Virus record (IMG/VR): IMGVR_UViG_3300047462_000154
Span: 1 to 64,000 of that record
Strand: one strand, 5' to 3'
Length of the DNA stretch: 64,000 nucleotides
DNA from: a virus
The notes under the pieces were generated by a model, which saw nothing but the letters and a program-made list of their open reading frames with translations, ran no database searches and had not been told where the DNA came from. Of the stretch, positions 1 through 64,000 are shown one piece after another. Numbering within the stretch: position 1 is the first letter of the stretch; each line of letters begins with the position of its first letter. The position numbers and the translations under genes were made by a program.

Positions 1-118
1 AGCAAATATACCAAAAGAAGAAATACAAAATATTGATTATAATAAACTATCAAAAAAATTCCCTGATAATGAATTATATAAACAATTAGCTGCTGTTCAA
101 AAAGATGGAAATGCAATT

Positions 119-1297
119 TCATACATTGATGGCACTCTTTACATCATTGCGGGTCGGACCATAGCTTGCGTATTTTACTTTTAAACCAGTTGATTCTTCA
201 ACCAATGCAAAAAATGATTCTGCATTGGAAGTTGTTTTTATATCATTCCAATAATAGCTGAAAATATCTCCAACTTGGTCTAAACAAGTTATCCCAATCA
301 CTGGTTTAATATTATAACCATTGGCTTTTTCTAAATCTGCTTTAATGGTCTTGCCCATCAAATCCAAATCCAAATATCCAAACCTTAAAGATTTTTGCCA
401 CATATTTGGAACGTTCGTTTTATCCTCATATGAAAAATCAGCCTCACGCGGAAATGGTCCAGCGCCATGTCTTGTTGCATAAGCACGAGACATATAAACC
501 ATTTCAACTGGTGTGGTAATGTTTGCTTTATTCAACAAAACAATTGCATTTTCAATACCAGTATTTGATGGTGTAACATGAGGAAAGAATTCATGATGTT
601 GGTCAAGAAGCAAACCTTGTGCTCCCTCAAAAATAATATGTCCTTCATCATATAATTGAAGCATAAAAGTTTCGGAACATTTGTTGGTCAATTGCTCCAT
701 TTGTTTGGCTTTTTGGATATAATCATCCAAAACATTTGGATTGTTCAAACGAACCTTCCATTCTTCAGAAACAGGAATATTAAGTTGCGCTAACCGTCTT
801 GGAACCCAAGCGGTTTGGATATTCTTCAAAAGAAATTCAAAATTGAAATCATTGATTTGACCCATGGTTATTGGATAAAAATCAGAACGTCTAATGGTTT
901 CATTAATACCAATACCACAACTACCATGGCGATTATCACCACGATATTCTTCTGCCATTTGGTTAATCATCATATCCCATGGTGTGGTTAACAATGAATT
1001 GATATCATAATACAATGATGGTTTTTGACTCATATATGTTTTTAAAATATCATATTCTTTAAGAAACAAATATGGATTAGAAATGAAAAAACTAGAAAGA
1101 AGCGTTTTTGCGCCTTTTAAAGTACCACTTCCAAAATGATGAAAAACGTGACGAAAACCATCAGGTGTTTGAACAGTATGCCCGCGTTGTGCACCACCCA
1201 CGTCAAGCACAACAAGAGTTTTATTCGTAGCAAGATAATCGGTAATTAAACCTTTGCCAGAATCACCAAAATTCGCGTCTCGAACAATTGTATGCAT
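119..1297 (-). CDS. purA: Divergent short adenylosuccinate synthetase (PurA-like)
   Basis: GDSGKG P-loop with catalytic Asp, GHTV, RHGSCGIG, FEGAQGLLLD, HVTPSNTG, TCLD motifs. Confidence 0.8.
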   Translation of the reverse strand: MHTIVRDANFGDSGKGLITDYLATNKTLVVLDVGGAQRGHTVQTPDGFRHVFHHFGSGTLKGAKTLLSSFFISNPYLFLKEYDILKTYMSQKPSLYYDINSLLTTPWDMMINQMAEEYRGDNRHGSCGIGINETIRRSDFYPITMGQINDFNFEFLLKNIQTAWVPRRLAQLNIPVSEEWKVRLNNPNVLDDYIQKAKQMEQLTNKCSETFMLQLYDEGHIIFEGAQGLLLDQHHEFFPHVTPSNTGIENAIVLLNKANITTPVEMVYMSRAYATRHGAGPFPREADFSYEDKTNVPNMWQKSLRFGYLDLDLMGKTIKADLEKANGYNIKPVIGITCLDQVGDIFSYYWNDIKTTSNAESFFALVEESTGLKVKYASYGPTRNDVKSAINV

Positions 1298-1348
1298 AAT
1301 AATCTCCTGACAAAGAGATTAAAACTTTAAAATAATTTGTCAAGAAAT

Positions 1349-1717
1349 TTATTGTTTATTTTCTTTAGAAACAGTTATTTCGCAGATTCCAGCATATAAT
1401 TTATCATCTGATAAAATAAATACTTTTTTTGCTGAAACATCATAAAAAGTGTTTTGATTTATTGGAATAGTATTATTTGAAATAATGGTGGCGCATGTTA
1501 AAATATCTCCACCAAAAAGATATTCTATGCCATAATCTTTAGTATAAATTATTTGCATTGTAGAATTTTTTATGTTCGTTTCATAAAATTTTGTAAATGG
1601 TCTACCATTAAAAATTTGATAATTTAAAGCATAATAAAATGAAGTGATTAATAAAATAAAAAGCAAAAATGTTAAAACAATAAATGTTTTTTCGTTATAT
1701 GTTAAACAAATATTCAT
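1349..1717 (-). CDS. Hypothetical membrane-anchored protein
   Basis: N-terminal hydrophobic helix; AAGGA SD upstream. Confidence 0.55.
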   Translation of the reverse strand: MNICLTYNEKTFIVLTFLLFILLITSFYYALNYQIFNGRPFTKFYETNIKNSTMQIIYTKDYGIEYLFGGDILTCATIISNNTIPINQNTFYDVSAKKVFILSDDKLYAGICEITVSKENKQ

Positions 1718-1849
1718 TTCAATATCCTTTACAAGTATTTTCCATATCAGGAAAAATTTTCCAATCGTAATAAGAACTACACATGTTTTCTGTTTAATTT
1801 TTTAATATAGTTTGGTGTGACGGTTTGTATCGTCATAGGTAATTCTTTC

Positions 1850-1884
1850 AAAAAAAATTGGGTGAGATTTCTCCCACCCAATTT
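1850..1884 (-). terminator. Intrinsic terminator after the vWA gene
   Basis: AAATTGGGTG/CACCCAATTT inverted repeat followed by a T-run on the minus strand. Confidence 0.65.
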
Positions 1885-1892
1885 GTTGCATT

Positions 1893-2816
1893 TTAGAAAA
1901 CAGTTACTTCCTTGCTGGCATCAACTGTAGAAGTTTTTGCCAAACTACCCAAGGCGGTTTTCACCACAAGGCTTGTATCGCCAGACCAGGACTTAACAAC
2001 CACGTCTATATCAGCACCTTCATTGACTTGAAGGATTGATACAATCGTTTCGGAAAGTTTTGTGTAATCTGGCAAACGAATTGCGTGTTCGCCAATCAAT
2101 TTCACCCAACGATTCACATGGTCCTCGCGATGAGAACCACCGCGTTCAACCAAGATATGATACACGTTATATTGACGTGATACCAAATCAAAGAGTTGTT
2201 CAGAAGTCATATCCTGATATTCACCAGGACCAAAAACACGTTTCAGTTCTTCAGCACGAAGAATAGCAGGCGGTCCATCATCACCAATAGTGAACAGATA
2301 GCCTTTCTTGCCACGCTTTTCGAAACAATCGATGGATGTTTTCAATGCAGCGAAATACCAAGGCAAAGTATAACTTTCGCTGTTATTACCACCACCACCA
2401 TTTTCAAGATAAATGTTGGTAAGTTGGTCAACAAGAACCACATCAGCTTCATATTGCGAAACTTGCAATGGTACTCTATCGCCTGCTGCAACGTCCCCTA
2501 CGCCGCCGAACATAATGTGGGGGTCTGTGACAGGCTTGCGTGAATAAAGCTCTTTAAACAGCGTTGGAAGCCCGTCTCGTATCATGTAGTCAGAGATACC
2601 ATTCATCGAACCAGTTACATCAAGGTTGATAAAGATGGCTGTTGAATTTGGATTGGCAGGAGAATCGCGTGATTCACGTAAAACAACTTTGGAAGGGTCA
2701 AGTGAATCCTTCAATCCAGTGCTCTTGAAAGCGGCAGCACTACCGCGTGTTGTACCAGCCGTGGCTTTCGTAGTATGAAAGTCCCAATCTGCTGGTGTGG
2801 CGCTGCTATTTCCCAT
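1893..2816 (-). CDS. vWA-domain protein
   Basis: MIDAS-like DVTGSM, GGGGNNSESY, LFTIGDD motifs; more GC-rich than its flanks. Confidence 0.8.
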   Translation of the reverse strand: MGNSSATPADWDFHTTKATAGTTRGSAAAFKSTGLKDSLDPSKVVLRESRDSPANPNSTAIFINLDVTGSMNGISDYMIRDGLPTLFKELYSRKPVTDPHIMFGGVGDVAAGDRVPLQVSQYEADVVLVDQLTNIYLENGGGGNNSESYTLPWYFAALKTSIDCFEKRGKKGYLFTIGDDGPPAILRAEELKRVFGPGEYQDMTSEQLFDLVSRQYNVYHILVERGGSHREDHVNRWVKLIGEHAIRLPDYTKLSETIVSILQVNEGADIDVVVKSWSGDTSLVVKTALGSLAKTSTVDASKEVTVF

Positions 2817-2867
2817 TTTGTATAATCCTTTCTCAAAAGGGGTTGAAATAATATTACGCTTTATTTT

Positions 2868-3914
2868 TTATTTTGGCAAGTGATAAACATCGTCTGCTTT
2901 TAAATTAAAAACAGTAAATTTCCTTTCACCAAAAACTTTTTTTAAATTTTCGTGCCAATCAGAAAAATCTTTTTTTGCTTTACCAGTAGTAATTAATCGT
3001 AACCAATTCACCAATTGAATTGGGTTGTCTTTATTTTTAGACAGATGCAAACCAGTCCCATCACCAAGCAATTCTCTACCCAAAAGTCTGATTAATTCCA
3101 AATCTGTAGAAATATTTGTCATTTTGGATGACAATACTTTTTGTGGCGCATACTTTACAGTTCTCGTGGATTGCAGACGTTTCATTCTTTCGTTGATTGG
3201 ACTTGCATACCACCAGCCACCAATCAAAGACATTTCATGAGTTTCTGGATTAATGAAAACACTATCCATTGAAAACTCATGATGACCATAACCAAGCCAT
3301 TCCAAATAACAGGCGAAGTTATAACATCTGCTTAAAATCCAAGCAGCATGTTTTGGGTCGATTTTTTTATCAAGATGTTCGAATACATCTTTCAAACGAA
3401 TCATATTGGAACATTTTTCAAAAACCATAATGATTTTATCTTTGGTTTCGATAACTTTTTTGATTTTTGGTAGATTTGGTTCGATATTTTTTTGAATGTT
3501 TGGTTCTTCTTTGGGAAATTTAAATTTCCCAATTATTTTAGTTGCATTTTCAACCAAGTCTTTTACATCCTTGGCAAAAACATATGCCACAATTTCCCTA
3601 CCAACATATCCTTTACATATACCAGCATCAAATTCTTTGATGTATCTGATGCGATAAGGTTTGCCATCGATTGCCACAAAATCTAACTGGTTTGGAATTT
3701 GCCATTCGCCAATTTTGATTTTGTTTTTTGCCAAAACGTGTAAAAAATTCAATTGCTTGAATGCTTCTTCGGCTTGTTTTTTATCTGAAGACAAATCAGG
3801 ATGAAATTTTTTCGCAAAAATTTTGTATTCTGCTTCAACCTTATCGGGAGCAGAAAACAATTTTTCTGGAACATCAATTTTCAAAATTGATACCGCATCA
3901 ATCATTTTTGTCAT
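2868..3914 (-). CDS. J-domain protein fused to a degenerate protein-kinase-like domain
   Basis: KKFHPD J-domain motif; C-terminal HAAWI...HHEFSMDSVFINP...GGWWYA kinase-like lobe lacking the canonical Asp residues. Confidence 0.7.
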   Translation of the reverse strand: MTKMIDAVSILKIDVPEKLFSAPDKVEAEYKIFAKKFHPDLSSDKKQAEEAFKQLNFLHVLAKNKIKIGEWQIPNQLDFVAIDGKPYRIRYIKEFDAGICKGYVGREIVAYVFAKDVKDLVENATKIIGKFKFPKEEPNIQKNIEPNLPKIKKVIETKDKIIMVFEKCSNMIRLKDVFEHLDKKIDPKHAAWILSRCYNFACYLEWLGYGHHEFSMDSVFINPETHEMSLIGGWWYASPINERMKRLQSTRTVKYAPQKVLSSKMTNISTDLELIRLLGRELLGDGTGLHLSKNKDNPIQLVNWLRLITTGKAKKDFSDWHENLKKVFGERKFTVFNLKADDVYHLPK

Positions 3915-4135
3915 CCACTGTAACGTTTTTTTCTATTGTATTCCAATCCAAAATTTCTTGATAAATTGGAAAACATCTATCTTCTTCTTTTTTTAAAACA
4001 CGCAATGCTTCATCAATGCCATAAATACAGCCCCAAAAATTGAAGTTAGCAAATCTACTATTTGATTAAGCCGCCATATAGCATGATTTCTTGCGCGACT
4101 TGTTTCTCTTTCTTGTTTGAGTTTTTGTAAATCAA

Positions 4136-4882
4136 TCATTCTGTCAAATCCTCAATTTTCTTTATTTTGTAGTAAAGTTTGGCGATGATATTGACCCAGT
4201 TTTCAACATCAGCATTTGCAACCAATGCTTCTTCACTGGAATTAACATAAAGCGGTATATCATCAATATCAACTTCAAAAATTGCTTCAAACATCATAAC
4301 CAATTCAATCAAATCCAATTCATCGGCACCCAAATGAATCAAATTAGAATTCATATCAAATTTGGTATTTTCTTTTAAATCCAAATGTTCAAAAACAATT
4401 TTCTTCAACAAAAGAAAAACAACAAATTTTGATATATCTGGCGCATCATCGCATTGAAAAAGATAACCAGTATCAGAAATCGTTGCGTAAACTGGTTTAT
4501 TATCAGACATAAAATATCTAATTACTTCATATTTCTCTTCAACCTTCATTACAACCCAAGTTTTGTTTGTAATGAGATGACCTTTAAATGTTTTGTTGTT
4601 ATTGAAACAAAACTCAATAGCATCTTCATACTTATCAAAACGCTTTATATCGTTTTCGTGAATAATTTTTTGAAATTCTGGATGTTCTAACGTTTCTTCC
4701 ACAGCGCGTGTCATACGCAATTGAGTTTCATCCAAAATCTGTTTAATTTCAGACACAACAGGATTGTTTAATACTTTTCCAGTTAAATATTGAATTTTAT
4801 CCAACGTAGAAATAATATGTTCACTAATCTCTGTTTCTGACAATTCCGTATCGAACGTCAAAATAGCTTGAAATCTCTTCAC
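4136..4882 (-). CDS. Protein with C-terminal acyl-carrier-protein-like domain (attachment Ser replaced by Glu)
   Basis: LGADELDLIELVMMFEAIFEVDI versus the ACP consensus LGADSLDxVELVMxxEEEF. Confidence 0.65.
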   Translation of the reverse strand: MKRFQAILTFDTELSETEISEHIISTLDKIQYLTGKVLNNPVVSEIKQILDETQLRMTRAVEETLEHPEFQKIIHENDIKRFDKYEDAIEFCFNNNKTFKGHLITNKTWVVMKVEEKYEVIRYFMSDNKPVYATISDTGYLFQCDDAPDISKFVVFLLLKKIVFEHLDLKENTKFDMNSNLIHLGADELDLIELVMMFEAIFEVDIDDIPLYVNSSEEALVANADVENWVNIIAKLYYKIKKIEDLTE

Positions 4883-4955
4883 CGATTTGTCCTATAAATC
4901 CATCTGGCAAGCATTATATGGCATTAAAATTATTTGTCAAGACAATTTTTATATT

Positions 4956-5264
4956 TTAGCTGTTTGCTACAGATGATAATGCTTGATATAAAAATTCATC
5001 AAGCATTGGATTTACACACAATTTATTATTAATATAAAAGGAAGTATTGAAAATTTTTGAATCAAAATATAATAATTTAAATAATGCATTATCTGATTCT
5101 TTTTTGAATGCTATTTCAAAAAAATAAGGATTATGACGAGTAATGACAATTTCAGAAAAGAAATTTTGAATTTCTTCAAAACATTCTTCTAATTTTTCAT
5201 TTTTTTCAACATAATTAATCCAAATATGCGGATATTCTTGATTTTCTACATAAATGTATTTCAT
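4956..5264 (-). CDS. Small hypothetical protein, FxxxxDxxxFKL paralogue family
   Basis: IAFKKESDNALFKLLYF motif. Confidence 0.6.
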   Translation of the reverse strand: MKYIYVENQEYPHIWINYVEKNEKLEECFEEIQNFFSEIVITRHNPYFFEIAFKKESDNALFKLLYFDSKIFNTSFYINNKLCVNPMLDEFLYQALSSVANS

Positions 5265-5617
5265 TTTTCGAATTTATTTTTTAAACGCAAATATTCTTCT
5301 TTTTCTCTTTGTTCTTTTTTTGTTTTTAATTCTTTATTGTATTTTTCTAATTCTATTTTGTTTTCATAAAGCAATCTCAATCTTTCTAAATATTCATCAT
5401 CTGTTTCAACTGTTTTAATATAAATATTTATTTCATCATAAAACGTGTTAATATGAATATTTCCCGTTGGATATTTTTCATAAAGTTCTTTTAAAGAATA
5501 AATTTTATCATAACTCAATTCTTCTTTTTTTGTGTCCAAACGCGGATTCTTTTTCATAAAAGAAGATAATTGTTTATTAGTTTCCCATTCGTCCAAAGAA
5601 GCTGTTTTATAATCCAT
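5261..5617 (-). CDS. Hypothetical protein
   Basis: ORF; start placed at MDYKT behind an AAGGA SD. Confidence 0.55.
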   Translation of the reverse strand: MDYKTASLDEWETNKQLSSFMKKNPRLDTKKEELSYDKIYSLKELYEKYPTGNIHINTFYDEINIYIKTVETDDEYLERLRLLYENKIELEKYNKELKTKKEQREKEEYLRLKNKFEK

Positions 5618-5690
5618 ATCAAAAATCCTTTCGATAATGACTATATACAAAAATAAAGTTATACACAAGTTGTAAGTTTAACTACTTAAA

Positions 5691-6182
5691 TTATAGTGGT
5701 TCCCAATTATGTCCATTCCAAATTTCAATAAAGTTAGGTGGAACGATGTGTTCAACATAAACAGCAGTATCATCTAATGTATCTTGTTTAACATCTTTTA
5801 AAACATCTCTTTTTACTCTTAATAACACATAATTTTTGTTATTTCTTAATCCATAAAATTCAGCATTTTCAATTTTTTTTGTAAAAAAAACACGTCCAAT
5901 AGAATTATATTTTGCAGCATTACCTCGCCTATTATTGGTTGATGGTATTAATCCCATTTGTTTAATGCTATTAAGGTTTTTTTTGCCAGTACCATGATAA
6001 AAATATTCATCATCATTTATAGGTATTGGATAATATTTGTCTTTGTTTAAGATTGCTTCTTTATATAATTTATCAATTTCTTCTTTTGATAATTCCATAA
6101 TATTTATTTTATGTTTTTTACAATAAGCCAAAAATATACGGTCTTCATCATAATTTTCAAAAATTATTTCAATATATCTCAT
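5691..6182 (-). CDS. ADP-ribosyltransferase-fold protein (Tpt1/KptA-like) with N-terminal tag MRYIEIIFE
   Basis: FYHGT...IKQMGLIPS...VFFT...AEFYG...VLLRV...VPPNFIE. Confidence 0.65.
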   Translation of the reverse strand: MRYIEIIFENYDEDRIFLAYCKKHKINIMELSKEEIDKLYKEAILNKDKYYPIPINDDEYFYHGTGKKNLNSIKQMGLIPSTNNRRGNAAKYNSIGRVFFTKKIENAEFYGLRNNKNYVLLRVKRDVLKDVKQDTLDDTAVYVEHIVPPNFIEIWNGHNWEPL

Positions 6183-7006
6183 AAAATACCTTTATATTGC
6201 TGATAATTTTTGATAACCCATTCAACCACTTTTTCAAAATAATCATTGTGAAATACAGGTTCTCCTGCGCGATTTCCTCTTTTAGCAATAACTTGCCATA
6301 TTCCACCATCATTGTTTAGATAAACAATATTTTGTGGTTTAATATGTTCTCCAAAAAATACAATTTGCGTTTCTTCATCACCATAATGAAAACATGGCAC
6401 ACCACTACTTTGAAACATAACACAATTTTTGCCATATTTTGGAGAACCATGATGATAATTACTGGCAATTCTTGCATCTCTTGATGTTGCAATAAATGCA
6501 AAATTATATCCACCCCAAGATTTCTCTATATCGCCCAAATAATTAGTTAAACCAAGTCTTTGATAATTTTCAACACCTTTGGTAAAACCTTCTAATGATA
6601 TTTGTTTTGCATGGTCAGAAAAATGACACAACCATGTATCACTTTTTAATCTTTTTCCTTCTAATGACATATGCAAATATGTAGGAGCATTTGAAGGGTC
6701 ATTTGTTAATAATTCGTCTAAACACCAAGAGGCACATTTTTCTTTAAATTCTTTTGGAAGTTTTTCATATATTTCAGCAACGGTTTCGCCATCTTCTTCT
6801 TCTTTAAATTCTTCAAAATTTTTATATTTTGTTTTGAATTTTGCATTGAATTTGTTTATGTTTCTACCAAATTCTCTTTCCATCCAACAGGCAACATCAT
6901 ATGCATTATTATGAGCATCAAAAACAGAAGTCGTATCTTTTTTTGCATCATTCATGTAATTGTAAAAATGACCATTTTCTTGTGAATATATTTCAAAAAT
7001 TCTCAT
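6179..7006 (-). CDS. Putative ART-fold protein, paralogue of 7003-7812; tag MRIFEIY
   Basis: WLCHFSD..GF..YNFAF..YG..MFQSSG..DEETQ shared with the neighbour; start moved to the ATG overlapping the upstream TGA. Confidence 0.55.
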   Translation of the reverse strand: MRIFEIYSQENGHFYNYMNDAKKDTTSVFDAHNNAYDVACWMEREFGRNINKFNAKFKTKYKNFEEFKEEEDGETVAEIYEKLPKEFKEKCASWCLDELLTNDPSNAPTYLHMSLEGKRLKSDTWLCHFSDHAKQISLEGFTKGVENYQRLGLTNYLGDIEKSWGGYNFAFIATSRDARIASNYHHGSPKYGKNCVMFQSSGVPCFHYGDEETQIVFFGEHIKPQNIVYLNNDGGIWQVIAKRGNRAGEPVFHNDYFEKVVEWVIKNYQQYKGIL

Positions 7007-7812
7007 AATACGCCTCGATATTGCTGATGATTGTTTTCTACCCAAGAAACAACTTTTGAAATATTTTCATCATGATATAAAATGTTTTTATTTTTCCTTG
7101 AAACAATACACCAAGTTTGTTCAATAAAGTAAAGCAAAATAATATCTCTTGGATTTATTGAATTTCCAGAAAAAATAATTTGTGTTTCGTGGTCTTTCCA
7201 AGAATAAACTTTAATTCCAGATGATTGAAACATCAATGCATGTTCACCATAATTACCACTTCTTGCCGCCCAATTAACTTCTGGGGAATTTGCAATAAAA
7301 GCAAAATTATATCCTTGTTCTGGAGTAATTTCTGTTTTGTTATGAGCATAAACACTTATGCCTATTTTTGATAAATCCTTAATACCTTGTTTAAATCCAT
7401 GTCGCCAAACTTCTAAAGGCTTATCAGTAAAATGTATTAACCAAGATGATCTTGGTATTTTATTATTTAATTCAACAAAAAAATTTGGATGTACTGATTC
7501 AACTTCTTCATCTTTATGTTTGTCTTTGCAAAATTCTTTACATTTTTCTTTTAAATTTTCTGGAAGATGTTCAAATATTTCTAAAAAATGTTCAGAATTA
7601 TGAGTATCTAATGCTTCTCTCATTTCGTGAAAATTATTATATTTAAAATTTAAATGCAAATCATAGTTCATTCTGGAAATACTACCATGATAATAAAATT
7701 CTAACCAATCAACTATGTAATAAGCATAATCATAAGGATTGAATGCAACATCATTTTTAAAATGATTATATATTTTAGCATTATCTTTTGAATAAATTTC
7801 ATTAATTTTCAT
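7003..7812 (-). CDS. Putative ART-fold protein, paralogue of 6179-7006; tag MKINEIY
   Basis: WLIHFTD..GF..YNFAF..DHETQ; TATAAATA 5 nt upstream of ATG 7812. Confidence 0.55.
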   Translation of the reverse strand: MKINEIYSKDNAKIYNHFKNDVAFNPYDYAYYIVDWLEFYYHGSISRMNYDLHLNFKYNNFHEMREALDTHNSEHFLEIFEHLPENLKEKCKEFCKDKHKDEEVESVHPNFFVELNNKIPRSSWLIHFTDKPLEVWRHGFKQGIKDLSKIGISVYAHNKTEITPEQGYNFAFIANSPEVNWAARSGNYGEHALMFQSSGIKVYSWKDHETQIIFSGNSINPRDIILLYFIEQTWCIVSRKNKNILYHDENISKVVSWVENNHQQYRGVL

Positions 7813-7817
7813 GTATC

Positions 7818-7825
7818 TATTTATA
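7818..7825 (-). promoter_or_regulatory. T4-late-like promoter TATAAATA
   Basis: Exact TATAAATA on the minus strand, 5 nt before the ATG. Confidence 0.7.
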
Positions 7826-7861
7826 TTGATTTTATTATATTTTTTGTTTATAATAAACTCC

Positions 7862-8092
7862 ATGATATATTGTATTTTCGGCTATAATCCAATCACAGAT
7901 GAATTAGAATATGAATTTGCCATTCCTGATGAAATGACAAAAAGAATTTTGGAAATTATTGGAACGGATTATGATTGTGTGCACGATTATAATTTGACAA
8001 AACTTACTTTGGAATCAATTTATTATGCATTAGTAAAATTTGGATTTAAAATTAATCCAGATTTTGAATATCAAATTGGTCCAATTAATTAA
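7862..8092 (+). CDS. Hypothetical protein
   Basis: ORF starting MIYCIFGY. Confidence 0.45.
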   Translation: MIYCIFGYNPITDELEYEFAIPDEMTKRILEIIGTDYDCVHDYNLTKLTLESIYYALVKFGFKINPDFEYQIGPIN

Positions 8093-8240
8093 TGTCACGA
8101 TATCATGAAGATTCAGAAGAAGCAAGAATATTAATGCAGAGAAAACAAAAACAAGATGAATTAAATAAAATAAATATTGAAAAGCCATTAATAATAATTG
8201 GATGGTTATTTACATTTTTTTTCTTATGGATATGTTTTCA

Positions 8241-8768
8241 TTGACTTGTATAGTTGGATTAGTCAAAAACGGCAAAATAGTAATGGGTGCAGATTGTTGT
8301 GCTGCTGATGAAGATTCATTTATTGTTGCTAAAAATACAAAAATTTTTAGAAAAAAAGGCATGATTATAGGCTGTGCTGACAGTTTTAGAGTAATTAACA
8401 TAATTAATTATATGTTTGTACCGCCAGATTTAACACCTAATTATTTTGAATATATGATTGTTTCGTTTGTTCCAGAATTACAAAAATCATTAGAAAAAAA
8501 CAAAGTAGATTGTGCACATGATGATTTTGGTATGAATCTTTTGGTTGGTATTGATGATATGTTATTTGAAATTCAATCAGATTTTTCCATTACTTTTGTG
8601 CCATCATGGGGAACAGCAATAGGTTCTGGTGGAAATACAGCAAGAGGAAGCTTGTTCACAACCAAAGATATGAAATTATCTGGTTCACAAAAGGTATTAA
8701 AAGCTTTAGAAGCAGCAGAGGCATGCATCTTGAATGTCAAAGGACCGTTTGAAATACTGGAAAACTAA
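8241..8768 (+). CDS. HslV/proteasome-beta-like Ntn protease
   Basis: TTG start gives N-terminal (M)TCIVG with the Thr1 nucleophile; MGAD, KIF, AIGSGG motifs. Confidence 0.75.
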   Translation: MTCIVGLVKNGKIVMGADCCAADEDSFIVAKNTKIFRKKGMIIGCADSFRVINIINYMFVPPDLTPNYFEYMIVSFVPELQKSLEKNKVDCAHDDFGMNLLVGIDDMLFEIQSDFSITFVPSWGTAIGSGGNTARGSLFTTKDMKLSGSQKVLKALEAAEACILNVKGPFEILEN

Positions 8769-9111
8769 TGGAACGATATTTTAATGATGATTATTATGCT
8801 ATAAAAATAAGTAAAAATTTTATAAATGGTTTACACTATAAAAATTCATTTTATGGTATATTTGTTTTCCTGGTCAAGTAAAATTAACAGTAAAAAATCA
8901 AAAAACAAATGAAGTAAAAAAACCAAAAATTCATAAATTGCTAAGAGATATAGATTTAAAAAGATTAGATTGGGATAAGAAAGATATTGAAGATTTGCCA
9001 GTTTTCTTAAGTTATTATACAAGATTTTTTCTTGAAATAGATTGTCAAGAAGCAGAAAAACAAAATCCTGATATTACTTTTCGAAGAACAATGAGCAAAT
9101 TATTGAAGTAA

Positions 9112-9195
9112 TGGTGAGGAAGGAAGGAATTTGCACCTTCACAAAATTAATGGCTGTTTTACAGACAGTTAGGCTCACTCGTGCCCAGCTTCCCC
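9112..9195 (-). tRNA. tRNA-Tyr(GUA), atypical T-loop
   Basis: GGGGAAG/CTTCCTC acceptor stem, loop CTGTAAA, long variable region, GAAGG-TGCAAATT-CCTTC T arm, encoded ACCA. Confidence 0.75.
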
Positions 9196-9205
9196 AAAAA
9201 TTAAA

Positions 9206-9281
9206 TGGTGCAAGGGAGTGGAATCGAACCACTGACACTCGTAACTTCAATACGATGCTCTACCAACTGAGCTACCCTTGC
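9206..9281 (-). tRNA. tRNA-Phe(GAA)
   Basis: Canonical 76-nt cloverleaf, loop TTGAAGT, TTCGATT T-loop, ACCA end. Confidence 0.92.
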
Positions 9282-9302
9282 ATTGTTGCTGTATTTTTTG
9301 TT

Positions 9303-9378
9303 TGGTGAGAGTGGAAAAGATTTGAACTTTCAACCTTCGAGTTTGGAATCCGACGCTCTACCGTTGAGCTACACTCCC
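9303..9378 (-). tRNA. tRNA-Trp(CCA)
   Basis: GGGAGTG/CACTCTC acceptor stem, loop TTCCAAA, TTCAAAT T-loop, ACCA end. Confidence 0.88.
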
Positions 9379-9413
9379 AAAACAAAAAACCCGCTCGGCA
9401 ATCGCCAGCGGGC
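9379..9413 (-). terminator. Intrinsic terminator (attenuator 3:4 hairpin) immediately 5' of tRNA-Trp
   Basis: GCCCGCTGGC-GATT-GCC(G)AGCGGGT followed by TTTTTGTTTT. Confidence 0.8.
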
Positions 9414-9440
9414 TATTAAAATTCAAATTTTAAGAGAATA

Positions 9441-9539
9441 TTATCCCCCAAAACCCTCATGATTTGCCCAGCCAGCAGCATTGCCGCAAGTATATCGCGT
9501 GCTTGTAAATCGCCAGAAAAGGGCAGTTTGAGTGTTCAT
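9441..9539 (-). CDS. 32-aa leader peptide MNTQTALFWRFTSTRYTCGNAAGWANHEGFGG (putative attenuator leader)
   Basis: ATG 6 nt after TAAATA, like other late genes; GC-rich; 3 Phe, 2 Trp and 1 Tyr codons; pairs with the downstream terminator; below the ORF-track cutoff. Confidence 0.7.
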   Translation of the reverse strand: MNTQTALFWRFTSTRYTCGNAAGWANHEGFGG

Positions 9540-9545
9540 AAATAC

Positions 9546-9551
9546 TATTTA
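9546..9551 (-). promoter_or_regulatory. Late promoter TAAATA for the leader/tRNA operon
   Basis: Minus strand reads GCTAAATAGTATTTATG. Confidence 0.65.
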
Positions 9552-9570
9552 GCAAAGTTGCTCAAACAAG

Positions 9571-9882
9571 TCAACATATAAAATCCATTACTAATTTAAT
9601 TAAAGCAACATCTTCTTTTGTTTTCGCAAAAATATTTACTGAATGCATATTTAAATAAAATCTTGCATTTTTATCCGCATTAAAAAGTAAAATTGGTTTA
9701 TTTATTTCATAAGGTGTCACATCATAATATGAAAAAATACCATAACCTTTTCCCAAAAAATCATCATAAATTATATAATGTTTTTCGCTATTATCAACGT
9801 TAAAAGCTTTAAAACCATTGGGTATTTCTTTAATATATCCATCGTGAATTTCTGTAAGTTGTGGATATATTTTTCCACACAA
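9571..9882 (-). CDS. Small hypothetical protein, FKL family (N-terminus possibly frameshifted, starting at 9977)
   Basis: IFAKTKEDVALIKLVMDF. Confidence 0.5.
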   Translation of the reverse strand: MCGKIYPQLTEIHDGYIKEIPNGFKAFNVDNSEKHYIIYDDFLGKGYGIFSYYDVTPYEINKPILLFNADKNARFYLNMHSVNIFAKTKEDVALIKLVMDFIC

Positions 9883-10245
9883 TTCTGTTTTAATTGACCG
9901 GCATAAAATAATTTTATGGCATGATAAAAATTAAGTATATCGGGGTCTTCAGTAAATGAATAATGTGCCCAAATCATTTAAAAAACATGATTCTTATGCA
10001 AAGAAAAAATGCTATAGCAAACATAATACCGAAAACAATGAAAACGGGTTTCATATTTATTTCTGGTATTTCTGGTCTGCTATCAAAATTGAAACCATTT
10101 TCAAGAAATATTTTTAACATGCAAAAGTTCCAAAAATGTTGAAAAATTATAGTCTTAGCAAATAATCTTTAAGGAGTTTTTAATTTGAATGTCAATATTG
10201 GACTTGACAAGCATTTCAATATTTGTTTTATTGTCATGGTCAATT

Positions 10246-10328
10246 GCTACCTCACTGGATGTGAGTGGTCCTGACATGTCTTCGCGGACAACCCGCCCAA
10301 CATGAGTCCGAAGCTATTGTTGGGCGGG
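10246..10328. other. GC-rich three-hairpin element (terminator and/or small RNA)
   Basis: CTCAC/GTGAG, TGTC/GACA and an 11-bp CCCGCCCAACA/TGTTGGGCGGG stem with a cUUCGg loop on the minus strand. Confidence 0.5.
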
Positions 10329-10817
10329 ACGCGAATATTCAGAAATTTTTTCTTTTATTATTTTAAAAGATTTTTCATCTTTTAATAAAGCAACCAATCC
10401 AAAATGTAATGGTTTTGGTAAATTATCTAATCCACACCAAATAAAACCTTGATTTTCCCAATCTAATCTGGGAGTGAATTCATTATCAACAATTGCCAAA
10501 TAATTGTAATATTTGAATCCTGGTTTTGAAAATACATATAATGGTTCTACTTCTATTTGACCATGATATCCTGTTTCTTCATTAATTTCTCGAACCAATG
10601 CTTCTAAAGGATTTTCTTTAGAATCAATTGCACCACCCCATGAACCCCATGTATTTGGCTCTTGCACAGCATCAGAACGATGGGCAATTAATAATTTACC
10701 AGTATCTTTTGCAAGAATAATACATCCAGCCCCAACACTTCCCCAAAACCCAGTCTTGTCGATTTGTGCAGCATGTTTGGCATCGTCATCGCCTTCAAAT
10801 AAATCAATAAGTTTCAT
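10314..10817 (-). CDS. Nudix hydrolase with N-terminal tag MKLIDLFE
   Basis: Nudix box GGAIDSKENPLEALVREINEETG. Confidence 0.9.
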   Translation of the reverse strand: MKLIDLFEGDDDAKHAAQIDKTGFWGSVGAGCIILAKDTGKLLIAHRSDAVQEPNTWGSWGGAIDSKENPLEALVREINEETGYHGQIEVEPLYVFSKPGFKYYNYLAIVDNEFTPRLDWENQGFIWCGLDNLPKPLHFGLVALLKDEKSFKIIKEKISEYSRPAQQ

Positions 10818-12674
10818 TTAAGCATCTGGTATGAATTTCTTGGCTTGTGCAAGAACGTTATCATGATTGTATGCAGTAATTTCATCACCTTCTGGATTTC
10901 TTACACTAATGATTTTAATCAAAGGCGTATTATTTTTTAAAGAAAATGATGCGGTTCCTGTTCCATGCAAACCGCTATCTTTCCAAGGGAAATTATAAGT
11001 GCCAGAATCGTTTCCATGAATTTCATCATGGAAACTATCATCTTCTGATTCTGCTTCATTTACTTTTTTTTTTAGTTTCTTTGTAAATGCAAAAGGTGCT
11101 TTTTTATCAGATACAATTTCTTCTTTTGTTTTTTCTTCTTTGATGTTTTTTGAAACCGCCTGATTGATATTATTTTTACCAGTTGCTTTCCAATTTTTTT
11201 CTTTTTTTGCTTCCATCAAATTTTCATATTTTGCAAGAATTTCTTGTTTCTTTGTTGGATTAGAAAATAATTTATTCAATAAATCCTGCGCTTCAGTGCC
11301 TTGAATTGAAGCACTTTTGCCGGTTTCGGTATCATTAATCGTGACATTACCCAAAGTATCTTCTTCATAACCATAACGGTCATCTGAATTCATGGTATTG
11401 TGATAATCTTCTGTAAATAATGAATAATTTTTTTCATCAGCATGAGATAATTTTGTTGATAATTCATTCATCATAAAATCCAAATCGCTTTTTGAAACAC
11501 CAAGTTTATTTGCAACTTTGACTTTTGCTTGTGGTTTGAAACCTTTAAGACCAGCAATAATTTCATCATCTGAAATACCAGCATCATTTAAAATTTCTTG
11601 AAGTTCATCCAATTTCATATTGGTTTTTAAATCAAGGTTTTCGTCCAAATTGGAAGGCATATAAACCCATCCAGAAAAAGTGGGCTTATCATACTCACCA
11701 ACCCAATTATCGCCTTCCATGGCTCTCCAAAGCCATCCATCACCATCACTATAATTAGGAGGGTCTGGATATTTTACAATATATGCATCAGGATGATATT
11801 GTTTTACTGCTTTTTTCCAACCTTCATAATCATCATTGAACATTTTCTTTTCTTTTGAATCTTCTTGCAAAGTAACATCTTTCAATGAATTATCTCCATA
11901 ACGAGGATTATTCATTTTGTTTTTTAAATCGGCTTTTCCTTTATCAACAAATTCAATTGGTTTAAATGTTTTTGTTTCAATATCATAATAATCATCAGTG
12001 CCATAATCGTATTCTGATTCTTCTTTCACTGGTTTTTTATTTTTTGAAGATTTAAACGTTTTTGTTTCTTTATCATAAAAATAATCATCTTGTGATTCAT
12101 CTAATTCATCATCTTTAGAATCAAAATCTTCAATCAGTTTGCCATTAATCAAATTATATAATGTGCCTTTTTTTTCTTTACCAAAAGCTTTTGCATCATC
12201 TAAATCATCAAATCTTTCTTTTTTTAAATGACTTCCTTCAAACCAATTTACACAATATGGCGCATCGGCTGCTCCTAAACCTTCATCAATTAATTCTGGT
12301 TCAATAGGACCATGTTCAGCATATTCAACATCTGATGGCGTTAAATCAGCAGGACCATCTAAATCTTCTTCAACAGGAGATGATACATTATTTCTTAAAT
12401 CTAAAACCATTTGTCCAAAATCGTCTCTTGCCATTTTATTAACAACATGATGCCATTTTTTAGCAAAATAGAAAATATCATCTTTCAATGATTTTAATTC
12501 AGCTTTTGGAAAACCAGTTGCTTCATGCATTGAAAGAAATTCAAATATTTTATTTGCCAATTCTTTATCGTCTTTGGTTCCCATCGAATCTAATTTATGT
12601 GCTAAATCAGATAACTTTGTTGAAATATCGTGATGACCAAACATTTCTTTTAAATATTGTTTAAATTCTTTCAT
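10818..12674 (-). CDS. Acidic virion/prohead internal protein
   Basis: MKEFKQYLKE N-terminus resembles the T4 capsid-targeting sequence; many LxE segments; lies in a late operon. Confidence 0.5.
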   Translation of the reverse strand: MKEFKQYLKEMFGHHDISTKLSDLAHKLDSMGTKDDKELANKIFEFLSMHEATGFPKAELKSLKDDIFYFAKKWHHVVNKMARDDFGQMVLDLRNNVSSPVEEDLDGPADLTPSDVEYAEHGPIEPELIDEGLGAADAPYCVNWFEGSHLKKERFDDLDDAKAFGKEKKGTLYNLINGKLIEDFDSKDDELDESQDDYFYDKETKTFKSSKNKKPVKEESEYDYGTDDYYDIETKTFKPIEFVDKGKADLKNKMNNPRYGDNSLKDVTLQEDSKEKKMFNDDYEGWKKAVKQYHPDAYIVKYPDPPNYSDGDGWLWRAMEGDNWVGEYDKPTFSGWVYMPSNLDENLDLKTNMKLDELQEILNDAGISDDEIIAGLKGFKPQAKVKVANKLGVSKSDLDFMMNELSTKLSHADEKNYSLFTEDYHNTMNSDDRYGYEEDTLGNVTINDTETGKSASIQGTEAQDLLNKLFSNPTKKQEILAKYENLMEAKKEKNWKATGKNNINQAVSKNIKEEKTKEEIVSDKKAPFAFTKKLKKKVNEAESEDDSFHDEIHGNDSGTYNFPWKDSGLHGTGTASFSLKNNTPLIKIISVRNPEGDEITAYNHDNVLAQAKKFIPDA

Positions 12675-13471
12675 TTTGCTTGGTCTCCAAATGTTTTAGA
12701 TATCACTACACGATTGCCGTTTTCGTCACGAAATACTTTAGATATAACTCTTGTTTCATCATTTTTATTACCCATAACCGAAGTATCAGGAATAAGAATT
12801 TTCAAATCTTTTTCCGTTGGTTTTACTTTGATACCAGGAATATCTTTATTGAAATCAACAGCATCTTGAACAGGTTCTTGGTCTTCTCTTTTTGGCATAT
12901 TCAAGAAATTAAATAAAGTATTTTCTGATTTGATTTTTGCATCACGTCTTGCATCTCTGATTTTATTCAAATGATACAAGAATGCATTATTATAATCATT
13001 ACCAAATAAATGTGAACCATCTTCTAAATTGCCGTTACCTTCAACATATTCTGGTTCATTGCTCAATAAAGCTTCTGGAGTTAATTTTCTTTTTTTGGCT
13101 TCTGCATTAATTTCTTCAATAGCATTCAAACGCAATGTTTCAATTTCAGTTGGGTCATTTTTTGTTTTTACAATAACATAACGTTCTGGTGCATCTAATG
13201 CTTTTCTAATATCTTCTCTGATAACCATTGGTTCTGCTGGCATGTTGAAAACAAAATCAACAATCCAAACTTCTGCATTTTCAACTTCTCTATCAAAATC
13301 TAATGGAGATTTTTGTAAAATAGTTTTTTTAGGAACTGAAATAGAAATTGGGTCATATTTCATGACAACTCTTTCAATTCTTGTCATTGCCTCATCATCA
13401 ATAGGCACAACAGTTTTTAATCTCATTGCATATGTTTTGGCTGAATCAGCGATATATTTCTTTAAATCCAT
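12671..13471 (-). CDS. Probable virion structural protein
   Basis: TAAATA upstream (~13489-13498); MDLKKYIADS N-terminus, PKKTILQKSPLDF motif. Confidence 0.5.
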   Translation of the reverse strand: MDLKKYIADSAKTYAMRLKTVVPIDDEAMTRIERVVMKYDPISISVPKKTILQKSPLDFDREVENAEVWIVDFVFNMPAEPMVIREDIRKALDAPERYVIVKTKNDPTEIETLRLNAIEEINAEAKKRKLTPEALLSNEPEYVEGNGNLEDGSHLFGNDYNNAFLYHLNKIRDARRDAKIKSENTLFNFLNMPKREDQEPVQDAVDFNKDIPGIKVKPTEKDLKILIPDTSVMGNKNDETRVISKVFRDENGNRVVISKTFGDQAK

Positions 13472-13960
13472 GTGAAAACCCTTTTATGTATTTATTTATT
13501 GTTATTATAAAATCTGTTTGCTACTACTCTTAAAAAAATAAAGGCTTGTATAAATGCGTTTATCAAAAAAAAAATTATAAAAAATTTTCAACAACTTCTT
13601 CACATTTCAATCGCATTCTTAAAATGGAAGATAAAGAAATAGTTAAACAAGGATATGATGCATATTATGCGGGTGTTTCTCCAGACCATTCACCATATAT
13701 GAATCGTTACGGAGATAACAGAAATGCTTTACCTGATTGGATGCTTGACCTGATTGGATGCTTGGATGGTCTTTGGCGTATAGAGAACAACAACGAAATG
13801 AGGATTTGAAAAATGAAGAAAATCTATGGGAAAAACTTGATAGTGGAGTTTTGGGAACCGAAAAAGATGAAATTATCAAAAATTTTTTGAAATAAATTTA
13901 CATTTATGTGTTGACAAATTATTGAATTATGATATAGTTTTTATAAAGGAGATTGTGAAA

Positions 13961-14533
13961 ATGGAATTTGATATTTCTGGGTCTGCAAAAGAATTTACCA
14001 AAAATCCTCGTTCTTTAACAGAAGATGAGAAAACCAAAATTATTAATCTTGGTAGGATTGAAGCTGTCAAATTATATCGCTCTGAACCAGGAAAACGACT
14101 TGCGGATGAACAGAGAAGAGCGATATTGGCTCAAAACAAATCCAATATTGAATACGATTTTACACAAATGGTTCCTGAATTGGTTCATGAATTAACACAT
14201 GCTTTGGATGATAGACGTTCAAAAGGAAAATATGTAAAAAATTCAAGGTCTATTCATACAAAAAATATGTTAAACAATTTAGAGAATGATTATTCGCAAG
14301 AAAATGTTCAAGCAAATAATCAAGCTTGGTCTGATGCGTATTCAGTTGACCCAGCAGAAGTCAATGCTTGGTTTCAAAGTGCTGTTGCTGCCAGTAGAGA
14401 TTATTTAAATGCAAGTTTTGAAGATTATAAAAGAGAATTTTCAAATCATTATATGCATTATAGAATACTTCCAAAAGAAGAACAAAAAAGATTGATGAAA
14501 AGATTGTATGCCGAATGGAAATCTGAAAATTAA
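13961..14533 (+). CDS. Zincin-like metallopeptidase-motif protein (possibly chimeric)
   Basis: LVHELTHALD and PAEVNA; TTGACA promoter at 13911 and AAGGAG SD. Confidence 0.5.
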   Translation: MEFDISGSAKEFTKNPRSLTEDEKTKIINLGRIEAVKLYRSEPGKRLADEQRRAILAQNKSNIEYDFTQMVPELVHELTHALDDRRSKGKYVKNSRSIHTKNMLNNLENDYSQENVQANNQAWSDAYSVDPAEVNAWFQSAVAASRDYLNASFEDYKREFSNHYMHYRILPKEEQKRLMKRLYAEWKSEN

Positions 14534-14964
14534 TTCTTCCAAAAAGGATTATCACAAACGAGACCTTCTTTATATCCTTCATCTGAACAATTACAATAAT
14601 TTGGTGAACAATGAATATAATAATTGTCTAAATTATCAAATAATTCATAAATTTCTTCAATTTTTTTATTTTCCAAAAATTTTTTTAATTCTTTGCCTCT
14701 ATTAGTTAACCAAGAATATCTTAGAGACGTGCCATATTCTATCAAATCTGCTTTACAAAAAATATTAATTAAAAGCCATGCTGTTGTTGGCGTAAGATGA
14801 TTTTCAAGTGTTTTGTAATCAATTGTTCCTTCAAACGGACACAATCCAAAAAAATCTTTGGTTGCTGGAATGGTATACATTTCACCAGTGCCGTATCCAT
14901 AGCCAAAAACATTTGATTCCCAATCTATAAAATTTTCTTCGATTGTTTTTTTCATTTTAACCAC
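14530..14964 (-). CDS. Hypothetical protein
   Basis: ORF in an overlapping operon; Cys cluster at the C-terminus. Confidence 0.6.
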   Translation of the reverse strand: MVKMKKTIEENFIDWESNVFGYGYGTGEMYTIPATKDFFGLCPFEGTIDYKTLENHLTPTTAWLLINIFCKADLIEYGTSLRYSWLTNRGKELKKFLENKKIEEIYELFDNLDNYYIHCSPNYCNCSDEGYKEGLVCDNPFWKN

Positions 14965-15331
14965 ACAATTTGTAAAAAGTTGAAAAATTTAAAAAATCTT
15001 TTTCATGTTTAAAAGCAACTGCAAGATACTCTTTTTCGTTATGAAAACAAAATTCTTTTATATTAACTATGTTTTTACAAAAATCAACAACTTGTTTATG
15101 ACGTTTCAAATTCATTCTAAAATTCTCACATCCAATTAAATCCAAATCTGTTAATACATCATATTCAAATAAATAATACAAATAATTGTAATTTTTACAA
15201 TATTTTAATTGAAAATGATAATGTATCGCAATCATTTCCAAATTCAAAAATGTCGTAATATTTGATTTTTCTTTGGTAGAAATATTAAAAATCACGTTTT
15301 GTTTTTCCCTAACCTTAATTCTCATGAACAT
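14957..15331 (-). CDS. Small hypothetical protein, FKL family
   Basis: VAFKHEKDFLNF..FYKL. Confidence 0.5.
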   Translation of the reverse strand: MFMRIKVREKQNVIFNISTKEKSNITTFLNLEMIAIHYHFQLKYCKNYNYLYYLFEYDVLTDLDLIGCENFRMNLKRHKQVVDFCKNIVNIKEFCFHNEKEYLAVAFKHEKDFLNFSTFYKLCG

Positions 15332-15654
15332 AATTTCATTTTTACACCGCGATATAATTTGTAATCATAATCAAAAATTACATGTGGTGGCATTGGCACA
15401 GAAAATGGAATATGTATTTTTTTATTTTGCCAATCATTAAAAGAACTATGTTTTCTATCATTAAAATTTGTATGAGAAGAACAATCTGGACATTTTACAA
15501 TGTATTGAACATTGCCATTAAATGCTTCATATATCTGATATTTCACATGTTTATTATCACAATATACACAAGGAATTGGTTTCTCTTCTCCAGTAACAAT
15601 ATATTCGTTTACCAGCATATCTTGGGCTTTTTCATAATATTCTCTTTTGAACAT
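15322..15654 (-). CDS. Zn-ribbon protein (Lar-like)
   Basis: PCVYC...VKCPDC...W pattern. Confidence 0.45.
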   Translation of the reverse strand: MFKREYYEKAQDMLVNEYIVTGEEKPIPCVYCDNKHVKYQIYEAFNGNVQYIVKCPDCSSHTNFNDRKHSSFNDWQNKKIHIPFSVPMPPHVIFDYDYKLYRGVKMKLCS

Positions 15655-15736
15655 TTCTTATTTTGACATTCTCTCAAATCTGTGTCAAACATAATTTGTC
15701 CAAGACATGGTTCTTGGCAGTCCCAGCCTCTTACCT

Positions 15737-15767
15737 ATCCCTGGAATTATGTTCCAGGGATTTTTTT
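15737..15767 (+). terminator. Intrinsic terminator directly upstream of a late promoter
   Basis: ATCCCTGGAA-TTATG-TTCCAGGGAT plus T-run; TAAATA at 15770. Confidence 0.7.
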
Positions 15768-15780
15768 GCTAAATAATTAC

Positions 15781-16809
15781 ATGAAAAATTATGCAAATGG
15801 TTTAGCGCAAAGAATTATTGAATCTATGGGAATTAAAGAAGTTGTTTCTGATGAGACAATTAATTCACCAGCATTTAAAAATTGGTTTAATGGTTCAAAA
15901 GTTGTTGATTCAAATGGAAAACCAATGCCAGTATATCATGGAACTGGCAGACCAGACAGAGTTGGAACAAGATTTAGAAAATCTCGCGCTACTGCTGGTC
16001 CAATGTCTTATTTCTCCGAAAATCCAGAAGTATCTTCTGGATATGCATCAAGTAAACCAGATACCAGTCATGAAGTTGAAAATTATGCAGATTGGTTCAT
16101 GGTTAAAATTGGAAGAACAAAAGTAAACATTATTCAAGCATGGTATTTGTTACCGGAACAAGAAAAAATTCGTATGGCAAAACTTGCTCCAAAAGTTTGT
16201 GAAAACGATGATGGACAAGGCGATATTATTTTTGATGAAAATAATAAACGCGGTAATGGTGGATATTATCCAGAAAGATATCGAGGAAATGTTTTACAAG
16301 CATTGTTTGAAGCTTGGGTTGCTGCTGGTCCATTATTTAATGAAGAAGAAAGATTTTTAGATGTTTTAAAATTAGCTGGAATGACAACACCAGTAATATT
16401 TGAACATCCTAATGTAACATATCCATTTGTTTATCAAGTATTTTTATCAATAAAACATCCACTAGATACTTCAAATATTCCAAAAGATGTTATTGAATCT
16501 TTACAGAAAATTGGAAAAAGAATTAAAACAAATTCAAATTCAAGTTCATATTATGATACTTGGAATAAAAAAAATAAAAATGCCGCTGAATGGCTACATG
16601 ATTTGATGAATGATGGTCATCCATTTACAGTCGTTCCTGATTGGGTAACCAAAACATTAAAAGCCTATGGTTATGACGGAATTAAAGATATTGGTGGAAA
16701 AATGTCTGGAGAAAACCATACGGTTTGGATACCGTTTGAAGAAAATCAAGTTAAATCGGCAATATCAAATAAAAACTTTGATGCAAATAGTAGTAATATT
16801 TTGAAATAG
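15781..16809 (+). CDS. ART-PolyVal-like ADP-ribosyltransferase-domain protein
   Basis: FKNWFNGSKVVDSNGKPMPVYHGT...YFS..P.V.SGYA...VFLSIKHP...GYDGI...F..NQVKSA; ATG 5 nt after TAAATA. Confidence 0.75.
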   Translation: MKNYANGLAQRIIESMGIKEVVSDETINSPAFKNWFNGSKVVDSNGKPMPVYHGTGRPDRVGTRFRKSRATAGPMSYFSENPEVSSGYASSKPDTSHEVENYADWFMVKIGRTKVNIIQAWYLLPEQEKIRMAKLAPKVCENDDGQGDIIFDENNKRGNGGYYPERYRGNVLQALFEAWVAAGPLFNEEERFLDVLKLAGMTTPVIFEHPNVTYPFVYQVFLSIKHPLDTSNIPKDVIESLQKIGKRIKTNSNSSSYYDTWNKKNKNAAEWLHDLMNDGHPFTVVPDWVTKTLKAYGYDGIKDIGGKMSGENHTVWIPFEENQVKSAISNKNFDANSSNILK

Positions 16810-16885
16810 TGGAGGCTTGTAACGGAATCGAACCGTTCTAATTTTGCTTTGCAGGCAAACGTATAGCCAATCTAACCACCAAGCC
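16810..16885 (-). tRNA. tRNA-Cys(GCA)
   Basis: Cloverleaf, loop CTGCAAA, TTCGATT T-loop, U73 discriminator, CCA. Confidence 0.85.
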
Positions 16886-16898
16886 AGATAAATTTTAA

Positions 16899-16971
16899 TT
16901 GGCGCGGATGGAATCGAACCACCGTAATTCTGTATTGCAAACAGACCCCTAGCCCCTCGGAACACGCGCCA
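16899..16971 (-). tRNA. tRNA with GCA anticodon (Cys?), A73 and no encoded CCA
   Basis: TGGCGCG/CGCGCCA acceptor stem, TCTGT-TTGCAAT-ACAGA, GGTGG-TTCGATT-CCATC. Confidence 0.7.
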
Positions 16972-16982
16972 TCAATAAACAT

Positions 16983-17011
16983 ATCATAACCATTACCAAT
17001 CATCATGTCAA
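16983..17011 (-). promoter_or_regulatory. Sigma70-like promoter for the tRNA-Cys pair
   Basis: TTGACA-17 nt-TATGAT. Confidence 0.7.
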
Positions 17012-17074
17012 TATCTGATAGTGTCTCATTTTGAATTACCCAATATCTAATAAATAAAAACAAAAAGGCTAATC

Positions 17075-17521
17075 ATGCGGAATACATCAAAGGGAAAATT
17101 TACTCCAAAAAATCCACAAAAATACATTGGAACAAACATTAATAAAATAATTTATAGAAGTTCTTGGGAACTATCTTTAATGCAAGCCTGTGATACGCAT
17201 CCATATATTTTACAATGGGCATCAGAAGCCATTAAAATACCTTACAAACATCCAATAACTGGAAAATATACAATGTATGTTCCAGATTTTTTAATTGTTT
17301 ATGCTGATAAAAAATTAGTCCAACATTGTGAAATGATTGAAGTGAAACCAGAAAAAGAAGTTTTTGCTTCTGGTTATATTCCAAAAACTCAAAATGAAAA
17401 AATAGTACAGGCTATTAATTTTGCCAAATTTGCCGCTGCCACTTTATTTTGTAAAAAAAGAGGCTGGCATTTCAGAGTGATGACAGAAAGAAATCTTTTT
17501 GCATATTCAAAAAAAATGTGA
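17075..17521 (+). CDS. Head completion nuclease (T4 gp4-like / TnsA-like PD-(D/E)XK)
   Basis: F.PKNPQKY.G...IYRSSWE...WASE...Y.PDF...IEVKP. Confidence 0.85.
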   Translation: MRNTSKGKFTPKNPQKYIGTNINKIIYRSSWELSLMQACDTHPYILQWASEAIKIPYKHPITGKYTMYVPDFLIVYADKKLVQHCEMIEVKPEKEVFASGYIPKTQNEKIVQAINFAKFAAATLFCKKRGWHFRVMTERNLFAYSKKM

Positions 17522-17694
17522 ATTTATTTGGAATTGTATTCCGATGCTTTTTGAAGTTCTGATTTTTGTAAATTATCAACATCGCGAACAGCAACAGCAA
17601 GAGTTGCATTTGTCAAATCTCGACATATTGAATTATTTCTGGTTTTCTTGGGTCACGAGCGAATTGGATTCTGTCTTTAAAAGTTAACGAAAAA

Positions 17695-18593
17695 ATGGCA
17701 AAACAAAAAGGAGAAAAAACAGTAAAAGAAAAGAAAAAAGAATTACTTTCTTTTTCTATTACGAAACGCCCTCCAAAAAATACTGAGTTTGGAAAATTAA
17801 TAAGTAGATATATTGATAAATCTGGAAGTTGCTACGATGCGAAATTTACAAAAAAAATTAGAGATAGATTTCCTCACTGGTTTCCAGATATTATTACAAA
17901 AAATAATAAAGAAAAATTATTATTATTGCCTTTAAATTCCAAAAAACCACAAAAACAAAATAATTTAACAAGTTATACAAGCCAAAATAGTAATTCTTAT
18001 GATGAAAAATTTACAAAACAGCTTAGAAATAGATTTCCTCATTGGTTTCCAGATATTGTTGCAAAAAATAATAAAGAAAAATTATTATCTTTTTCATTAA
18101 CTTCTAAAAGACCAAATGGTCTTTTGGGTAATCGCGTTTATCAGCTTATATTTGTAAAACTAGCTCATCTTATGATGAAAATTTTTCACAAGAAATAAGA
18201 AATAAATATCCACATTGGTTTCGTGATATTAATGTGAAAAATAAAAAAAAAGAATTAATGTGTTTTCCATTAAATTCCAAAAGACCTCACGTAAACACGC
18301 CATTTGGTAAATCTTTAATTACGTATACAAAAAAATCCAGTTCATCTTATGATGAAGCTTTTTCACAAGAAATAAGAAATAAATATCCCCATTGGTTTCA
18401 GGATATTAATGTGCAAAATAAAAAACAAGAATTGTTACTTTTTCCATTAAATTCTAAAAGACCAAAGAAAAACACATCTCTCGGTAACGCTTTGGCTGAT
18501 TATATAAAAAAAGGTGGTCCGTGTTATGATGAAAATTTTTCACAAGAAATAAGAAATAAATTTCCTAATTGGTTTAAGATATTAATTTCATAA
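17695..18593 (+). pseudogene. Five ~55-59-aa tandem-repeat protein split by a frameshift near 18130
   Basis: Repeat KKELLxF...RP...YD..F...IRNKYPHWF; repeat 3 continues in the other frame after GGTAATCGCGTTTA. Confidence 0.65.
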
Positions 18594-19179
18594 TTTTTGA
18601 TAGTTTGTCTTTTGAAATAATAGCATATCCTTGTTGATTTAAAAAATCAACAACCTTTTGTGGTAAATTATTTTTTGGCTGTTTCATTTTATCTGGTAAT
18701 TGTTCCCAAGGCAATAAAAGTGGATTTGTTTTTTTATTAGTCGAAAAAGTGATACCATAACTCCAGCCAGCATTTGTTCTATCTTTTAACCAATCACTAT
18801 GTTCTTGTTTTGCTAATTCCAATCCAAGACTTTCGAAACCTTTTGGGTCTAATTTAGCAACGTTATTTAAAACTAATTGTGTTTCATTTGTTTCAACATC
18901 AAAATCTAAATCTTTATGTTTATCAGCAAAACACGTAACGATTTTTGCAATTTCTTTTGAAGTCAAATCTCTTGATAATGGAACAAGATATTCAATGGAT
19001 TTATCTTCTTTTACTCTTTTAACCATGCGAATATCATGTGGTGTTCCGCTATCATTATAAATTTGAAGAGTTGTTGCCACGCCAGGAGGCGCTTCATTAA
19101 TAACAATTTCTACCCATGATTTTACAATTTCATTTGGCAATTCTTCTTTAACTCTCAATAAAATATATTTTGAAATCAT
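18574..19179 (-). CDS. RyR-domain protein
   Basis: LAKQEHSDW.KDR.NAGWSYG...KKTNPLLLPWEQLP. Confidence 0.75.
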   Translation of the reverse strand: MISKYILLRVKEELPNEIVKSWVEIVINEAPPGVATTLQIYNDSGTPHDIRMVKRVKEDKSIEYLVPLSRDLTSKEIAKIVTCFADKHKDLDFDVETNETQLVLNNVAKLDPKGFESLGLELAKQEHSDWLKDRTNAGWSYGITFSTNKKTNPLLLPWEQLPDKMKQPKNNLPQKVVDFLNQQGYAIISKDKLSKIMKLIS

Positions 19180-19568
19180 TTGGTATTACTCTGTTCTTTG
19201 GCTGCTTCTTTTGCTTGGTCTTGATTTAATGGTGGTAATTGTGGTGTACCACTTTTCCAACTTGCAATACCAAGTACAGCCATAAACACCAGATATAGCA
19301 TACCATTTGCACCAAGAGTTAATGGTTGCCATTCAAGATGTTGTTGTTGAATTTGTAATGCTGACGTTATAAAAACAACTTCTGCATTTGGATTTGCACT
19401 TAATTTTAATGCTTCTTGTGTAATAATATCTAAAGAAATTGGTTTATGAAATGCTTCATATACAGAAGGGGCAATTATAAAATCAAAAACAACAAGCATG
19501 ACAAAAACAATTGCACATAATTCTCGCCATTTATTGTAAAATAAATTTGCAGCCATTTTGAAATTCAT
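19176..19568 (-). CDS. Putative holin-like membrane protein
   Basis: Two or more TM helices; WR..FDFIIAP..WQPLTL..VLGIASW. Confidence 0.5.
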   Translation of the reverse strand: MNFKMAANLFYNKWRELCAIVFVMLVVFDFIIAPSVYEAFHKPISLDIITQEALKLSANPNAEVVFITSALQIQQQHLEWQPLTLGANGMLYLVFMAVLGIASWKSGTPQLPPLNQDQAKEAAKEQSNTK

Positions 19569-20284
19569 ACTTTAACCTCAATTACATGTTTTCCCACATC
19601 ACAACTTTCTAAAGCAATTGCAAAACACGCAAGATTATTTGTTTTAGATGTTGCCATTTTTGCATAACCAGGAACATCAGAAGTACATAAATGAGACCCT
19701 TTATTTACAGGTCCAATAACTTTACAGGGCACTTTACCTTTGAGCGCAATATAAGGATGGGTTTCATCTGAACCAACCATAACATTCATTTTATAAGCTG
19801 GTTCTGTTGAAACAATACCAGCAACATTAGTTTGTTCTGCAAATTGGTTTAGGGTGACTTCATTTGCGCCACCAACAACCAAAACAGTACCAGGAGTATA
19901 ATAATCATCAGCATGATATCTTTCGGCAATATCAGCCGCATACAAAGCGCTGGAAGCCTGTCCAGAAATAACTGGTGCTGTAAGTGTTCCGGCTACTTGT
20001 AAATTTCCTGAAACATATAAATTTCCAGTTATGGACCCACCAGTATTTGGTAAATAATAATTATTCACATCTGCCGTAATTTGAGCAGCAGTAACCAATG
20101 GAGACCATACTAAATCATTGCTTGAATTTGGAACATAAGCTTCAATTGATGATGTTGAATCGTTATATCTTAAACCACCAGGAGTGGTTTGTGCTGTATT
20201 ATCTGATGAATATGGAACAACCAAATTGTCGCCCAAAACAACAAGAATGCCGCCGGAATTTCTTACATCTAAAACTTTCGCCAT
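19565..20284 (-). CDS. Virion/tail-fibre-associated protein with C-terminal intramolecular-chaperone-like domain
   Basis: YAADIAERY..D..Y.PGTVLVVGG...GIVSTEPAY.MN...IALKGKVPCKV. Confidence 0.7.
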   Translation of the reverse strand: MAKVLDVRNSGGILVVLGDNLVVPYSSDNTAQTTPGGLRYNDSTSSIEAYVPNSSNDLVWSPLVTAAQITADVNNYYLPNTGGSITGNLYVSGNLQVAGTLTAPVISGQASSALYAADIAERYHADDYYTPGTVLVVGGANEVTLNQFAEQTNVAGIVSTEPAYKMNVMVGSDETHPYIALKGKVPCKVIGPVNKGSHLCTSDVPGYAKMATSKTNNLACFAIALESCDVGKHVIEVKV

Positions 20285-20311
20285 TAAATACTTCCCTTGT
20301 CGAAGTATTTA
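20285..20311 (-). promoter_or_regulatory. Late promoter inside an RBS-sequestering hairpin
   Basis: TAAATACTTC-GACAAGG-GAAGTATTTA directly before the ATG. Confidence 0.6.
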
Positions 20312-20320
20312 TTACAAAAT

Positions 20321-20348
20321 AAAAAACCCCGCTTTCTGGCGGGGTTTT
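20321..20348 (-). terminator. Intrinsic terminator after the NYN gene
   Basis: AAAACCCCGC/GCGGGGTTTT stem with T-tracts. Confidence 0.75.
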
Positions 20349-20371
20349 CTAGTCTAAAAGGAAATCAAATA

Positions 20372-20956
20372 TTAAGCGGCGGCTCGTCGGCTATCCAGCT
20401 TGGAAAACAAGCTATTGACTTCCTGGTTTTCAAGCGGCACCGAAATATCCACCGCCCGCCGAAAATCATCACCCATGTTGATGGAAGACTTAATCAAAGA
20501 ACATCCAACAAAGCGAGTGCCATAACGCGCCTGTGCTGCTTGCACAGCATATGCCAAATCATTGTTGCCCGAAAAAATCACGATTTTGTCAGAATGTTCG
20601 GCATGAACCATAATATCCGTCGCAATTTGCGCCGTCATATTGCCGCCAGCACGAAAGCCGCCGCCACCACGAATAATTTTTTCGTTGGTAACGGTTCGAA
20701 AACCGTTATAAACCATCCAATCAACCATCGGCTTGATAGGATTGTGCTTGTCAAATTCAGGATTTTCTTCATCCTCTTCAACAAAAAGCACGGTATAAAA
20801 CACAATGCGAGCAAGCTTTGTGTTCTTCTCAAAAAAATCACGCATTTTAGCGTAATCAATTTGAATGCCAAGCTGGCGACTCGAATGAAAAATCGAAGAA
20901 CCATCAATAAGTACAGTTGTCGTTTCGTCTTGATGCAAATTAAAATGATTTTGCAT
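20372..20956 (-). CDS. LabA/DUF88 NYN-domain protein with a degenerate active site
   Basis: IDGSS..IDY..FYT..P.VDW..YNGF..GNMT..SGNND..DDFRRAVD. Confidence 0.75.
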   Translation of the reverse strand: MQNHFNLHQDETTTVLIDGSSIFHSSRQLGIQIDYAKMRDFFEKNTKLARIVFYTVLFVEEDEENPEFDKHNPIKPMVDWMVYNGFRTVTNEKIIRGGGGFRAGGNMTAQIATDIMVHAEHSDKIVIFSGNNDLAYAVQAAQARYGTRFVGCSLIKSSINMGDDFRRAVDISVPLENQEVNSLFSKLDSRRAAA

Positions 20957-21052
20957 AAAATTCTCCAAAAAAATGTGCCATCGCTACTTGCGAATGAACT
21001 AAAATTAGCATAAGAATTAGTTTTGTCAACTGTTTTTATCCAAAGGTTTAAA

Positions 21053-21424
21053 ATGAATTTCAATGATGTGTTAAATGTGGTGATTGATGATGGCATTAAT
21101 GCCGCATTACAAAGCTATTCCAAACCATATCAATCACTTAAACGTGAAGGTTCAATTTTTGGATTTAATGAATGCAGAGGATTAAATGCACAAAAACTGG
21201 CAGAATTATTAATATCTGCGGAAAAAACAACCAAAGACAAAATGATGAAAAACTCCCATGATTATTGGTATTGGCGATGCCGCCATGCCGAAATTGAATG
21301 GGTGTGTAATGTCATGAGTGCAGTTTTGGTATCCCATAATGAATCACCTATTGCTTCGTATTCATTACGTGGTATGATGAAGGCTGTTGAAATTTTGGGA
21401 GTAAAAGATAATGCCAGTTTTTGA
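21053..21424 (+). CDS. Hypothetical protein
   Basis: ORF with AAAGG SD. Confidence 0.6.
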   Translation: MNFNDVLNVVIDDGINAALQSYSKPYQSLKREGSIFGFNECRGLNAQKLAELLISAEKTTKDKMMKNSHDYWYWRCRHAEIEWVCNVMSAVLVSHNESPIASYSLRGMMKAVEILGVKDNASF

Positions 21425-21731
21425 AATTGAAGAAAAAAATAATGATTTGGTTATTATCGGAAAAATGGAATCTTTGCCAGATAATCGTGAAGTTTTTGTT
21501 GGTAAGAAACAAGGCGATGATTCTGGTACATTGTTTATTCGTTTTGTCAATGAAGACGGAGATAAAACGTTTTTGAGATTATCAGAAGAAGCTTCAAAAA
21601 TTTTACATAAACTTATTGGTATTGTTTCTTGGGATGAAAAAGATTATGAGGGCGCATGGCGCATAACTAATAAAACCATTGTTCAAAAAAATAAACCAAA
21701 ATGGAATGTGTCATATAAAGAAAGAATTTAA
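21411..21731 (+). CDS. Hypothetical protein
   Basis: ORF with GGGAG SD. Confidence 0.6.
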   Translation: MPVFEIEEKNNDLVIIGKMESLPDNREVFVGKKQGDDSGTLFIRFVNEDGDKTFLRLSEEASKILHKLIGIVSWDEKDYEGAWRITNKTIVQKNKPKWNVSYKERI

Positions 21732-21779
21732 AATGATAAAAGTTTCTGATATGTTTCAGATTGTAATTTTTTGTCCTTA

Positions 21780-22880
21780 TTAAAATAATTTTTTAACAGA
21801 TAGAATTTGATTTGGTTCTACTCTGAATTCTCGTTCTGCATCAAAATATTCTTCATTTCCTGTCAATTTAACTTCACAGGATAATATACCTATGTTTTTG
21901 TAATCTACTGTTTTTATGTTTTCTGCAAGAGTATCTAAATTGACAATCCAAGGGTCGATTCTTAATTTATTATGCAGTAAATAATATCTATAAAGATGTA
22001 ATATATCTTTGGTTGTTTTCGGAATAAAATTCTTAATTCCAATACCTTTCATAACTTCATCATAAATGTTTTCATGTTTAATCCAAGAAAATATTTCAGG
22101 TGCTTTTAATTGACCATGAACAATCATCCAAATATCTCTGAATGCTCGTAAAATACTTTGCGCAATTACTAAACTATGAGTAAATGAAATCTTTTTTTGA
22201 TTGCCGTAATTACCAACACCAACATATTCTTCAGGTTTTGTATCTTTGAAACCATTTTTTGAAATATCATTCGCATACAAAGAAACATGATATAAATTTT
22301 CTATTTCTTCATGGTCTGGTCTATATGAATTCGGATTGTATGTATAATTTGTTTTTTTATCTATTGCATTTAAAACAGATTTGTAATTTTCAATTTTTAA
22401 AGATATGTTTTGAACAGTCTTACTAATATTTTCCAAAGCATTTAACGCATGATAAACTCTTTGATACTCAGGCTCGGATGGTTCTCCAAAATAATTTTCT
22501 AATTGCTCTTTTGATTTTTCAATAATACTAATCCATTGGACTAAATTATCATCAGTAATAATTTCTTCTAATATTTTTATATTGTGTTTAAAATATTTCA
22601 AAAACTCCAAATTATGAGTATAGATATTTCTGCAATTGTCAGCAGCTTGTTCTATTTTATCGATAAAATTTGTTAAAATATATTTTGACGGAAAAGATAA
22701 ATTTAATCTGGTCATCATCTGGTCAAAATATTTGATATCATTATCTGGATTTTTTTCGAAATACAAAAAATCAGCCATGTTATGTTTTAAAGAAACATAA
22801 TAATTTCTCAATTCTTTTTCTCTGTTTGTAAAATAAACATTTAAATTGGGAATTGTTGTAATAACTTCAAAAATTTTCAT
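21780..22880 (-). CDS. Protein with C-terminal ART-like domain; tag MKIFEVI
   Basis: LYHVS...ISKNGF...ISFTHS...AEREFRV; TAAATA 5 nt upstream. Confidence 0.55.
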   Translation of the reverse strand: MKIFEVITTIPNLNVYFTNREKELRNYYVSLKHNMADFLYFEKNPDNDIKYFDQMMTRLNLSFPSKYILTNFIDKIEQAADNCRNIYTHNLEFLKYFKHNIKILEEIITDDNLVQWISIIEKSKEQLENYFGEPSEPEYQRVYHALNALENISKTVQNISLKIENYKSVLNAIDKKTNYTYNPNSYRPDHEEIENLYHVSLYANDISKNGFKDTKPEEYVGVGNYGNQKKISFTHSLVIAQSILRAFRDIWMIVHGQLKAPEIFSWIKHENIYDEVMKGIGIKNFIPKTTKDILHLYRYYLLHNKLRIDPWIVNLDTLAENIKTVDYKNIGILSCEVKLTGNEEYFDAEREFRVEPNQILSVKKLF

Positions 22881-22888
22881 AAAGATAT

Positions 22889-23923
22889 TTATTTTAATTT
22901 ATTAGATATGACCTGTTGCGCAAACCAATGATGAGAATCAGGTTGCACATGCGATTTTCTTACAAATTTACCAACGCTTTTTCTAAAATCTCCATAAGAG
23001 AATGCATCAGCTAAACGAATTACATAGCCTTCCATATTATCTCTATTGGCTGGATTCCATAAAGCTTTTATTTTTTTTTCATCAAAAATTCCATCATATA
23101 AAACAGGAACAGATGTTATTCCCAAAAGAGAAAACCAATCAAGGGTGTCATCCCAACTTAAACAAATATTTTTATCATTCCAAACAGAAAATCCGTAAAA
23201 ATATGTTTCTAAATCTTGATAATGAATTGCATGTTTTGCATAAACGTTTTCCGCACATATTTTCCATCCATCTGGAATATCAGATTTAAAAGTGCTCCAG
23301 AAATTCTTTGCCCAATTTCTGCTTGGATGATTTCTTCCATCAATGCTTCTTGCATGGAAATAATCATTATAAGCATTTGAATTTTCGCCATCCATTTTAT
23401 TGGATACGATAACTCTTTTATTTTTAAAAATATCAACTGATTTTAAAACTCTATCATCTTTTTGAATACTTTCTGACCATGGCAAATTATAAGTGCGAGG
23501 ATATTTTGTATATTTTGAATATAATCCAAGCATATTTCCTTTTTCTAAAATCTTTTGAACACTTTCATCAAAGAATAATTCACCCTTTAATCTTTGACCA
23601 TTCGCAAGAATTATGTCTCCCCATTTGGTATATTCTTGGTCATCATACAAATGTTCTGGAATAACAAAATGTGTAATCCCAGCAGCACGCCTCGCATCTT
23701 CAACAGATATTTCAGTTGTTTCGCATTTGATATGACATGGTTCGCATACTGAAATGCCATTGCACAAAAAATAACCACCTAATTGATGTTGTGCCGTCCA
23801 CAAACGTCTTTCAATAATATGATGTGCGTCAATGGCAACATCAGAACAAAAAACGCACTTGTGCTCATCACGTTCAAATACGGAATTTCTGAAATCATCA
23901 CGAGATAATAATTTATGTATCAT
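22889..23923 (-). CDS. HNH domain fused to an ATP-dependent RNA ligase
   Basis: RD.HKCVFC..DAHHI..N..SVC.PCH; KYPRT, KMDGEN adenylation motif, ARS, EGYVIR, KFVR. Confidence 0.8.
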   Translation of the reverse strand: MIHKLLSRDDFRNSVFERDEHKCVFCSDVAIDAHHIIERRLWTAQHQLGGYFLCNGISVCEPCHIKCETTEISVEDARRAAGITHFVIPEHLYDDQEYTKWGDIILANGQRLKGELFFDESVQKILEKGNMLGLYSKYTKYPRTYNLPWSESIQKDDRVLKSVDIFKNKRVIVSNKMDGENSNAYNDYFHARSIDGRNHPSRNWAKNFWSTFKSDIPDGWKICAENVYAKHAIHYQDLETYFYGFSVWNDKNICLSWDDTLDWFSLLGITSVPVLYDGIFDEKKIKALWNPANRDNMEGYVIRLADAFSYGDFRKSVGKFVRKSHVQPDSHHWFAQQVISNKLK

Positions 23924-23938
23924 AAATCATGTATTAAG

Positions 23939-24175
23939 TTATTTTTTAATGGCGTCAACTAAAATTTTTGCATAAAATTTAACGAAAGAAACAAAATATT
24001 TGCATACAAAAATAATTACATACAAAAGCCAAAATACCAATGTAATTGGAAAAAACAAACATTCGGCACCAATATGCTTTAAACGGTCGTTATCACAACC
24101 AAATTCAAAAGAAACTCTTATAAATAAATAAAAAAGCAAAAGCACAAGCAAAATAAGAAATAACATACTCAACAA
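23939..24175 (-). CDS. Small membrane protein
   Basis: Two hydrophobic segments. Confidence 0.4.
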   Translation of the reverse strand: MLSMLFLILLVLLLFYLFIRVSFEFGCDNDRLKHIGAECLFFPITLVFWLLYVIIFVCKYFVSFVKFYAKILVDAIKK

Positions 24176-24190
24176 TAAGAATAAAGTGAT

Positions 24191-24451
24191 TCATTTTCTC
24201 TCTCTTTTCATCTTTTCAAGATTGGCTTGAATTTTCAAAAGTCTGCGCAATTTCATTTCAACCGTTAAACCGAAATTGTTTATCAGCATCACACCCCAAT
24301 AATAGGCGTTTAAAATAAAGACAGTTTCGAACATCTTTACTTTAAATTTGGATGCACCAAACCAAGCAAAAAGCAAAGCAACAGGCGGCATTACCACAAA
24401 CAAAAGTTGCAGAATTCCATCAAACACAAGCTTGAAACTAATCTTTTTCAT
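24191..24451 (-). CDS. Small membrane protein
   Basis: Two hydrophobic segments. Confidence 0.5.
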   Translation of the reverse strand: MKKISFKLVFDGILQLLFVVMPPVALLFAWFGASKFKVKMFETVFILNAYYWGVMLINNFGLTVEMKLRRLLKIQANLEKMKRERK

Positions 24452-24492
24452 AAATTAATCATAGCACATTAATTATTTTTGTCAAGTTTTTA

Positions 24493-24521
24493 TTGACAAA
24501 TCAGAGAAAGCTTGATAAAAT
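24493..24521 (+). promoter_or_regulatory. Sigma70-like early promoter
   Basis: TTGACA-17 nt-TAAAAT; a divergent TTGACA lies at ~24480. Confidence 0.6.
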
Positions 24522-24527
24522 TGTATT

Positions 24528-24797
24528 ATGGAAGATATGGAATTAAAAATTGATTGGCTTGGTGGTAATTGTCCAGTCCAGGCTGAAGGCACTGTTGGAA
24601 ATAAAAAATTTTATTTCCGTTCTCGTGGTGCGCGTTGGTCTATGAATATTGGCGGTGAGGATTTGATTACAAATCCAGAATGGCGATATGAAGAACCATA
24701 TGGCGAGACGTTTGAAGCAGGCTGGATTACGGAAGTCGAAGCCAGATTGTTCATTGAAAAAGCTGTTAGAAAATATCGAAAGGATATGATTTTATGA
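24528..24797 (+). CDS. Hypothetical phage protein
   Basis: CPVQAEG..FYFRSRG..W pattern; operon start. Confidence 0.65.
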   Translation: MEDMELKIDWLGGNCPVQAEGTVGNKKFYFRSRGARWSMNIGGEDLITNPEWRYEEPYGETFEAGWITEVEARLFIEKAVRKYRKDMIL

Positions 24798-25150
24798 GTT
24801 ATGATATTAATTTATGCGACCCAGTAACAAAACAAATAATTGTTTTTGATACTCCGCATCAAATGCGTGGCGGAACATATGCTATTGGTGGAACCAATCA
24901 GGCATCTTTAAATATTACATATAATTACAGCAAACATTATTATCGTATGTTTGGCGATGATGGTATTCGTTCTATTTATGGTAAAACGGGTGCGGAAGCT
25001 ATTTCGTTATTGGAACAAGCCATTGCAAAATTAGGCGATGATGTTGATGATAATTATTGGGAACCAACAGAAGGAAATGCTAAACGAGCATTATGCCAAC
25101 TTTTGGCATTGGCTAAAATGCGTCCAGATGGCGTATTTCAAGGAGATTAA
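24794..25150 (+). CDS. Hypothetical phage protein
   Basis: MSYDI..NITYNYS; overlapping operon. Confidence 0.65.
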   Translation: MSYDINLCDPVTKQIIVFDTPHQMRGGTYAIGGTNQASLNITYNYSKHYYRMFGDDGIRSIYGKTGAEAISLLEQAIAKLGDDVDDNYWEPTEGNAKRALCQLLALAKMRPDGVFQGD

Positions 25151-25658
25151 TGATGGCTAATACATTTATTATTTCGGATACTCATTTTGGTCATCAAGGA
25201 ATTCTTGGTTTTAAAGCACCAGATGGAATCAATAAATTGCGCGATTTTTCTTCTGTAGAAGAAATGGATGAACATATTATTGAACGTTGGAACAGCGTTG
25301 TTCGGGACCAAGATAAAGTTTATCATCTTGGTGATGTTGCTATGCGTAAAGAACATATTGCAACCATGTCTCGATTAAACGGCAAAAAAACTTTGATTAT
25401 GGGGAATCACGATATTTTTGATAGTCGTGAATATTTACAATATTTTGAAAACGTCAGAGCCTATAAAGTTTTTGATGGAACCAAAATCATATTCCAATTT
25501 CTATTGAAAGCCAAGGAAGATTTCGCATGAATCTTCATGGTCACACCCATGGGCAAGTTTTGAGCAATCCTTTTTACTATAACATGTGCGTAGAATTATT
25601 GGATTATACTCCAATGCCATATGATGATATTCTTAAATATATGGATAGGTATTTGTAA
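25150..25658 (+). pseudogene. Calcineurin-like metallophosphoesterase, frameshifted near 25480
   Basis: SDTHFGH, LGD, GNHD in one frame; HIPI..NLHGHTH..NMCVE..Y.P in another. Confidence 0.75.
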
Positions 25659-25659
25659 A

Positions 25660-26067
25660 ATGAAAATTTTAATCAAACAAACAAAAACTTATCAGGCATT
25701 GGATGGCGAAGTCTTTCAATCGGAACAAGATTGCCTTAATTATGAGGCTGCATTGCCACGCCATCTTCTTTGGTGTTTATTTCACAAAGTTGAATCGAAA
25801 ATGTTGTGTGACGATACCATTCAGATTTGGGAAGCAAGTTATACGGTCCATTACTCGCAAGAAGTTTACGAAGAGCCAGGATTTTTACGGGCTGGTGGAT
25901 ATAACATAGAAAACGTTAGTAATAATGTTCATTTGGGATATTTTCGCGGCGCATATACTGAAGTGATTTCTCATTGTGTTAATCTGCCAAAATTTTGGAA
26001 TGTATGGAGAAAAACGTCGATAACCCAATTGAAAATCCAAGACATTACCAAATTAGAATATCTGTAA
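25660..26067 (+). CDS. Hypothetical protein
   Basis: ORF starting MKILIKQ. Confidence 0.55.
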   Translation: MKILIKQTKTYQALDGEVFQSEQDCLNYEAALPRHLLWCLFHKVESKMLCDDTIQIWEASYTVHYSQEVYEEPGFLRAGGYNIENVSNNVHLGYFRGAYTEVISHCVNLPKFWNVWRKTSITQLKIQDITKLEYL

Positions 26068-26365
26068 TGTCTTGGGCGACTTCATATATCGAATCTTTGC
26101 TTGCAGGAGAAACCGTTTCTTTTCGTCCGCGTGGTAATTCCATGACAGGAATTATTGAAAGCGGACAATTAGTTACGGTTGCCCCCTTTCAGAAGATGAT
26201 GAAATAAACAAAAATGATGTTGTTTTGTTTTCCATTTACTTTGCACAATATTTGCATTTAGTTAAAGCAATTAATAAAAACCAATATCAAATTGGAAACA
26301 ATCGTGGTGGAATAAACGGTTGGACAAACCGTTCAAATATTTTTGGAAAAGTTATCGCGAAATAA
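26067..26365 (+). pseudogene. S24/S26-peptidase-like protein, frameshifted near 26190
   Basis: RPRGNSM..I.SG..VTV.P, then DVVL..YLHLVKAI..IGNNRG in another frame. Confidence 0.6.
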
Positions 26366-26509
26366 TTTTCATATTTGTTTTGCAAATTGTGCAACGAATC
26401 GCTTCTTGAGGATAAGCAGCCTCAATCTCACAATGGTCACAATACATCATAACAAAATTTCGTGAATCTAGTTTATCTTCACGTTTCTTGTTTTTTGCTC
26501 TCATAAGAA

Positions 26510-26740
26510 TCACAGATTGCATTTCAGTTCTTTCGCTAATTGTTTAGGATTTTCTCTACCATTTTTTAAAGCATGAATTAAATTTTCTGCTTTTTCAATA
26601 CCCACATCATTGGCTTCAAAACGTCCAACGATAGGATATTCATCATAATCGCATTCAACAATTATGAAATCCCCGTTAGGCGATTCAAAATCCCACCAAA
26701 ATGTTGGCGGCAATCTCTTTACTTTTTTGATATTGCTCAT
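26510..26740 (-). CDS. Hypothetical protein
   Basis: ORF with a TTGACA promoter upstream. Confidence 0.5.
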   Translation of the reverse strand: MSNIKKVKRLPPTFWWDFESPNGDFIIVECDYDEYPIVGRFEANDVGIEKAENLIHALKNGRENPKQLAKELKCNL

Positions 26741-26782
26741 ACAATATTAAAACACGAAAATATACTTTTGTCAATTTGTTTT

Positions 26783-27046
26783 TTAATATTCTGATGTGTT
26801 ATATCCATAAATTATTTTAGCTACTATTGTATCATAATTATCACACATAAAAACACCATTGGTATGACCTAATTTATTATCTGGTTTGTATTTTTCCAAA
26901 TAAAGAATTGCTGGTCCTAATTTTCTTTCTGGAAATTGGCACTTTTTTGCTGGTCGCAAAATTGTACCTCGTTTTAGTTTTATTTCACTTGCATGAAAAT
27001 ATTCTTTGTTGCTGCTATATCCTTCTAAAATTTCTTTATATTTCAT
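26783..27046 (-). CDS. Truncated Arr-like ART; tag MKYKEILE
   Basis: YFHAS..L..GTILRP...GVFM; ends prematurely. Confidence 0.45.
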   Translation of the reverse strand: MKYKEILEGYSSNKEYFHASEIKLKRGTILRPAKKCQFPERKLGPAILYLEKYKPDNKLGHTNGVFMCDNYDTIVAKIIYGYNTSEY

Positions 27047-27047
27047 G

Positions 27048-27569
27048 TTAATCCTCGTTTAATAATACCCAATCATCTTTTATTTTTTCTGCTTTAAGCA
27101 TTATCATATGCATTGTATCTCTGATATCATTAAATCTTTTATCATTCATTTCAAAAAGTTTTTTTGCTATTGTATTTGGTAATATTGTAGCAGCAGTATA
27201 TGAATGTTGATAATAATGATATTGGTGTGGTCTGGTAAATTGCATATAAAAATTTCTTGTTGCTTTTAAATCAATTCCTTTTTTTATTGTATTCCAAACA
27301 TATCCATTTTCTGTTTCTAATAATATTTTTTTACCATGTTCTAATAAAGAAACACTTACTGGATTTTTAAATGCAATATCATCTTTTTTATCTAAAATTA
27401 AAATATGGCGTTTAACCCAACCTGTTGAAAAAAATGATTCAAGTGTTTTGTTTGATAATTTATAAATTGGAGATTTTAAAAAACATTTGAGGCAATCCAA
27501 TTCAAATGTATTGATAGGATTGATTAATCTTGGAAAATTTCTCTCAAAAATTCTTAACGGAACAACCAT
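27048..27569 (-). CDS. Hypothetical late protein
   Basis: TAAATA 8 nt upstream. Confidence 0.55.
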   Translation of the reverse strand: MVVPLRIFERNFPRLINPINTFELDCLKCFLKSPIYKLSNKTLESFFSTGWVKRHILILDKKDDIAFKNPVSVSLLEHGKKILLETENGYVWNTIKKGIDLKATRNFYMQFTRPHQYHYYQHSYTAATILPNTIAKKLFEMNDKRFNDIRDTMHMIMLKAEKIKDDWVLLNED

Positions 27570-27621
27570 AATAAGAGTATTTATGGTTGACTTTTTTAGT
27601 ATAATTGTTTATGTTTTTTAA

Positions 27622-27912
27622 ATGAAACCAAAAAAGAAACCTGATGCTGCTGCAATCAAAGCAAAACAGCAATTGAAAAAAATTGAAGAGAAAGAATTAA
27701 ATAATTCTTCTCTTATGGAATCTGCACAAAGTTTTTATATAATTTTCAAATACGAACCAACTGAAGTATTTGAAATGGGTGCAGAGAATTTTGATGATGC
27801 TGTTAAAATTGCTCGCAAAATGAATCAAGATTTAGGAAAATTTGGTAAACGTGCAGCAATCTATGCAGTAAATTCAAATGACCACAGAGATATAGTGAAA
27901 TATGAATATTGA
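27622..27912 (+). CDS. Hypothetical protein
   Basis: ORF. Confidence 0.55.
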   Translation: MKPKKKPDAAAIKAKQQLKKIEEKELNNSSLMESAQSFYIIFKYEPTEVFEMGAENFDDAVKIARKMNQDLGKFGKRAAIYAVNSNDHRDIVKYEY

Positions 27913-27952
27913 TTTATTATTTTGTTTGTGATATAAATAAAGTAAATATAAA

Positions 27953-28027
27953 TCTGGATTAGCACAGCGGTAGTGCAGCGGTATTGTAAACCGAAGGTCG
28001 CGGGTTCAAATCCTGCATCCAGAACCA
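27953..28027 (+). tRNA. tRNA-Thr(UGU)
   Basis: TCTGGAT/ATCCAGA acceptor stem, loop ATTGTAA, TTCAAAT T-loop, ACCA; TATAAATA at 27932. Confidence 0.85.
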
Positions 28028-28251
28028 ATTTAAAACGTCCCTTGGTAATTGAATTAGAAAAACAATTTTGCCTTACAAGGCTCAGTCATTTTATTGATTT
28101 CCCTCAAGGATTATTATAATTTTAACACCATTCGGTTTCATATTTGTACATCATGCTATCAATATAATACGATAATATGCAAAATAAATCAATAAAAATA
28201 CTCTTGACAAAATAGCTAATTGAATTATAATTTTTTTACAGGAGAAATATA

Positions 28252-28617
28252 ATGAAAACGATGACCACCATTGATATGAAAACTCCTGCAAAAAAACCTT
28301 GCGGAGAATGTCCATTTTTAAAAACATCTATTCCTGGCTGGCTTGGTCCATGGACTGCGCAAGAATTGGTTACATCATTGGCATATGAACCATTTCCGTG
28401 TCATCAAACAATTCCTGAATCTGCACCAACTGATTTTGTTGGTTACAAGGCATGTGCTGGTATGGCAGTGTTTTTGAATAATAAATTTGAATGTTCTCGT
28501 GATGCTGGAAATCGCATGGCGCAAAATGCTATGAAAAATTGCGATAAGGAAGTCAAAAATAGTGTATTCAAAAACACAAAAGAATTTATTGACTATCATA
28601 CAGATGGATTGGTATAA
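28252..28617 (+). CDS. Cys/His metal-binding hypothetical protein
   Basis: PCGECPF...PCH...CAG; TTGACA-16-TATAAT promoter and AGGAG SD. Confidence 0.65.
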   Translation: MKTMTTIDMKTPAKKPCGECPFLKTSIPGWLGPWTAQELVTSLAYEPFPCHQTIPESAPTDFVGYKACAGMAVFLNNKFECSRDAGNRMAQNAMKNCDKEVKNSVFKNTKEFIDYHTDGLV

Positions 28618-28681
28618 GAGATTATTCTTTTTGGGTTAAAGTTTTAGAACAGACCCTTTTAGAATTGGCGGGCACCCCCCT

Positions 28682-28720
28682 ATATCCCCTTGATGCAGCC
28701 GCTCAAGGGGATATTTTTTT
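28682..28720 (+). terminator. Intrinsic terminator
   Basis: 12-bp ATATCCCCTTGA/TCAAGGGGATAT stem plus T-run. Confidence 0.8.
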
Positions 28721-28780
28721 ATTGTATAATTAATTAATTTCATTTAAAATATTTTTAGTGTTAAAAATAAAGGAAAAATA

Positions 28781-29152
28781 ATGACACATTTAAATGAAGA
28801 ATTGTTTGCACATCATAATGGCAGAGGCAATACCAAGGCTACTTTGGGTTTGCTTGTTGAAGCAATTAGAAAATTAAGTGCAGATGTTGCCTTAATCAAA
28901 TCAAAACTTGATGGTAATGCACCAGTTGTTAAACAACCAACTGCAAAGATTTCACCAGCAGAAGTTGTTAAGGCATTGGAAACAAAAGTTGCTGAAGTAG
29001 AAGCCGATGTTAAGGTTGATGTTCAGGATTTAGTTAAAGAATTAGGCGAAGTAGAAGATGATGTTAAGTCGCTTGTTCAAAATGCTTTTAATGAAATTGA
29101 CGCTTCAAAAGTTGTGACTCCAGCTCCTACTGCAAAGAAAAAAACAAAGTAA
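28781..29152 (+). CDS. Hypothetical coiled-coil protein
   Basis: ORF with AAGGA SD. Confidence 0.6.
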   Translation: MTHLNEELFAHHNGRGNTKATLGLLVEAIRKLSADVALIKSKLDGNAPVVKQPTAKISPAEVVKALETKVAEVEADVKVDVQDLVKELGEVEDDVKSLVQNAFNEIDASKVVTPAPTAKKKTK

Positions 29153-29638
29153 ATGGCTGATTATAAGTTAGATATTTTCGATACTTTATCTGCATCTGAT
29201 AAGAAAAATTTTGATTGGTTGGATAAAAAAACAGCAGAAGAAAAAAAAGGATTTAGTCCACTTGTAGTAATGAGATGGTTATCTTCTGTAAATTCTTCTG
29301 CTGATATTTCTGAATATTATCTTTGTTCAGTTAATGAAAATTTAAATAAGAATTTTTGGGCATTGACTGATTATCCAGATTTGCTTTTTAAATTAGGATG
29401 TGTTTGCAGTATTGGAAAAAATCAAAGACATGATTGGATTCCAATGGTATCTAATAAACAAACAAAAAATAAAGCTTTAAATTTTTTGGGAGAATATTAT
29501 CCAAGATTAAATTGGAAAGAATTGGAATTAATTTTTAAAAATATGGACATTGAAGAATTCAAAGAATTAATGCTTGATTCTGGTATTCAAAAAGAAGAAG
29601 AAAAAGAATTGATTGCTGCTTTTAAAAAGAAAAAATAA
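29153..29638 (+). CDS. Probable clamp-loader small subunit (gp62-like)
   Basis: F.P.VVMRWLS...N..LN...W pattern; sits in the replication cluster. Confidence 0.45.
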   Translation: MADYKLDIFDTLSASDKKNFDWLDKKTAEEKKGFSPLVVMRWLSSVNSSADISEYYLCSVNENLNKNFWALTDYPDLLFKLGCVCSIGKNQRHDWIPMVSNKQTKNKALNFLGEYYPRLNWKELELIFKNMDIEEFKELMLDSGIQKEEEKELIAAFKKKK

Positions 29639-29931
29639 TGGATTTTGATGATGAGAATTTATCTGTAATAATTAATCAAAGTGAAGCACCAATACTTAGA
29701 AAATTAATACAGGAATTATACAAATTTTTAGATAAAGGTTTAACAAACGATAAGCATTTGTTTCTTATGCATGGTTTTGATTTATGTGATTGTTTAGAAT
29801 ATCACAACTTATCAAAAACAACTTTTTTAGTTGAAGAAAATGTTCATTGGTTTTTAACTGATTATGGATTTTATTATCAGATTTTTTTTAAAAATAAAGA
29901 AAATCTATCTTTGATAAAATTAATGTTTTAA
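29638..29931 (+). CDS. Small hypothetical protein, FKL family
   Basis: IFFKNKENLSLIKLMF. Confidence 0.55.
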   Translation: MDFDDENLSVIINQSEAPILRKLIQELYKFLDKGLTNDKHLFLMHGFDLCDCLEYHNLSKTTFLVEENVHWFLTDYGFYYQIFFKNKENLSLIKLMF

Positions 29932-29969
29932 ATGAAGCAATAAATACCACCAATCAAGGCGGTATTTAT

Positions 29970-30263
29970 TTGCAAATCGATTGGATACATTGTAAAGATT
30001 TTGTTTTGGAGGCTGATGTTTTGTTATCTCCTTATGAAATTCTTGTTTTATTCAAAAGATTGTTTGAAATATTTGGTATTGGTGCAACCAATGAACAATA
30101 CTTTTTTATGATTCTAAGTTGTGATTCAGAAGTATTTTGTATGCATCTTTCTTTTGATGAATTTCAGGAATCAGATTTAAAATGGTATTTTGATTGGAAT
30201 GATGGTAAAGTAATTTTCAAAAATCAAATAGATATGTTCTATTTTAAACTCTTGGTGAACTAA
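29970..30263 (+). CDS. Small hypothetical protein, FKL family
   Basis: VIFKNQIDMFYFKLLV; TTG start. Confidence 0.55.
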   Translation: MQIDWIHCKDFVLEADVLLSPYEILVLFKRLFEIFGIGATNEQYFFMILSCDSEVFCMHLSFDEFQESDLKWYFDWNDGKVIFKNQIDMFYFKLLVN

Positions 30264-30296
30264 AATGATTACAGCAAAAAAAGCAAAAGACAATTA

Positions 30297-31064
30297 ATGC
30301 CACAAATTCAAACATTATTGACTTGCCAACATTGCAATAAAGAATTCAAACGCAAAAGTTTTTATGAAAAACATAAAGAAATATGCAATGATTTAACCTG
30401 TCAATTTTGCAAGAAACAATACATTAATGAAGTGAGTTTTTTCAATCATGTTTGTGAAAAGAAAAGACGCCATATTGAAAAAGATGAAAAGCATGTAAAA
30501 ATTGCCTTCATTTGTTTCAAACATTATTGCACAAAAACAAATCGATTAAACAAATATCAACCATCATATGATGATTTTATTGATAGCAGTTTATACAAAG
30601 AATTTATTTCTTTTGGAAAACATCTTATCAATATTAATGTATCAAATCATCTTGGTTTTGTTGATTTTTTAATTAAGATGCAAACACCATTAAAAAAATG
30701 GTCCAGTGTGTCTACTTACGAAATTTACATGAGAGAATTAAATAAAAACGAAACACCATTACAAGCATTAGAAAGAAATATTTTAGTTATGCAACAATGG
30801 TCAATCAATACTGGCGAAGATTGGACAGAATTCTTTAAAAAAATATCAACACAAACCGCCGTATTATGGATTAAAAGTGGGAAGATTAGTCCTTGGTTAT
30901 TATTTTCAGCATCATCAGCAAGTGATTTGTTAAGTAGAATGAATCAAGAACAATTGGAAATTGTAAATAATACTGTTGATGCTGGATTTTGGGAATTAAA
31001 AATCAAAAGGCATCAAGAAGATATGAAATATATTCAAAAAGAATTAAGCGAGGCAGGAATATGA
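30297..31064 (+). CDS. Zn-finger protein, replication cluster
   Basis: Two CxxC..F....H..C fingers; WI.SGKISPW. Confidence 0.65.
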   Translation: MPQIQTLLTCQHCNKEFKRKSFYEKHKEICNDLTCQFCKKQYINEVSFFNHVCEKKRRHIEKDEKHVKIAFICFKHYCTKTNRLNKYQPSYDDFIDSSLYKEFISFGKHLININVSNHLGFVDFLIKMQTPLKKWSSVSTYEIYMRELNKNETPLQALERNILVMQQWSINTGEDWTEFFKKISTQTAVLWIKSGKISPWLLFSASSASDLLSRMNQEQLEIVNNTVDAGFWELKIKRHQEDMKYIQKELSEAGI

Positions 31065-31369
31065 ATAATATAGTAAAAATGTATGGCAAAACAAATGATG
31101 AAGTTTCAAAAAGAAAAACTTTTAATGCTTCACAAAAACATCATGTTATTTTACAAGATGATATTGAACTTCAAGTCCCTACATTAGATTATGTGAAAAG
31201 ATTGGAACAGAACCAAGTTATTTTATTGAATAAAATCGAAGTTTTAGAAAAAAAATTAAAACAACAAGCAAGCAATTCAACACATTTAAGAAGTCATGTA
31301 ACACGTCATGCTAAAAAAATATCGTCAATGGAAACGGATATGAATAATAAAGTAGATTTTAATTATTAA
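31061..31369 (+). CDS. Hypothetical coiled-coil protein
   Basis: ATGA overlap with the upstream gene. Confidence 0.55.
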   Translation: MNNIVKMYGKTNDEVSKRKTFNASQKHHVILQDDIELQVPTLDYVKRLEQNQVILLNKIEVLEKKLKQQASNSTHLRSHVTRHAKKISSMETDMNNKVDFNY

Positions 31370-31384
31370 TTTATAAATACTTAT

Positions 31385-31852
31385 ATGTCCTCTCGCGTAA
31401 TCGTAAATGATTTTAAAATAAATCGAAGATTTTTCATTAATATTGAAAAAGAAGATTTTGATATTGTTGAAGCATTCTGGGATAATTCTGATAAAATATT
31501 AGCTGAACTTCAAGATAATTATTTTTTTGAAGGCAAAAAAGTTTGGAGCGAATTATCTCCAACTCATTATCGTTTATTGATTTCAAAAAATCTTTCCATG
31601 GTAGCGGAATTACCTGAAGAAGCCCGTTCTGATAAAAACAATAACACAGTTCGTTCATTAAGGTTTCTTTTAACAGCTTTGATTTATTGTTTAGAAATAC
31701 GGGCAGAAAGTCTTATTGAACTTTTAAAAATAACAAGATTAGATGATTATCAAGTCATTTTTGATTATACTTCAAATATTAATGTTCCAGTTACTCCTAA
31801 ACCAGAAGAAAAGAAATTCACAGTCATAGTTGATAATGAATCAACAGAATAA
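31385..31852 (+). CDS. Hypothetical late protein
   Basis: TATAAATA 5 nt upstream. Confidence 0.6.
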   Translation: MSSRVIVNDFKINRRFFINIEKEDFDIVEAFWDNSDKILAELQDNYFFEGKKVWSELSPTHYRLLISKNLSMVAELPEEARSDKNNNTVRSLRFLLTALIYCLEIRAESLIELLKITRLDDYQVIFDYTSNINVPVTPKPEEKKFTVIVDNESTE

Positions 31853-31914
31853 AATATTGAAAGAAAAATCTAAATAACGTTATGTAGAAGTTAAACAAAA
31901 AGGATTTTCTCGTC

Positions 31915-32487
31915 ATGGAATGTAACACTGATATCGACATTGACGTTCCAAACAGAGAAAAGGCTTTAGAACATTTAAAATATATTTCAGCTACTATTTC
32001 CAACCGAACAAACAAACATCCATCTGGTGTATATTTTCAAAATATACCTATTCATCCAATTGATGGTATGGCAATATTTGACCATAATGAAGCTTCTGAA
32101 AAAGGTTTTTTCAAAATAGATTTTTTGAAAAATTCAATTTATGAAGGTATTGAAGATGAAGAACATCTTGATAGATTGGTAAACACAGAACCAGTTTGGG
32201 AATTGTTTCAAAATCAAAATATTGTTTCTCAATTAGCACAAATCAGTGAACATCATTCTTTGCTGGTTAAATTTAAACCAAAAAGTATTGAAGATTTGGC
32301 AGTGTGTTTGGCATTAATGCGTCCAGGTAAAGCACATCTTCAAAACAAACCATATGTAAAAATAATTGAAGAAATTTGGAAACCATCCAAACATTATTAT
32401 TATAAAAAATCACATTCAATTGCTTATGCATTATCTATTGTTGTACAATTAAATTTACTTGTTGAACAAATATGTTCAGACGAGTAA
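31915..32487 (+). CDS. Minimal DNA polymerase III alpha (DnaE)-like core
   Basis: DIDID, KHPSGV, FFKIDFL, LALMRPG, YKKSHSIAYA motifs in 190 aa. Confidence 0.75.
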   Translation: MECNTDIDIDVPNREKALEHLKYISATISNRTNKHPSGVYFQNIPIHPIDGMAIFDHNEASEKGFFKIDFLKNSIYEGIEDEEHLDRLVNTEPVWELFQNQNIVSQLAQISEHHSLLVKFKPKSIEDLAVCLALMRPGKAHLQNKPYVKIIEEIWKPSKHYYYKKSHSIAYALSIVVQLNLLVEQICSDE

Positions 32488-32490
32488 ATC

Positions 32491-32862
32491 ATGTGCGATT
32501 TAGTGATTTACAACATAACAGAGCCGTTTTTACAACTTGATTGTTACGATATAACAACAAATAGATTAACATTTTCTGTTCCATTGATGCCATTATATGA
32601 ACATGAAATTGAATTAAATTCTGGCAGATTTAAAAATTATTCTTTAATTATGTTTCCAAACAAAACATATTTGAGATATGATTCGAGATTACAAATACCT
32701 TTAATTGAATGGTTTTGTTTAATAATTTCTTGGATAAATGAAATAAAAACAAAAAACCATTGGTCATTTTCTGGAAGAATAATTGATGAATATCGGGCTG
32801 AATTTATTTTTGGATTTGATGATGTAGCAATTTCATTTATGTTTGCCATGGTTTGGATTTAA
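32491..32862 (+). CDS. Small hypothetical protein, FKL-like family
   Basis: FGFDDVAISFMFAMVW. Confidence 0.5.
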   Translation: MCDLVIYNITEPFLQLDCYDITTNRLTFSVPLMPLYEHEIELNSGRFKNYSLIMFPNKTYLRYDSRLQIPLIEWFCLIISWINEIKTKNHWSFSGRIIDEYRAEFIFGFDDVAISFMFAMVWI

Positions 32863-33135
32863 ATGTTTGTATTCACATTTCCAAAATTAATTTACTATAG
32901 TGATGTTTTTCATTTTTATGAAATCAATGAAAAACATGCACATGATAATTTCAGAATACTATTTGAAAAACAATATGAGTTTTTAAATGATAATGGCATC
33001 TATTATGAATTATTTACTAATGAAACCAAAGATGATAGAGATATTGTGCTCTTTTACAAATTAAGTATTGTAATATACGATGAAACAGAAGCCGTATTGT
33101 ACAAATTGATGTTTGGGGAAGACCATCAAAGATAA
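32863..33135 (+). CDS. Small hypothetical protein, FKL family
   Basis: IYDETEAVLYKLMF. Confidence 0.55.
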   Translation: MFVFTFPKLIYYSDVFHFYEINEKHAHDNFRILFEKQYEFLNDNGIYYELFTNETKDDRDIVLFYKLSIVIYDETEAVLYKLMFGEDHQR

Positions 33136-33668
33136 GTCCATTTTCCGTTAATATCCATCATTGCAATATTTTCTTTATTAATTAAAAGTGGCACATCATG
33201 TTCGCAAATTATTTCACCTTCACGTCTTGCATATTTTAAATAATTCTGATTATCTTTTTTTGTTTGTGGTGGCAAATATTTGTAAATGCTTGCGATATCT
33301 AATATCATATTCAATTTGCTTGAAGGCATTTTAATAACAATACCACCATCAGAAAAATCTTCCGCAATATATGAATAATAAGTCCATGATGCTAATTTTG
33401 GCATTTTTAATATAATGGTTTCATTATTAAGAAGTTTTTCTTCCCATGCTTTATCAGAAGCATCCAATGCATTTGGCGAAATGCCTCTATAAAGCATGAT
33501 TGTATCTGTTCTAATAAATCGCATTGCTTCGTTTTTTACAGAAAGGATTTTCTGTTCAATTCGTTCTCTTGGAATTACCAATCCCCAACCTTTAATCCAA
33601 GATTTCGCTGCTGCTAAAAGTTTTGCTGAAGGAATTAAATTTTCTTGAATGATTTCATATAAACGCAT
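33126..33668 (-). CDS. R-S-E type ART-like protein; tag MRLYEIIQE
   Basis: LYRGI...ASWT...AEDF...EGEII; TAAATA 5 nt upstream. Confidence 0.65.
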   Translation of the reverse strand: MRLYEIIQENLIPSAKLLAAAKSWIKGWGLVIPRERIEQKILSVKNEAMRFIRTDTIMLYRGISPNALDASDKAWEEKLLNNETIILKMPKLASWTYYSYIAEDFSDGGIVIKMPSSKLNMILDIASIYKYLPPQTKKDNQNYLKYARREGEIICEHDVPLLINKENIAMMDINGKWTYL

Positions 33669-33746
33669 GAATATATTTATGTGAGGGCTTTATTATATAA
33701 ATTGAGATACTGCTTTCGTTAAAAGAACATTTGTTGTCGATTGTTT

Positions 33747-34130
33747 TTAATCCATTTTTTTGATTAATGTAACCTGACGTTTGCGAACACGTTTTGCAAT
33801 AGTTTCTTGTAATGAAACCATTGGTGGTCCACTAATTATTTCAAAATCTTTTCTTGAAAAATGTTTCAAACATATTCTAAATGGTCTAAATTTATCTTTT
33901 AAAAATATATTTATTGGAATTTGTCTGTTACTTCCCCACCACCATTCATCACCACATTTCAAAAATTCTTTTCTGGCAAGTCCTGCTGGAAGAACATCCA
34001 AAACATACATGGAAATCAATTGAGTATCACTGTTTTGAATTATTCCCAAATATTCTTTGTCAAGAAGTTTTGCGAATGTCAAAAACGGGAATTTTTCTAA
34101 TATTTCAATTATTTGTTGTGGATTCATCAA
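33747..34130 (-). CDS. Hypothetical phage protein
   Basis: WWWGSNRQIPINIFLK. Confidence 0.65.
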   Translation of the reverse strand: MMNPQQIIEILEKFPFLTFAKLLDKEYLGIIQNSDTQLISMYVLDVLPAGLARKEFLKCGDEWWWGSNRQIPINIFLKDKFRPFRICLKHFSRKDFEIISGPPMVSLQETIAKRVRKRQVTLIKKMD

Positions 34131-34132
34131 TT

Positions 34133-34510
34133 CTATTTAGTTTTTTGAAAATCAGTATTTATCCTTTTCTCTTTAATTGGTTGATAATATTGCTTTGTTT
34201 TATATAATTTTACTATTTTTGTTGATTCAACATTAATTTTTGACGTTTTTGCCTTCAAAATATTGTTCAAAAACCTTTTGTAACCAGCGCGATAATATCT
34301 TGCATCAATAATAAAATCATCTTTTGCAAGCATTGTTGAACAAATTATTTCTAATTCATTCAATTCATCATGAGATAATTGAATTTTTGCAATTCTATCA
34401 TTTCTTACTGCTAAGATTTTTTTATGAATTTTATAACAAACAACATCAGGATTTTCATCCCAATGTTTTCGAATTGTTTCTGGAATGGTAATAATCATAA
34501 ACAATCTCAT
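34133..34510 (-). CDS. Hypothetical protein
   Basis: ORF. Confidence 0.5.
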   Translation of the reverse strand: MRLFMIITIPETIRKHWDENPDVVCYKIHKKILAVRNDRIAKIQLSHDELNELEIICSTMLAKDDFIIDARYYRAGYKRFLNNILKAKTSKINVESTKIVKLYKTKQYYQPIKEKRINTDFQKTK

Positions 34511-34550
34511 ATCACATTCAAATCATTAGTCAACGGCAATAAATAACAAT

Positions 34551-35684
34551 ATGCCCTTAAATTTATTCAACACCCCCCAAGTTGTAATTTTAACAAGACC
34601 CGAAAGCGGAAACTTATCAGGACCAATTTTAATGAATTATACAATAAATCGCTCTAATTTTAAAATCGTTCAAGGAATAACAAACACCTTGGAAGTGTTT
34701 ATTCAAGATGTGGACCATCAAGTTTCAATGATTAACACTTCAGCCACAGGAAGCGCAACATTCACTGGCACAACAGGAACAGATGTGCCAGCAGGAACCA
34801 TTGTAAGCACGTCTGATGGCATGCAATTTACTACCCAAACAGACTTCCTTATTGGCACTACAACTGGTTCTGTGACCATCCAGGCAGTTTCTACTGGTCC
34901 ATTATCTTATTCATCTGGTTCTGTATTAACCACAACCATTTCAGGCGTCACAGCAACGCTTACATCAGCGATTTCTGGTGGAAATACAGCTACAATTAAT
35001 TTCAATGTTGTTGACCCAAAATATCAATCACAAGTTTATGCATCTTGTGAAGGAAATTATCCAAATCCATATGATAATAGTGTTTTGTTATTATCAAGAC
35101 AAATGGTTGTCAAAGATATTACTCGTTCATTATATACAGTAACTTTTTTACCATCTGATATTATCGACTGGGATATTGGGGATTATCAATATTCCGTAAC
35201 AATCACTAATTCTGATTCAACAATTACTATTTTATATACTGATTTAGATTATTCGCCATATGGTGTTTTAACTTTAACATATGGACCATTTCCAGTTCCA
35301 GCACCAGTGCAAACATTTGACCCAAGCACATGGAATATTTCAAATTATTTTTCTTATAGTTCACCATTGGTTGGTTCCGCACAATTTGGTTATCCGCAAG
35401 GTTCACAAACTTTTGTTTTTTATTGTACAAATTATACAGGTGTTGTGAACATATATGGAAGTTTAAGTTCAAATCCAAATCCTACACAAATGGAAGATTG
35501 GTTTATTATCACACAACCATATTTTACAAATGTAAATGGTCCACAACAAGTTACTGTTAATGGAAATTATTTGTGGTTAATGGTTCAATTACCAGTATTC
35601 CAAATTGGTTTTTATCCAAATATGCCAAATACTGTACCACCTTATGTGATGGGAAGTATTACGAGTGTTACATATAAAAATTAA
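34551..35684 (+). CDS. Virion structural protein containing a baseplate-J-like segment
   Basis: Thr/Ser-rich beta composition; ATGSATFTGTTGT.VPAGT.V..DG..F; TAAATA 5 nt upstream. Confidence 0.6.
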   Translation: MPLNLFNTPQVVILTRPESGNLSGPILMNYTINRSNFKIVQGITNTLEVFIQDVDHQVSMINTSATGSATFTGTTGTDVPAGTIVSTSDGMQFTTQTDFLIGTTTGSVTIQAVSTGPLSYSSGSVLTTTISGVTATLTSAISGGNTATINFNVVDPKYQSQVYASCEGNYPNPYDNSVLLLSRQMVVKDITRSLYTVTFLPSDIIDWDIGDYQYSVTITNSDSTITILYTDLDYSPYGVLTLTYGPFPVPAPVQTFDPSTWNISNYFSYSSPLVGSAQFGYPQGSQTFVFYCTNYTGVVNIYGSLSSNPNPTQMEDWFIITQPYFTNVNGPQQVTVNGNYLWLMVQLPVFQIGFYPNMPNTVPPYVMGSITSVTYKN

Positions 35685-35902
35685 CGAATAGCTAATTGCA
35701 CCTGTTCAGATGGATTTTTAATATGTTTGATTGCATATCCATTTTTTTTAACAGCAGCTAATCGCACTTGTTCAGATGGATTTTTAATAAATTCGATTGC
35801 ATTTCCGTTTTGTTTAACAAAGATTAATTGCATTTGTTCAGATGGATTTATTAAAATTTTGACTTTTACTTGTGTTTGATATATTTGGATAAACATGAGC
35901 AC
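35681..35902 (-). CDS. Short repeat-protein remnant (DUF4116-like)
   Basis: Three EQVQLAAVKxNGxAIxxIKNPS repeats. Confidence 0.45.
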   Translation of the reverse strand: MLMFIQIYQTQVKVKILINPSEQMQLIFVKQNGNAIEFIKNPSEQVRLAAVKKNGYAIKHIKNPSEQVQLAIR

Positions 35903-36299
35903 ATATAAAATAAAAGTAAAAGAAACAGGAACTATTTTTTATTGTAAAAACGGTAAACCAATAAAAATTCTTCGATATAAAAATAAATTATTCCACCATG
36001 ATACATTGCCCGCAATAGAAAATTTTGAAGCATTTTCAAATGAAACAGAACCATCAAAATTTTGGTTTCAAAATGGACAACTTCATAGAATTGATGGTCC
36101 AGCAATTGAACATCCAAATGGTATGAAAGCTTGGTATAAATTTGGTAGATTACATCGTAATAATGGTCCTGCATTTATTCCAGCTACAGCAAATATTGCA
36201 TTGTATCTTTCTTTGCTGGCACTTTTAATTTCAAAAACAAAATTAGATATAAACGAAGAATATTATCTTCATGGCGAAAAACAAAGGAAATTCAAATGA
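35895..36299 (+). CDS. LHRxDGPA-repeat (MORN-like) protein
   Basis: W.QNGQLHRIDGPA, W.KFGRLHRNNGPA. Confidence 0.6.
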   Translation: MSTYKIKVKETGTIFYCKNGKPIKILRYKNKLFHHDTLPAIENFEAFSNETEPSKFWFQNGQLHRIDGPAIEHPNGMKAWYKFGRLHRNNGPAFIPATANIALYLSLLALLISKTKLDINEEYYLHGEKQRKFK

Positions 36300-36835
36300 T
36301 TTATTATTGTTCAGATATACATTTTTTTCATTCTTCTATCATTACATTTTGTAAAAGACCATTTACTTCTGTTCCTGAAATGAATGAAGCATTAATTAAT
36401 AATTGGAATTCAAAAATCACAAACAACAATGATACCGTTTATTTCCTTGGTGATTTTGCATTAGGTTCATACACACCATCTGATTTGAAAAATATTTTTG
36501 ATAGATTAAATGGTCAAAAAGTTTTGATATATGGGAATCACGACCATTCAGAAATTAAAAAACTTCCTTGGGTATCACAACATGATATTCTTATGGTTAA
36601 AGATTCTGGTTATAAAATCATGTTATGTCATTACCCAATGCGGTCATGGAACGGTTCATTTCATGGCACCTATCATTTCTTTGGGCATGAACATGGAAGA
36701 ATTCCAAATATTGAAAGAGCCGCCGATGTTGGCGTTGATTCATGGAATTTATTTCCAACAACATTTGTAGAAGTTAAAAACAGATTAGATGAAGAACAAT
36801 TGCAAAGATTTTCGGCAGCGGTGAATGGAAAATAA
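36296..36835 (+). CDS. Calcineurin-like metallophosphoesterase
   Basis: SDIHFFH, LGDF, GNHD, HYP, GHEH. Confidence 0.85.
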   Translation: MIYYCSDIHFFHSSIITFCKRPFTSVPEMNEALINNWNSKITNNNDTVYFLGDFALGSYTPSDLKNIFDRLNGQKVLIYGNHDHSEIKKLPWVSQHDILMVKDSGYKIMLCHYPMRSWNGSFHGTYHFFGHEHGRIPNIERAADVGVDSWNLFPTTFVEVKNRLDEEQLQRFSAAVNGK

Positions 36836-37850
36836 TCAAATATGGGATGCGATTGATTCAAGATTAATTGGAGCAAAAAGAGGAAGCAAAGGTTTTCTTC
36901 AAATAAATTGTCCGATGTGTCAAATGATGGGCACATCAAAAGACACAAGAAAACGTTGTGGAATAAAAAATAGTATTGATACTATTGGTATAAATTGTTT
37001 CAATTGTGGTTTCAAAACCAAATATACTGTTGGTGAACAATTGAGTAGAAAAATGCAAAGTTTTATGGAAGAACTTGGTATTGCATCTACTGAAGTAAGT
37101 CGATTGCAATATTGGGCATGGCAAATTTATAAACAAAATATTCCATCAAATATTGAATTTAAACCAAAATTCACTAAACCAATTTTTAAAAAATCATCTT
37201 TACCAGAAAATTCTATGAGTATTGCTGTTCTTGCACAAGAAAATTTTAAATATCCTAAATTTTTACAGGCTGCTAATTATGTTTTAGAAAGACAACATTC
37301 AGCAAATCCAAATAATTTATATTGGAGTCCAGAATATGAAGATTATATTATTATTCCATTACTTCAAAATGGAAATATTGTTGGATATACAGCAAGAGCA
37401 ACAATAGAAAATATTCCGAAATACAATAACATCAGTATTCCAAAAGATTTTTTGTTTAATTGTGATGTTATTGAAAAAACAGATAGAAAATATTTGATTA
37501 TTGTTGAAGGGATATTTGATGCTTTATCAATTGATGCTGTTTCTACAATGGGGGCAAGATTAAATAAATTTCAAATTGATTGGCTAAATAACTCACCATT
37601 AACTAAAATACTTGTGCCTGATAAAGATGATACTGGAAAACGCCAGATAGACATAGCAGTTGAAAATAATTGGTATGTTTCTTTACCAAGTGCTGGCGTG
37701 GATAGATTATGGCATCGAGATATAAAAGATGTTGATGATGCTGTAAAAAAATATGGTAAATTATGGACTGTTCATTCTATTTTAAAAAATAGAAAAAATA
37801 ATAAAATCGATATTGAATCCGATAAGGAATTAATATACCAAACTAATTAA
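36825..37850 (+). CDS. DNA primase (gp61/DnaG-like)
   Basis: Zn finger CPMC...CFNC; TOPRIM VEGIFDA, PDKDDTG, KDVDD. Confidence 0.85.
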   Translation: MENNQIWDAIDSRLIGAKRGSKGFLQINCPMCQMMGTSKDTRKRCGIKNSIDTIGINCFNCGFKTKYTVGEQLSRKMQSFMEELGIASTEVSRLQYWAWQIYKQNIPSNIEFKPKFTKPIFKKSSLPENSMSIAVLAQENFKYPKFLQAANYVLERQHSANPNNLYWSPEYEDYIIIPLLQNGNIVGYTARATIENIPKYNNISIPKDFLFNCDVIEKTDRKYLIIVEGIFDALSIDAVSTMGARLNKFQIDWLNNSPLTKILVPDKDDTGKRQIDIAVENNWYVSLPSAGVDRLWHRDIKDVDDAVKKYGKLWTVHSILKNRKNNKIDIESDKELIYQTN

Positions 37851-37859
37851 GAGAAATAA

Positions 37860-39227
37860 ATGAAAAATAATAATAAAAATATAGATGTAGAATTTAATGA
37901 AGACGTACAAAAAATATATTTGGAATGGTTTATCACAGAACCAAATATGTTTGCTTTATGCAGAAATATCATAAAGGTAGATTATTTTGATAATAATTTA
38001 CAAACCACTGCGCAATTCATCATTGATTATGCAAATGAAAATTCAACTTTGCCTTTACCAAATCAGATTAAAGCAAAAACTGGTGTTGAATTAAATAAAT
38101 TACCAGATGAATTAAAATCACATTCAATGTGGTTTATTAAGGAAATTGAAAAATTTTGTAGAACGAAAGCATTGGAATTAGCGGTATATTCTGGTGTTAA
38201 ATTAATCAATGAAAACAAAGGTGGAGAATTAGAAAAACGAATTAGAGATGCAATGTCAATCAGTCTTATGACTGATTTAGGAAGTAATTATTTTAAAGAT
38301 GATACGTTTTCTCGTTTAGAAAAAATGAAAGACAGGTCTGGTTTTATCAGCACTGGTTGGCATTCTCTTGATACAAAATTGTATGGTGGATTTACAAGGG
38401 GCGGCTTAAATGTGTTCGCTGGTGGTTCGGGTTCTGGCAAAAGTTTATTTTTACAAAATCTTGCAATAAATTGGGCAAGTTTTGGATATAATGTTGTTTA
38501 TTTTAGTTTAGAATTATCTGAATTATTAATTCAATTCAGATTAGATGCAATGGTTACGGAACAATCAACATCTGAAGTAATTAGAGATATCCCAAACGTT
38601 ACTGAAAAAATCAGAAAAATGGGACAAACTTCTGGTGATTTAATAATAAAACAAATGGGAAGTGGTACAACCATAAATGATTTTAGAGCATTTTTAAAAG
38701 AATATGAAATCAAAACAGGTAAACAATTTGATGCTATTGTTGTTGATTATTTGGATTTAATGCATCCTACAAATATCCAAATTAATCCAGGTGATTTATT
38801 TGTAAAGGACAAATACGTTGCTGAAGAATTGCGCGGCTTGATGCATGAATATGATGTTTTTGGCGCAACAGCATCGCAATTAAATCGAGGGTCCACGCAA
38901 AGTCAAGAGTTTGACCATAGCCATATTGCTGGTGGTATTTCAAAAATTAATACAGCAGATAACGTTTTTGGTATTTTTGCTCCAGATTCACTTAAAGATA
39001 AAGGCGAAATTGAATTGCAATTATTGAAAACAAGAAGTGCCGCTTCTTCTGGTCAAAAAATAAAATTGGCGTATGGAAGAGATACCATGAGAATTACAGA
39101 TAAAACAAATGGTAATGAAAACATAAAAACTGAATTAAAAAAAGAAATAAATTCAGCACCAAAAGAACAACCAAAGAAAAAATCTGCGATAGATTTAATT
39201 TCAGAAATGAAAAATAATTCAACTTGA
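37860..39227 (+). CDS. Replicative DNA helicase (gp41/DnaB-like)
   Basis: GGSGSGKS Walker A, SLEL, VVDYLDL, TASQLNR. Confidence 0.9.
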   Translation: MKNNNKNIDVEFNEDVQKIYLEWFITEPNMFALCRNIIKVDYFDNNLQTTAQFIIDYANENSTLPLPNQIKAKTGVELNKLPDELKSHSMWFIKEIEKFCRTKALELAVYSGVKLINENKGGELEKRIRDAMSISLMTDLGSNYFKDDTFSRLEKMKDRSGFISTGWHSLDTKLYGGFTRGGLNVFAGGSGSGKSLFLQNLAINWASFGYNVVYFSLELSELLIQFRLDAMVTEQSTSEVIRDIPNVTEKIRKMGQTSGDLIIKQMGSGTTINDFRAFLKEYEIKTGKQFDAIVVDYLDLMHPTNIQINPGDLFVKDKYVAEELRGLMHEYDVFGATASQLNRGSTQSQEFDHSHIAGGISKINTADNVFGIFAPDSLKDKGEIELQLLKTRSAASSGQKIKLAYGRDTMRITDKTNGNENIKTELKKEINSAPKEQPKKKSAIDLISEMKNNST

Positions 39228-39267
39228 ACAATACTTTATAAATAGTATAATTACTATTGGTGTTTTC

Positions 39268-39525
39268 ATGGACGAATTTGAACAAATGCGCTCTTTGATG
39301 AGATTAGTCGAAATATCCGACTATTCTCATCAAGATATCTATGAAACAGAAGAGGATAATACAATTCAAAATCCGCCAGATGTTATTGAAAAATTGAATT
39401 TATTGGTTACAAAATTACGTGACCATTATGAACCAGAAGAATCAGAAAAATCTGTTGGTGTTGAACTTGGTATGAATATGGCTGCTGATATGATTGAAAA
39501 TTTGATTAAAGAATTAAAAGGCTAA
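39268..39525 (+). CDS. Hypothetical late protein
   Basis: TATAAATA upstream (~39237). Confidence 0.6.
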   Translation: MDEFEQMRSLMRLVEISDYSHQDIYETEEDNTIQNPPDVIEKLNLLVTKLRDHYEPEESEKSVGVELGMNMAADMIENLIKELKG

Positions 39526-39529
39526 TAAA

Positions 39530-39790
39530 ATGACAGATAAAAAATTTACCAGTTTATTAACTGAATTGTCAGATTATGCGCCCAAAAAAGATAAAGACTT
39601 GTTCATTGAATCAAGAGCGCAACAAGTTATTGCATCTGCTGTTCATTTGTTGAAATTGATTAGAGAAAATTATGATGCAGAAACAGCAGAAGATTTAAGT
39701 AAGCGTCTTGTTCGTTCAATTTTGTCAGAAGATGAAGATAAGTTTCGTCGCAAAATTCGTGCTATTAAAGAAGGAAAATCTGATAAATGA
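39530..39790 (+). CDS. Hypothetical protein (head gene cluster)
   Basis: IESRA..VI.SA..L...I...Y....A..L..R. Confidence 0.65.
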   Translation: MTDKKFTSLLTELSDYAPKKDKDLFIESRAQQVIASAVHLLKLIRENYDAETAEDLSKRLVRSILSEDEDKFRRKIRAIKEGKSDK

Positions 39791-41160
39791 CAGATAAATT
39801 AAATGAATTTGATATTCCTGGTATTAGTCATATAAATGATTGGGTAAACAAACAAAAAGGTAAACAACAGGCAATTAATATTTCCAAAGTATTGATGAAA
39901 AAATACATGGAATATCTTGGAAGAAATAAATTAAAAGCTAATCCAGGAACAATTAAAAACTTCTTTGAAAGAACAGTAGAAGATGGTGAAGAATATGTTC
40001 AAGATGCAATGAAAGTTGCTGTTGATTTGGCAAAAGAAAAAGACCGTAAAAAATTAGACGCGCAAAGAAAACAAGAAGAAAAACAGCAACAAACTGCTAA
40101 ACCATCCTCACCGCCACAAAATCCTTCTGCATCTTCTGCTCAACCAAAACCAAATAATCCAAACCCAGGAAATCCACCAAATAATGGTGGTGGTGCTAAT
40201 CTTAATCCGCAACAATCATATGGCAAAACTCCATCTGGTAATTCAAGAGTTGAGCCATCTTTAAATAATCAAAGAACACAAGATTCAAAAACATTAACTA
40301 ATGATTTAGCGCATCCAAACCCCGCCAATTTAAAAAGAGATTTAACAGATTTACATGATTTATTATCTCAGGCAAATGCACAAGGTGGCGAAGAAAAACA
40401 ACAAGTTTTAAATTATTTGAGCACATTAAGAAATAACAAATTTCTTCAAAACAAATATCCACAATTTTCAAAAGCTATTCGCGGCGAAAGTACAAATCGA
40501 ATTGTTAATTTTGCAACTTTTCTTGTAGAATATGATTTGCGTTCTAAACATGCATTGAATGGTGCTTTGAATTTTCTTTATGAAGATGACCCTGTATATG
40601 GTTCATCACAACCACCACCATATAATTATCATCCACAACCAGCACCAGAGCCACAATCTAAACCAGAAGATTTAGATGCAGAAGAGAATTCCGCAAAAAA
40701 CAGAAATGATGAAATTAGAAAAAATAAAGAATTTCAAGATTTTTTAGATACTCAATTATCTAGAGGCGAAATCATGAAAATTCTTTATGCTGCTGCTACT
40801 GAAATGATTAATAGTGGTGATTTTTATTATGACCCGAATGAAAACAAGAAAAACCATAATGATTTTAGAGGAATATCAAATTCTCATAGAGGAAACACAA
40901 AACCCTCCAATCATAATGGAGGAAAACCAAATCATTATGCTGGAGAAGTAAAAATTGATAAATTTCGTTCATATCTTTCTAATTTATCAAAAGACGAAAA
41001 ACAAAATATACAATCAACTGACTATTTCAATGTAAAACAAGCAGTTAGGTATTCAGCAGATACAACAGTAGATGGTATTATTAGATATATTAAAAAAAAT
41101 AATTTAAAACCATTATCAGCTACGGCGATTCATTATCTGCACAAAAGCGAATTAGATTAA
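39787..41160 (+). CDS. Low-complexity (Q/N/P) probable virion internal protein
   Basis: Late operon; disordered linkers. Confidence 0.55.
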   Translation: MTDKLNEFDIPGISHINDWVNKQKGKQQAINISKVLMKKYMEYLGRNKLKANPGTIKNFFERTVEDGEEYVQDAMKVAVDLAKEKDRKKLDAQRKQEEKQQQTAKPSSPPQNPSASSAQPKPNNPNPGNPPNNGGGANLNPQQSYGKTPSGNSRVEPSLNNQRTQDSKTLTNDLAHPNPANLKRDLTDLHDLLSQANAQGGEEKQQVLNYLSTLRNNKFLQNKYPQFSKAIRGESTNRIVNFATFLVEYDLRSKHALNGALNFLYEDDPVYGSSQPPPYNYHPQPAPEPQSKPEDLDAEENSAKNRNDEIRKNKEFQDFLDTQLSRGEIMKILYAAATEMINSGDFYYDPNENKKNHNDFRGISNSHRGNTKPSNHNGGKPNHYAGEVKIDKFRSYLSNLSKDEKQNIQSTDYFNVKQAVRYSADTTVDGIIRYIKKNNLKPLSATAIHYLHKSELD

Positions 41161-41162
41161 TA

Positions 41163-41903
41163 ATGTTTGAGTTTATTGCAAATTTATCAGAAAGTTTGTT
41201 GTTTTCATCCAAAACAGCAGTTGAAAGTTATAAAGAAAAAGAATTAGCAGAAATTGCTTATCTTTCAATTATAACTTTGCGCATTCTTTTGTGGAGCGAT
41301 GAATTTAAAGATGTGGCTAAATCCTATTGTAAGAGAACCACACACGGCTCTGATTTTGAATCTTGGCGCACAGATGCCACAGATTTATATGCAGCCATGT
41401 ATGGGCTTGTAAACGATTCTGACCGCTATGAATTATGTTCCAAAAAAGTTTGGTTATGGTTGCATAAAGCATCACAAGGACATTTAAGTCACAACAAATC
41501 AGATGAGTTATTTGTTAAATTGGATTACTATTTTCATATCAATAACGAATCCATGCGCGCTGTTAGAAGATTGGCTATGGAATTCTATAAACTTAATAGA
41601 ACAGAACAAAAACTATGTATTACAAGATTAATTCAATTATTACGTCATAGAGCATTAAAATCAGAATTGTTCAAAGAATTAAAAGAATATGCATCAACTC
41701 ATAATTACGAAATCAAAGACGCAAATGACCCAGAAAATAAACCAAATATTCTAAAAGGGTTTCATGAAAACGCTTCTGCTGGTGCTACAAGTGCTGCATC
41801 GATTGCAAGCGTTGCTGGTGGTCTTGGGGCAGGGTTTGATAATGATTATTCAAAATCTGTATATGGAAAACAAAAACCAATTGTAATTAGAAGAAATCCA
41901 TGA
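41163..41903 (+). CDS. Probable virion protein
   Basis: MFEFIANLSE N-terminus; ENASAGATSAASIA. Confidence 0.55.
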   Translation: MFEFIANLSESLLFSSKTAVESYKEKELAEIAYLSIITLRILLWSDEFKDVAKSYCKRTTHGSDFESWRTDATDLYAAMYGLVNDSDRYELCSKKVWLWLHKASQGHLSHNKSDELFVKLDYYFHINNESMRAVRRLAMEFYKLNRTEQKLCITRLIQLLRHRALKSELFKELKEYASTHNYEIKDANDPENKPNILKGFHENASAGATSAASIASVAGGLGAGFDNDYSKSVYGKQKPIVIRRNP

Positions 41904-42316
41904 AATTATCTGATATATTAGAAAGCAAAATCATAACTGAATCATATAATGAACCATATAGTATTAAATTATATGAATATTCTACGGAAGCTACTGTTAG
42001 ATTTAATATGAATGATATCAAACAAGAAAAAGAAGATAATTTGAGAGAAAGTATTAATTTAATAAGAGATACATATAGAAATAAAAATATTGATGAAGAA
42101 ACAAGAAAACAAATATTTGAAATGATATCTGATGTTTATTATGATAGACAAGGAACAGTTGATAACAAGTATCAAGAAGATTTAAATAAAATTGCACATG
42201 CTTTTTATGTTCTTTTAGAAACAAAACTACAAGAATATATTGTTGTAAAAAACGAACATTTCAACATAAAACTGCAAGAATTGCAACAACAAATCAAAGA
42301 AAAATTTGGTGTTTAA
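41900..42316 (+). CDS. Hypothetical protein; tag MKLSDILE
   Basis: ORF in a late operon. Confidence 0.55.
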   Translation: MKLSDILESKIITESYNEPYSIKLYEYSTEATVRFNMNDIKQEKEDNLRESINLIRDTYRNKNIDEETRKQIFEMISDVYYDRQGTVDNKYQEDLNKIAHAFYVLLETKLQEYIVVKNEHFNIKLQELQQQIKEKFGV

Positions 42317-43438
42317 ATGGACGTTGTAAAAACCGTTCCAGTAAGACTAATTGATGATTACGAAATACATCTAGCAACCGCATTTCAAGAAATAGTGAAT
42401 TTAGGTTTAGAAGCATTTCCATCAAAAGGAAAAGGTACAGATTTAGCAAAATATAAAATATTCAAAAAATCACTTATCAAATATTCAAATTATCCATTTG
42501 TCAAACCAATCATGCAAAAAGTTAAAGAATGGGATATTGAATTAATTGATATTTTTCAAGCGAAAAGACATGCTTTAACAAAAAATCAAGAAATACTCAA
42601 AATGTCTGCTAATCTAACAAATCTTTTCTTATCAGGTAATATTGATTCCGCATATGAATACGCAAAATCAATCGAAAATACGGTAGCAAATAATAAAAAA
42701 AGAAATTATGATGTTAATTCTTACATTGGTAAAAAACACAATCCATTACATATAGAAAATCCTTTGTTCTTCGGAAGATATGGTTTATTAAACCAATTTG
42801 AAAAAGATGATATGATTGATATAAAAAATAAAAACCTTAATGAATATAAATGGACATATTTGTCTTTGCCAGAAAATAAAATGAGTGATTTTGAATATAT
42901 TGTTCATTGGATTCAAGAATTAAAAAACAATCCAAATCCAGTAGAATTATCTCCTGGATTATATAACAAATATTCTGAATTTACATATTCTTCATCAGAA
43001 TTTGAAGAATTGAAAAAAACATTAGAACAATATTTGCATGGAAATAACAAAAATCTTATTCCAAAAATTATTGAATTGTTGAATAAAATTCCAGATTTAA
43101 ATCAAACCAATGAAGACCAAAAAGAAAAAATAACAGAAGTGTATCGTGGGATTGCCATTGAAGAAGGGACAACAAAAAAAAATATTGTAGAACAAGAAAA
43201 ACGCAACAAATTTGTTGCAACATCTAAAAGACGTTATACAGCGAAGAAATTCGCATTTCGTCTTGGACATTTGGAAAGTATGGAAAATAGACGTTCTGAT
43301 TATGGAGCAATTATAACATATGAAACAACACCAGATTCTATTTTAATTGATACAAGTATTCTTGGCGGAGTTTTTGGTGAATCAGAAGTTATTATTGATG
43401 TATCAAAAGCAAAAATTAAAGATATAGATTTCGTATAA
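42317..43438 (+). CDS. Protein with C-terminal R-S-E ART-like domain
   Basis: VYRGI...VATS...A..F...ESEVII. Confidence 0.6.
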   Translation: MDVVKTVPVRLIDDYEIHLATAFQEIVNLGLEAFPSKGKGTDLAKYKIFKKSLIKYSNYPFVKPIMQKVKEWDIELIDIFQAKRHALTKNQEILKMSANLTNLFLSGNIDSAYEYAKSIENTVANNKKRNYDVNSYIGKKHNPLHIENPLFFGRYGLLNQFEKDDMIDIKNKNLNEYKWTYLSLPENKMSDFEYIVHWIQELKNNPNPVELSPGLYNKYSEFTYSSSEFEELKKTLEQYLHGNNKNLIPKIIELLNKIPDLNQTNEDQKEKITEVYRGIAIEEGTTKKNIVEQEKRNKFVATSKRRYTAKKFAFRLGHLESMENRRSDYGAIITYETTPDSILIDTSILGGVFGESEVIIDVSKAKIKDIDFV

Positions 43439-43446
43439 ATATTTAA

Positions 43447-44730
43447 ATGAAATATATAGAAATTTTAGAATCGCGTTTAGACGAAATTGATGTTGGTCAT
43501 ATTGAACATGGTGATGCAGACAAATATTACGGATATAGTTTAAACGGAAAACTTCATACATATCCAAAAAATTCTGATAGTTATGAACAAGATATGAAAA
43601 AAGATTGGCGCGGCGGTAATGGTAACGATAATCCAATATTCAAACAGGATTATTCAAAAGCAATATCAACACCATCTCATTTTGTTGTTGATAATAGAAA
43701 CAAAGCAGTTAATTTAAATGTTGATATAACAAGTGAATTTCAATCCAGAAGAGAAAATAAAAAAATAGATTCATATAATCAAGAAGGCAATAAAGATTTT
43801 TATCCCATAATTGACCACAATGTTTCATTTAAAAAAACAATTGATTTAATAAAAAATTTAAAAGCACTTGTAAAAATTGATTCAAAAACACTTGATTATC
43901 ATGTAATAGGTGATGATAGAATTCCAAAAAATACAACAGTTAGAGATATCATTTCAAATAATGTTTCATTAGATAAACATACAGATTTGTATGATTCAAA
44001 TAAAGATTTCATCATAACATATCATGGCACTTCAATGAAACGTGCCAGTATTATTTTGAAACAAGGTTTAATACCATCAAAAAGACAAGAACAATATGGA
44101 GATTTGTTAGATGATTATAGCGAACATAATGTTTATTTGACTTTGGAACCAAATGAAGCAGCCAATTATGCAACTCGTGAAGCCATTAATGATGGTTCTA
44201 ACCCAGTTATTTTAAAAGTGTTGGTAAAGAAAACAGATTTTTCAAAATTAAGACCTGATGAAGATGCGATGAGTTGGTTTGACTATTTGGACAAAAATAT
44301 ATTAGCTAAGTTTTTTGAAAGAAATCCAATTTTAAAAGATTTGGAATTAAATTTTCATATCGGTCATCTTGACAAAAAAAATAAATTGGTAGATATTCAT
44401 TATAAATTAGAACCAAATATGTATCATCCAAAAGCACATATTGAAGCCAAAAAAATATTCAAAAAATATGGTTTGACTACACCAGAAAAAATTCAAGCAG
44501 AAGAACATAAATTATATAATGATTTAATGCAGACATTTGTTTCTGGTTCGTTTAATAAAAGTTTTAAAGAGAATGGCACTTTTGCCTATAAAGGAGTTAT
44601 TTTGCCAAAATTTATTTCAATGTTTAAAACATGGAAAATTAAGGGTTCTAAATTTAGCTCAAAAAATTCTAATGATTATTTAAACGCTTATAATAAACAA
44701 CAAGCAACAAAACAATATTTCGATAAATAA
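43447..44730 (+). CDS. ART-fold (H-Y type) protein; tag MKYIEILE
   Basis: YHGTS..A..I..QGL.PS...VYLT....A.NYA...PVILKV; TAAATA 5 nt upstream. Confidence 0.65.
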   Translation: MKYIEILESRLDEIDVGHIEHGDADKYYGYSLNGKLHTYPKNSDSYEQDMKKDWRGGNGNDNPIFKQDYSKAISTPSHFVVDNRNKAVNLNVDITSEFQSRRENKKIDSYNQEGNKDFYPIIDHNVSFKKTIDLIKNLKALVKIDSKTLDYHVIGDDRIPKNTTVRDIISNNVSLDKHTDLYDSNKDFIITYHGTSMKRASIILKQGLIPSKRQEQYGDLLDDYSEHNVYLTLEPNEAANYATREAINDGSNPVILKVLVKKTDFSKLRPDEDAMSWFDYLDKNILAKFFERNPILKDLELNFHIGHLDKKNKLVDIHYKLEPNMYHPKAHIEAKKIFKKYGLTTPEKIQAEEHKLYNDLMQTFVSGSFNKSFKENGTFAYKGVILPKFISMFKTWKIKGSKFSSKNSNDYLNAYNKQQATKQYFDK

Positions 44731-44967
44731 ATCACATGTTATTAAAAGAAATTTTTGAATTATCAATGAAGCATTGAATGTCGAAATGACCGCAAATCGT
44801 TTCGGTCGCCCGTTGAAAGTGAAATTGTTTTAAATAATGCATCAATATCTACCTTTGTAGATATTTCATTAAATTCATACTTCTTATAATTTGTTTGAAA
44901 CTTGTCTAAACACTTTGATAGATTATCTATTTTCATAAAAGAAGATTATCTTTGAAAGAATATTTTG

Positions 44968-45393
44968 TCAATACCTTTGATAATAATCACTGGTAAAATA
45001 ATATCGAACAATAGTTCCATTTTTAATCGATGCATCATATGGAATGATACTAAAACATCCTATCAAAACACCAACTATATTATTACCATCAAACAAAACT
45101 AAATCACTTTTATAACTTGCACAAATTCTTAAATCATAATTCAAACATGTGCTCATTTTCTCAACAAATGTTTGGTCATATTCAATATCACAACTTATAG
45201 TTGAACCATATAAAGATAATGCCGTTGGACAATTCCAAACAACATTAGAAATTTTAATAGATTGATTGTTTAAAGATATTTGCGTGCAAGGTATTTGAAT
45301 AATTTGATGATGTGGATGAATATATGCGAATGGTTCAAGAACATTTTTTTGTTTATAATTAAAAATATTTGACAATAATGATAAAAGTTTCAT
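44968..45393 (-). CDS. Hypothetical protein
   Basis: ORF. Confidence 0.5.
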   Translation of the reverse strand: MKLLSLLSNIFNYKQKNVLEPFAYIHPHHQIIQIPCTQISLNNQSIKISNVVWNCPTALSLYGSTISCDIEYDQTFVEKMSTCLNYDLRICASYKSDLVLFDGNNIVGVLIGCFSIIPYDASIKNGTIVRYYFTSDYYQRY

Positions 45394-45429
45394 TTTATAA
45401 AATTAAAATATTTTAGAAAAATAATCAAT

Positions 45430-45460
45430 AAAAAAGCCAGGAAAATTTCCTGGCTTTTTG
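45430..45460 (-). terminator. Intrinsic terminator after 45486-45893
   Basis: AAAAAGCCAGGAAA/TTTCCTGGCTTTTT. Confidence 0.75.
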
Positions 45461-45485
45461 TAAATAGAAGATTTTAAATAATCTA

Positions 45486-45893
45486 TTATGGGATAACGTT
45501 GGTAAGAACGGTTGCAGATAAAAGATTATCTGTACCAAAGCCATAGTTAACGCCGTTGACCTGTATAGAACCAACCAAAGTTGTGGTTGTTGGTAATGTT
45601 GAATAAGTACCAGCAGTCCATGAACCAGGATGCTCAATTGCGAAAAGCAATGAGTATGTGCCAGCGGAACCAGTTGGGTTATTCAAAATCACAGGCTGTC
45701 CATTCAATGAAATAATCTCAACGAGTTTATTCAAAGCAGCTTGTGAAGTGGCAGAACCACCAACTTGTGTTGATGTGAGGATATTTACCGAAGTATTGAG
45801 GGTCCAAAAATCTAAACCTATAACCAATGCTTGATCATTAGATGCATTGTCAGCAGCGGATTGTTTAACAACCCCAAATGTATAGTCAACCAT
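45486..45893 (-). CDS. Probable virion structural protein
   Basis: Own TATAAATA promoter, AAGGA SD and terminator; Thr/Ser/Gly-rich. Confidence 0.6.
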   Translation of the reverse strand: MVDYTFGVVKQSAADNASNDQALVIGLDFWTLNTSVNILTSTQVGGSATSQAALNKLVEIISLNGQPVILNNPTGSAGTYSLLFAIEHPGSWTAGTYSTLPTTTTLVGSIQVNGVNYGFGTDNLLSATVLTNVIP

Positions 45894-46025
45894 ATTAATA
45901 TTTCCTTATAGAATAGTTGTGTAATTGTATTTATAAAATTAATTTAAAAATTAACTGTTAGCATTATTTTATTAAATACAATTTTTGCTAAATACAATAA
46001 ACTTATTAAATCCAAAGGACTATCT

Positions 46026-46184
46026 GTGAAAATATCTGAAATGTTTGGTGATTCTTTTTCTCACAAAAAGATTGTTTGGAAAAAACGTGGTGATAATATC
46101 GAACGTTGTGAAGTAGAAATTGCGCCAGTATTTAATTCAAATTTAAATACAAAAATTGAAATACAGGATAAAGAACAATCATGA
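46026..46184 (+). CDS. 52-aa late protein MKISEMFG...
   Basis: GTG start after AAGGA; TAAATA upstream; ATGA overlap with the next gene; absent from the ORF track. Confidence 0.5.
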   Translation: MKISEMFGDSFSHKKIVWKKRGDNIERCEVEIAPVFNSNLNTKIEIQDKEQS

Positions 46185-47293
46185 GCACATATTTGGAAAA
46201 ATTAGCTAAATTACTTAACATCAAAGGTGATGAAGCAGAAAAACTTCTTGATGCTTCAGATATTTCTGAATTAGTTTCTTTGACTGTTGCTGTTAATAAT
46301 AATGACAAACAAGCTGGTTTAGATATAATGCATAAAATTGAAGGTAAAACTAATTTTTTTATTGGTGAACCAGTTAATGTAAATGGCGAAAAAGCAACAG
46401 TAATTGAACCAGATGCTCCTGGTAATACAATGAAAATATCTAAAGGTGGAGTTCCAGAAATGGTTGATAAAAAAGATGTGGAAAAAATTGAAGAAGCCGT
46501 TGGATTTAAATTGAAATGGCGTATTAATGAAAAACCAACTGGTCAATATCGGTCTTTTGCAAAACGTCAATTTCCTGGTGCTGACTATCCAAATGGAAAA
46601 ATTGCCGTGGCTATTAGATGTGAGGATTCATATGTTCCAGCAAATGTAAAATCTGGTGAACATAAACCATTAGATGTTTTGATTGCAGATTGGAATAATG
46701 AAACCACAGATGGTAGACCAACATTTAGATGGCGAAAACTCAAAAAGCAATTTGCTACATTAGGCGAAGCAAAAACTGCTGCCACTGAATTTCTTGCAAA
46801 ACATCCTGAATTTCATCCAAAAGACGAACCAAAGAAAATTGAAGAAGGTGTAATTGGCATGACTTCAATTCCTGGAATTGATAGAATGAAAGTATTGGCT
46901 GGCATTAAACCACAAGGTTCTGTTGGTCCTGGTGAAACTAATGACCCCAATAATTCTCAAAACAGTAATGCAACAAATGTTAATTCAAATTCTCCAAATA
47001 CTCAACAACAAGAAGTTCCAAATAATGAGAGGGATTTGCCAAATGATATTGGTAAATTGAAAGATATGATTTTAAAAAACAATGAAAATGTTAAAGAGGA
47101 AGTTCAATATATTAGTTTACAAATTGCTGAACAAGATGTTTGTGAAGTTTGTTTGAATGCGATTGAAACATTAGAAAATAATATTGATGAATTAAAAGTT
47201 GGTGATTTATCTGAAGTTCGTTCAAGACTATTGAAATTGTATAATCATTTAAATGAATCGGTTTCTTTTACTGGCAGACAAAAGAAAGTATAA
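46181..47293 (+). CDS. Probable prohead/internal protein
   Basis: Late operon; KIEE processing-like sites flank an inserted domain. Confidence 0.55.
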   Translation: MSTYLEKLAKLLNIKGDEAEKLLDASDISELVSLTVAVNNNDKQAGLDIMHKIEGKTNFFIGEPVNVNGEKATVIEPDAPGNTMKISKGGVPEMVDKKDVEKIEEAVGFKLKWRINEKPTGQYRSFAKRQFPGADYPNGKIAVAIRCEDSYVPANVKSGEHKPLDVLIADWNNETTDGRPTFRWRKLKKQFATLGEAKTAATEFLAKHPEFHPKDEPKKIEEGVIGMTSIPGIDRMKVLAGIKPQGSVGPGETNDPNNSQNSNATNVNSNSPNTQQQEVPNNERDLPNDIGKLKDMILKNNENVKEEVQYISLQIAEQDVCEVCLNAIETLENNIDELKVGDLSEVRSRLLKLYNHLNESVSFTGRQKKV

Positions 47294-47643
47294 TGGAATC
47301 AATTGGTATTGATATGTTTGATGCAATTAACTGGTTACAGGATGAATATGGTTATATTCGTCATGTAGCTGAGAAGATAATTGTTGAATCTATTAAAACT
47401 GGAAAAATTATTATATCTGAGAATGGTGTTTATTTGACTGAATCTGACGAAGAATTTGAAGAAAATAGCAAAGGTTTAGCGCACAATATTTCTAGAAAAT
47501 ATTCAAGAACTCAATTTAGAAATCACAATCGAATAAAAAGTGCAAGAAAAATGGCTAATAAAATGTCAAGTAATAATAATGGTGATGAAGCTGCTGATAA
47601 TATGTTAAGACCTATTATTGAAGATGATGAGACTGATAAATGA
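47293..47643 (+). CDS. Hypothetical late protein
   Basis: ORF in operon. Confidence 0.55.
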   Translation: MESIGIDMFDAINWLQDEYGYIRHVAEKIIVESIKTGKIIISENGVYLTESDEEFEENSKGLAHNISRKYSRTQFRNHNRIKSARKMANKMSSNNNGDEAADNMLRPIIEDDETDK

Positions 47644-47870
47644 GATATTTAGAAATTGCATCTGGCATTAGAACCATTGTAAACATGGAAGAACAAGAAA
47701 TTATTGATGGTGCAAAAAATGGCATTATTACTGGTTTTAATTCTTGTGATGAACGCAAAAAAGAAATTATTAGGAAAATGATTGAAAAAAATATTTTAAC
47801 TTTGCATAAGCTTAATGGTAAGAAGGTAATTGCTGTAAATTCAGTAAATGATATTTGGAGAGACAGATGA
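47640..47870 (+). CDS. Hypothetical late protein (MRYLEI)
   Basis: ORF in operon. Confidence 0.6.
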   Translation: MRYLEIASGIRTIVNMEEQEIIDGAKNGIITGFNSCDERKKEIIRKMIEKNILTLHKLNGKKVIAVNSVNDIWRDR

Positions 47871-48439
47871 GTAATATTTCAGAGATGGCGCGATTAATGG
47901 ACATTATGAATGGTAAGAAAACTTCTGCTGTTTCTGGTAATGTTGATGCTAAAACTGATTCTATGAAGAAGATTTTAGAAGCATTTTATGGTATGAGTGC
48001 GAATGCTGTTGAGACTGCCAAAGAGATTAAAGAAGTAAGAGAAGCGTATTTGACAGAAGAAACTGCGACTGGCGTTAAGATTGCTAATTGGTATATTGAT
48101 TGTTCTAAACAAAGTAATTTAAAAACTTATAGTATTCGTGAAGAATATTCTAGTTCTTATTTGGTTCATGATTTGGTTTTATATGAAGCGGCTTATGGTT
48201 TAGTTAAATTATTATTGGCAAATGAGGGTTTAGAATCCAATAATGTGAATATGATTTTGAAATTAGAATCAGATTATTCGAAATTTTTAAATGATGCTAT
48301 TAATTATAAACACATGTTATCAAGCAAAAATTTAAATGAGTCTAAACGCGCTATTTTGGAAGACAGATATGAATCTGCAAAATATTCTGCGGTTGCTGCA
48401 AAAAATCGTATAATGCAATTGTATAATGAAAAAATGTAA
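47867..48439 (+). CDS. Hypothetical late protein
   Basis: DL.LYEAA..LVKLL motif; GGAG SD. Confidence 0.6.
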   Translation: MSNISEMARLMDIMNGKKTSAVSGNVDAKTDSMKKILEAFYGMSANAVETAKEIKEVREAYLTEETATGVKIANWYIDCSKQSNLKTYSIREEYSSSYLVHDLVLYEAAYGLVKLLLANEGLESNNVNMILKLESDYSKFLNDAINYKHMLSSKNLNESKRAILEDRYESAKYSAVAAKNRIMQLYNEKM

Positions 48440-48569
48440 ATCTTGTAAGACACCAGAAACTTGTGAAAAACAGGAAAAATGTGAAAAAATTAAATTTAAA
48501 GAATCTTTAAAAAATCCAGTAATTTGCAAAAAAGAAATTTGTGATTGTGGAAAGCAGGATTGCAAGTAA
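48426..48569 (+). CDS. 47-aa Cys/Lys-rich peptide (8 Cys)
   Basis: MKKCKSCKTPETCEKQEKCEKIKFKESLKNPVICKKEICDCGKQDCK; fills the intergenic gap. Confidence 0.45.
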   Translation: MKKCKSCKTPETCEKQEKCEKIKFKESLKNPVICKKEICDCGKQDCK

Positions 48570-48611
48570 AATCTTATAAAGAATAAATACCTGAAAATGG
48601 ATTAATTCTTT

Positions 48612-49724
48612 ATGGCTCAACTACATTTAAATTTAGGAACAACTGGTTCAAATAGTGGTGGTGATTCTTTACCTGTTATATTAACCAAAACAGAATCAAA
48701 TTTTATTGAATTATATGACCATGTTGCAAATTTAAATAATCCACATCAAGTTACTGCTGCACAAATAAATTTGGGCGCATACAATGTGATTGCCGCGTTG
48801 GGATATGTTCCTGCAAATGGTGGCGCATATAATGGTTCGATTAGTACAGCAAATCTTGGAAATATAACTTTAACTTTAACTGGTAGCGTTACTGGTGGAG
48901 CAACAAGTTCGGATGGTGTTTTATCTGTTCCGACAACTTTAATTCTTATGTCAAGTGATGTGACAAATGCTCTTGGTTACATCCCTTCAACACCAGTAAC
49001 CACAACACCAGGAACCTACAATACACTTGTGATTAATGGTGCTGGACAAGTTGTTTCTGCTTCAAACACGTCTTCTGGTTCTGGTGGCGGAATTAGTAAT
49101 ATAAATTTGACTTTAACTGGTTCTGTAAATGGTTCTGCATCAAGTGCAAGTGGCACATTATCATTGGCTACTACAGTATCATTGTCATCTTCTGATATTT
49201 CAAATGCGCTTGGTTATATTCCTTCTGCTCCTGTAAATACTACTGCTGGAACGTATAATAAGGTAGTAATAAATAATTCTGGACAAGTTGTTTCCGCTTC
49301 GAATTCTGGTGGAAGTTCTGGACCATTGATTTTCACTAATAATTCGTTAAGTTCCGTTAATAGTACATCTTCTGGTACTGTTGCTTCAGCTTCAATAACT
49401 TTGCAACCAGCGGCAATTTATTCATATATGTTAATAGGAAATTATTATACATCTTCTACATTGGGGGGTTCTGGAACTGGAGGAAATCCAAATTTTTATA
49501 TAACTGATAGTGGATTTGTATCAACTATTACAAATAAAATTTTTTCATCAAATCCATATGCAAGTTATTTAGGTGGTGGTAGTGGTCCAGGTAATGGAAA
49601 TGCTTTTGCATTATTATCTTTTACAAATCCAACAAGTTCTCCAGTAGTTGCGACTTTTAACGTAACCCAAACGGCTTCTGGATTTATAAACGCAAATATT
49701 CTTGCTGTTCCTATATCACATTAA
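48612..49724 (+). CDS. Baseplate/tail-fibre-like structural protein
   Basis: N-terminal LG...GDSL...K..NF.ELY (gp9/gp10-like); NNPHQVTAAQI; duplicated ALGY.P and GTYN..IN..GQVVSAS repeats. Confidence 0.7.
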   Translation: MAQLHLNLGTTGSNSGGDSLPVILTKTESNFIELYDHVANLNNPHQVTAAQINLGAYNVIAALGYVPANGGAYNGSISTANLGNITLTLTGSVTGGATSSDGVLSVPTTLILMSSDVTNALGYIPSTPVTTTPGTYNTLVINGAGQVVSASNTSSGSGGGISNINLTLTGSVNGSASSASGTLSLATTVSLSSSDISNALGYIPSAPVNTTAGTYNKVVINNSGQVVSASNSGGSSGPLIFTNNSLSSVNSTSSGTVASASITLQPAAIYSYMLIGNYYTSSTLGGSGTGGNPNFYITDSGFVSTITNKIFSSNPYASYLGGGSGPGNGNAFALLSFTNPTSSPVVATFNVTQTASGFINANILAVPISH

Positions 49725-49735
49725 TAAATAGAATT

Positions 49736-49987
49736 ATGAATAAAACCGATAATGCAATTAATAAATTCAATCATTTGCTTGAATCTAAATATGGTCTTTC
49801 CATAAATAATTCATCAATTGATGATTTGAATTTTATTTTTGAATATTATACCGAACAAAGAAATAATTATTCATCAGATGATGTGAGATATAAAAAAGCT
49901 TTTTTAATAAGTGAAGTTGCACGTTTGATGATTTTAAAAGAAATTATGCCTAAACCAAAAGGCAAAAAGAAAAGAGGAAGTCAATGA
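49736..49987 (+). CDS. Hypothetical late protein
   Basis: TAAATA 5 nt upstream. Confidence 0.6.
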   Translation: MNKTDNAINKFNHLLESKYGLSINNSSIDDLNFIFEYYTEQRNNYSSDDVRYKKAFLISEVARLMILKEIMPKPKGKKKRGSQ

Positions 49988-51918
49988 AGAAAATCGTTTT
50001 GTGGGAATCAAGTGAATTAGAGCAAGCTGAAGTTGTTTTGGCTGCAAAATCAATTTCAGAAAAACTTCAAAGTATGGCTGAAAATGTTGCCAAAATTGAA
50101 GTTAATGATTTGATGCCATTAGGAGATACATTACGTCTCGCTTTTGGTGAACAAATGGCTGATAGTTTTAATAAAACAACATCAGAACAATTAAGACAAT
50201 TATTGCAATATGTATCAACTGCAAAAGTGCAAATTGATAATCAAATTCTTCGTTTTGAAAATATCGTAAATGGTAATCCAGATGCAGGCAATGATATGGC
50301 AATGAATACTGGTGTTGATGCCAATGCTCCACCTAATGATATGCAAGACGGCGTTGATGTAAATGAACCAAAAGATAGCGCACCAGAACAAGGTTCTGAT
50401 GATGGCATGTTTGCTCCAGAAGATAATGCTGATGGTGGTGAGCCTGAACCAGAACAGCAAGCGCCACTTCCGCCAGAAGGCAGAGCGAGAAAAGAATCAT
50501 TTGTTTATTTGGATAAAGTGATTTTGGAATCATTCAAAAGAATGTTGAAAGAAAAAGTAAATCCAACTCGTGCTGTAAAATATATTTCTGAAAGACATGG
50601 TGTAGAATTATCTGAAGTTGTTAATATTATCAAAGAAGCCAAATCTGTAAATGAAGCAGTTCATGTCAGTGGCAAAAAATCAAAAATGACAAGAAACGAA
50701 GCTTTGAAAAAAGATGATGGTTTTTATGTAGAAAAAGATGATGGAAAAATTGGTGATAATATGTGGCACGTTTTTGGTGACCAAACTGGTTTTTCATATG
50801 GGCATTTTAATTCGAAAACAGAAGCAAGAACCTTATTTGATGAATTGAAAGCGAATTTAAAAAAAAAAGTAAATGAAGTAGATAAATCAAAACAAACAAG
50901 TTTTGATTCTGATATGAATGTTTTTAGAAATAAGGGTTTAACGCCACAGCAAAGAACATATGCAATGGCATGCTTAAAAGGCGGTGATTCCCATGATGCC
51001 GCTGCAAAAAAATCATTGAAAAAATATCCAAATGCAGATAAAAAAACTAATGAATCAAACGATAGTTTAATTGCTGGAAAATCATTAGGAATGGGTAATT
51101 CAACATTTGGATTATTAAATGTTGGAGATAAATTTCATTGGAGAGATTCTGAAGAAATTTATACAAAACATTCAAAAGATTCTTACAAAGATTCAAAAGG
51201 AAAAATTTTTAAAACTGGTAACGGCGCGAGTGTTTTCAAAGAAAAAACTAATGAAAAAGATAATCATTGGATAGAAAAAGCAACTACCAAAAATCCAGGT
51301 AAGTTTGCTGCCAAAGCTAAAGCTGCTGGAGAAACAACGGCTGAATATGCTGATGAAAAAGAAAATGCAAAAGGTGTTCTTGGTAAAGAAGCAAGATTAG
51401 CAAAAACTTTAAGTAAAGAACGCAAAAAAGTTAATGAAAGTTTTGCTATTGGTGATGAAGTAAAAACTACCATGGGTGTTAAAAGAACTGGAAAAGTTAT
51501 CAAACCATTTGATTATAAAAAAGCTACTGACGGCACTTATAGAGAACCATACGCAAAAGATAAAGTTGTTTATGTTGAATGGGATGATGGAACAAAAGGG
51601 TGGTCTCATGAAATTCATCTTGAAAAAACAAAAAAAAAAGAATATGATGGTTCAACACCAATGCCCACTTTTGCCGAAAGAAAGAAAGCATTTTCTCAAG
51701 ATTTTGGATTTGTTTATAAACAATCAGAAGATGGTATATGGGGATGTTATGGACAACAAACTGGTTATTGTTATGCAACAGGTACAGAAGATGAAGCCAA
51801 ACTTGTAGCAGATAAACTTTTTGATATTAAAAAACATCCAGAAGAAAATATGGAAATGCCAGCAAATATTCAAAAAGAATCTGTTAAAAACAAACGCGGA
51901 ATTAAATTGGACAAATAA
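49984..51918 (+). CDS. Probable prohead core/scaffold protein with appended modules
   Basis: Helical N-terminal domain EQAEVVLAAKS; modules separated by VNE/TNE/KES processing-like sites. Confidence 0.55.
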   Translation: MKKIVLWESSELEQAEVVLAAKSISEKLQSMAENVAKIEVNDLMPLGDTLRLAFGEQMADSFNKTTSEQLRQLLQYVSTAKVQIDNQILRFENIVNGNPDAGNDMAMNTGVDANAPPNDMQDGVDVNEPKDSAPEQGSDDGMFAPEDNADGGEPEPEQQAPLPPEGRARKESFVYLDKVILESFKRMLKEKVNPTRAVKYISERHGVELSEVVNIIKEAKSVNEAVHVSGKKSKMTRNEALKKDDGFYVEKDDGKIGDNMWHVFGDQTGFSYGHFNSKTEARTLFDELKANLKKKVNEVDKSKQTSFDSDMNVFRNKGLTPQQRTYAMACLKGGDSHDAAAKKSLKKYPNADKKTNESNDSLIAGKSLGMGNSTFGLLNVGDKFHWRDSEEIYTKHSKDSYKDSKGKIFKTGNGASVFKEKTNEKDNHWIEKATTKNPGKFAAKAKAAGETTAEYADEKENAKGVLGKEARLAKTLSKERKKVNESFAIGDEVKTTMGVKRTGKVIKPFDYKKATDGTYREPYAKDKVVYVEWDDGTKGWSHEIHLEKTKKKEYDGSTPMPTFAERKKAFSQDFGFVYKQSEDGIWGCYGQQTGYCYATGTEDEAKLVADKLFDIKKHPEENMEMPANIQKESVKNKRGIKLDK

Positions 51919-51919
51919 A

Positions 51920-52261
51920 ATGCTACTTTTTGAATTGTTTTCAGACAATGATTTAACAACAAATTTAAAACAAGCAGCGTTGGATTATCTAACGCCGCTT
52001 GTTGCTCATAATGTTCCTTATGTAACTATTCAAAGTATGGTTGATGAATTGCGTAAATTGAATTCTGGTTTGACAATTGATAGAGCATTTATAATGAATT
52101 TATTAAATGACGTTCAAGTTGTTTCACAAATTCAAGGGGATAGAATTTATATTTCTAAACCAGATAATGAAAAAGATGAAGATGAAAAAGAAGGCGAAGA
52201 TAATATTCAAAGAGTTAAAGACGCTGCTATAAAACAAGCCAAAGAAAACATTAAAAAATAA
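51920..52261 (+). CDS. Hypothetical late protein (MLLFELF)
   Basis: ATG right after the upstream stop. Confidence 0.6.
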   Translation: MLLFELFSDNDLTTNLKQAALDYLTPLVAHNVPYVTIQSMVDELRKLNSGLTIDRAFIMNLLNDVQVVSQIQGDRIYISKPDNEKDEDEKEGEDNIQRVKDAAIKQAKENIKK

Positions 52262-52262
52262 T

Positions 52263-52351
52263 TTATAAAAATAATTTAAATAAAGCAGCATCTCCCTTAT
52301 TTCTAAAACGTAGAGAATTATATCCAGCAAATCCCCATTCATCTTTTGGTT
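52263..52351 (-). pseudogene. 3' remnant of an FKL-family gene
   Basis: DEWGFAGYNSLRFRNKGDAALFKLFL; the upstream part is replaced by the T-free tract. Confidence 0.5.
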
Positions 52352-52499
52352 CGGGCACGGCAGAAGGGACCGCGAAAAGGGAGAAGCAGCAAGACGAAGA
52401 GAGAAGGAGGAAAGCACGGCAAACGGACGGGGGAGCAGGAAGGGCAAAAACGAGCGAAATGACGGAAGAGGAAGAAGCGAACAAAACACAAAACAACGA
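52352..52499. other. 148-nt tract almost free of T on the plus strand
   Basis: Hand count A66 G55 C26 T1. Confidence 0.9.
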
Positions 52500-52589
52500 T
52501 GCAATGAGTGTGGAGTAATTAAGAAACTCAAATTATCTGAAAGAATATATTGTTGTGATGATTGTGGATTTGTTATAGATATCAAATGA
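52488..52589 (+). mobile_element. TnpB (IS200/IS605) zinc-ribbon remnant
   Basis: TKQRCNECG..KKLKLSERIYCCDDCGFVID. Confidence 0.55.
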
Positions 52590-52602
52590 AGGAAATTTCA
52601 AA

Positions 52603-53295
52603 TTGAGACACTACCTAATTAATAGAAAATTTCAATATAAAGAACTATCTCGTATAACTCAACCATCTGGAATCAGACATTATATGTGTCCAGATACAAA
52701 TACTCTTTTACCATCAGTAACTACCGTTTTAGATTCTACAATGGACAAAAGCGGAATTCTTGAATGGAAAGAATTTGTTGGTGAAAAAAAAGCCAATCTT
52801 GTTAAAAAAGAAGCTACAGATTTAGGTTCACTTGTTCATGAACATATTGAAAAACATGTTATGAATATTGAAAGACCATCTGGAAATAATATTATCAGAA
52901 TTCAATCCAAAAAAATGGCTGACCAAATCATTTTAAACGGTTTACAGCACGTTAATGAAGTTTGGGGACAAGAGGTTGGATTATATTATCCAGGGCTGTA
53001 TGCTGGCACTACAGACCTTGTAGGTGTGTATAAAGGCAAAGAAGCCATCATGGACCATAAAACAGCCAAGAAAATTCGTTCACCTGATATGATACAAGCA
53101 TATTATTTTCAAATTGCTGCTTATGCTATGGCACATAATCATCTTTTTAATACAAATATTAAAACGGGTGTAATTTTTATGGTTGATAGAGATTTCAATT
53201 ATAAAGATTTTTATATTGATGAATATGAAATGGAAAAAAACCAAGAATTGTTTTTACAAAAAGTAGAAGAATACGCAAACAAGATAGCAGCATAA
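52603..53295 (+). CDS. PD-(D/E)XK exonuclease
   Basis: LPSVTTVL, G..VHE..E, YAGTTD, IMDHKT, QIAAYA. Confidence 0.85.
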   Translation: MRHYLINRKFQYKELSRITQPSGIRHYMCPDTNTLLPSVTTVLDSTMDKSGILEWKEFVGEKKANLVKKEATDLGSLVHEHIEKHVMNIERPSGNNIIRIQSKKMADQIILNGLQHVNEVWGQEVGLYYPGLYAGTTDLVGVYKGKEAIMDHKTAKKIRSPDMIQAYYFQIAAYAMAHNHLFNTNIKTGVIFMVDRDFNYKDFYIDEYEMEKNQELFLQKVEEYANKIAA

Positions 53296-53324
53296 ATAAT
53301 AGAAATACTTTTTGGAATAATAAT

Positions 53325-54449
53325 TTGTCAGGCTCCATTTCAACACCAGTAATCGAAGTTAGCAAAATACAATTAAGACGCGGATTGTCTAATGACCTTC
53401 CTGGTGCGCCAACTATTGGAAATCCATCATTACCAACAACACCATTAGATGTTGGTGAATTAGCATTTACAACTGATACGGGTCAAGTGTTTATTGGACC
53501 AGAATTACAAAATAATGGCGGGTCTACATTCAATAGATCATTTTTCCCATATCAAAATATTGAAGTTTTAACAGAAAACAGCAGAACATTTCTCAATAGT
53601 CTTTTTGATTATTACTATCGAGACGTTCAAACTGGATTTTATGCAACCACTCCTTTAAACAATACAACGAACACAAATACATGGCAGACGGTTTTAGTAA
53701 ATGCTGCTTCTGGTGAAGTGCCATGTATTGTAAGTGCAACATCTAATTTGGCATGTGCTCAATTAACTTATTATTTGTATGATACCAACACGACTGTAAG
53801 AACTGGAAAAATATCAATTGTTTATATTGGTGGTTCTCAACAACCAATATTAGAAGATGATTATACTGTTTATCCAAGAACAGATTTATCGACACAAAAT
53901 GCCATGAATCCAGATATGTTATATGGAAGTTTGCAATTCAGAGCCGTACCTATATCAAACGGTAGTGGTCAAAATGTTGTTTTAGAATATCAAAATCTTG
54001 GTGCAACAACACCAATCATGTTTTTTAAAATTGATAGGGGTGCTGCTTTTCAAGGAAACACAATTACAAATTCAAATTCAGAATCATCAAATAATTCTGG
54101 AAATGTTATTTTAACATTCCAAATTGGAAACACACCAGTATTGGTAGATACTTGGGGAACATCAACGGTTACTGGTGGAGTTTGCCAATATTTTGTTATT
54201 GCAACTACAAATTCTGGAACTGGCACTGGTTCACAAGTTAGTCAATTGGTTGTTGGCACTGATGGCGTTTCTGGTAATTTTACAGATGATGCTATGTATT
54301 TTTCTCCTGGTTCTATGGCTCCAAATGTTTTAAATTATCAAGTTTCTGTAACTTCTGGTGTTGTTTCGGTTTTAGCAAATACAATAGAAACTGGTGCGGT
54401 TGCAACGGTAACATTGATTAAATTTCCTCTATATTTGGTTCAGAGTTAA
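53325..54449 (+). CDS. Virion structural protein
   Basis: KIQLRRG...L..GELAFTTDTG.VFIG N-terminal motif; TAAATA upstream. Confidence 0.65.
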   Translation: MSGSISTPVIEVSKIQLRRGLSNDLPGAPTIGNPSLPTTPLDVGELAFTTDTGQVFIGPELQNNGGSTFNRSFFPYQNIEVLTENSRTFLNSLFDYYYRDVQTGFYATTPLNNTTNTNTWQTVLVNAASGEVPCIVSATSNLACAQLTYYLYDTNTTVRTGKISIVYIGGSQQPILEDDYTVYPRTDLSTQNAMNPDMLYGSLQFRAVPISNGSGQNVVLEYQNLGATTPIMFFKIDRGAAFQGNTITNSNSESSNNSGNVILTFQIGNTPVLVDTWGTSTVTGGVCQYFVIATTNSGTGTGSQVSQLVVGTDGVSGNFTDDAMYFSPGSMAPNVLNYQVSVTSGVVSVLANTIETGAVATVTLIKFPLYLVQS

Positions 54450-54452
54450 AAT

Positions 54453-54902
54453 GTGAATAATCCGTTTTTGATGAGTCCTTCAGAAAGACTTACTGATTGG
54501 AAAAAATTCAGAAATGCAATCATAGATTTTTCTGAAATGGAAAAATTCGATGCTGTTGTAAAATATTTTTCACAAGCGCCATTAAAAAATATTGCATATG
54601 ATATTGAAGATATTGAAAATATTCCAACACCTTGGGAAATGATTCATGATGGCGAATGGTGTAGAAATTCTATAGCTATTGGTATGGAATTTACTTTAAG
54701 ATTGGTTGGTATTGAAGCATCAAGACTGCAATTAAAAATGATTTTAGACCCAACGATTTCCGATATGATGTTGACCGTTGTTGTAGATGAAAAATATATT
54801 TTAAATTATGATTGGGGTAATGTTTTTGATAAAAAATTGTCAAAAGATGCAAGAATAATAAAGAAAATTGTTTTTAAGAAAGACAAATATAAAGTTATTT
54901 AA
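54453..54902 (+). CDS. Hypothetical phage protein
   Basis: ERL..WK.FR...PTPWEMI...C. Confidence 0.6.
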   Translation: MNNPFLMSPSERLTDWKKFRNAIIDFSEMEKFDAVVKYFSQAPLKNIAYDIEDIENIPTPWEMIHDGEWCRNSIAIGMEFTLRLVGIEASRLQLKMILDPTISDMMLTVVVDEKYILNYDWGNVFDKKLSKDARIIKKIVFKKDKYKVI

Positions 54903-55060
54903 AACGTAATTTATTCTCTAAAAAAGTTCATTAAAGAGAGATATTTTAATTTTTTTTGTTATTTAAATATTCTTTCAATCGATAAAATGAATTTGCTTTT
55001 TTTGATATTAAATGTCATAAAATATAATTCAAAATAAAAATAATAAGGGATAATAAAATC

Positions 55061-57397
55061 GTGGTATCATCGAAAAATATTTTTGTCATTAAAAGAAATG
55101 GTAAAAAAGAATTATTAAATTTAGATAAATGGCAAAAACAAATAGCAAAAATTTGTAAAGGTATTTCAGATGTTTCCCAAAGTATGATTGAAATAAAAAC
55201 ATCTCCAAATTTTTATGATGGTATTACAACAAGAGAAATAGATTCAATAACATTAAGAGCAATAGTTGATTTAATTGATGTTGAATCTAATCCAGAAGTA
55301 GGACATGTAAATTATCAATATGTTGCAGGAAAACAACGTCTTTCAATGTTAAGAAAAGATATATATGGTCAATATGAAGTTCCAAAATTATATGAAATAG
55401 TTAAAAAAAATATTGCAGAAAATCGATATACTTCTGAATTATTTGATTGGTATACAGAAGAAGAATGGAATAAAATGGAAACTTTTATTGACCATTCAAA
55501 AGATGAATTATATTCATACGCGGCTATTGAACAATTAATTGAAAAATATTTGATACGCAATCGTTCAACAAAAGAAATTTATGAAACACCACAAATTAGA
55601 TATATAATTGCTGCTGCTACTGCATTTCATAAAGAAGACCCGAAAATTCGTATGAAATTAGTAAAAGATTATTATAATTGCGCAAGTGACGGATTATTTA
55701 CATTAGCAACTCCTGTATTGGCTGGATTAGGAACACCAACAAAACAATTTAGTTCGTGTGTTTTAATTCGCACAAATGACAGTTTAGATTCGATTTTTGC
55801 ATCAGGCGAAATGATGGCAAAATATGCTGCTAAACGTGCTGGTATTGGATTTGAATTTGGCAGACTTCGTTCATTAGGAAGTCCCATTAGAAATGGAGAA
55901 ATTGTTCATACTGGTATGATACCATTTTTAAAAAAATGGTTTGGTGACCTTCGTAGCTGTTCGCAAGGTGGTTTAAGAAATTCAAGTGCTACATTTACAT
56001 ACCCAATATGGCATTATCAATTTGATGACCTTATTGTATTAAAAAACAATCAAGGAACAGAATCAACCAGAATACGCGGTTTAGATTATTGTGTTGTTTT
56101 GAATTCATTTTTTTGGAAAAGATTTAAAAACAAAGAAAATATTACTTTGTTTGACCCAGATGAATTGCCTGATTTATATGAAGCATTTTATTCAGATACA
56201 AAACTTTTCGAAGAACTTTACTTAAAATACGAAAAAGATAATTCGTTAAGAAAAAAAGTTATATCTGCTGAAGAAATTTTTAAAAATGGAATATTAAAGG
56301 AACGAACTGATACAGGAAGAATTTATCTCATGTATACTGATAATGTTCAAAAACATGTTCCATTTGATACAAAAACCCATCCAATTTATCAAAGTAATTT
56401 ATGTCAAGAAATTTTACTTAGCACAAAACCGTTTGAACGAATTGATGATGATAAAGGTAGAATTGCTTTATGTACTCTTGGAAGTATCAATTGGGGTGCT
56501 TTTAGAAATCCAGAAGATATGAAAAGAGCATGCCATCTATTAGTTAGAAGTTTAACCAATCTATTAGAATATCAAGATTTTCTTTCCATTCAAAGCAAGT
56601 TAGCAAATGAAGAATTTATGCCACTTGGTGTGGGTGTTACTAACCTTGCATATTGGCATGCAAAACGCAATTTAAAATATGGCGAAAGCGAATCGTTATC
56701 TGAAGTTAAATCTTGGATAGAACATCAAACTTATTATCTAACAGAAGCAACAGTTGAATTAGCCAAAGAAAGAGGCGCGTGTAAATTAAGTCATACAACA
56801 AAATATGGTAAGGGTATTTTTCCTTGGGAAGAACGTTCTAAAGGCGTTAATGAATTAACTGATTTTACACCAGATATTAATTTGGATTGGGAACTTTTGC
56901 GAACTAATATGATAAAATATGGCGTTAGAAATGCAACAGTTCAAGCAATTGCGCCAGTAGAATCAAGTTCAGTTGTTATTAATTCAACAAATGGCATTGA
57001 ATTGCCAATGCAGTTGATATCCGTTAAGGAATCAAAAGCAGCATCATTAGTTCAAGTGGTTCCCGAATATACCAGACTTAAATCAAAATATCAATTGATG
57101 TGGGACCAAAAAGATTGCGTCAACTATCTTAAAACCGCTGCTGTATTAGCGGCATATGTAGATCAATCTATCAGCACAAACACTTTTTATAATCCAGCAC
57201 ATTTTGCAGACAAACATGTACCAACAACATTAATTGCTAAAAATTTGATGTTAGCACATAAATGGGGTATTCGAACAATTTATTATTCTTTAATTAATAA
57301 AACTGGTTCAAAAGAAGATAGCGAAGTTATTGAAGATTTGAAAATTGAGATGATTGATGAAGAAACCTCGTCTGATTGCGAATCTTGCAAATTATAA
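55061..57397 (+). CDS. nrdA: Ribonucleotide reductase class Ia alpha subunit
   Basis: ATP cone VIKRNG, TPVLAG, FSSCVL, SNLCQEI, C-terminal CESC. Confidence 0.95.
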   Translation: MVSSKNIFVIKRNGKKELLNLDKWQKQIAKICKGISDVSQSMIEIKTSPNFYDGITTREIDSITLRAIVDLIDVESNPEVGHVNYQYVAGKQRLSMLRKDIYGQYEVPKLYEIVKKNIAENRYTSELFDWYTEEEWNKMETFIDHSKDELYSYAAIEQLIEKYLIRNRSTKEIYETPQIRYIIAAATAFHKEDPKIRMKLVKDYYNCASDGLFTLATPVLAGLGTPTKQFSSCVLIRTNDSLDSIFASGEMMAKYAAKRAGIGFEFGRLRSLGSPIRNGEIVHTGMIPFLKKWFGDLRSCSQGGLRNSSATFTYPIWHYQFDDLIVLKNNQGTESTRIRGLDYCVVLNSFFWKRFKNKENITLFDPDELPDLYEAFYSDTKLFEELYLKYEKDNSLRKKVISAEEIFKNGILKERTDTGRIYLMYTDNVQKHVPFDTKTHPIYQSNLCQEILLSTKPFERIDDDKGRIALCTLGSINWGAFRNPEDMKRACHLLVRSLTNLLEYQDFLSIQSKLANEEFMPLGVGVTNLAYWHAKRNLKYGESESLSEVKSWIEHQTYYLTEATVELAKERGACKLSHTTKYGKGIFPWEERSKGVNELTDFTPDINLDWELLRTNMIKYGVRNATVQAIAPVESSSVVINSTNGIELPMQLISVKESKAASLVQVVPEYTRLKSKYQLMWDQKDCVNYLKTAAVLAAYVDQSISTNTFYNPAHFADKHVPTTLIAKNLMLAHKWGIRTIYYSLINKTGSKEDSEVIEDLKIEMIDEETSSDCESCKL

Positions 57398-57411
57398 AAG
57401 GATTAAATAAA

Positions 57412-58515
57412 ATGAGTATAGAACAATATGATTTAAAGAAAAAAACAAATTATTTAACAAGAAAAATGTTTTTGGACCCAGAAGGTCCAGTTAGCATTCA
57501 ACGTTTTGAAGAACTGAAATATGATAAAATTGGTTTATTTGAAGAACGTGCCAGAGGTTTTTTTTGGGTTCCAGAAGAAATTGATTTAACAAAAGATGCA
57601 TCTGATTTTAAAGATGCCAGTGAAGCCATGAAACATATTTTTACCAGCAACCTACTTCGTCAGACTGCACTTGATTCAATTCAGGGTAGAGCACCCAATC
57701 AAGTATTTTCACCAGTTATTTCAATACCAGAATTAGAAGCATTGGTTTCAAATTGGTCATTTTTTGAAACAAATATTCATTCAAAAAGTTATAGCCATAT
57801 GATTAGGAATATTTACAATGTTCCAAAAGATGAATTTAATAAAATTCATGATACTACCGAAATTATTGATATGGCATCTAATATTGGAAATTATTATAAT
57901 GATTTGCATATATTAAATTGCAAAAAAGAATTAGGAGAAGAAGTATCAGAATATGAACACATTAAATCAATTTGGTTAGCATTAAATGCTTCTTATGGAT
58001 TAGAAGCATTTAGATTTATGGTTAGTTTTGCTACATCTTTGGCGATGGTAGAAAATAAAATTTTTATGGGTAATGGAAACATTATCAGCTTAATTCTTCA
58101 AGATGAATTATTGCATAAAGAATGGACTGCTTGGATAATTAAACAAGTTGTAAAAGAAGACCAAAGATTCGCACAAGCTAAAAAAGATTGTGAACAAGAA
58201 GTTTACAATATGTATCTTGACGTTATTCGTGAAGAAAAAACTTGGGCTGATTTCTTATTTAAAAAGGGACCAGTAATTGGACTTTCATCAAACATAATGA
58301 AAGATTTTGTTGATTTTACTGCATTTGAAGCACTTAAAGCAATCGGTATTCAATATAAAGGTAGTGCACCTAAAACTACCCCAATTCCTTGGTTTAATAA
58401 ACACACAGACCCAAGTAAAAAACAAGTTGCTCTTCAAGAACTTGAATCTACTAATTATGTGATTGGTTTAATGAATGGCGAAATTTTATATAACGATTTA
58501 CCTGAGTTATTATAA
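57412..58515 (+). CDS. nrdB: Ribonucleotide reductase class Ia beta subunit
   Basis: FFWVPEEI, ETNIHSKSY with the radical Tyr, LEAFRFMVSF, DELLH. Confidence 0.95.
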   Translation: MSIEQYDLKKKTNYLTRKMFLDPEGPVSIQRFEELKYDKIGLFEERARGFFWVPEEIDLTKDASDFKDASEAMKHIFTSNLLRQTALDSIQGRAPNQVFSPVISIPELEALVSNWSFFETNIHSKSYSHMIRNIYNVPKDEFNKIHDTTEIIDMASNIGNYYNDLHILNCKKELGEEVSEYEHIKSIWLALNASYGLEAFRFMVSFATSLAMVENKIFMGNGNIISLILQDELLHKEWTAWIIKQVVKEDQRFAQAKKDCEQEVYNMYLDVIREEKTWADFLFKKGPVIGLSSNIMKDFVDFTAFEALKAIGIQYKGSAPKTTPIPWFNKHTDPSKKQVALQELESTNYVIGLMNGEILYNDLPELL

Positions 58516-58553
58516 TTTGACAACTTTGAGAAATTAATTTAAGAGAAATTCTT

Positions 58554-58799
58554 ATGAAAATTGCTCAAAAACTCGCCCAAATCATCCAAGAACAAAATCT
58601 TTCCACTACTTTTATGTGGGGTGATGGTGTTATGGTTGATTTGGGATGTGCCGTTGGTTTTGAAGGGCATCCTTTAGACGTTATGGATAAAGTATGCCGT
58701 GCTTGCAGACGTTCTCCAGAAATATTTGAGCATTTTAAAGTTCATGGTTTAGATTCTCGTGGCAGAGAACGTGTTGTCAGTGCCTATAAATTAAAATGA
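58554..58799 (+). CDS. Hypothetical protein
   Basis: ORF downstream of TTGACA. Confidence 0.55.
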   Translation: MKIAQKLAQIIQEQNLSTTFMWGDGVMVDLGCAVGFEGHPLDVMDKVCRACRRSPEIFEHFKVHGLDSRGRERVVSAYKLK

Positions 58800-58884
58800 T
58801 TTTTGATTTTCATACTGCTTTTTATTGTATTCTTGCAATGCCATATGCCGCTATTGATTGTAATTTATTGTTTAATTTTATTGA

Positions 58885-59994
58885 TTGTTTTGCTTTAATT
58901 TGGATAATGAATTACGTCATACTTTTTTTGAAGGTGGTAGAGATATTCCCATGTCAGAAGAAGAACGTATTGCGATGCTTCGTGAAGGAATTCTCGGTGT
59001 TAAACCAAGCAATAATGGAATTTGGAAACATATTAATTCTAAAAAATTAGCATCAGAAATAAATCGCATGCATCGTAATGGTTCTTGGAAAACAAATGAT
59101 TTATGGAATTTTCAAGATTATGTAAAAGGCAGCGGAGGAATTAGCAGAGATTCTTCGATTGGTACAATTGGCGGCGGAAATCATTTCCAAGAACTGCAAT
59201 ATGTAGAAGAATGTATTGATAGAAAAACTTGTTATGATTGGGGAATTAAAAAAGGTTATGTGGCGATAATGGCACATACTGGTTCTGTTGATTTTGGAAG
59301 CAGTGTTGGTGGCTATTTTATGGATTTAGCCAAAGAAATATTTCCAAAAATTGAACATCCAGAACATGGTTTTTATCCTTTGCCTACTGTTGGAAAATTA
59401 AAAGATAATGGTATGAAATATTTGTCTGCAATGGGTTTGGCGGCGAATTTTTCAATTGTTAATCGTTTAATGCTTACAGAATTAACATTGCGTTGTTTAT
59501 CAAAAGTTTCTGGTAAAGAAATTACTGGTCATTTGGTATATGATGCGCCACACAATCTTGTTTGGAGTGATGCTGATTGTTGCACACATATACATCGAAA
59601 AGGCGCTACACCAGCAGAAAAATTTGATTGTGATGATGGATTTCCAAATGGTCATCCAGTAATCATTCCTGGTTCTATGGGCGATGCGAGTTATGTTTTA
59701 AAGGGCAATGGCTCACTTGCAAGTCTTTGCAGCGCACCGCATGGCGCAGGCAGAATAACGGCACGTGGAGAGGGCAGGAGAGGCGATATTAAAGAATTGG
59801 ATACTGTTAGGGTAATTACAAAAATGGACCCTAAAAAGGTTCGCAAAGACATTCGTGACGAATTGATTAAAAACTTAATGGAAGAAGCACCAAGCAATTA
59901 TAAAGATGTTATGCCAGCCATTGAAACGGTAAAAAATGCTGGTATTGCAGAACCAGTTGCGAAATTAATGCCATTGCTTACGGTGAAAGGATAA
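58885..59994 (+). CDS. rtcB: RtcB RNA ligase, N-terminally truncated
   Basis: GGGNHF.E, HTGS, HN, HRKGA, PGSMG, HGAGR, EEAP..YK, KG present; N-terminal DxxC missing. Confidence 0.8.
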   Translation: MFCFNLDNELRHTFFEGGRDIPMSEEERIAMLREGILGVKPSNNGIWKHINSKKLASEINRMHRNGSWKTNDLWNFQDYVKGSGGISRDSSIGTIGGGNHFQELQYVEECIDRKTCYDWGIKKGYVAIMAHTGSVDFGSSVGGYFMDLAKEIFPKIEHPEHGFYPLPTVGKLKDNGMKYLSAMGLAANFSIVNRLMLTELTLRCLSKVSGKEITGHLVYDAPHNLVWSDADCCTHIHRKGATPAEKFDCDDGFPNGHPVIIPGSMGDASYVLKGNGSLASLCSAPHGAGRITARGEGRRGDIKELDTVRVITKMDPKKVRKDIRDELIKNLMEEAPSNYKDVMPAIETVKNAGIAEPVAKLMPLLTVKG

Positions 59995-60058
59995 AAAAAT
60001 CTTGATTAAAATATTTTTATAATATAAATAGATTTCTCATTTCTTTGGAGTAAAAATT

Positions 60059-60232
60059 ATGAAAATCAAAACCATTAAGTTCGAAAACAATGTTGTTGCA
60101 ATTGAAACCGACGATAATAAATTTTCATTTTGCACTGAAAATCATTTGATGCTATTAAAAAGTGGTAGATATGTTAAAGCAAAATTTTTGAAAGAAAATG
60201 ATTTGCTTAACGATGAATTAGAAAACGTTTAA
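60059..60232 (+). CDS. 57-aa stand-alone intein/Hint block-B fragment
   Basis: IETDDNKFSFCTENHLMLLKSGRYVKAKFLKENDLL; TATAAATA at 60023, GGAG SD. Confidence 0.55.
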   Translation: MKIKTIKFENNVVAIETDDNKFSFCTENHLMLLKSGRYVKAKFLKENDLLNDELENV

Positions 60233-60247
60233 AATAATCGCGTTAAA

Positions 60248-61102
60248 TCACATAACATAAACTTTACCAATGGAAGCGCCAAGAAGATTTTCAATATCTT
60301 CTTCGGTGTTTTCTCTCATTGATACTAATTCAATATTAGCATCTTCTAAATTTGAACAACGATAATATTGTCCTTTATATCCTTTAAATATTGCAGGACA
60401 TGGATTAAATTTTATTGTTCCAGTAATTAAATATTGCGCAATTAATTCACAATAAAATTCAAAAAATGTTCTTAATTTTTTATCTCTTGCTGATTTGAAT
60501 GTTCCTATTTCTTGAACAAATTTTTTTAATGTTATAGGAATTTCTTCTGCATTTCTAAATAAAAAATAACTTGGTGGCTGATTTACAAAATTATGACCAA
60601 CATCAATTCTATATAATTTCATAATTTCTTTTAAATACATTTTAAAAGTTTTTGTAAATTTTTCAAATTCATAACTACCGTTAATTCCGCCTTTTCTATA
60701 CAATACATGTCCTAGCCTATGACCTAAAATCCAAGCTGTCATTGGCACGCGCTCTGAGCCTTTATTGTTTGTGAAAATAACATTGATTGCCTCTGGACTT
60801 AATAAATCATTAGAAGTTATTTTGCCTTCTTTGACCATTTCTTCATAAAATTTTGGCATATTTTCATAAAGCCAGTTTCTACCAACTTCCCCAACTTCGG
60901 TATGACGATTTGCTTCTGGTGAATTTACAAAATAAAAATTAAATGGAATGGTTGTATTCAACCATTGTTGTTTTATTTTTTCTTGTGCTTTTGGATTAGT
61001 TAATAATTTTCTATCTTGTTCTTTGTAAGAAGAATTTTTATTCCAGTTTCCATGTAGCGCAAAATCTTCGATTGGCGTTTCAAAAAGTTGTTTAATCAGC
61101 AT
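60248..61102 (-). CDS. Zincin-like protein with HRxxH; tag MLIKQLFE
   Basis: WILGHRLGHVL...E...ELIAQYL. Confidence 0.55.
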   Translation of the reverse strand: MLIKQLFETPIEDFALHGNWNKNSSYKEQDRKLLTNPKAQEKIKQQWLNTTIPFNFYFVNSPEANRHTEVGEVGRNWLYENMPKFYEEMVKEGKITSNDLLSPEAINVIFTNNKGSERVPMTAWILGHRLGHVLYRKGGINGSYEFEKFTKTFKMYLKEIMKLYRIDVGHNFVNQPPSYFLFRNAEEIPITLKKFVQEIGTFKSARDKKLRTFFEFYCELIAQYLITGTIKFNPCPAIFKGYKGQYYRCSNLEDANIELVSMRENTEEDIENLLGASIGKVYVM

Positions 61103-61116
61103 TATAGAATCCTTGT

Positions 61117-61130
61117 GATAAATATTTATC
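61117..61130. promoter_or_regulatory. Palindromic bidirectional late promoter
   Basis: GATAAATATTTATC carries TAAATA on both strands between divergent genes. Confidence 0.65.
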
Positions 61131-61132
61131 TA

Positions 61133-62347
61133 ATGAACCTACAAGATATATTTTTAACTGAACAAAAAGTTTTGCCAAAGGTTTTTTACCATGGCACGCC
61201 TAACAAATTTGAGCATTTTGATTTAGATTTTATTGGTGCTAAAGAAGCAAAAGACCAAGATGGTCCTGGTTTTTATTTTACTGACAATATAGACACAGCA
61301 AGAGGATATGCTGGAAAAACTGGTGTTATTTTAAAATGTGAATTATTTCCAAGAAAAATTGTAAAATCTACTGGAAAAATAAATTTTAATATGGTAAATT
61401 TTATGATTAAAAATGCACCAGATTATCAATCCACATTAGAAAATTTCGATGAAAACCCAATCAAAGCTTTTAATGATGCAATTAGATTAATTGTAACACC
61501 AAATAATCCAAAACAAACGTTTGAACAAATTTGGTATGATTTTTATCGATATGAAGCAAAACAATGGGCAATAAACATGAGCAAATTTACTTATGATGCT
61601 GTTCTTGTAAACACACAAAATGGCGACACCCATATTATTATGTTAAATCCAGATAAGATAAAAATAATAGAACGTATTGCACCATTAAATGAAATAGAAC
61701 TTGGTGGTGGCGTATCATCAATTGATTTGGAAGATAAAAGAAATCTTGATTATAAAAATAAACAACAAGATTTGTTTCCAGAAATACCAACGATAGAACC
61801 AAACGTTCCAAGAGGTTATCAATATGTTGGTAACATGGGCGAATACGGAATTGTTAAGAAAAAAGACACTTATGACCATTATAATTATTATGGTAAAATT
61901 GAATCCACACATAATAGTTTTCAATATGTTTTCACGCATTTTGGTAAACCAATTGGTTATGTTTATGTTGTTGAAAATCCACCTATAGCTTCGCATTTGG
62001 AATTATCTGGAAAAGGATTATTGATCAAGCAAGTTTATATTGAAGAAGATGAACGTGGCAAAAATTTAGATTTAAAATTTTATTATTGGCTTTTGACACA
62101 TGTTTGTGATTATATTTTACCCGACACTACTCATACAGAAGAGGGTGCAAGATTATGGAGAAAATTGAATCAATCGAGATTGTTTGATATGTATGTGTAT
62201 GACCCAAGAACTGGAACGTCTCGTAAAAGATGGGCGGGAAAAGATTGGAATCAAATATATAATAACGATGATTTACAACCATTTCTTACATTAAAAGGTA
62301 GATATGTTGATTCAGATGAATATGAAAGCGAATTTGATGACAATTAA
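61133..62347 (+). CDS. ART-PolyVal-like domain plus GNAT-like domain; tag MNLQDIFLTE
   Basis: FYHGT..F..FD...GPGFYFTD...A.GYA; C-terminal V.I....RGK.L...Y...D..HT.EG..LW. Confidence 0.7.
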   Translation: MNLQDIFLTEQKVLPKVFYHGTPNKFEHFDLDFIGAKEAKDQDGPGFYFTDNIDTARGYAGKTGVILKCELFPRKIVKSTGKINFNMVNFMIKNAPDYQSTLENFDENPIKAFNDAIRLIVTPNNPKQTFEQIWYDFYRYEAKQWAINMSKFTYDAVLVNTQNGDTHIIMLNPDKIKIIERIAPLNEIELGGGVSSIDLEDKRNLDYKNKQQDLFPEIPTIEPNVPRGYQYVGNMGEYGIVKKKDTYDHYNYYGKIESTHNSFQYVFTHFGKPIGYVYVVENPPIASHLELSGKGLLIKQVYIEEDERGKNLDLKFYYWLLTHVCDYILPDTTHTEEGARLWRKLNQSRLFDMYVYDPRTGTSRKRWAGKDWNQIYNNDDLQPFLTLKGRYVDSDEYESEFDDN

Positions 62348-62804
62348 AGATGTAACTATTCAATTATTTCAAAGATATAAATCAATTATTGAAAAATATC
62401 CTGAAGAAGATGGCGACGAAACATCGTTAAATCATTTAAAGTGGATGTGTGACCATGTTTTAAATTCTGACATGCCAATTGATAAAATGTCTCGTTGGTT
62501 AGGGTTTGTTCAAGGGTTATTGACGGCTAAAAAAATAATTTCTGTAGAAGAAGAAAGAAATTTTTCAAGACCATTATTTCATCAAGCTTATGAAAATGAA
62601 GATATAAATAATCCTGGTAAACACGAAAGAAAAGTTTTTAGGACAGAGGACGTATCAGAAGAAACCATTAAGGTAATTATGAATTCAAAAATGGATGAAA
62701 AACATAATTATTTAAATGATGAACTTTTATTTGATTGGAATCCAGAAGAAGTTTTTGAGATTAATAGAAAAACAATTTATTTAAACAAAGAAATAGGAGA
62801 TTAA
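62337..62804 (+). CDS. Hypothetical protein
   Basis: HLKWMC...DKMSRWLGFVQG..ERNFSRPLF plus an extra C-terminal segment. Confidence 0.6.
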   Translation: MTIKDVTIQLFQRYKSIIEKYPEEDGDETSLNHLKWMCDHVLNSDMPIDKMSRWLGFVQGLLTAKKIISVEEERNFSRPLFHQAYENEDINNPGKHERKVFRTEDVSEETIKVIMNSKMDEKHNYLNDELLFDWNPEEVFEINRKTIYLNKEIGD

Positions 62805-62805
62805 T

Positions 62806-63081
62806 ATGAATCAATTTATTTTATGGGGGAAACCAGATTGCAAGTTTTGCAGTCTTGCAAAATTTTTAATTAAAAACAAAGGCGATATTATCAATCAAGA
62901 ATATTCTGTGACAGAAGGCGATGTTTCTGAAGGCGTAATTAAATCAACAAAACAAGAACTTTTAAATAAAAATATGTTTGCTAAATCATATCCTCAAATT
63001 TGGTTATTGAATGAAGATGGTTCTGAAAAATATATTGGTGGGTTTGATGATTTAACTGCATGGTATAATTCAAAAGTTTAA
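62806..63081 (+). CDS. Glutaredoxin
   Basis: CKFC, YPQI, YIGGFDDL. Confidence 0.85.
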   Translation: MNQFILWGKPDCKFCSLAKFLIKNKGDIINQEYSVTEGDVSEGVIKSTKQELLNKNMFAKSYPQIWLLNEDGSEKYIGGFDDLTAWYNSKV

Positions 63082-63083
63082 AA

Positions 63084-63275
63084 ATGACTATTTACAGCGC
63101 CAAAGATATTTTGAAACTTGGTGATTTTACCAACAACGTAGATGATGTAGAAAAATTATTTGCTAAAGCTTTAACATATGCTCACGATAAATATGACCCA
63201 TGTGATGTTGTTATTTCTTACAATCATTTGATTGTAGAATATTTGGCATCACATGGATTTATAATTAAAAAATAG
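63084..63275 (+). CDS. Hypothetical protein
   Basis: ORF in operon. Confidence 0.5.
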   Translation: MTIYSAKDILKLGDFTNNVDDVEKLFAKALTYAHDKYDPCDVVISYNHLIVEYLASHGFIIKK

Positions 63276-63448
63276 TTTTATAAAACTATTTTTATAATTA
63301 AATTGATATTATGATTTATATTTTGCTACAAATTAATGAAGAAATTGAAATTAATGGGAATAAAATAAAGAAGATTTTTTCTTCGCCACGTTTAAGAAAA
63401 ACACTTAATGAAAATATTCAATATGAAATGGCGGCATAAATATATTTT

Positions 63449-64000
63449 ATGAATGGTAAAAAATTAGACCAATTTTATACGAAAAAAGATATTGCATTTG
63501 AATGTTTCAATACAACGGTATCAACAATAACTCAAAATAATATAATTTTTGACTTATGGTTGGAACCTTCTGCTGGAACAGGAGCATTTTTTAAATTATT
63601 ACCAAATAATAAAATAGGTATTGATTTAAAACCAAAATCAGAAAATATTATACAGTCTGATTTTTTAAAATTTGATATGTTGCCATATATTTTAGAAGAT
63701 AAAAAATTTGTTACTATCGGAAATCCGCCATTTGGAAAAAATTCATCACTTGCAATAAAATTCTTTAACAAATGTGCGGAAAATTCTGTTTTAATTGCTT
63801 TTATATTACCAAAAACATTTAAAAAAATAAGCATATTAAACAAATTAAATAAAAGTTTTCATTTAATATATGAAATAGATTTACCAAAATATTCTTTTGA
63901 GTTTGAAAACAATGAATATGATGTTCCGTGTGTATTTCAAATTTGGAAAAAAGACGAGGCAAAAAGAAAAAAAATTATTTTTACAACAACACATGATGAT
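63449..64000 (+). CDS. Amino-methyltransferase (probable DNA N6-adenine MTase), runs off the window
   Basis: LDQFYT, EPSAGTGAF (motif I), GNPPFG (motif IV); TAAATA 6 nt upstream. Confidence 0.8.
   Translation, partial: MNGKKLDQFYTKKDIAFECFNTTVSTITQNNIIFDLWLEPSAGTGAFFKLLPNNKIGIDLKPKSENIIQSDFLKFDMLPYILEDKKFVTIGNPPFGKNSSLAIKFFNKCAENSVLIAFILPKTFKKISILNKLNKSFHLIYEIDLPKYSFEFENNEYDVPCVFQIWKKDEAKRKKIIFTTTHDD

What the first reader, a model, noticed from the sequence alone, without database searches (positions are those of the whole stretch)
9112..9551. Leader-peptide attenuator controlling a phage tRNA-Trp/Phe/Tyr operon: a sensor that supplies tRNAs on demand
Seen (minus strand), in order: late promoter TAAATA (9551-9546); leaderless 32-codon ORF MNTQTALFWRFTSTRYTCGNAAGWANHEGFGG (9539-9441); an intrinsic terminator (9413-9379) whose U-tract ends 1 nt before tRNA-Trp; then tRNA-Phe and tRNA-Tyr. 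The early leader codons F8-W9-F11-Y16 are exactly the amino acids of the three tRNAs. Segment 1 (GCCCTTTTCTGGCGATT, 9524-9508, spanning the F-W-R-F codons) is a near copy of segment 3 (GCCCGCTGGCGATT, terminator 5' arm). Segment 2 (CGGCAATgctGCTGGCtGGGC, 9486-9466) can pair with either one, giving about 17 bp with GCCC-GCTGGC-g-ATTGCCG. The spacer also folds (TTTTGGGGGA/TCTCTTAAAA) with the stop codon in its loop. Established: this is the 1:2/2:3/3:4 logic of the trp and phe attenuators, which control biosynthetic or synthetase genes. Inference: ribosome stalling at aromatic codons, for example after host anticodon-nuclease cleavage or tRNA depletion late in infection, favours the antiterminator and releases replacement tRNAs in a negative-feedback loop. 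I know of no described ribosome-mediated attenuator gating tRNA genes in a phage.
Basis: partly seen in the sequence, partly recalled or inferred. Interest (0 to 1): 0.95.

Follow-up and report, generated by a model that had tools for sequence, protein, structure and literature searches.

The report
Leader-peptide attenuator before phage tRNA genes
A 32-codon mini-gene and a transcription stop signal sit directly in front of a giant phage's tRNA-Trp, tRNA-Phe and tRNA-Tyr genes, wired like the classic trp attenuator, so the phage probably makes these tRNAs mainly when ribosomes are slow at Trp and Phe codons, a control I could not find described for tRNA genes.

Summary
On the minus strand lie a TTGACT-17-TAAATA promoter-like site, an ATG 6 nt later, and a 32-codon ORF. 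A hairpin holds the stop codon in its loop. A hairpin plus U-tract abuts tRNA-Trp, followed by tRNA-Phe and a sub-threshold tRNA-Tyr(GUA).

Folding supports a switch. The terminator forms with probability 0.92 in free RNA. It falls to 0.00-0.14 when a ribosome is placed on codons 3-12 (F8, W9, R10, F11). No shuffle of the upstream part matched this (0/150).

A diverged relative (L014) has a 20-22-codon ORF with the same MNT start and W-R-[F/Y]-T at the same codons. It also has a homologous terminator and a differently spelled antiterminator, before tRNA-Trp and tRNA-Tyr (0/200 shuffles). A paralog in the same phage precedes a tRNA-Lys.

Three points do not fit. Y16 lies outside the sensing window. 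L014 has Phe codons but no tRNA-Phe in the 11 kb read. The Lys paralog shows no predicted switch. Translation and regulated read-through are untested.

Most likely this is a ribosome-mediated attenuator gating tRNA genes (confidence 0.6). My literature searches found no description. This scan has noted the same design in other phages.

The parts
9569..9574 (-). -35-like hexamer TTGACT. It overlaps the stop codon of the upstream 103-aa ORF.
   Evidence: Read. It lies 17 nt upstream of TAAATA. The same TTGACTT precedes the paralogous Lys leader.
9546..9551 (-). TAAATA promoter element (-10-like, or T4-late-like TATAAATA 7/8), 6 nt before the ATG.
   Evidence: TAAATA-N5-ATG precedes 13 ORFs of at least 40 aa in this genome, against 1-5 at other spacings. 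This implies leaderless mRNAs.
9441..9539 (-). Leader ORF of 32 codons plus stop: MNTQTALFWRFTSTRYTCGNAAGWANHEGFGG.
   Evidence: MNT and W9-R10-[F/Y]11-T12 are conserved codon for codon in L014. MNT and EGF[G/E]G-stop are shared with the Lys paralog.
9504..9533 (-). Predicted sensing window, codons 3-12 including F8, W9, R10(CGA) and F11. It contains segment 1 (9524-9508).
   Evidence: Terminator probability is 0.00-0.14 (up to 0.28 with shorter footprints) when the ribosome A-site is on these codons, against 0.92 for free RNA.
9466..9486 (-). Segment 2. It pairs with segment 1 (anti-antiterminator) or with the terminator 5' arm (antiterminator). In the masked fold the antiterminator extends 5' to 9491 (nt 49).
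   Evidence: Helices are listed. The 1:2 pairing is 15-19:71-75 and 24-29:63-68. The 2:3 pairing totals 23 bp (49-74 with 127-151).
9426..9455 (-). Spacer hairpin P2 with the leader stop codon UAA in its loop.
   Evidence: -11 kcal/mol, z = -3.5. The GGGATAATA loop region is shared with the Lys paralog, whose 3' arm differs but still pairs.
9379..9414 (-). Intrinsic terminator: an 11-bp bulged stem followed by UUUUUUGUUUU, abutting tRNA-Trp.
   Evidence: It is homologous to the L014 terminator CCCGCTGGC...GCGGGTTTTTTT.
9303..9378 (-). tRNA-Trp (CCA), with the 3' CCA end encoded.
   Evidence: ARAGORN; Rfam 47.9 bits.
9206..9281 (-). tRNA-Phe (GAA), with the 3' CCA end encoded.
   Evidence: ARAGORN; Rfam 66.9 bits.
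9112..9195 (-). tRNA-Tyr-like gene (GUA anticodon, long variable region, 3' CCA end). It is non-canonical.
   Evidence: Found only with ARAGORN -ps80. It is 78% identical to an unannotated element in G001.

Best explanation
This is a ribosome-mediated (leader-peptide) transcription attenuator that gates a promoter-less tRNA-Trp/Phe/Tyr operon.

Proposed mechanism:
1. Transcription starts at or next to the A of the leader ATG, from the TTGACT-17-TAAATA site, giving a leaderless mRNA as for many genes of this phage.
2. If the leader is translated quickly, or not at all, segment 1 pairs with segment 2 or the ribosome covers segment 2. The terminator then forms and transcription stops right before tRNA-Trp.
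3. If the ribosome lingers on codons about 3-12 (F8, W9, the rare Arg codon CGA, F11), it covers segment 1. Segment 2 then pairs with the terminator's 5' arm across hairpin P2, and RNA polymerase reads into the three tRNA genes.
4. RNase P would cut the tRNAs free.

The result would be negative feedback: slow decoding of Trp and Phe codons raises the supply of the tRNAs that read them.

Shown: the sequence elements, the alternative folds, their conservation in one ortholog, and the lack of a separate tRNA promoter.

Inferred: the transcription start, translation of the leader, and the response of read-through to decoding speed.
For: - **Anatomy.** The elements lie in the order promoter, ATG, ORF, P2, terminator, tRNAs. 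There is 0 nt between the U-tract and tRNA-Trp, and 21 and 10 nt between the tRNAs, so the tRNAs depend on read-through.
- **Switch.** Terminator probability is 0.92 for free RNA and 0.00-0.14 with a ribosome footprint on codons 3-12 at the longest footprint, up to 0.28 with shorter ones. From codon 16 on it is 0.9 or higher for all four footprint lengths. None of 150 dinucleotide shuffles of the upstream part reached the observed change.
- **Bistability.** The two folds differ by only 2.8 kcal/mol.
- **Ortholog.** L014 was found through a 60% identical neighbouring gene. It has tRNA-Trp and tRNA-Tyr behind a 20-22-codon ORF, MIMNTTFSFSWRYTWGIIANRV, with MNT and W-R-Y-T at the same codon numbers and an AGGA 6 nt before its first ATG. 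Its terminator is homologous. Its antiterminator is spelled differently (GGGGCAU/AUUGCCA/CGGGU against G000 ACUUGC/GGCAAU/UGCUGGC/GGGC). Terminator probability goes from 0.95 to 0.00-0.10 at codons 4-9, and 0 of 200 shuffles were switch-like.
- **Reading frame.** Mean column identity of the leader alignment (which also held a 10-nt filler row) is only 51%, yet every indel between conserved blocks keeps the frame. The indels are 15 and 3 nt against L014 and 45 nt against the Lys paralog.
- **Start context.** TAAATA-N5/6-ATG is the context of 13 long ORFs in this genome.
- **Composition.** The leader is as GC-rich as the tRNAs.
- **Precedent checked here.** Caulobacter phage CcrBL10 gp078 is a 45-aa ORF made mostly of L, S, A, T, K, P and H. 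It is followed by a terminator and then a Pro/Thr/Lys/Leu/His/Ala tRNA array.
Against:
- Only one ortholog and one paralog were found, so covariation rests on two or three sequences.
- Codon enrichment is modest. Three aromatic codons among 10 gives P = 0.08. Two or more Trp codons gives P = 0.07 for G000 and 0.03 for L014.
- Y16 and W24 lie outside the predicted window. With a long footprint, L014's W9 sits at the edge of its window.
- L014 has F5 and F7 in its window but no tRNA-Phe in the 11 kb read.
- The Lys paralog (MNTKRKFLRTTSEGFEG) keeps a terminator probability of 0.92-0.95 at every codon.
- A second frame is also open across the leader in both phages.
- The equilibrium folding model ignores kinetics.
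- A terminator that abuts a tRNA also follows an ordinary 78-aa ORF in an unrelated phage.
Confidence: 0.6

Rival explanations
1. Unregulated leaky terminator. The hairpin simply ends the upstream Nudix/103-aa operon and/or a small non-coding RNA of about 160 nt that starts at 9539. The tRNAs are made by constitutive partial read-through and RNase P processing, and the ORF is not translated.
For: The terminator is predicted to form in free RNA. The Lys paralog shows no switch. An unrelated phage has an ordinary ORF and terminator 2 nt before a tRNA-Arg. There is no Shine-Dalgarno sequence before the G000 ATG. GC-rich stretches give open frames easily, and two overlapping 32-aa ORFs occur here.
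Against: It does not explain a 23-bp antiterminator that is itself sequestered by segment 1, absent from 150 shuffles and rebuilt with different letters in L014. It also leaves unexplained the frame-preserving indels, the conserved ATGAACAC and W-R-[F/Y]-T codons, and an ATG placed exactly as in real genes.
Confidence: 0.2
2. An RNA switch that responds to something other than a ribosome, such as a protein, a small RNA or an uncharged tRNA binding segment 1. The open frame would be incidental.
For: The alternative folds are real and conserved. The pyrimidine tract and UGGCGAU of segment 1 are conserved at the nucleotide level. A conserved P2 hairpin has no obvious role in the ribosome model.
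Against: No Rfam family, T-box included, matches at E<=10 apart from chance-level hits. The ATG sits at the predicted transcript start as in real genes. L014 adds an AGGA before its ATG. Indels preserve the frame.
Confidence: 0.1
3. A small protein gene family (MNT...EGFGG peptides of 17-32 aa) with its own function. It happens to sit before tRNA genes and is followed by an ordinary terminator.
For: The N- and C-terminal peptide motifs are shared by the two paralogs in G000.
Against: The C-terminal motif is absent from L014. In G000 it coincides with the 5' arm of the P2 hairpin, so RNA pairing can explain its conservation. Length and middle sequence vary freely. All three copies lie immediately before tRNA genes.
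Confidence: 0.05

Closest known systems
trp and pheA operon attenuators of Enterobacteria (trpL, pheL; Rfam RF00513 Trp_leader)
   Same: Both have a short leader ORF carrying codons for the controlled pathway's amino acid. Both use four-segment logic: 1:2 anti-antiterminator, 2:3 antiterminator, and a 3:4 terminator with a U-tract. In both, a ribosome stalled on the regulatory codons masks segment 1.
   Different: The genes controlled here are tRNA genes, not biosynthetic genes. The mRNA appears leaderless. The leader continues through segment 2 and stops in the loop of an extra hairpin (P2) that lies inside the antiterminator. Only single Trp and Phe codons sit in the window, flanking a rare CGA. 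There is no sequence membership: Trp_leader scores 16.8 bits against a cut-off of 41.
pheST attenuator (leader peptide pheM; phenylalanyl-tRNA synthetase genes) and other attenuators of translation-apparatus genes (my own knowledge)
   Same: A leader peptide rich in the cognate codon controls a gene that supplies charged tRNA. The signal is therefore decoding speed, and the output acts on the same decoding step.
   Different: That output is a synthetase protein. Here the output is the tRNA itself, which responds to tRNA shortage rather than amino-acid shortage.
T-box riboswitches of Gram-positive bacteria (RF00230)
   Same: Both are terminator/antiterminator decisions linked to the state of a specific tRNA.
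   Different: T-boxes bind uncharged tRNA directly and need no translation. No T-box match was found, and no specifier loop or T-box bulge is evident.
Leader-ORF plus terminator modules before tRNA arrays noted by this scan in other phages, such as phiCbK-like Caulobacter phages (unpublished AI notes)
   Same: Both have a promoter, a mini-ORF made of codons read by the tRNAs behind it, a terminator and then tRNA genes. I partly checked CcrBL10 gp078.
   Different: There is no sequence relation. Here the operon is small and limited to aromatic amino acids, and the switch could be modelled codon by codon and compared with an ortholog.

Membership tests
Ribosome-mediated leader-peptide transcription attenuators (trpL/pheL/hisL class) | A short leader ORF with a usable start, upstream of and co-transcribed with the controlled genes | tested here: met
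   The ORF is 9539-9441. Its ATG lies 6 nt after TAAATA, the context of 13 long ORFs in this genome. In L014 the ORF has AGGA 6 nt before the ATG. Translation itself was not shown.
Ribosome-mediated leader-peptide transcription attenuators (trpL/pheL/hisL class) | An intrinsic terminator (GC-rich hairpin plus U-tract) between the leader and the controlled genes | tested here: met
   The terminator is 9414-9379. It forms with probability 0.92 and abuts tRNA-Trp.
Ribosome-mediated leader-peptide transcription attenuators (trpL/pheL/hisL class) | A mutually exclusive antiterminator (2:3) that is itself blocked by pairing with a segment inside the ORF (1:2) | tested here: met
   The helices are listed. 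The energies are -51.9 and -49.1 kcal/mol. Shuffles reached the observed change in 0/150 and 0/200 cases.
Ribosome-mediated leader-peptide transcription attenuators (trpL/pheL/hisL class) | Regulatory codons cognate to the controlled product, placed so that a stalled ribosome masks segment 1 | tested here: inconclusive
   F8, W9 and F11 lie in the window. Y16 does not. Enrichment is modest (P = 0.08). L014 has F5, F7 and W9 in its window but only tRNA-Trp and tRNA-Tyr downstream.
Ribosome-mediated leader-peptide transcription attenuators (trpL/pheL/hisL class) | Conservation of the ORF and the alternative pairings in relatives | tested here: met
   One ortholog (L014) keeps the ORF, the frame, the terminator and the switch with different antiterminator letters. 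The Lys paralog keeps the ORF, P2 and the terminator but has no predicted switch. No other relatives were found.
Ribosome-mediated leader-peptide transcription attenuators (trpL/pheL/hisL class) | Read-through rises when the supply of cognate charged tRNA falls | not testable with these tools
   This needs reporter assays, Term-seq or Ribo-seq.
Ribosome-mediated leader-peptide transcription attenuators (trpL/pheL/hisL class) | The controlled genes encode amino-acid biosynthesis enzymes or aminoacyl-tRNA synthetases | tested here: not met
   The only genes downstream are three tRNA genes. This is the point of novelty.
Rfam Trp_leader (RF00513) and His_leader (RF00514) | Score at or above the family gathering threshold | tested here: not met
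   Trp_leader scores 16.8 bits against 41 (E = 1.9). His_leader scores 18.2 bits against 49 (E = 2.6). Both are chance-level, driven by the terminator.
T-box riboswitch (RF00230) | A match to the covariance model | tested here: not met
   No hit at E<=10 in 8900-9800 and none at gathering score in the window.
tRNA (RF00005), for the third gene (Tyr) | A cloverleaf scoring above the detection threshold | tested here: inconclusive
   It was not found by default ARAGORN or by Rfam. ARAGORN -ps80 finds it with a GUA anticodon and a CCA end. A related copy exists in G001.

The most novel reading that the evidence does not exclude
Phages with their own tRNA genes use translated mini-genes as decoding-speed sensors. 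A ribosome that waits for tRNA-Trp or tRNA-Phe on the leader opens a terminator and releases exactly those tRNAs. tRNA supply would then be under closed-loop control by demand, for example when host tRNAs are depleted or cleaved during infection. This locus, its ortholog and the similar modules noted elsewhere in this scan would be members of a widespread class of attenuators that I could not find described and whose output is RNA, not protein.
Probability: 0.5. Interest if true: 0.9.

Novelty: new variant of a known kind. Interest (0 to 1): 0.8.

Why it matters
Why large phages carry tRNA genes, and how they are expressed, is an open question. An attenuator that reads decoding speed and answers by making the limiting tRNA would be the first feedback control of tRNA supply acting through translation itself. 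It would extend textbook attenuation from amino-acid genes to the decoding machinery. It would also tie phage tRNAs to host tRNA depletion or anticodon-nuclease defence, and offer a compact, programmable sensor of codon-specific translation speed. The locus is small (about 450 nt) and directly testable with a reporter.

Tried and rejected
**Searches for relatives**
- The upstream 103-aa protein is an orphan, with no relatives in IMG/VR or among 5.8 billion proteins.
- Exact-pattern scans of IMG/VR found no relatives. These covered the terminator, the tRNA-Trp core, terminator-like CCCGCTGGC...GCGGGTTTTT (64 chance terminators, one before a tRNA-Arg in an unrelated phage), ATGAACAC-N-TGGCGATWTAC (only coding-gene coincidences) and the P2 motif.
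- The single metagenome scan returned only bacterial tRNA-Trp loci, two behind an rpmG-like ORF.
- Nudix relatives at about 50% identity (G001-G004) have no tRNAs nearby and no leader match.
- The complete 457-kb relative G004 has 20 tRNAs but no leader/terminator modules.
- ValRS-like neighbours of L014 led to GC-rich giant phages without synteny.
- There is no close cultured phage.

**Other attempts**
- Identical-protein contigs exist in one run, but their DNA could not be fetched.
- The weak Rfam hits to Trp_leader, His_leader and YrlA are rejected as chance or as tRNA-driven.
- A second GC-rich island at 10270-10330 is a separate hairpin at the end of the Nudix gene, not part of this element.
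- Other tRNA genes of G000 (Cys x2, Thr, Arg) and of L014 (Pro, Leu x3) have no such leader.

Full report
**Setting.** The window is the first 64 kb of a 172-kb IMG/VR virus record. The record is 31% GC and estimated 39% complete, so it is a fragment of a giant phage. Its nearest relatives by a Nudix protein, at about 50% identity, are 457-561-kb phage genomes. Relatives of L014's ValRS-like gene carry T4 gp13/gp15-like genes.

**Observation.** Read on the minus strand, the region holds these elements in order:
- TTGACT (9574-9569), 17 nt, then TAAATA (9551-9546), 6 nt, then ATG (9539).
- A 32-codon ORF, MNTQTALFWRFTSTRYTCGNAAGWANHEGFGG, ending at 9441.
- A 12-13-bp hairpin with the UAA stop codon in its loop (9455-9426; z = -3.5).
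- A bulged GC-rich hairpin followed by UUUUUUGUUUU (9414-9379), which directly abuts tRNA-Trp.
- tRNA-Trp (9378-9303), 21 nt, tRNA-Phe (9281-9206), 10 nt, then a tRNA-Tyr-like gene (9195-9112).

Trp and Phe are solid. The Tyr gene is seen only at a relaxed ARAGORN threshold. It has a GUA anticodon and a CCA end, and a 78% identical unannotated copy lies in a related giant phage. The whole 9100-9550 stretch is 42-47% GC against 20-30% in the flanks, so the leader has the composition of structured RNA.

**Is it a switch?** The minimum-energy fold of the leader is 1:2 plus P2 plus terminator. I placed a ribosome footprint, from 15 nt upstream to 6-12 nt downstream of the A-site codon, on every codon in turn. 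I then computed the probability of the terminator helix.
- Free RNA gives 0.92.
- With the A-site on codons about 3-12 it gives 0.00-0.14 at the longest footprint and up to 0.28 at shorter ones. The lowest values fall at W9, R10 and F11.
- At codons 13-15 the result depends on the footprint. From codon 16 to the stop codon it is 0.9 or higher at every footprint length.
- In the masked state, segment 2 and its 5' extension form 23 bp with the whole terminator region, enclosing P2.
- The two conformations differ by only 2.8 kcal/mol in the full-length RNA. The antiterminator is the more stable fold until the terminator's 3' arm has been transcribed.
- I shuffled the upstream part while keeping the terminator. 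None of 150 shuffles reached the observed change, and 13 of 150 were loosely switch-like.

Y16 and W24 lie outside the window, so the model supports sensing of Phe and Trp codons but not Tyr.

**Relatives.** The upstream 103-aa gene is an orphan. Through the HslV-like gene 350 nt downstream I found a 60% identical protein on an ENA scaffold, L014. L014 has tRNA-Trp and tRNA-Tyr. They are preceded by TAAATAG, an AGGA, and the ORF MIMNTTFSFSWRYTWGIIANRV. A terminator, CCCGCTGGCAGTCATGCCCTGCGGGTTTTTTT, ends a few nucleotides before the tRNA.

Counted from the MNT methionine, W9-R10(CGA)-[F/Y]11-T12 occupy the same codons in both phages. Mean column identity of the leader alignment (which also held a 10-nt filler row) is 51%, and both indels inside the ORF are multiples of three, 15 and 3 nt.

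The L014 antiterminator uses different letters: GGGGCAU:AUGCCCU, AUUGCCA:UGGCAGU and CGGGU:ACCCG. Its anti-antiterminator is built differently, as a self-hairpin of segment 2 clamped by UCUCUUGG:CUAAGAGA. The behaviour is nevertheless the same. Terminator probability is 0.95 for free RNA and 0.00-0.10 with the A-site on codons about 4-9 (F5, F7, W9), and 0 of 200 shuffles were switch-like. With the longest footprint, W9 falls at the edge of the window.

**A paralog in the same phage.** Outside the window, at 169930-169805 on the minus strand, the same TTGACTT...TATAAATAG-ATGAACACT start opens a second ORF, MNTKRKFLRTTSEGFEG. It ends in the same GGGATAATA loop of a P2-like hairpin. The 3' arm of that hairpin differs in sequence but still pairs with the partly altered 5' arm. 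A weaker terminator follows, then 14 nt, then a tRNA with anticodon UUU. The 45-nt length difference from the Trp leader again keeps the frame. The paralog carries two AAA codons, but that is no more than expected by chance (P = 0.28). No codon position abolishes its terminator in the model. It therefore supports a leader family tied to tRNA genes but does not support the switch.

**Start of transcription and translation.** In this genome TAAATA is followed by ATG at a spacing of exactly 5 nt at 20 sites. Thirteen of these open ORFs of at least 40 aa, against 1-5 at any other spacing. A hexamer resembling the T4 late promoter TATAAATA (my own knowledge), fixed 5-6 nt before the ATG, implies leaderless mRNAs. 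The leader ORFs share the start context of real genes. In L014, a tRNA-Leu cluster begins 6 nt after TATAAATAG, which fits the motif being a promoter. 'Late' remains an analogy.

**Weaknesses.**
- There are no expression data.
- Only three family members are known, and many pattern and protein searches found no more. A complete related genome with 20 tRNAs lacks such leaders.
- Codon enrichment is modest. L014 has Phe codons in its window but no tRNA-Phe in the 11 kb read.
- Another reading frame is open across both leaders.
- Terminators abutting tRNAs also occur after ordinary genes.
- Equilibrium folding is a crude stand-in for co-transcriptional kinetics.

**Comparison with what is known.** The logic is that of the trp and pheA attenuators. 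Membership by sequence fails: Rfam Trp_leader scores 16.8 against a cut-off of 41. The controlled genes are tRNAs, not biosynthetic or synthetase genes. No T-box was found. Four full-text searches found no report of leader-peptide attenuation of tRNA genes, in phages or elsewhere.

Notes from this same scan report the same design in other, unrelated phages. These are unpublished AI notes, not independent evidence. I partly checked one. In Caulobacter phage CcrBL10, the 45-aa gp078 is made mostly of L, S, A, T, K, P and H. It is followed by a terminator and a Pro/Thr/Lys/Leu/His/Ala tRNA array.

**Verdict.** My best explanation is a ribosome-mediated attenuator that releases tRNA-Trp, tRNA-Phe and tRNA-Tyr when Trp and Phe codons are decoded slowly (confidence 0.6). 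The main rival is a constitutive leaky terminator or a small RNA (0.2). It is a new variant of a known mechanism, of high interest and readily testable.

Noticed in passing
G000:C1:169718-169930 (minus strand, outside the window): A paralogous leader, MNTKRKFLRTTSEGFEG, with the same promoter, MNT start, stop-in-loop hairpin and a terminator. It precedes an 87-nt tRNA with anticodon UUU, a long variable arm of the Leu/Ser/Tyr class and U73. G004 has a similar 87-nt tRNA-Lys(UUU) and an 87-nt tRNA-Cys. Which amino acid these tRNAs carry is unclear.
   Followed up: partly
whole G000 record, e.g. window 7823, 15770, 22891, 31374, 33679, 34540, 43436, 49725: TAAATA sits exactly 5 nt before the ATG of 13 ORFs of at least 40 aa. 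This suggests that many genes of this phage are transcribed as leaderless mRNAs from a T4-late-like promoter.
   Followed up: partly
window 9512-9510 and 9497-9495; G000 169918-169916; L014 4033-4035: The rare Arg codon CGA (0.19% of codons, 7% of Arg codons) occurs in all three leaders next to the putative sensing codons: W-CGA-F, K-CGA-K and W-CGA-Y. It may be a built-in slow codon, or a by-product of the GGCGAU pairing motif.
   Followed up: partly
window 10270-10335 (minus strand): A GC-rich island (46-52% GC) forms an extended hairpin, CGCG-CCCGCCCAACA...TGTTGGGCGGG...CGCGA, overlapping the stop codon of the Nudix gene. It has no U-tract and no Rfam match.
   Followed up: partly
L014:8040-8060: The tRNA-Leu x3 cluster starts 6 nt after TATAAATAG. 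The primary transcript may therefore begin at or next to the mature tRNA 5' end, leaving almost nothing for RNase P to remove.
   Followed up: no
L104:19706-19846: In a GC-rich giant phage, a 46-codon ORF, MTNARTIFVTANAPTGRDRGDMGGRGEREFRAGAFRHGFTL, lies before a tRNA-Asp/Gly/Glu cluster. It has a Gly/Asp/Glu-rich core and is followed by a hairpin without a U-tract. It may be another leader of the same kind.
   Followed up: no
window 16810-16971 (minus strand): Two tandem tRNA-Cys(GCA) genes lie 13 nt apart, with no leader ORF or terminator upstream.
   Followed up: partly
L014:4319-5716 and relatives P0010-P0128: A truncated class I synthetase-like protein (about 440-520 aa, labelled ValRS-like) lies next to the L014 tRNA-Trp/Tyr operon. 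It is widespread in 0.2-0.6-Mb phage contigs.
   Followed up: no
G004:C1:361110-361200 (minus strand): An unannotated tRNA-Tyr(GUA)-like sequence lies directly upstream of the Lys-Cys-Trp-Gln-Ala cluster. ARAGORN misses it at default settings, as it does the window's Tyr gene.
   Followed up: no
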